Shown here piece by piece: positions 1 to 25,237 of a stretch of 25,237 nt of DNA. Origin of the DNA: a virus (taxonomy: Duplodnaviria > Caudoviricetes); the IMG/VR virus record IMGVR_UViG_3300017913_000835, positions 1 to 25,237 of that record; one strand, written 5' to 3'. Each line of letters opens with the position of its first letter. Within the stretch, counting starts at the first letter, position 1. The position numbers and the translations under genes are program-made. The notes under the pieces were generated by a model that was not told where the DNA came from, did not search any database, and worked only from the letters and a program-made list of their open reading frames with translations.

Positions 1-1
1 A

Positions 2-1102
2 ATAGCTAGAAAATTACAAGCAGGTGTAGAAGGTATCGGGGTTCAAGGTTTAGGCGGTACTGGTAATATTACTGCTGAGATTAAACAGAGAACCGCCCTT
101 CAGAAAAAAGCAGAAACTTTAACTCAAAGATCACTTACAGGTTATAACCCTTCTGATACTACAAAACTTGAGAGAGCTATAAAATCGGCTAGAGGCGCTA
201 AAAGTGCTGCAATTACAGAATGGTTTTATACACAAGCCTCTCCAAAATTTAGAGATGATGTTTTGACTACCATAGATCAAAAGCTGGCTAACTTTATAAA
301 TATAGTTTATGTTGACGATAAGGGTCCTTTAAGCAAGCCTCAAGCATATATTGTTCCTGGTGCAGCTAAAAAACTTAATTTACGTAATCCTGCAAATGGT
401 AAAAGATTCCTAGTCCCTGAATTTAGAAGTGGTTCGATACAGTTTCGATTAAATAAAACAGCAGAGCAGTTTCTTGAAAAAGAGTATATTAACGTTACCG
501 ATAAACTTTTTAGACGTATTTCAAGTAACTTTGGAAATAAGTTAATTAAATACTATCTAACTGATCCTAACAAACGTATATCAAGAGCAATGGATCAGCT
601 ACCCTTGATAAAAAAATTCGGCAAAGATAATGTTGTAAGATCTCTTGCTGAACTTATTTACTTTGCTTCAACGATAGACCCTTCTTTAGGCGGCAAACCT
701 TTTGCTTTAAGAGCAGAGTCTGGGGCTAGAGGAGCAGGACCTATTACTGCAGGCGTTGGGGCTAAAGCTTCACGTAGAAAAGCAGACACTAAACAGAGAG
801 TGTTATCAGAAGTGCAGTTGTCAGAACTAGTTAGAAAAGCTATGGAACAACGAATGCCTAAGGGAGTTCCAGGAGGTCCTCCAGACCCTACTCCAGGTAT
901 TTTAACATACAGAACAGGTAGATTCGTTGAATCTACTACGATTCTTAGTATTAATACAAGAAGAAAAATCATCAACTATACCTATGATCCAATTTACAGA
1001 GTTCACGAGAACACCTATAAACCTAACGATTTAGTTGCTTCTACGATACGAGAGATTGCCCAACAGTATTTTGGACAACGCTATGCACTTTTTAGGAAAT
1101 AA
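2..1102 (+). CDS. T5-like tail completion/neck protein (p143-like), 5'-truncated by the window edge
   Basis: The frame of ORF 263..1102 is open with no stop back to position 2 (IARKLQAGVEGIG...), so the real start probably lies upstream of the window. The C-terminal LTYRTGRFVES...YTYDPIYRVHE...P..LV..TIREIA pattern resembles T5-like tail completion proteins, and the gene directly precedes the terminator and tube genes. Confidence 0.65.
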   Translation: MARKLQAGVEGIGVQGLGGTGNITAEIKQRTALQKKAETLTQRSLTGYNPSDTTKLERAIKSARGAKSAAITEWFYTQASPKFRDDVLTTIDQKLANFINIVYVDDKGPLSKPQAYIVPGAAKKLNLRNPANGKRFLVPEFRSGSIQFRLNKTAEQFLEKEYINVTDKLFRRISSNFGNKLIKYYLTDPNKRISRAMDQLPLIKKFGKDNVVRSLAELIYFASTIDPSLGGKPFALRAESGARGAGPITAGVGAKASRRKADTKQRVLSEVQLSELVRKAMEQRMPKGVPGGPPDPTPGILTYRTGRFVESTTILSINTRRKIINYTYDPIYRVHENTYKPNDLVASTIREIAQQYFGQRYALFRK

Positions 1103-1104
1103 TC

Positions 1105-1560
1105 ATGACAACAAATAGAAGATCAGAAATAGTAGATTTATTAATCACCGAACTAAAAAATATTAACGGAGGAACATCTACTTATGATGCTACTTATACT
1201 TATAATGTAGACCTCTTTAATAATGTGTTTCGTGGCGTTAAATTTTTAGACGAAGTGAACGACTTTCCTGCGATTTATCTAGCTGCTGGAGCCGAAATTC
1301 GTGATTTTGAATCTTTAAGTTTGACGGTAGCAACATTAGACGTTACTATAAGAGCATACGTTTATGGAGAGGATAATTCTCAAAGCCTCGCGGATGATTT
1401 GTTAGAAGACATAGAACATGTCATCTACTCATTGGGAGACTATCCAGACAAGGGAATACAAGATATAATAATAGAAGGTATTACCGTTGACGAAGGATTG
1501 GTTGAGCCTTACGGTCTTGCCGAGGTAAACATACAAGTAACCTATAGGTTAGAAAACTAA
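1105..1560 (+). CDS. Tail terminator protein (T5 p142 / lambda gpU-like)
   Basis: 151 aa, acidic, with KFLDEVNDFPAIYL, IRAYV, LLEDIEHVI and TVDEGL..PYG..EV motifs typical of T5-like tail terminators. It lies immediately upstream of the tube gene. Confidence 0.8.
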   Translation: MTTNRRSEIVDLLITELKNINGGTSTYDATYTYNVDLFNNVFRGVKFLDEVNDFPAIYLAAGAEIRDFESLSLTVATLDVTIRAYVYGEDNSQSLADDLLEDIEHVIYSLGDYPDKGIQDIIIEGITVDEGLVEPYGLAEVNIQVTYRLEN

Positions 1561-1572
1561 GGAGAAAAAAAG

Positions 1573-2844
1573 ATGGCATCTCTTAATCTACAGAGAAATT
1601 CTGAAGTGTTCATGTCAACTATTGACTTGATTAATGGTGCGGCTGTAACTTCAATGACCCCAATGAATACTTGGAAACTTGAAGTTCTTGCTGGTTTTGC
1701 TGTTACATCATCATCCGCCACACAGGATATCACTTCACTCGAATCTGGTACTAATCCAGATCGTTCACAACAGCGTTTCAACACTGCTATTAACCCAGTA
1801 GATTGGAACTTCCAAGTCTACTTACGTCCTACAGATGTTAATACTGGTGCTACTTCTGGTGGTACAGGTGCAGGTACTAACGAGTCAGGTAACGTTAAAC
1901 CAACTGCTGATTGGTTCATGTGGCAGTCAATGGTTTCAAATACCAAAATCGCATCAGGTACTAACGAACAGTCTGTTTGGGCTGACGGAGGTAAGCTTGA
2001 GACAACTAATGTAGCTGCAGGAACTGGTTCACATTCAACACGTTCTAACTTCTCAACAGCTACTGAAAATCATATCTACTTTAAACTTGATAACGTTATT
2101 TATCAGGTATCAAACGCTACAGTTAACCAAGCTACAGTAGACGCAGGCATCGAAGAGATTGCTACAGTCACATGGGCCGGCTTTGGTACAACAATGAAAG
2201 AACTTACCGGTACACCTCGCGATAACGCTATTTCAGTGTTTGGTGGCGTTCTTAATGACGGCTCAACAGCTACTGCTAACTCAAACTCTGCTGCTATGTC
2301 AAAGACCATTGCATACCACCCATACGGTGAGATGAACGTAGCAGGAGCAATTGGCACCAACTCATTTATTAAGAATCGTTTGAGTGCTATTGAGTTCCAT
2401 CATCAAGCTTCTGCTGGCGCAGCTGATGAGAAGTTTACCTTCCCAGTTACAGCACTTAGCTTTGACTACAATAACAATATTACATACCTGACACCTGAAG
2501 AAATTTCAGCCCTGAACGAGCCAATCGGTCAGTTCACAGGTACTCGCGCAGTAACAGGTTCTGCTACTATGTATCTTCGTACTGGAGATCTTGAGTCAGC
2601 TGGCTTCTTGCGCAACATTTCTGAAGATTCACGTACATCTTCAGCACAGACTTCAAACGCTAACCTGATTATCGGTGGAACAACTGCTCCATATGTAGCA
2701 TTCCAGCTCGATGCAGTACAGTTTGAGTTCCCACAGATCGCTACAGACGACGTTATTTCAATGACTGTTAACTTTGTTGGTCAAGAACCAACAGCGTCAC
2801 GCGGTACTGGCGGTGAAGTTTCAATCTTTGCTAAAAAGTCATAA
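1573..2844 (+). CDS. Major tail tube protein (T5 pb6-like)
   Basis: Strong SD (aaggag, 1559-1564). N-terminal LNLQRNSEVFMST, FNTAINPVDWNFQVYLRP and NNITYLTPEE...PIGQFTGTRAVTG motifs resemble T5-like tube proteins. It sits between the terminator and the chaperones. Confidence 0.88.
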   Translation: MASLNLQRNSEVFMSTIDLINGAAVTSMTPMNTWKLEVLAGFAVTSSSATQDITSLESGTNPDRSQQRFNTAINPVDWNFQVYLRPTDVNTGATSGGTGAGTNESGNVKPTADWFMWQSMVSNTKIASGTNEQSVWADGGKLETTNVAAGTGSHSTRSNFSTATENHIYFKLDNVIYQVSNATVNQATVDAGIEEIATVTWAGFGTTMKELTGTPRDNAISVFGGVLNDGSTATANSNSAAMSKTIAYHPYGEMNVAGAIGTNSFIKNRLSAIEFHHQASAGAADEKFTFPVTALSFDYNNNITYLTPEEISALNEPIGQFTGTRAVTGSATMYLRTGDLESAGFLRNISEDSRTSSAQTSNANLIIGGTTAPYVAFQLDAVQFEFPQIATDDVISMTVNFVGQEPTASRGTGGEVSIFAKKS

Positions 2845-2851
2845 TATTTAA

Positions 2852-2972
2852 AATGTTTCTGAGGGGGAACATTATTTAACAACCAGAGAGTGTCCGTCAC
2901 TTGCGATTCAAGGTTCCCCCTCACCTACGAAGAGCAGATATGTGACGGACACTTACATTATGAGGGGAAACC
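2852..2972 (+). promoter_or_regulatory. Structured cis-regulatory RNA candidate (pseudoknot with anti-Shine-Dalgarno strand) between the tube gene and the chaperone gene
   Basis: tgagggggaac (2860-2870) is the exact reverse complement of gttccccctca (2913-2923). agtgtccgtcac (2889-2900) is the exact reverse complement of gtgacggacact (2942-2953). The two helices are interleaved. 2912-2923 also complements the RBS region tgaggggaaacc (2961-2972) at 11/12 positions. Confidence 0.7.
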
Positions 2973-3404
2973 ATGAGTAAAATTAAAAATATGATTGCGG
3001 AACAGTCGTCTATTTGGGTCGAATACCCAGATATTGAAGGCTTTGAAGTAAATCTTGCTTACCTAACACGCGAAGATCTTATGAAGATTCGTAACGCGTC
3101 ACTTACCTATAAGTTCAATAAACGCACTCGTCAGCGCGAAGAAGAAGTCGACAATGATCGGTTTCTTGAAAACTATGCTGAAAAAGCTATCATCTCTTGG
3201 AAAGGCCTTAAAGTAAAGCATATGCCTGCTTTGATGCCTGTTGACATTTCTGGAATGGACGCCAATGATGATATCGAGTATAGTAATGAAGATGCTATTG
3301 AATTGCTGAAAAACTCAACTGTATTTGATCAGTTTATTACAGATACAATGAATGATTTTGAACAGTTCTCAAAGAAAAAAGCTGAGACAGACGCAAAAAA
3401 CTAA
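2973..3404 (+). CDS. Tail assembly chaperone (lambda gpG-like)
   Basis: 143-aa acidic protein between the tube and tape measure genes, with SD gagggg. It ends in a slippery heptamer directly before its stop codon. Confidence 0.85.
   Translation: MSKIKNMIAEQSSIWVEYPDIEGFEVNLAYLTREDLMKIRNASLTYKFNKRTRQREEEVDNDRFLENYAEKAIISWKGLKVKHMPALMPVDISGMDANDDIEYSNEDAIELLKNSTVFDQFITDTMNDFEQFSKKKAETDAKN
3395..3401 (+). other. Programmed -1 ribosomal frameshift site A AAA AAC
   Basis: The gene ends gcA AAA AAC taa, an X XXY YYZ heptamer in the correct phase. The -1 frame is open from there (LRDYLQVSLHGGGISTEQYFTICEQMGVEP...) into ORF 3476..3769. Confidence 0.85.
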
Positions 3405-3769
3405 GAGACTACCTCCAGGTTTCGCTTCACGGCGGTGGAATATCTACTGAACAGTATTTTACTATATGTGAACAAATGGGGGTAGAACCAAAAGAAGAGG
3501 ACATACCAAAAGATCCTTCTACTTTTTCTCTTGAAGCACAACAAGCCTTAGTGCTTCTAAATGTATTACCCGATAACTGGGAAGGCATGAATGGGCTTTG
3601 GCTTGGTAAAGATTATAGTGGTTTGATGGACATTATGGATATTTATGATATATCTGAAAAGCGCGAAGTCTTTGATCTACTTAAAATTTGTGAAGAAGAG
3701 CTTGGAAAGTACTACTCTCAAAAGAGAAAAGAACAAGAACAACTCGCAAAAGCAAAGAGAGGAAAATAA
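3401..3769 (+). CDS. Tail assembly chaperone frameshift extension (gpT part of a gpGT-like fusion)
   Basis: The -1 frame relative to the upstream chaperone is open from the slippery site to the stop at 3767-3769. The listed ATG at 3476 has no clear SD. The YF.ICEQMG.EP and LPD.WEGM.G.WLGKD motifs resemble the T5-like second chaperone. Confidence 0.8.
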   Translation, partial: LRDYLQVSLHGGGISTEQYFTICEQMGVEPKEEDIPKDPSTFSLEAQQALVLLNVLPDNWEGMNGLWLGKDYSGLMDIMDIYDISEKREVFDLLKICEEELGKYYSQKRKEQEQLAKAKRGK

Positions 3770-6700
3770 TTGGCTAGTAAAATTCAACTGCTATTTGAAG
3801 CAAGGGGAGGCGCTAGAGCAGCTAAAGAACTTGATCAAGTTGGTAAGTCTACCGAACGAGTAGGTCGCGCTCAAACCCGTCTTGGTCAAGCTTCCGCATC
3901 TGCTGGTCGTCAATTCGCAGCGCAAGCTAACGGTCTGGGCGGTTTAGTTCAAGCTTATGCTGGAGCTGCTGCTAACGTTTTTGCTATCACTGCAGCTTTT
4001 ACAGCTTTATCAAGAGCTGCTGAATTTGAACAGGTTATTGCAGGTACTAATGCTTTAGCTTCTTCTATTGGTGCCAATGGTAGACAAATCATAGCATCTG
4101 TTAATGAAATAACTAAATCACAGCTTAATTTGCTTGAAACTGCTCAGACCGTGAATATCGGTTTAGCAGCTGGTTTTAACACTGAACAAATTAATCAACT
4201 CTCTGATGTTTCTCTAAGAGCTTCTAAGGCTCTTGGTAGATCTTTAACAGATGCATTCACTCGAGTATCTCGTGGTGCTGCAAAGCTAGAGCCCGAACTT
4301 CTTGACGAACTGGGTATTTTTACACGTATTGACCCTGCTGTTAGAGCCTATGCTGACTCTGTTGGTAGGTCTGTATCTTCTCTTACTAACTTTGAGCGTA
4401 GACAAGCTTTTGTAAATGCTGTTATTGAAGAAGGTCAACGTAAATTTAGAGACGTTGATACGAGTTCTAACTCTGCAGCAGTATCTCTTGAAAAGCTTTC
4501 CGCAACCGTCATTAACCTCGGACTTCAGTTTGGATCAGTGCTTGCTTCTTCTTTGGCTCCTCTTGCTGATTTCATCACTGATAATCTATCTAACTCTATT
4601 GCCCTATTCGGATTGCTGGCTAAACAAGTTGGCGGATTAGCCGCTACTGTTTTTGCAGCAGGCGTAAATTCTGCTGCCAACAGTCTATCTAATTTAGCTA
4701 GTACTGCTGCGACAGCGTTTAATAATATAAACCCTGCCTTTACTGAGGCTACTCGTAGAGCAGCTGCATATGCGGAGACATCAAAGCTTCTTAACTTTGG
4801 TAATCAAGCGCTAAAACAACAATCTGCTGAAGTTCTTAGATTGGTTGCTGCTCAACAGCTAAAAACTAAAGCAGATCTTGATAATGCAAGATCAACATTA
4901 ATTAACTATCGTGAAACTATTAAGCAAAATATTGAGTTAGGTAAGTATGCAGACAAAACTCTTCCAACAGCTAATGCACAAGTAACTTTACTTACACGCA
5001 ACATTAATAAGTTATCAGTAGCTATGAATGTGTCAAGCGGTGCGTCAAATCTTGCTTCGAGGGGTTTTGGGTTATTAAGTACAGGGATAAGCGCTGTTGG
5101 AGGTGTTTTAACCAGTACTATTACAAGACTTTTTACTCTTATCACTGTATTATCTTTAGCTCAATTAGCTATTGATGCTTTTTCTAAGGCCTTTGGTTTT
5201 GAAAGTGTCAACATTCTTGAATCTATTGTTAAACTTATTAAAGATTTGATTGACAGTTTTGGGGTTTTCAGCAAGTCGATTAAAGCTTTTAGCTCAGGTT
5301 TAAGAGAAGAAATGACTGCAGCTGCTGAAGCTGCAGGAGGACTTGCAGATGAGGTAGATAATAATGTCAACACAGCTTTGGAAAGTTTTACCAAGGTACT
5401 AAAACAAATAGATGATCAAAGAATTGAATATCCTTCTATAAAAGAAGCAGAAGCAAACAGGCAAACTATAGCCTTTCTCAATGAAGAAATTGAAAAACTA
5501 GCAGGCGACGGTAATAAAGCTGCGGCAGAGGCATTACGCGTTCTTGTAGATAGAATATTAGAATTGGGTAACAATAGCGTAGTAGCTGGTGTGCAATTTT
5601 CAAAACTTATTCTTCAGCTATCTAAACTTAGCGGAGTAGCCACGAAAGATGTATCAAGAATCGTTCAAGGTTTTGAGACACTTGGCGGCGCTATTGCTTT
5701 CACTACAGATGAGACTGGTTTGTTTATAGACAAGTTTCAAGTAGCAACTTTTGAAGACGGAGTTTTGAAATTTATACAAGGATTTGATCAAGTTTCTTCT
5801 ATTTTAACTCAATCTATAGATAAGGTTGCAGATTTTAGAGCACAATTTGCTGCAGGAGCACTTAATGCTGAAAGAGCTGCTCAGGCCGTGGGAGCGATCA
5901 ATAATACTATAGTTCAAGCAGAAACCGAATCTGCTAGATTGACCAACGAAATCAAAAGACTGAATGATCAAATTAAAACAGCAGAAGGAACTGAAAAAGC
6001 AAGACTCATTATTGTTCGACAAAATCTTGAGAGAGCACAAGAACTTCTTAATACTAAAATAGCAGAAGTAAGAATTGAACGTGAGTTAGCACAAGCACAA
6101 GCCTCAAAGCTAGCTAATGCCGAAGCTGAATTCAAAATTAGACAAAAAATATTTGGAAACGCTGGAGAAACTCTTTCAAGATCTGCTATTGGTGGTCTCG
6201 TATCTCCTGGAAGAGGCGTTGCACAATCAACTGACGAAGTGCAAACAAACAAGCTACTTAAATTACAAGAAGATTTGTTAACACTGAAGGAAAAAGAACG
6301 CAAGTTTAATCTAGAGAATCAATCATTGATAGCAGCTAGTGCTGTTATAAATAAACAAATAAAAGGACTTACTAAAGATCTATCAGAGTTTTCTCAAGAG
6401 CAGCTTTTGACTGATGGACAAGCTCGTAATGTAGCAGAACAAATAGCTGTAGCTAAACAGAAACAGAACGACATACAAGCAAGAATTGCAGCTAGAGACT
6501 CAGACGCTCTTGACGCACAACGAGGTATTTCACAAATTAATGACGCACTTTTATTAGAAAGACAAAAGTTTTTAGCGCAGGAGCAGAAAATTTTGAATGA
6601 GTTTGAAAAACAACTTAACGCTTCTAATGCTCAACTTGAGTCTGCAAAAAATAGTCTTAAGATAAATAGGCTTCAGAATGAGCAAAAAGTATTACAAGTT

Positions 6701-7912
6701 CTTAAACAACAAGAGTTAGCTTTGTTAAACCAAAAGAAATCTTTAGAAGAGCTATTTGGCACGTTTACCGATGCCAAAAATATTGAGTTTCTAAAAGATA
6801 AAGCGGAAATTGAACTAAGATTTGCAACGGAAGAAAATCAGAACAGAAAAGAATTAGCAAAAGCACAAAAAGAACAAACAATTGCACAAGCTAAGAGTGC
6901 TGAACTTAATAGAAGAGTACAAATAGCTTCTATTAGATCAAGGTCAAACGAGATTAAAAGTCAAGAACTAGTTTTTAATAACTTTTTAAAAAACTTAGAT
7001 GAGGTTCTTGAGCAAAGAATTAAAGAACTTAATCCTCAAGCTCAAATTAAGAGTGTAAGCGAAGATAGATTTGGCTCTGTCCTTCCTGGAGGTGGCAAGT
7101 TAGGTACAGAGCTACAAACCATAGTTGATCAGATAGAAAAAAATTCTAAAACTATCCTTGAAACTCAAGAAAAGGCTGCCCAGGATACTTTAGATACAGC
7201 TGTGAAGGTTGAGGACACTAAGCTAGATATTTTAAGAAAAGCTCAAGATGCTGAAATTAAAGCTGCAGAAATTGCTGGATCAACTAGATTTAAAGTATAC
7301 AAGTCTTTCGAAGAGGGCATAAATCAAACGCTAGCACCTGCCCTAGAAGGGGTGTTCCAATCTATTGCAGATGGTACATTTACTGTCAGAAATTTAAATG
7401 ACGAGTTGAACAACTTCTTTAGGTCACTAATAGAAAATATTCGTAAGAAACTGTTACAAGAGACCTTGATCGATCCTATCACTGAGGGAGTAACTCAGTT
7501 TGCTAAGGATTCATTCTTCTCACCAACTGGTAATGCTGGAGGTACCAGCGCGTTTTCAGGTATTGGTAACTTCTTTACAGGTTTATTTGGCGGTAAAGCT
7601 TCTGGCGGTTTAGTACATATGGCAGGTGGTGGACAAGTTCGTGACCGTGTACCAGCAATGCTTGAGCCAGGCGAATTTGTTATTCGCAGACCCATGGCTA
7701 AAGCTATCGGTGGTCCTGTTCTTAATTCGATGAATGCTACTGGTTCAATGCCTACAGGCGACGTTCAAGTTAATATCACAAACCAAGGCACACCACAAGA
7801 AGCAACAGCTTCTCAACCTAAATTTGATGGTGAGAAATTTGTTATCGATATTGTTACTAGAGACCTTAGAAATAATGGTCCTATCCGTAAGTCATTAAGA
7901 GGAGGATTATAA
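3770..7912 (+). CDS. Tape measure protein
   Basis: 1380 aa, Ala/Leu/Gln/Glu-rich and helical, directly after the chaperones. TTG start with SD agagga. The N-terminal GGLVQAYAGAAANVFAITAAF motif is T5 pb2-like. Hydrophobic segments lie near aa 250-300 and 430-480, followed by a long coiled-coil region and a C-terminal ASGG...DRVPAMLEPGEFV motif common in tape measure C-termini. Confidence 0.93.
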   Translation: MASKIQLLFEARGGARAAKELDQVGKSTERVGRAQTRLGQASASAGRQFAAQANGLGGLVQAYAGAAANVFAITAAFTALSRAAEFEQVIAGTNALASSIGANGRQIIASVNEITKSQLNLLETAQTVNIGLAAGFNTEQINQLSDVSLRASKALGRSLTDAFTRVSRGAAKLEPELLDELGIFTRIDPAVRAYADSVGRSVSSLTNFERRQAFVNAVIEEGQRKFRDVDTSSNSAAVSLEKLSATVINLGLQFGSVLASSLAPLADFITDNLSNSIALFGLLAKQVGGLAATVFAAGVNSAANSLSNLASTAATAFNNINPAFTEATRRAAAYAETSKLLNFGNQALKQQSAEVLRLVAAQQLKTKADLDNARSTLINYRETIKQNIELGKYADKTLPTANAQVTLLTRNINKLSVAMNVSSGASNLASRGFGLLSTGISAVGGVLTSTITRLFTLITVLSLAQLAIDAFSKAFGFESVNILESIVKLIKDLIDSFGVFSKSIKAFSSGLREEMTAAAEAAGGLADEVDNNVNTALESFTKVLKQIDDQRIEYPSIKEAEANRQTIAFLNEEIEKLAGDGNKAAAEALRVLVDRILELGNNSVVAGVQFSKLILQLSKLSGVATKDVSRIVQGFETLGGAIAFTTDETGLFIDKFQVATFEDGVLKFIQGFDQVSSILTQSIDKVADFRAQFAAGALNAERAAQAVGAINNTIVQAETESARLTNEIKRLNDQIKTAEGTEKARLIIVRQNLERAQELLNTKIAEVRIERELAQAQASKLANAEAEFKIRQKIFGNAGETLSRSAIGGLVSPGRGVAQSTDEVQTNKLLKLQEDLLTLKEKERKFNLENQSLIAASAVINKQIKGLTKDLSEFSQEQLLTDGQARNVAEQIAVAKQKQNDIQARIAARDSDALDAQRGISQINDALLLERQKFLAQEQKILNEFEKQLNASNAQLESAKNSLKINRLQNEQKVLQVLKQQELALLNQKKSLEELFGTFTDAKNIEFLKDKAEIELRFATEENQNRKELAKAQKEQTIAQAKSAELNRRVQIASIRSRSNEIKSQELVFNNFLKNLDEVLEQRIKELNPQAQIKSVSEDRFGSVLPGGGKLGTELQTIVDQIEKNSKTILETQEKAAQDTLDTAVKVEDTKLDILRKAQDAEIKAAEIAGSTRFKVYKSFEEGINQTLAPALEGVFQSIADGTFTVRNLNDELNNFFRSLIENIRKKLLQETLIDPITEGVTQFAKDSFFSPTGNAGGTSAFSGIGNFFTGLFGGKASGGLVHMAGGGQVRDRVPAMLEPGEFVIRRPMAKAIGGPVLNSMNATGSMPTGDVQVNITNQGTPQEATASQPKFDGEKFVIDIVTRDLRNNGPIRKSLRGGL

Positions 7913-9510
7913 TGGCTACTTACCCTAATGATGCTACGGCTCCCATCACTGCTTTTGGGTTTATCTCTGAAGTTACGTTTGCCAATACAACAACTGAAAC
8001 TTCTTTCAACCTATCAACAGCAGTAGATTTTAGAGGAGAAATCATAGCCATTTCTGATGGTGTTGTACAAGCAACTGACACATACACACTTTCCAATTCT
8101 GGAGGCACTGTAACATTTGATACAGCTCCAAACGCATCTAACTTAACTCTTAAAACAGTATCTATTCCTTCTCAGTTTAGAGTCACTCGACAAGAATTTT
8201 CTACAACAGTAGTAGAGTATAGCAATACAACTTCACAAGTAGTAGACGGCAATACCTACCTAATCAACGGTAACACTATATCATTTGCACTACCTCCGAC
8301 AGCAAACGTAACTCAACCTTCAGAGATCATGGTGTTTTTATCAGGTCTAGCGCAAAATCAAGACTCATTTGTTTTCCCCTCTGTGGTTTTGGGTAATCGT
8401 GGTATTGATATTGCAGACAATGCAGCAACAAAGCTTCTTTTAAACTTTAATGGCAACTTAGACGACGATTCTGATTTTTCTCATACTGCAACTAAGCGTG
8501 GAGCAGGATCAGCCTCTTTTGATGCAAGTGAGCGTTTAATATTTGACGGTTCGGATGATTATGTGTTCCTTGAAGGAATGTCTGACTTTGATTTGAACGG
8601 TCGTAGTTTTACTTTAGACACTTTTGTCAAGCCTGATACAGGCACGTCAATGACTGCTAACCAGACACTATATTCTAGATACCAAGATGCAAATAACTAT
8701 CATATTTTGCGCTTTGTAGGCTCTAACTCAAACGTTGGTTTCATTGTTAATAACGCTAATACAATAACCGAGATATATGGGGGCAATGCTAACGGCGGTT
8801 CTAACTATCATGTGGCAGTATCTTATGATGCAACGACGTCTAATATGAGATTATATGTAAGTAATGCCAAAGTCGCTCATACAAACTACCAAGCCCAGCC
8901 AGATACTACAGGCAATATTGCTATTGGGGCTAATACTTCAATAACAGGCAACGGTGAGTTTTTCAAAGGTCAGATTGATTTCGTTAGACTAGCCCATGCA
9001 GCTCGCTATAGAACAGAAACACACGTACCACTTTCAACATATACTTTAGGTCCTGATACAGGTGCCCCTTTAGGTTCTATAGATCCAAACGATCAGCTAT
9101 CAATACGTATTTTCGATTCTGCCATTGACGTTCAAGACCGATTTACCTCAATGGTTGACAGAAAGCCGGACAGAGGAATAGGCTCTCAAAGAGTGTTTGA
9201 CACTATCGTATTTAACTCACAGGCTGGTTATGAAAAGCGTAGGTTAAAGTCTCGTAGATCTAAGCGTTCATATGATCTTCAATATACTAACGTTACAGGT
9301 ATAGAAAAAACAGCGATTGAGAACTTTTACGTAGCTCGCAGCGGAGAGTTTGAAGCTTTCACTTTTGATTTGGATCACATCAATGAATCTGGTACAATAA
9401 CTACTAGATTTTCTGGACCTCTTCAAATTGAGCAAGTATTATCTACTGGTTCTAATCTTACTCAGAACTTTTATACAATTTCCTTTAACTTACAAGAGAC
9501 TTATGACTGA
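7912..9510 (+). CDS. Enlarged distal tail protein (gpM/DUF2460-like C-terminus) with a LamG/concanavalin-A-like domain
   Basis: First gene after the tape measure gene. The C-terminal ~120 aa (FNSQAGYEKRR...YDLQY...IENFYVARSGEFEAFTF) resemble gpM/DUF2460. Residues ~172-372 carry LamG hallmarks (KLLLNFNG, FDGSDDYV, SFTLDTFVK, YHVAVSYD, RLYV, IAIGA, FFKGQIDFVRL...ARY). Confidence 0.75.
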   Translation: MATYPNDATAPITAFGFISEVTFANTTTETSFNLSTAVDFRGEIIAISDGVVQATDTYTLSNSGGTVTFDTAPNASNLTLKTVSIPSQFRVTRQEFSTTVVEYSNTTSQVVDGNTYLINGNTISFALPPTANVTQPSEIMVFLSGLAQNQDSFVFPSVVLGNRGIDIADNAATKLLLNFNGNLDDDSDFSHTATKRGAGSASFDASERLIFDGSDDYVFLEGMSDFDLNGRSFTLDTFVKPDTGTSMTANQTLYSRYQDANNYHILRFVGSNSNVGFIVNNANTITEIYGGNANGGSNYHVAVSYDATTSNMRLYVSNAKVAHTNYQAQPDTTGNIAIGANTSITGNGEFFKGQIDFVRLAHAARYRTETHVPLSTYTLGPDTGAPLGSIDPNDQLSIRIFDSAIDVQDRFTSMVDRKPDRGIGSQRVFDTIVFNSQAGYEKRRLKSRRSKRSYDLQYTNVTGIEKTAIENFYVARSGEFEAFTFDLDHINESGTITTRFSGPLQIEQVLSTGSNLTQNFYTISFNLQETYD

Positions 9511-11039
9511 TGACAGCAAGAAACTATGATACTATACTTACCGTAGCTAATGCAACAGGCTTTGAATCAGGTAATGTTCTAGTAGGTAACACTTCTGGAA
9601 CCGTTGGTGTTATAGCAAATGTTGATACAACCACTAACTTAATCAAAGTAAAGATTAATAATGTTCTTCAAGAATTTAGTTCAAGCGAAGCTGTACATTC
9701 TAATATTATAACTACCACTGGTACGGCTAATGGTGAACTAAACTCAAATACTGCCCTTCCTTTTCAGGCTAACGTGTTTAGCGGTAATACAACAACTGCT
9801 ATCACTACCATTTCTTCTATCGCCCCAAGCGCTTTTATAGCGGAGAAAAATGCTTTTACACAAAATCCTGTAGTGAGGCTATACTCTGTGTATTATCCAG
9901 GAGAGTGGTATCCTCCAAACGCAGCTGGCAATCCGACAGGACAAGGTGAAGGTAGAGCGTATCCTAATGATTTTCCCTTACGTTTTGCAGAAATACGTGG
10001 AGATTTGATATCTGATCTTCAATATAATGTTATTCACGATGGTGACACATACGTTCCATACCCAATCAACTCTTCTGCAATAGAACAGTCTAGTGATGGT
10101 AAAATCAATGAGATTACAGTTACTATGTTTAACTTTGATAACTTAATCTCAAGGATAGTAGAGGATCCTTTCTTAGTCGGTAACAATATTTCAAACTCTG
10201 TTCAAGCTACCGTAAATGGTGAACTAGTTCATGGCATTGACCCTAGAACAGTGCCTGGCACTACTAGTAATCCTGACGGTCTTAACTATGATGTTAATGT
10301 TGTCGGTAGGTATGGTAGATCAAACGCATCTTTCACTCGCGAAGAAACTATTTCAGTAGGCGGCGAATGGCAAGAACAGAAAATGGACACAAGAGACTTG
10401 TTAGGCGGTGTAGTTGAGATTAAAACCACTTTTGCTAATTTCTTAGACTTTTGGCCTGAATATAGCACTCTCACTTACTCTGGTGGTAACGTTATATCTG
10501 TTTATAACGCGCTTCCGTACAGAGTAGGTGATAATGTTGTTTCTAAGACAGGCACTCGTGAAGCAACTATTGAATCAATAGAGGAAAATAGACTGCTTTT
10601 CTTGTCTAATCCATTAGATTCAAATACAGCTATAGGCACTCCTATTTACATTGTTAATGACCAAAAAGACACGGAATCTTATGTAGAAGATAAGTTTAAG
10701 ATAGACCAACTTGAGTCTATGAATGACGCTACTGCTAGTTTTGGTCTTGTGTCTTGGTTACAATACTTTAAGATTGTAACACCTAAAAGAAAATATTACA
10801 AAAATACTTGTCAGTGGGTTTACAAAGGAGCTGAGTGTCAGTACCCTGGTCCAGGCGGTTTAGCCATACCAGGAACTAACTTAGTCTCTAATAATAATCC
10901 TATTGCTGCAAATAACGAGATTGCTGCTACAAATACTGGTGACGTTTGTGCTAAATCTCTACAAGCTTGTACCCTCCGAAATAATCAACAACATTTTGGA
11001 GGCTTCCCTGCAACGGGAAGAAGCATACCTCGTGAGTAA
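9510..11039 (+). CDS. Minor tail/tip protein L-like (Fe-S cluster binding)
   Basis: The C-terminal CQWVYKGAECQY...DVCAKSLQAC..R....FGGFP is the four-Cys signature of lambda gpL (nt ~10809-10970). It follows the gpM-like gene and is about twice the size of lambda gpL. Confidence 0.88.
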   Translation: MTARNYDTILTVANATGFESGNVLVGNTSGTVGVIANVDTTTNLIKVKINNVLQEFSSSEAVHSNIITTTGTANGELNSNTALPFQANVFSGNTTTAITTISSIAPSAFIAEKNAFTQNPVVRLYSVYYPGEWYPPNAAGNPTGQGEGRAYPNDFPLRFAEIRGDLISDLQYNVIHDGDTYVPYPINSSAIEQSSDGKINEITVTMFNFDNLISRIVEDPFLVGNNISNSVQATVNGELVHGIDPRTVPGTTSNPDGLNYDVNVVGRYGRSNASFTREETISVGGEWQEQKMDTRDLLGGVVEIKTTFANFLDFWPEYSTLTYSGGNVISVYNALPYRVGDNVVSKTGTREATIESIEENRLLFLSNPLDSNTAIGTPIYIVNDQKDTESYVEDKFKIDQLESMNDATASFGLVSWLQYFKIVTPKRKYYKNTCQWVYKGAECQYPGPGGLAIPGTNLVSNNNPIAANNEIAATNTGDVCAKSLQACTLRNNQQHFGGFPATGRSIPRE

Positions 11040-12207
11040 ATGTATTTTACCTTGGATACACCAATACGGAGAACTAGACGGTAAATACGGTCTTTGTTGT
11101 TTTACTATAAACAGCGGAATGCAGTATTTGTTTGGTCAAGGATTATCTCCTGCAGAAGCTTTTAACTCCCAAAATATGAAAGATACCAGGCTTGCCATGC
11201 TTCGTGGTGAGAAGGTAGATGCGTGTTCTGTTTGTTATGACTGGGAAAAGAACGGAGTCGAAAGTCATAGAAACCGTATGAATGATATGTATTCTAACTT
11301 ATCTTTTTTATATGATAAAACTAACCCAGACGGTTCTGTTAAAAATCCACCAATTTACTTAGATTTTAGATTTGGAAACCTATGTAATTTTACATGTCGT
11401 ATGTGCGGTGTGTATGCGTCGTCTAGTTGGGCTAGAGAAGCTAAACATCACGGAGAAGTTGGGTCTAGAGAATCTACTCATATAGATGCATGGACGGATA
11501 ATGATGACTTTTGGAGAGATTTAAGTACTTTTAAACAACATGTTAAGAGAGTACATTTCGCTGGTGGAGAACCTTTTGTGCAAGAAGGACATTATAAGTT
11601 TTTACAGTATATGATAGACCATGGACACACCGATTTATATTTAACCTACAATACTAATCTATCCTACAATGGATCATTCAAAGGATACGACATAAAAGAG
11701 ATGTGGAAACATTTTACAAAAGTAGAAGTATGGGCAAGCATTGAAGGATATAAAGAAAAGGCTGAATACGGAAGAAAAGGTTTAGAATGGGATTTATTCG
11801 TAAAAAATGCTGAGTTATTTTCTGACTATATTCAAAGTTATTCTATGGTAAGTAATATATATTCAATCACTAGTAATCTTGAACTTATTAAATGGGTAAA
11901 AAGTATGAATAAAGACTTTTTCATAACAAACTTAGTAAGTCCTGAAGAAATGTCTACTACTGTTTTCAGTAAAGAAGTGAAAGATATGATAATGAAAAAA
12001 TATAAACAAGGTCTTTTTGATCTGCAAGAGTCATTAACTGAGAGTGAACTTTCTAACATATTATCCACTCTTAAACATATGAACTCAAGAGATGATACAC
12101 ACAAGCAAAAAAGATTTAAACAAAAAACTATTAGATCTGATTTGTATAGAAATGAATCTTTTGAAGCGGTGTATCCAGAGTTGGCACAATGGTACATAAA
12201 TATCTAG
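11032..12207 (+). CDS. Radical SAM enzyme with N-terminal Cys-rich (twitch/SPASM-like) auxiliary cluster domain
   Basis: CxxxCxxC motif (YLDFRFGNLCNFTCRMC, nt 11383-11406), GGEP motif (FAGGEPF) and YNTN. N-terminal CILPWIH...DG...LCC...CSVCY. The likely start is GTG at 11032, overlapping the gpL stop, rather than 10903. Confidence 0.92.
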   Translation: MSKCILPWIHQYGELDGKYGLCCFTINSGMQYLFGQGLSPAEAFNSQNMKDTRLAMLRGEKVDACSVCYDWEKNGVESHRNRMNDMYSNLSFLYDKTNPDGSVKNPPIYLDFRFGNLCNFTCRMCGVYASSSWAREAKHHGEVGSRESTHIDAWTDNDDFWRDLSTFKQHVKRVHFAGGEPFVQEGHYKFLQYMIDHGHTDLYLTYNTNLSYNGSFKGYDIKEMWKHFTKVEVWASIEGYKEKAEYGRKGLEWDLFVKNAELFSDYIQSYSMVSNIYSITSNLELIKWVKSMNKDFFITNLVSPEEMSTTVFSKEVKDMIMKKYKQGLFDLQESLTESELSNILSTLKHMNSRDDTHKQKRFKQKTIRSDLYRNESFEAVYPELAQWYINI

Positions 12208-12578
12208 GCTTACCTCACGAATACGGAGTTGTAGATTGTATTGAGCTGATCAGAACTTTTTACTTACAGGAACTTAATCTTGATTTTCCTTTACCTAGCT
12301 ACCCTAAATCAAAAGAATGGATGAAACATTTTTCGGCAAAAAATGTAGACGGCTGGGCATCGACATGTGCTGTAAAAGTTAAATTGACAGAGGCTAAAAA
12401 CTATGATGTAATAGCGTATAAGTCATTGAAGTCAGATTGCATCATACACTTTGCTATGTTTTTACAACCTGTGCAAATGCTTCACGTAGAAGAAGGGGGA
12501 GTCTCACGTGTAGACCTTTTATCCGATTATTGGATAGATCGTTTACATTCTGTATATCGCCATGAAAAAATGGTATGA
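12189..12578 (+). CDS. NlpC/P60 family protein (gpK C-terminal-domain-like), copy 1
   Basis: YLGLP...DCIELIR (catalytic Cys), DVI, IHFAMFL (catalytic His), MLH (third residue), and C-terminal W..R..SVYRH. Confidence 0.85.
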   Translation: MVHKYLGLPHEYGVVDCIELIRTFYLQELNLDFPLPSYPKSKEWMKHFSAKNVDGWASTCAVKVKLTEAKNYDVIAYKSLKSDCIIHFAMFLQPVQMLHVEEGGVSRVDLLSDYWIDRLHSVYRHEKMV

Positions 12579-12999
12579 ATCTTATATTAATTTTCCATAC
12601 AAACACTTAGGTAAAAACCCTGAAACAGGCATAGACTGTTTTAACTTATGCTGTTATGTTTATGAGAACGAACTAGGCATTAAACTTCCCTATTCTACTG
12701 CTGACTTTTGTAATATTATCGATGAAAACTGGTATTCAAAAACTAATATGCAACTTTTTCATAAAGGTTTTACTGATCCTAAAAACGGATGGACTAAAGT
12801 TTCTGAACCAAAAGAATACGATATAATATTAATGAGTATAGGCTCTACTAATGTTACTAATCACTGTGCTTTGTATCTTGGTGATGGCAAAATATTACAA
12901 ATCATGCTTTCAAGAACTAGTGGTGTGTATCCTTATCGAGGCTTTTTTAAACAATACACAACGGGAATATATAGATGGAACAGTTTTCTAAACTCTTAG
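12562..12999 (+). CDS. NlpC/P60 family protein (gpK C-terminal-domain-like), copy 2
   Basis: YINFPY...G.....GIDCFNLC (Cys), DIILM, NHCALYLGDGKILQ (His, Gln), and C-terminal GIYRW. Confidence 0.88.
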   Translation: MKKWYESYINFPYKHLGKNPETGIDCFNLCCYVYENELGIKLPYSTADFCNIIDENWYSKTNMQLFHKGFTDPKNGWTKVSEPKEYDIILMSIGSTNVTNHCALYLGDGKILQIMLSRTSGVYPYRGFFKQYTTGIYRWNSFLNS

Positions 13000-13349
13000 A
13001 CGAAATGAATGCTCATGCTTTGCAGGACTATCCCCGCGAAGCTGTTGGACTAATAACAAAAGATTTTAGATACATTCCCAGTAAAAACTTGAGCATGACA
13101 CCTAAAACTACATTTTTTCTTGATCCAGTTGATTTAGTTAGGTACGACGGAAGCATTTGGGGTATATTTCATTCACATCCAGGTGACGAGCAACCTATTC
13201 CTAGTTCAGAGGACAAAGTTAGTGCTGCATTTCAAGAGTATAAATTTATTGTTGGCTTCAACAATAAATTTTACATATACTGGTTAGACCATGAAGTTGA
13301 CGCTTTAAAATTTGACGAATTTAAGGAACTACATTGCAAGCTAGGTTAA
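12975..13349 (+). CDS. Stand-alone JAB/MPN+ (Mov34) metallopeptidase (gpK N-terminal-domain-like)
   Basis: HA...YPREAVGL plus an intact HSHP...PSSED zinc-binding motif, as in the N-terminal domain of lambda gpK. Confidence 0.9.
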   Translation: MEQFSKLLDEMNAHALQDYPREAVGLITKDFRYIPSKNLSMTPKTTFFLDPVDLVRYDGSIWGIFHSHPGDEQPIPSSEDKVSAAFQEYKFIVGFNNKFYIYWLDHEVDALKFDEFKELHCKLG

Positions 13350-14065
13350 AAATCCATTCAACATTAAATAGCTATTTTGAAAAAACTGAGTACAAGATTG
13401 ACTTGGCTACTTTTGCTGATGTCATTCCTTACTTATCAGCAATGCACCCAAAATTTAAACACTATATGACTCAAATAGAGTATGGTGAGTCTCAGGAAAG
13501 CTTTTGTATCTTAGACAAAGATTTAAATATTGTTGATGAGCAAATGCTATTTATAAAAAAAGTAAAAGATGGTGATACTATTTACATCGCTCCTGCTATT
13601 GTCGGTGGTAGCGGTAAAAGAGGACTTCTTATTGCCGCAGCTTTTGCCATTGTTGCTGGTCCCGCTATTGCAGCACAGTTTGCAACTGCAGGTTCTGGGA
13701 CTGCTGTAGCAGGTATTGGTGTAGGAGGTGCTGGAGAGGCTGCTTTAATTCAAAACTCAGTTGCAGCAAGTTCCAGCACTTCGATTTTTTCAGGTTTAGG
13801 CGGGTTTGCTATGAGAATAGCAGGTAATCTTGGCATGGCTCTTTTATCTTCTCTGTTCGTAAAAAAACCAAAACAACCGCAACAGAGAGACACAAATACT
13901 AGAGAGAATAGCATGTTTGGCTCTTTGCAAAATTCTGTCCAATCAGGAACTCCTATTCCGTTAATTTACGGCCATCACAGAGTAGCTGGACAAATGATAA
14001 GCGGTTATTTGGACTCCGAAGTTCACGGTAAAACAGACATTATCAAAGTATCGGAGAAGTTTTGA
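13334..14065 (+). CDS. Tail assembly protein I-like (N-terminal ubiquitin-like domain)
   Basis: TTG start after aagga. The ~92-aa N-terminal domain ends GDTIYIAPAIVGG, followed by a Gly/Ala-rich hydrophobic stretch and the C-terminal FGSLQN...G.PIPLIYG..RVAG.MIS motif of gpI. Confidence 0.88.
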   Translation: MQARLKIHSTLNSYFEKTEYKIDLATFADVIPYLSAMHPKFKHYMTQIEYGESQESFCILDKDLNIVDEQMLFIKKVKDGDTIYIAPAIVGGSGKRGLLIAAAFAIVAGPAIAAQFATAGSGTAVAGIGVGGAGEAALIQNSVAASSSTSIFSGLGGFAMRIAGNLGMALLSSLFVKKPKQPQQRDTNTRENSMFGSLQNSVQSGTPIPLIYGHHRVAGQMISGYLDSEVHGKTDIIKVSEKF

Positions 14066-17000
14066 GCAATCTACAAAAATCATACGTATTTCATAATGGT
14101 CAAATAGTACCCCGTATCACTGGAGGAAAAGGTGGTAAAGGCGGCGGTGGCGGCGGCGGTGGTATATCTGAAGATCCAAACTCATTATTTTCTACTGATA
14201 TTCTCTTTGTTACAGTAGGGTTAGGTGAAGGACCTGTTTATCGTATTAATCCTAATGGTCCTCAAGATATTGAGATTCAGGATGGGGCTATTGATGATCT
14301 TATTCTATTAGACGGAGACGGCTCAGAAGATACAGATAAATTTAAAACTCTTTCTTCTACTGGGACAACTGTTCAATCACCTTTGCCTGTCTTCGGTGAA
14401 GCTATTGTATCTCCTCAAAACTTTAAGTCTCCAGTAACCTTGAAAAAAGGTAACATTGACGGTATCCCTCAATCTAGAGTTTTATTACAAGATACTAGTC
14501 AAAATGATTGGGACGCTCTTAAATTTTTGTTTACACTAAACGGTCTTCAAAAAACAGAGAGCAATGGTAACATCAAGGGTCATAGTGTAACAGTTAAAAT
14601 CACTGTTTTTGACCGTATTGGTACTACAGAAATAGCGTCCACAGAAAAAACTATCGATGGTAAGACAAACACTTCCTTTAAGTTTTCCGTAAAAGTAGAA
14701 ATACCAGCTGCATCAAAAAGCACTGATGGTTATAAGTTTACTATTGAGAAAACTTCTAGTGATAGTGAATCTTCTTTGATAATAGAAAACATTCAATCAA
14801 TAGGCTGGTTTGAGATTGAGAACTCGCCTCAATCTTATCCTCGCACTGCTCATATCGGTTATGCTATCAAGGCTACTAGCGAACACCAAGGTGGAATACC
14901 TAACTTTACCTCAATGGTAAAAGGCTTAATAGTTAAAGTACCTTCAAACTACAACCAACCTACTCTTTCTAATGGAGAGATTGACTGGAGACATATAGAA
15001 GTCCCAGAGTCAAAAAGAACTACGAACGGTTATTATCTGCAACAAGCTGGTCTACCCCTTTTAACTGCTTCTGGAAACGGTGCTACAACCGATATTCAAG
15101 GTCAAGGAATAGATATTTCAATAAGTACGGGTACTTCCTATTATACTTCTTTTAGCACAACTATTACTCAAGCTAACTCAGGATTCTCAGGCAATCAAAC
15201 TAGTGGTAACTGGAATGTTATTAGAGAGAATGCTGGATCTGGTACTGGAACTTGGACAGCTTCTATCTTAGACGCCTCAGTTAACTTATCTGGTTCTATA
15301 CTTGGTAAAGATTTAACTATAACAAAAAACGGTGTTAAAGTAGTTGGCTTAACAGCATCTACTGTAGCAAAAGGTTATGGACCTATTGAGTGTGATCCTG
15401 GTGATGTTATTGTTTGGACATGTTCTGGAGGTATAGGTGGTGGAGGCACTATCAACAGATCTCAAAGTTGGGCTTGGAGCGGTAGCGGTTACACTATTGG
15501 TTACACAACCAATACAAATGGTGGTGCATCTGGTACTGCTAACTCTCAGACAATAACTTTAACTAATAATAATGCTTCTAACTTAGATATTGAATTACAA
15601 CCATCAGGCACTACAGGAATAACTACTGAAACCGTTGTTGAAGACGGTGATTCAGTAAATCTAAGATCAGCACTGTCTAGTACAGACGATGCATGGCAAG
15701 TTACTTTCGCAGTGTTGCCTGTGGGGGTAACTTCTGCAACTGTTAAAAAAGAAGCAGATCCTCAGATATACGTAGGTACTTGGGACGGTACTTTTGTTTA
15801 TTCTTGGACACAAAATCCTGCATGGATTATATATGATATTCTAACAAATCAAACTTATGGCTTAGGTGTGCCAGAAGATAATATAGATAAATATAAGTTT
15901 TACCAAGTAGCGCAATACTGTGATGCTTGTGATGCAATAACAGGTAAGTTTATAGGTGTTAAAGGTCAGGCTGACGGTAGTTTCAGACACAAACCAAAAG
16001 ATGAATTTACCAGTATTAGAGAAACGCTAGTCGGACTACCTAATGGAACTGTTGTAGACGAAAGAAGATTTGTTTGTAACACAGTTGTTTCTGATCAAGA
16101 ACAGTCTATGGATTTGCTTAACACCATAACAGGTGCTTTCAGAGGATCACTAGTTTACTCTTTAGGTAAGTTGTCTTTGGCGATTGATATGCCAGAAGAG
16201 TATCCCTCTATGATTTTTAATGAGACTAATATTGAGACAGGTACTTTTCAGATTAGCGGTAACAAAGAGAGTGATATTCTTACAGGTGTAGATGTTAGCT
16301 ATGTCGAACCTACAAACCACTTTAAAAGAGAAACTGTGCGCATTGATACAGTAGATGCTAATGACGGTACTGATAGAAATACAGTTGAAAACATTGCTAG
16401 CTTGGACTTGCCGACGGTAACAAGACGTAGTGAGGCTCTACGTTTTGCACAATATCAAATAGCTGCCTCTAGATATCAAAGAAGAACCATCAATTTTAAC
16501 ACAAGTACTGACGCACTTTCTTTATCTCCAGGAGACGTAGTATCTGTGTCTCAAAATATGTCTGGTCTTAATTTTGGTTTTGGCGGTAAGGTCGCATCAA
16601 ACTCTGTAACAACAGCTGATAAAGCAAACGTGTTATTGGAACATTTTACAGAACCAACTCTAGCGAACACCACTTTTACAGCTAATAGTGATCCTTTAGC
16701 TCTTAGAATCATATCTATGGATGACGATAGGATAGACTTATATATTCTTAGTAATACTGCGTTCACTTTAACAAAAACTGATAATGTAGGATCAGGCTTT
16801 GATCTAGCAAACGTCTCTGTTGTGGCTAGGTTCAATCCTATCACTAAAGGTCTTGATGATTACACTACCTTCACATCTAATAATGCTCCTAAAAAAGGTG
16901 ATCTATGGAGCATTGGCGAGTGGGTAAATCCTAATGATTTTTACACTTCTAAAGCAGGTAAACTATTTAAAGTTACAGACATTTCAAGAGACCCTGACCA

Positions 17001-20000
17001 AGAAAAAATTGTTGTTGGTGCAATAGAATATATTTCAAATATCTATGTTGATTCAGATACGTTTATTGACTATACGCCTACTGCTTATACAGACATAATC
17101 AGTCCTCTTTCAACCCCGCCTGTGCCTACACTAAACTTTAGAGCAGTGCCTCGTAGACAATATGATGGAAGTATTGTCACTGATGGAATAGTAGAAGTAA
17201 CTACTGAGAGAGAAGACTATACTCAGTCTATTAAGAATGAGTTCTTTATTGCACGTCCTGATGATGCAACAATTGTTGATAACGCTTATTTAGGATCTCC
17301 TCTTAATATCGTTGTTAATAATGCAGACGTTACGGCTAACGGCGAGGTGGCCCAACTGATTGGTAAAAACGGTTTTTCTGGGTTTATTGGTGAACTAAGA
17401 TTACTATGTACTGATGTGTCCGCTGTGGACTCCTCTTCTAATATTGAGTTTACTGTCAGAGGTTTAAACGATGCGTTTGATGAAAACTTTCACAAACATA
17501 TATTAGATGTTAATGATAGCAGTTTCTTAGGTTTAAAAGGTGATGACGCTCTTAGGTTCCCCGTTAATGAAAAAGCATCTCAAGCAGGTAGAAGAAACTT
17601 TGTTGCTTTTGGCGGAGTAGAGTCAGAGCTTAGTTCTAACATAGTAGATTTTGATGTCAGTAATAACACTATTAAGATTGAAAATATCACAACAGCTAAT
17701 CAGACTCTATTTGATAGAACCTTAAGTGCTCCATTCTTTGTAAAGATTGATCAACTACTAGACTCTCGTTACTATGACAATACTAGTTTTTATGTAACAG
17801 GCACGGAACAGACTTTTATAGAATCAGGTAACATTAATACCTCACTTGCTACACAGACTATAGAACTACCTGTAAAAGCTGAAGATAAAAACTTTATTAG
17901 GTTTAGCGTTGATGGGTTAGATAAATCAGCTGGTCAATATACCTATAATAAAAATGATGCATTAAGCGTTAACGCTAATATTCAATACTCTACGAGTCCT
18001 TCAGATACCTCTTTTAGAGTAGAAGTAGATCACTATACTGTTCCTACCATTGAAGTCGGAGATAACGTTATAACATCTTTCAATAATGTTTTCAGCGTTA
18101 TAAATACCTCATACGACACATCTTCTGATGAGTACAACGTAGCTGCTACCTCAAATACTATTTACAGAGTGTATTTAGATAGGGAACCAGTTAATAACTT
18201 AGCAGGATTTCAGTTTACTAACATATCTCAAAATCCATCGGGGTCATTGGGTAATGTTATAGATAGTAATGCTACTTTTAACTATGATACATCTGCTTTC
18301 CCAGGATCATTTAACTTAGCAAACCATAAACTATATACTCTTACAACAGGCTCAGATTTCGAAAGATTTTCTATGCCTGAAGATAGAGTAATAAGAGATC
18401 TCGATCTAGGTATTACTTCGCTACGAGTTAGAAATAGAAATACAATGGGTAGGTTCTCTCCCTTTATAGAAAAATCTGTTACTGTAGAAGAACTGCCTAT
18501 CCAAAAAGTTCAAGGTGTTGCAATAACTGAGTCTTTATATAGAGAACAAACAGGCGGTGTAGCTGTACGTGTAACAATATCTTTTGATCATATTGTAGGA
18601 CAAGAAGTAACAGATTATGAGATATCTTATAAACTTGATGCTGTAGAAGATGTAGGCACTAATGATGGCGGTGCTGATTTGACTAGTTTCAATACTGTTA
18701 AGATACCTGCTACCGGAGTTGATGATGACGGTAAGATTAGATTTACAGTAAACGGTATTAACAGAGGTGTAACTTCTGGTAGTAACTTTATTACTTTTAG
18801 AGTTACCCCGTTGAATAAAAATTTAAGAGGAATAACTTCTATTCAAAGTTCTGCTATTATTGGTAAAACAGCTCCTCCTCTTAACGTGTTTAATTTTGGT
18901 GGCGGTCAGTCTGCACTTAACATCACGCTATTTTGGGAATATGAGCGTACTAATGATGAGCTAACAGACCTTGATTTAAAAGAAGTTGTTATTAGAAGAA
19001 TACAAGGTACTCAAAGTGCTTCTGTACAAAACTTTATTAACGGTGTGCCTTTTGTTACAGTTGCTTCAGGTGTTAGTACCAAGACTTTACCTATTGACGC
19101 TTTTGGTACTTTTACTTACTTAGCTAGAACTAGAGATACTAGCGGTAACTTTAGTAATGATGTACAAGCTGTAACTATAACTACTACTAGACCGAAATCT
19201 TCTACTGTTGTTCAAGCTTATAACGAAGATGATCCTTCTACTGACTTTACAGATATTGTAAATACCAATACTGACGAAACTTTCTTCCCGTCGTTTGCTA
19301 ACTCAAATACTGGTGGTTTAGCTATACATGCTCTGCCTACCTCATTAGTAGATAATGCTAACGGAACTTCCACAGGATTCTCAGCGGTTGCAGGCGAATC
19401 AACAGACTTATTAGCTGACAGCAGTGCTACCTACTTTACTCAAGTTAGAGATTTTGGACAAGAAGTGGAAGGTTTCATCAATATTGATATTGAAGGAACT
19501 CAATCTATTCAATCAACATACTTTGACCAACAAGAAACTATTTATTCAAGTACTATTGATGCTTCTCCTTCTAATGTTCTAGTTGACGATAGTTTTGGAG
19601 GTATTGGTCATAATCTGGGATTTGGTAACACTATTGTTACTAACTTTAGGTTTGACTCTAATAACCAGACTTTAATGAGCGGAGGCGTATCTGGAAACGT
19701 GTACGCTATATCTTTACCTGGTAACTTTACAGATGACGAGTCCAATGCCAATGCTTTTGCTTTAGTGGCGGGTACAATAAACGCTAATGCTATTGAGCTT
19801 GGTGAGACTTTCTTTGCAAACGGGGTTAGCACAGGCGGTAATACCCTTGCTAACCTTCAAGTAGCTGGTACAAGTTATGAACTTGTAAGTTTGAATCAGT
19901 ATAATGATTTTGGGGGTACTGATACTTTTGTAGGATCTATCGGTGCTCTGACAACTCAGACATTTATTAGAATATCAACCGCTGATTCAGATACTATGTT

Positions 20001-20430
20001 CTTTGCTAACGGTAATGTAAACGTTGCTGCTTTTGTAGGAAGCTCTATCGATGACGGATTTAGAGCTTATACAGCAGGAAGTCGGACTTTCCAACACTTC
20101 CAAATAAAATATGTTATAACCAATAGTAAGCCTGATGAATTCGACTTTACAATTGATAAATTTAGGTATACTATAGAAAAGAATCAGGTCATTTTTACCG
20201 ACACTGTAACTTATGATAGTAGTCCAAAGCTTTTTGATTATTCTGCACAAGGGTATAGCAGTAGACCTACTATACAGATACAGCCAATAGGCACTGCGAC
20301 TGCTCAAACGGCTGTGGTTACTGCGGGTAATGCTAGTAATGCATCATTCCAACTTTATGATATTGAGAATAATGCAGTAGTACCAACAGATCAAAGCGTG
20401 CAAGTACAGGTGACGGTAACAGGAGTATAA
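14062..20430 (+). CDS. Tail tip attachment/central fibre protein J-like (host specificity)
   Basis: 2122 aa, TTG start overlapping the gpI stop (TTGA) with SD ggag. gpJ motifs include GLGEGPV, SYPRTA, KGLIVKVPSNY, YVGTWDGTF..SWTQNPAWIIYDILTN..YGLG, AQYCD and LSPGDVVSV. Fibronectin-III-like beta segments occur in the C-terminal half. Confidence 0.92.
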   Translation: MSNLQKSYVFHNGQIVPRITGGKGGKGGGGGGGGISEDPNSLFSTDILFVTVGLGEGPVYRINPNGPQDIEIQDGAIDDLILLDGDGSEDTDKFKTLSSTGTTVQSPLPVFGEAIVSPQNFKSPVTLKKGNIDGIPQSRVLLQDTSQNDWDALKFLFTLNGLQKTESNGNIKGHSVTVKITVFDRIGTTEIASTEKTIDGKTNTSFKFSVKVEIPAASKSTDGYKFTIEKTSSDSESSLIIENIQSIGWFEIENSPQSYPRTAHIGYAIKATSEHQGGIPNFTSMVKGLIVKVPSNYNQPTLSNGEIDWRHIEVPESKRTTNGYYLQQAGLPLLTASGNGATTDIQGQGIDISISTGTSYYTSFSTTITQANSGFSGNQTSGNWNVIRENAGSGTGTWTASILDASVNLSGSILGKDLTITKNGVKVVGLTASTVAKGYGPIECDPGDVIVWTCSGGIGGGGTINRSQSWAWSGSGYTIGYTTNTNGGASGTANSQTITLTNNNASNLDIELQPSGTTGITTETVVEDGDSVNLRSALSSTDDAWQVTFAVLPVGVTSATVKKEADPQIYVGTWDGTFVYSWTQNPAWIIYDILTNQTYGLGVPEDNIDKYKFYQVAQYCDACDAITGKFIGVKGQADGSFRHKPKDEFTSIRETLVGLPNGTVVDERRFVCNTVVSDQEQSMDLLNTITGAFRGSLVYSLGKLSLAIDMPEEYPSMIFNETNIETGTFQISGNKESDILTGVDVSYVEPTNHFKRETVRIDTVDANDGTDRNTVENIASLDLPTVTRRSEALRFAQYQIAASRYQRRTINFNTSTDALSLSPGDVVSVSQNMSGLNFGFGGKVASNSVTTADKANVLLEHFTEPTLANTTFTANSDPLALRIISMDDDRIDLYILSNTAFTLTKTDNVGSGFDLANVSVVARFNPITKGLDDYTTFTSNNAPKKGDLWSIGEWVNPNDFYTSKAGKLFKVTDISRDPDQEKIVVGAIEYISNIYVDSDTFIDYTPTAYTDIISPLSTPPVPTLNFRAVPRRQYDGSIVTDGIVEVTTEREDYTQSIKNEFFIARPDDATIVDNAYLGSPLNIVVNNADVTANGEVAQLIGKNGFSGFIGELRLLCTDVSAVDSSSNIEFTVRGLNDAFDENFHKHILDVNDSSFLGLKGDDALRFPVNEKASQAGRRNFVAFGGVESELSSNIVDFDVSNNTIKIENITTANQTLFDRTLSAPFFVKIDQLLDSRYYDNTSFYVTGTEQTFIESGNINTSLATQTIELPVKAEDKNFIRFSVDGLDKSAGQYTYNKNDALSVNANIQYSTSPSDTSFRVEVDHYTVPTIEVGDNVITSFNNVFSVINTSYDTSSDEYNVAATSNTIYRVYLDREPVNNLAGFQFTNISQNPSGSLGNVIDSNATFNYDTSAFPGSFNLANHKLYTLTTGSDFERFSMPEDRVIRDLDLGITSLRVRNRNTMGRFSPFIEKSVTVEELPIQKVQGVAITESLYREQTGGVAVRVTISFDHIVGQEVTDYEISYKLDAVEDVGTNDGGADLTSFNTVKIPATGVDDDGKIRFTVNGINRGVTSGSNFITFRVTPLNKNLRGITSIQSSAIIGKTAPPLNVFNFGGGQSALNITLFWEYERTNDELTDLDLKEVVIRRIQGTQSASVQNFINGVPFVTVASGVSTKTLPIDAFGTFTYLARTRDTSGNFSNDVQAVTITTTRPKSSTVVQAYNEDDPSTDFTDIVNTNTDETFFPSFANSNTGGLAIHALPTSLVDNANGTSTGFSAVAGESTDLLADSSATYFTQVRDFGQEVEGFINIDIEGTQSIQSTYFDQQETIYSSTIDASPSNVLVDDSFGGIGHNLGFGNTIVTNFRFDSNNQTLMSGGVSGNVYAISLPGNFTDDESNANAFALVAGTINANAIELGETFFANGVSTGGNTLANLQVAGTSYELVSLNQYNDFGGTDTFVGSIGALTTQTFIRISTADSDTMFFANGNVNVAAFVGSSIDDGFRAYTAGSRTFQHFQIKYVITNSKPDEFDFTIDKFRYTIEKNQVIFTDTVTYDSSPKLFDYSAQGYSSRPTIQIQPIGTATAQTAVVTAGNASNASFQLYDIENNAVVPTDQSVQVQVTVTGV

Positions 20431-20431
20431 T

Positions 20432-21658
20432 GTGTCATTAATAAACTCAAACACATACATAGAACCTACTGCAGGTACAGCTCTTAATACAGCAAGAACC
20501 CAGTTTAATAACTCTCTTCGTTCTATCCTAACTAACTTTAGGTCCGAAGGCACTCCTGCTACAACTAATATACAAGCAGATGGAGCAGGTATTGGCGAAC
20601 AAGACGGTATGCTATATAGAAGCGCTACCACTAATGCTCTTTACATATCTGACTCTGTACACGTAAAAGGAGCTCCCGTAGGAGGTAACTTTACCCGTGT
20701 TGGTATAGGTAATAGAGTTGAAAACGGTATTGCAGCTTTAGTAGCTAACTCTGCTTCTTATGAAATAGGGGAATTGGCAGCTACACCATCAGCTTCTGGT
20801 GGATTAGCTTCAAACGCACGTTTATATCTTATTACTGATAACTCTGGGGGCATGATTGACGTAGGTATACCTCCTACGAACGGATCAGTAACTAACTTGA
20901 TGTTAGCTACTAACTCTATAACTTCTGACAGAATAAAAGACGGTAATGTACTTATTACTAAGGTAGACTTTACGTCTGCAACTGGTGATGGTTTAGTCGG
21001 CAAAGATGCTACATTAAAAATATCTTCAACTGTAGATGCTAACACTTCAATCGCTCTAGGTACACAAAATACAACCTCTAATGTAGCTTTTGTTTTTGCG
21101 CCTAGATTCTCAGGGGTGGAATCAGGATTTAATGCTCTTGATCAGGCTAAAAACTATGTACCAGTAGCTTCTAATCTAGCTTTGCAATCTGCTATTCAAG
21201 GCGGTACTACGATACCTGTTCCTATCGTGCCAGCAGGTTCTATTATGGCATGGTCAGGTAGCACAGCACCAGATGGTTGGTTATTATGTGACGGTACTGC
21301 TGTAAATCGTACTACCTATGCTGCTCTTTTTGCCGTCGCTGGTACTGCTTATGGTATTGGTGACGGTTCTACTACCTTCAACGTACCTGATGCTCAAGAT
21401 AGAGTTCTAATAGGTAAAGGCACTAATAATGGTACACTAGGAACTCAAACAGGATCTTTATCAGCCTCTTCGCAACTGACCACAGACGCTGATGGTGACG
21501 GTGACTTAACTGTCGGAACTAAAACAATCGATGATACTTTATCAAGCGGAACAAAAGATGTTACACAGGTTGATTTGGCAACAACTGTAACTCAGGCTTC
21601 TCATACTCACACTGCAACAGTCCCCTCTTCTGTAGTAAACTACATAATTAAAACTTAG
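20432..21658 (+). CDS. Tail fibre-like protein with phage tail collar domain
   Basis: GTG start with SD aggag (20421-20425). VPAGSIMAWSGSTAPDGWLLCDG.AVNRTTYAALFAVAGT.YG.GDGSTTFNVPD is a tail collar domain, and the C-terminus SHTH...P...VNYIIK is typical of collar-domain proteins. Confidence 0.85.
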   Translation: MSLINSNTYIEPTAGTALNTARTQFNNSLRSILTNFRSEGTPATTNIQADGAGIGEQDGMLYRSATTNALYISDSVHVKGAPVGGNFTRVGIGNRVENGIAALVANSASYEIGELAATPSASGGLASNARLYLITDNSGGMIDVGIPPTNGSVTNLMLATNSITSDRIKDGNVLITKVDFTSATGDGLVGKDATLKISSTVDANTSIALGTQNTTSNVAFVFAPRFSGVESGFNALDQAKNYVPVASNLALQSAIQGGTTIPVPIVPAGSIMAWSGSTAPDGWLLCDGTAVNRTTYAALFAVAGTAYGIGDGSTTFNVPDAQDRVLIGKGTNNGTLGTQTGSLSASSQLTTDADGDGDLTVGTKTIDDTLSSGTKDVTQVDLATTVTQASHTHTATVPSSVVNYIIKT

Positions 21659-21666
21659 GAGATTTT

Positions 21667-22128
21667 ATGGAATATGTTAAGATATTTTTAGACGAAGAAA
21701 AACAAAATGTTGGGTTTTTTACGTATAGAGATTTATCGCTAGGAAAGATGGGATCAAGAATTGAAAAGGCATTTCCTTTAGACGTTCTTGCAGAACACGA
21801 AACTCATATCTATGAGTTGATAAAGGACGATATTGTTGGTATTTATTTTGAACAACGAAGAGACGGTTCTATCGTTGCTAACAAGATTAACTGGGACGAC
21901 TCTACAGATCCCCTAGAAGACGATCAGCAGACTTACTTGGTTAACTTATGCAAAGAAATTTGTGTTGATAATAAGTATGACTCGTTGAATGCTCCTCCAA
22001 CAGTAGAACAACAAGTTGAAGATTTTATTAAAGAGTTTTTTGAAAACGACGAGGAAGAACCCTTAGAACAAAAAGACTTTTTAGCTGAGTTCTTTGCAGA
22101 GCTTGAAGAGGACGAAAAAAATGATTGA
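21667..22128 (+). CDS. Hypothetical acidic protein (possible fibre assembly factor by position only)
   Basis: Good SD (aggag) and ATG. 153 aa with a very acidic C-terminus. No family recognised. Confidence 0.6.
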   Translation: MEYVKIFLDEEKQNVGFFTYRDLSLGKMGSRIEKAFPLDVLAEHETHIYELIKDDIVGIYFEQRRDGSIVANKINWDDSTDPLEDDQQTYLVNLCKEICVDNKYDSLNAPPTVEQQVEDFIKEFFENDEEEPLEQKDFLAEFFAELEEDEKND

Positions 22129-22327
22129 TTGGCATCATCTTAAAAAAGCAAATACTAACTATTTTGCTCATATGATTGTTGCCGTATATTATAGTTTTTT
22201 AGGTTTGTTTGTTTTTATGTTAGGTATTATACATGCTATTTTTCCCTTTTTATTTGGATTTACTCCTTATAAAATAGCTAAAAAAATAACAGATGGAACT
22301 GAAAAGAACTTTATTAAAGGAGAGTAA
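22121..22327 (+). CDS. Small membrane protein, DUF6356-like
   Basis: The likely start is ATG 22121 (SD gagga), overlapping the upstream gene end. HL....NYFAHM..A...[hydrophobic]..G.IHAIFPFLF matches my recollection of the DUF6356 pattern. Confidence 0.6.
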   Translation: MIDWHHLKKANTNYFAHMIVAVYYSFLGLFVFMLGIIHAIFPFLFGFTPYKIAKKITDGTEKNFIKGE

Positions 22328-23875
22328 ATGCCTTTAACTCGGGTAACTACCAGCGCTATTGGTGCAAACGCCATTAGCGCAGATAAAATGCAAAACAGCT
22401 CTATTTCTACTAGGCATTTTCAACCTGGTACGATTACACTTGGGCTACTTGAGGCTAATGCTAACACAGTAGCAGTAGAGACACGAGTTAATGCTAATCT
22501 TGACGTTCTACAAGACAATGTTGATATCGTTTCTTCTAATGTATCAGCAGTTGAATCAAGACGTTTACAGAACACCACTACATTTACTACAAATATTAAC
22601 ACAGTCTCCTCAAATGTCGATACAGTATCTTCAAATACTACTGATAACCAAACAAATATTAATACCGTTTCTTCAAATGTTGATACCGTACAAGATAACG
22701 TGGCTACGTTATCAACAAACGTTACGGGTATTATTGATGGCACAACACAGTTTACTGACGATAAAATTTTTCAACAAAATGTAACAGTACAAGGTAACTT
22801 GATTGTTGTAGGTTCGCAAGTTGATCTTGGAGTCGGTACTGCTACTATTGACGATAACTTTATTGTAGTATCTGCTAATCTTACAGGAACCCCCGCTACT
22901 GATTCTGGTATTATTGTAAACCGTGGTTCAGAAGGTAACGTATTTATTGGTGATCATATCGCAGAAGACGGTATAGTATTTGCTTTATCTCAGTCTCCTC
23001 ACGATAACGCAACAATAGCTATCCAAGAATATCTAGATGTGCATGCCAATGCATTCCACGCAGAATCTGGTATGAATTTTAGCCGTGTACACTTTTCTCA
23101 TGTAGACGACGAATCTACTGGTATTTTGATTGATACTACTAATACACACATCAAGTTCATTGTAGGTGGGTCAGAACAAGCTAACCTTACAAGTGGGGGT
23201 AACTTACACTTAGCCCAAGGCTCTATTCACTCTGGTAACCTAAATGGAGGCAACCAGATTGACCTAGATGATGATAGTTTAGCTGATAGACAAAACTCAA
23301 TAGTAATTCGTTCTCTTCAGTCTGTTGGTATGTTCCTTGATTGGAATGATTCTGAAGGTGGTAACTTTTTTAATATTTATGATGCCGAAGATGATCCAAA
23401 CAACGTAACAAAAGATGACGGCTTATTCTCAGTTCGTGATACAGGTGACGTGTTTGTTGATCAATCTATTAATATTGGTACTACTGCAAACGTTAACGGA
23501 GTCGATCTAGTATCAAACGACTTTGTAACCTTTACTAGACTTAACGCAAACCTAAATGTAGTATCCTCTAATGTTGTTGGAGCAGAAACAAGACTAAATG
23601 CTAACCTTGATATAGTACAAGATAACGTAGCTGCTATAGCAGGAGGAGGAGTACTTCTTACCCCCTTCAATAATGTGAACACTGCAACAGGAACTTCAAA
23701 CGTCTTCTTTATAGGCCAAGACGTAGCAGCACACGCAAATATTACTACGGTATCTTTAGACGGTATAGTCCAACCTAATACAGAATTTGTTCCCAACTTT
23801 TCTAACGATACTATTCAATTTAAAGATGCTAGCATACCCTCTGGAACAATTGTAACAATAAACTCGTTGGCCTGA
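22328..23875 (+). CDS. Putative fibre/structural protein with Asn-Val heptad coiled-coil repeats
   Basis: SD aaggag. N-terminal MPLTRV...I...AIS.DK, heptad repeats (NLDVLQD NVDIVSS / NINTVSS NVDTVSS), a VTVQGNLIVVG...IDDNFI...DSGIIVNRGS segment seen in phage fibres, a second coiled-coil and a C-terminal beta module. Confidence 0.7.
   Translation: MPLTRVTTSAIGANAISADKMQNSSISTRHFQPGTITLGLLEANANTVAVETRVNANLDVLQDNVDIVSSNVSAVESRRLQNTTTFTTNINTVSSNVDTVSSNTTDNQTNINTVSSNVDTVQDNVATLSTNVTGIIDGTTQFTDDKIFQQNVTVQGNLIVVGSQVDLGVGTATIDDNFIVVSANLTGTPATDSGIIVNRGSEGNVFIGDHIAEDGIVFALSQSPHDNATIAIQEYLDVHANAFHAESGMNFSRVHFSHVDDESTGILIDTTNTHIKFIVGGSEQANLTSGGNLHLAQGSIHSGNLNGGNQIDLDDDSLADRQNSIVIRSLQSVGMFLDWNDSEGGNFFNIYDAEDDPNNVTKDDGLFSVRDTGDVFVDQSINIGTTANVNGVDLVSNDFVTFTRLNANLNVVSSNVVGAETRLNANLDIVQDNVAAIAGGGVLLTPFNNVNTATGTSNVFFIGQDVAAHANITTVSLDGIVQPNTEFVPNFSNDTIQFKDASIPSGTIVTINSLA
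22478..22722 (+). repeat. Intragenic heptad repeat array including a degenerate 63-bp (21-aa) duplication
   Basis: aatattaacacagtctcctcaaatgtcgatacagta (22592-22627) and aatattaataccgtttcttcaaatgttgataccgta (22655-22690) both encode NINTVSSNVDTV and differ only at synonymous sites. Confidence 0.8.
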
Positions 23876-24861
23876 TGAAAAAATATAGACAACTAACTAC
23901 AGAACTTACATTTAGATGTAATGCTAAATGCCCAGCCTGTCATCGCTGGAAAGATCTGCGTATAAATCTCAATGATCCTAAATATACTATTACTCTTGAT
24001 AACTTCAAAAGATTGTTTAACAAAGAACTTTTAAATGGTTTAGAATGGCTAGTTATCAATGGTAACTTTGGCGATTCTGTAATGAACAAACAGTTTCGTG
24101 ACATTATTTCTTATGTTAAAGAACAAGACACTAGGATTTTAATACATACCAATGGCGGAGTTCATGGTCACGATTATTGGACTGACGTAGGTAATATACT
24201 TACCAAGGATGATATTATAAACTTCGATCTAGACGGTTTACAAGATACTCACCACATATATAGAGTTAATACTCAGTTCGATAAAGTTTTTTCTAATGCT
24301 CAGTCTGTGATAGCTACTAATAGACCTCAAGTGCATTGGAAATATATAGTTTTTGAACACAATAAGCATCAAGTTGAAACTGCAAGACAGATAGCTATTG
24401 ATGCAGGTTTTACTACTTTTTCTACAGTGAAAACTTCTAGAGATATTTTTGCACCTAAAAGCGGCTCATTTGTCCATGCTAAAAAAACTGATGCCTATTT
24501 AAATGCTGAAAAAAAGATTAGATGCGTGTGGGGAGATTGGGGTAAGTGGTATATATCTCCTGAAGGTCTGGTTTTTAGATGTTGTTGGACAGGAGGTCAC
24601 TATTATGATGAAACAAATGAAAAATTTTATTATCCTCCTAAATTTGAGCGTATGTTTAACGGTTTTGAAGTTCCCATCCAAAAAATAATAAGTTATGATT
24701 ATTGGAGTAAGTTACAACAATATTTACAAGGATATGATAGATCTTTTAAACTATGTAAGTCTCAATGCGGTAAAATAGTATCCTCTATAGAAAAAACAGA
24801 AGATAATCTTAAAACAGGCGAAAAAACATATTTTGATGCTTACAATCAGAATGGAAACTAA
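23875..24861 (+). CDS. Radical SAM enzyme with C-terminal SPASM/twitch-like domain
   Basis: ELTFRCNAKCPAC (CxxxCxxC, nt 23917-23940), NGNFGD, IHTNGG and FDLDGL..THHIYR. C-terminal C.W....WYISPEG.VFRCCW...CKSQC. The start overlaps the upstream stop (TGATG). Confidence 0.92.
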   Translation: MKKYRQLTTELTFRCNAKCPACHRWKDLRINLNDPKYTITLDNFKRLFNKELLNGLEWLVINGNFGDSVMNKQFRDIISYVKEQDTRILIHTNGGVHGHDYWTDVGNILTKDDIINFDLDGLQDTHHIYRVNTQFDKVFSNAQSVIATNRPQVHWKYIVFEHNKHQVETARQIAIDAGFTTFSTVKTSRDIFAPKSGSFVHAKKTDAYLNAEKKIRCVWGDWGKWYISPEGLVFRCCWTGGHYYDETNEKFYYPPKFERMFNGFEVPIQKIISYDYWSKLQQYLQGYDRSFKLCKSQCGKIVSSIEKTEDNLKTGEKTYFDAYNQNGN

Positions 24862-25065
24862 ATGAAAGTTACTAACAAAGTTGGAAAATTTAAATTTTTA
24901 AGATTCCCTAACAGGGGTCCTAGGCAGAATAAGAAGATATCTAAGCTTGCTACTTCTGGAAAATTAAGTTATCCTACACTTGAGAAATTTATTAATAAAG
25001 AACGTTCGCTCGGGTATCCAATAAGATATTCTAAGCCTATCGGTTTTAAAAGGAAAAGAAGATGA
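24862..25065 (+). CDS. Small highly basic hypothetical protein
   Basis: The ATG directly follows the rSAM stop and the stop overlaps the next ATG (ATGA). 21 of 67 residues are K/R and only 2 are acidic. Confidence 0.6.
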   Translation: MKVTNKVGKFKFLRFPNRGPRQNKKISKLATSGKLSYPTLEKFINKERSLGYPIRYSKPIGFKRKRR

Positions 25066-25237
25066 TTAAAAATTTAAAAGACTTAATAATAGTATTTTTA
25101 ACAGGTGGAGTGCTAACACTTTTAGGAGTGATTATAATTGGAGATTATTACGTTGCTCTTATAGAGAACAGACCAGTTGACGAAAGCGTAATTACTCTTA
25201 TGAAGATGAGTTTAACAGGGTTGATTGGCATTATAGC
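25062..25237 (+). CDS. Small membrane protein (two hydrophobic segments, possible holin), 3'-truncated
   Basis: Not in the ORF track because it runs off the window. It reads MIKNLKDLIIVFLTGGVLTLLGVIIIGDYYVALIENRPVDESVITLMKMSLTGLIGII..., with an ATGA overlap to the previous gene. Confidence 0.6.
   Translation, partial: MIKNLKDLIIVFLTGGVLTLLGVIIIGDYYVALIENRPVDESVITLMKMSLTGLIGII

Follow-up and report, generated by a model that had tools for sequence, protein, structure and literature searches.

Intrinsic terminators with partial read-through are found after abundant structural genes of phages, for example Tφ of phage T7. In trp-type attenuators, the choice lies between alternative helices designated 1:2, 2:3, and 3:4. 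EAR and the put RNA of phage HK022 share a different anatomy, a structured cis RNA in or ahead of a long operon that is able to act on RNA polymerase. Short complementary loops can also act between molecules, as in the packaging RNA of phi29, which forms rings by intermolecular loop pairing. For long-tailed phages, what is known of how a single operon yields tube, chaperone, and tape-measure proteins in set proportions concerns mainly the chaperone frameshift.

Pseudoknots that govern translation are represented by ColIb-P9 repZ and pMU720 repA, in which a stable stem masks the ribosome-binding site (RBS) and the GUG start until these are exposed by the pseudoknot, with which an antisense RNA is in competition (PMC4705826). 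The EAR RNA of B. subtilis is named in PMC8632103. Fremin et al. list candidate RNAs located 25 bp or less upstream of genes of the Phage_TAC_4, 5, 7, 10, and 12 families (PMC10690425, supplementary file 5).

Here, we describe an RNA encoded among the tail genes of a T5-like phage known only from uncultured material. The DNA analysed, referred to as the window, is a stretch of 25,237 nt, and the element lies in the gap between its major tail (tube) gene and its tail assembly chaperone (TAC) gene. The gap RNA is an uncatalogued cis RNA without an Rfam match, and its carriers are uncultured aquatic T5-like phages. Judged from the sequence, it is a conserved cis RNA of two hairpins, P1 and P2, with complementary loops. 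We propose, with a probability of about one half, that the element is a leaky, pseudoknot-tuned transcription terminator between the tube and chaperone genes.

Genomic setting and fold of the gap RNA

The features of the locus are collected in Table 1. The tube gene has an ordinary RBS of the AAGGAG type, and the best matches of its product among cultured phages are major tail proteins of Demerecviridae (29% identity). The chaperone had no match in one Pfam search and matched PF27119 in another. Of 51 relatives, 50 have the slippery heptamer where the chaperone gene ends, and the gene with its -1 frame appears to encode the usual short and long chaperone pair, the long form being predicted. 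The tape-measure gene is the first low-copy gene 3' of the element. With the -1 frame included in the ORF lists, the tube-chaperone gap of 128 bases is the sole gap of more than 100 nt between complete genes of the window, as an earlier note on this DNA had pointed out. Vibrio phage Ceto, the sole cultured member of Demerecviridae examined, is without a comparable gap 3' of its tube gene. Two other ORFs of the tail module (10903-12207 and 23875-24861) carry cysteine motifs, from which we presume that they resemble radical-SAM enzymes.

Table 1. Coordinates of the gap RNA and its neighbouring genes in the window
Feature	Position	Strand	Description
Tail terminator gene	1105-1560
Major tail (tube) gene	1573-2844	+	423 aa; stop codon 2842-2844; PHROG 3575, E 1.9e-48
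Hairpin P1	2852-2873	+	variable AU-rich stem; GAGG(GG) displayed in loop
Strand A	2860-2870	+	near-invariant core GAGGGG at 2861-2866
Linker	2874-2887	+	AU-rich, unpaired
Long hairpin P2	2888-2954	+	~67 nt; base stem B:B' = 2888-2900 with 2942-2954
P2 inner parts	bulge 2938-2941; stem 2901-2904/2934-2937; upper stem 2907-2914/2923-2931; tip 2915-2922
Strand A'	2913-2923	+	near-invariant core CCCCUC at 2917-2922, in P2 tip
U-rich tail after P2	2953-2960	+	4 of 8 T in the window (weak)
Chaperone ribosome-binding region	2961-2972	+	copy of A; GAGGGG at 2962-2967
Tail assembly chaperone (TAC) gene	2973-3404	+	143 aa; PHROG 313, E 3.1e-15
Slippery site A AAA AAC (3395-3401) and open -1 frame	3395-3769	+	PHROG 3914
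Tape-measure gene	3770-7912	+	PHROG 3779, E 1.1e-34

The pairings that the earlier note had drawn were all recovered. A and A' form 11 Watson-Crick pairs; B (2889-2900) and B' (2942-2953) pair at 12 of 12 positions; the chaperone ribosome-binding region matches 2912-2923 at 11 of 12; and P1 has nine pairs, including two G-U pairs, its first base being the eighth after the tube stop. The A-B-A'-B' order of the two helices also stands. What had been missed is that B:B' is the base of one continuous P2 hairpin, in which the G-U pair 2888:2954 adds to the 12 pairs, and that relatives carry a U tract. P2 is built, in order, of 13 bp, the 4-nt bulge, 4 bp, a purine loop, the upper stem, and the 8-nt tip. 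The note further held that A could be trapped in P1; the hairpin exists, but the GAGG core of A is the P1 loop itself and is not trapped. Since the core of A lies in the P1 loop and A' in the P2 tip, A:A' is a loop-loop pairing.

Strand A resembles a Shine-Dalgarno (SD) sequence but is not followed by a start codon in the window, and A' is complementary to both A and the chaperone RBS. On the plus strand of the window, GAGGGG and CCCCTC occur only three times each. The minimum free energy (MFE) of the gap region is -43.1 kcal/mol (z = -4.83), and none of 200 shuffled sequences was equally stable.

Conservation of stems and loops in relatives

Relatives were gathered via the TAC protein, plus one DNA-pattern search. 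Ceto and loci without a tube match (7 in one set and 16 of 80 in another, most of which begin too near a contig end) were left out. The 159 distinct gaps retained, 151 of them via the protein alone, are 119-159 nt long, and the lowest TAC identity to the window is 54%. Representatives were chosen at 88% (44 or 53 sequences), 75% (19), and 68% (9) identity; the pattern search alone supplied 5 of the 53 and 2 of the 19.

The earlier note had staked its structure on conservation and covariation in relatives, and both were found. GAGGG is followed by CCCTC in all 151 protein-selected gaps, and the longer forms GAGGGG and CCCCTC occur in 147. At the P2 base, with alignment made from sequence only, two-sided changes were seen at 11 of 12 predicted pairs and, when the structure was specified (44 representatives), at 10 of 11 pairs, with 99% of cells paired. 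Over the entire structure 95% of cells pair, against 44-54% with slid partners. The cells of the base stem include 29 G-U and no A-C combinations, which points to a single sense strand and disfavours a DNA-level reading such as a cruciform or a protein site. In permutation tests, which leave part of the relatedness between sequences in place, the P1 arms pair at -5.5 kcal/mol with arms of their own lineage and at -1.4 kcal/mol with those of others (19 representatives; 0 of 5000 permutations as good), and for the P2 upper stem, too, arms of the same lineage are far better partners than those of other lineages (0 of 5000).

The loops behave differently from the stems. In the alignment of 44 representatives, none of the seven pairs of the A:A' core shows a two-sided change; the core never varies, and covariation therefore cannot prove A:A'. 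The flanks of A and A' do fit each other inside a lineage (with 53 and with 19 representatives, 0 of 5000 permutations were as good; with 9, 21 of 5000). The pairing proposed in the earlier note is supported, but not its length of 11 bp, which is specific to the lineage and ranges from 6 to 14 bp across relatives around an invariant core of just 5-6 bp. At the edge of the helix, C-G replaces U-A in one lineage, and the edge pair is mismatched in 6 of 53 representatives. CCCUC is unpaired in the nested MFE structure of 52 of the 53.

No Rfam 15 covariance model matched the window at the gathering threshold, and none matched the element in the loci of 10 relatives, in agreement with the earlier note, which recognised no described RNA family. 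One chance Rfam match (E 0.46) falls inside the tube gene, off the element. When a model of the element was run against 59 sources, the three strong scores were the window and two loci (L143 and L147) that are taken to be tube-chaperone loci. The six weak matches in that search belong to one unrelated family of nested hairpins with GAGGGG and CCCCUCACC arms (L085, L092, L096, L146, L153, and L168). In L153 this hairpin, at 701-760, lies between two small genes, just 5' of an RBS, and has no tube or chaperone match nearby. The element is also present on two contigs of ~5 kb (L418 and L419) in bins of unrelated bacterial groups; these contigs are probably mis-binned phage DNA and are not evidence of a host. 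L418 has a G-U pair within the loop-loop core.

Conservation of this kind could also be expected of a protein-binding operator, in which the kissed fold binds RNA polymerase or a phage protein (tube, chaperone, or a late antiterminator) and thereby serves feedback or processive antitermination of the tail operon of more than 20 kb, much as put or EAR RNA would. Such an operator would fit the invariant loops and the fixed positions of a conserved C-G pair, a purine-rich internal loop, and an A-rich bulge, as well as the place of the element, which is followed by many genes in succession without another large gap. On the other side, in five of five genomes or fragments searched (three complete), the element is present as a single copy with no second one, and the U tract described below argues for a stop signal and not an antiterminator; we regard an operator as quite unlikely. 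Two weak model matches that arose in the search for copies were rejected, one being a hairpin of a capsid gene and the other resembling chance sequence.

Proposed termination and read-through, and the chaperone RBS

Among the 53 representatives, 43 have at least five T in the eight bases directly after P2, whereas 5 have as many just before it, and 15% are expected; the count assigned the terminal T residues of the stem to the tail, which favours this result. The tract falls short of five T in the remaining 10 of 53, and the window has 4 of 8. The 13-bp covarying base stem corresponds to the GC-rich stem, of at least 7 pairs, of an intrinsic terminator. A short terminator hairpin, with a loop of 3-8 nt, is absent from the window gap and occurs in 2 of 159 relatives.

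A sister clade of T5-like phages (L481-L560) served as the outgroup, with 75 of 80 loci analysed and 69 distinct gaps. Its gene order is shared and its tube protein is about 24-38% identical. Its gap contains a sigma-70-type promoter with a score of at least 10/12 in 68 of 69 cases, with a short terminator-like hairpin before the promoter in 31 of 69 and after it in 32 of 69, and never the GAGGG...CCCTC pair. In the window clade, a promoter of that score is found in 7 of 159 gaps versus 4.9 per base-shuffled set, which is the chance level; the minus strand of the window gap, from which a competing antisense RNA would have to start, has a single promoter match, of 9/12 only, where 0.8 are expected. 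Both clades thus carry signals at the gap, which marks the position as a regulatory boundary in both. Two sister clades would then have arrived at two solutions, a promoter, often behind a terminator, and a promoterless kissing-loop RNA. Barring a promoter of another type, the downstream genes of the window clade probably depend on read-through.

In about half of the sister-clade gaps, a hairpin lies 3' of the promoter, within the 5' leader of the chaperone gene. These leader hairpins often have GGGGUGA and UCACCCC arms (SD-like and anti-SD-like, respectively) and a U-rich 3' side. In two relatives of the window (L334 and L337), promoter-like hexamer pairs with a spacing of 17 nt were seen by eye 5' of the terminator-tube-chaperone genes; the window has no comparable gap upstream of its tail terminator gene. 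Among metatranscriptome contigs (four runs of one study, sharing 5-6% of words), some extend across the gap and several start at 2961-2968; such contigs show neither RNA ends nor levels.

The leaky-terminator model, which we prefer, would work as follows. Many transcripts would end after the tube gene, and a set fraction would continue into the chaperone, tape-measure, and baseplate genes. As a result, the leak would set the amount of chaperone and tape-measure protein per tube protein. During transcription, A' is predicted to pair first with A, closing a loop around B. We infer that this closed loop would slow the zipping of the 13-bp base stem, the other strand of which is tied to the polymerase; topological slowing of P2 closure by A:A' would let the polymerase pass the U tract, giving partial read-through, and transcripts whose P2 closes in time would stop there. 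The odds of read-through may be set by folding kinetics, by a ribosome on A, or by a protein. As a second layer, the loop-loop contact on read-through RNA could hold the CCCCUC tip off the chaperone RBS.

The order of folding was followed with nested, equilibrium programs, beyond which pseudoknots and kinetics lie. For growing prefixes of the window, the MFE structure is P1, then an A:A' hairpin enclosing B, and then P1 with P2; A:A' is the most stable fold while the 3' end of the nascent RNA lies between about 2924 and 2942. The A:A' intermediate is seen in 16-18 of 19 representatives. It yields to P2 only 2-10 nt before the 3' end of P2 in 41 of 53 representatives and is absent in 5. Thus, A:A' precedes P2 in nested nascent folding, yet it leaves B and B' free, and for this reason the element is not a textbook antiterminator.

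It may be asked whether the loops are needed at all. The element could be an ordinary terminator or processing site, in which the loop contact does no more than make the 3' end of the tube mRNA rigid, and so protect it from exonucleases, and nothing is switched. The near-constant span of P2 (59-75 nt among relatives) would agree with this, and so would the plain GC-rich 3' hairpins of five of five capsid genes examined and the plain terminators in many sister-clade gaps, which suggest that these phages usually have a hairpin 3' of their abundant structural genes. However, a plain hairpin would then suffice, and it would be unexplained why the loops stay fixed while every stem changes and why the chaperone RBS copies A; we consider this reading improbable. 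The capsid hairpins, of 11-14 bp, lie 3' of the presumed protease-capsid gene in L333-L337, have GGAGG and CCUCC in the stem of four of the five, and are followed by U tracts that are mostly weak. In these relatives, a single ORF of 728-1028 aa, identified by eye, appears to encode both the putative prohead protease and the putative major capsid protein.

A released RNA has also been considered, the complementary loops of which would pair between molecules to give rings, like those of the phi29 packaging RNA, that would serve tail assembly structurally. The two invariant loops, which are complementary and sit at the ends of a rod whose length hardly varies, would be suited to it. A gap without a promoter or an evident 5' processing signal, a P1 that abuts the tube stop codon, and an RBS copy of A that suggests a cis role all speak against it, and we think it very improbable.

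The earlier note had read the element as a purely translational switch, in which A' pairs either with A, leaving the RBS free, or with the RBS, blocking it, and chaperone synthesis is turned on when a ribosome that has reached the end of the tube gene melts P1. Its premise that the chaperone RBS is a near-copy of A holds in most relatives: among distinct RBS regions, GAGGGG is present in 48 of the 81 that precede the chaperone gene and absent from all 50 tube, 61 tail-terminator, and 73 tape-measure regions, and AAGGAG is found in 49 of the 50 tube regions. GAGGG is present in the chaperone RBS of 123 of 159 gaps of the window clade versus 0 of 69 in the sister clade, where AAGGA is the rule (64 of 69). 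This enrichment favours selection for likeness to A, and one clade retains GAGGGG even beside a canonical AAGGAG. The RBS and A of the window yield an identical 7-bp duplex with A' (-11.9 kcal/mol), P1 begins within 10 nt of the tube stop in 45 of 53 representatives, and a switch would account for the invariant core.

The blocked state and its trigger fared less well. At no level of dereplication does the RBS pair better with its own A' than with others (2775, 2959, and 2120 of 5000 permutations as good, the second for the 19 representatives), and in 47 of 53 the RBS duplex with A' is weaker than that of A. One clade (L107, L173/L249, and L441; tree of 52/53 rows) has an AAGG-type RBS and still keeps both loops. 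The consensus fold of the relatives contains no conserved stem over the chaperone RBS. The footprint of a terminating ribosome past the stop is taken as 10 nt; masking these bases moves the mean equilibrium probability of A:A' only from 0.70 to 0.75, raising it by more than 0.1 in 16 of 53 and lowering it in 9 of 53, and that of the window is 1.0 either way. The RBS is located 7-23 nt from the base of a rod of ~67 nt, the tip of which would reach it with difficulty if P2 stays folded, and the U tract is left unexplained. A purely translational switch is, in our estimate, doubtful.

The invariance of the A:A' core points to a third partner that the leaky-terminator model alone does not name. 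This partner might be the ribosome itself, acting as a ligand. The SD decoy in the P1 loop would trap a post-termination ribosome via its 16S tail, and this ribosome, parked at the base of P2, would decide on termination and on the freeing of the RBS or handover to it. The core of A begins 22-36 nt 5' of the P2 base across relatives, about one ribosome footprint, which fits a parked ribosome. We hold this idea to be rather unlikely. If it were true, one six-base address in three copies would replace the promoter of the sister phages, and it would be explained why the loops are invariant even where the RBS of a clade cannot pair with them.

Comparison with known systems

Literature searches found no description of the kissing-loop motif. 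The candidates of Fremin et al. are alike in that a structured RNA lies upstream of a tail assembly chaperone gene, but their chaperone families differ from that of the window (PMC10690425). The motif was not found in the text and supplement listings of that work that were searched, and it may be among the 8,495 unnamed candidates there. The element is an uncatalogued RNA motif with clear covariation, present across a large clade of uncultured phages, and marks a second control point, one gene before the frameshift.

ColIb-P9 repZ resembles the element in that a loop pairs with a distant short GC-rich strand near an upstream stop codon and a downstream RBS (PMC4705826); it differs in that the element is without a conserved stem masking the RBS, has loops as both partners, and carries a U tract. 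From EAR and put RNA, the element is set apart by the lack of a sequence or Rfam match to them and by its ending in a U tract.

With terminators of the T7 Tφ type, the element shares a GC-rich stem followed, in most relatives, by a U tract, a high-copy gene 5', and low-copy genes 3' on the same strand. In contrast to these, its hairpin is ~67 nt long with internal loops, and the tip pairs with the loop of an upstream hairpin and is complementary to the next RBS. With trp-type attenuators, the likeness is one of layout: P1, A:A', and P2 map to helices 1:2, 2:3, and 3:4 beside a stop codon. However, the element is without a leader peptide or sensing codons, the upstream ORF being the 423-aa tube gene; its '2:3' helix occupies the tip of the terminator and not the base; and simulated masking by a ribosome had little effect on it. 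By analogy, its nearest counterparts in action would appear to be leaky terminators between cistrons and attenuators of the trp type, and it has long-range loop pairing in common with ColIb-P9 repZ, but it lacks defining features of each of these.
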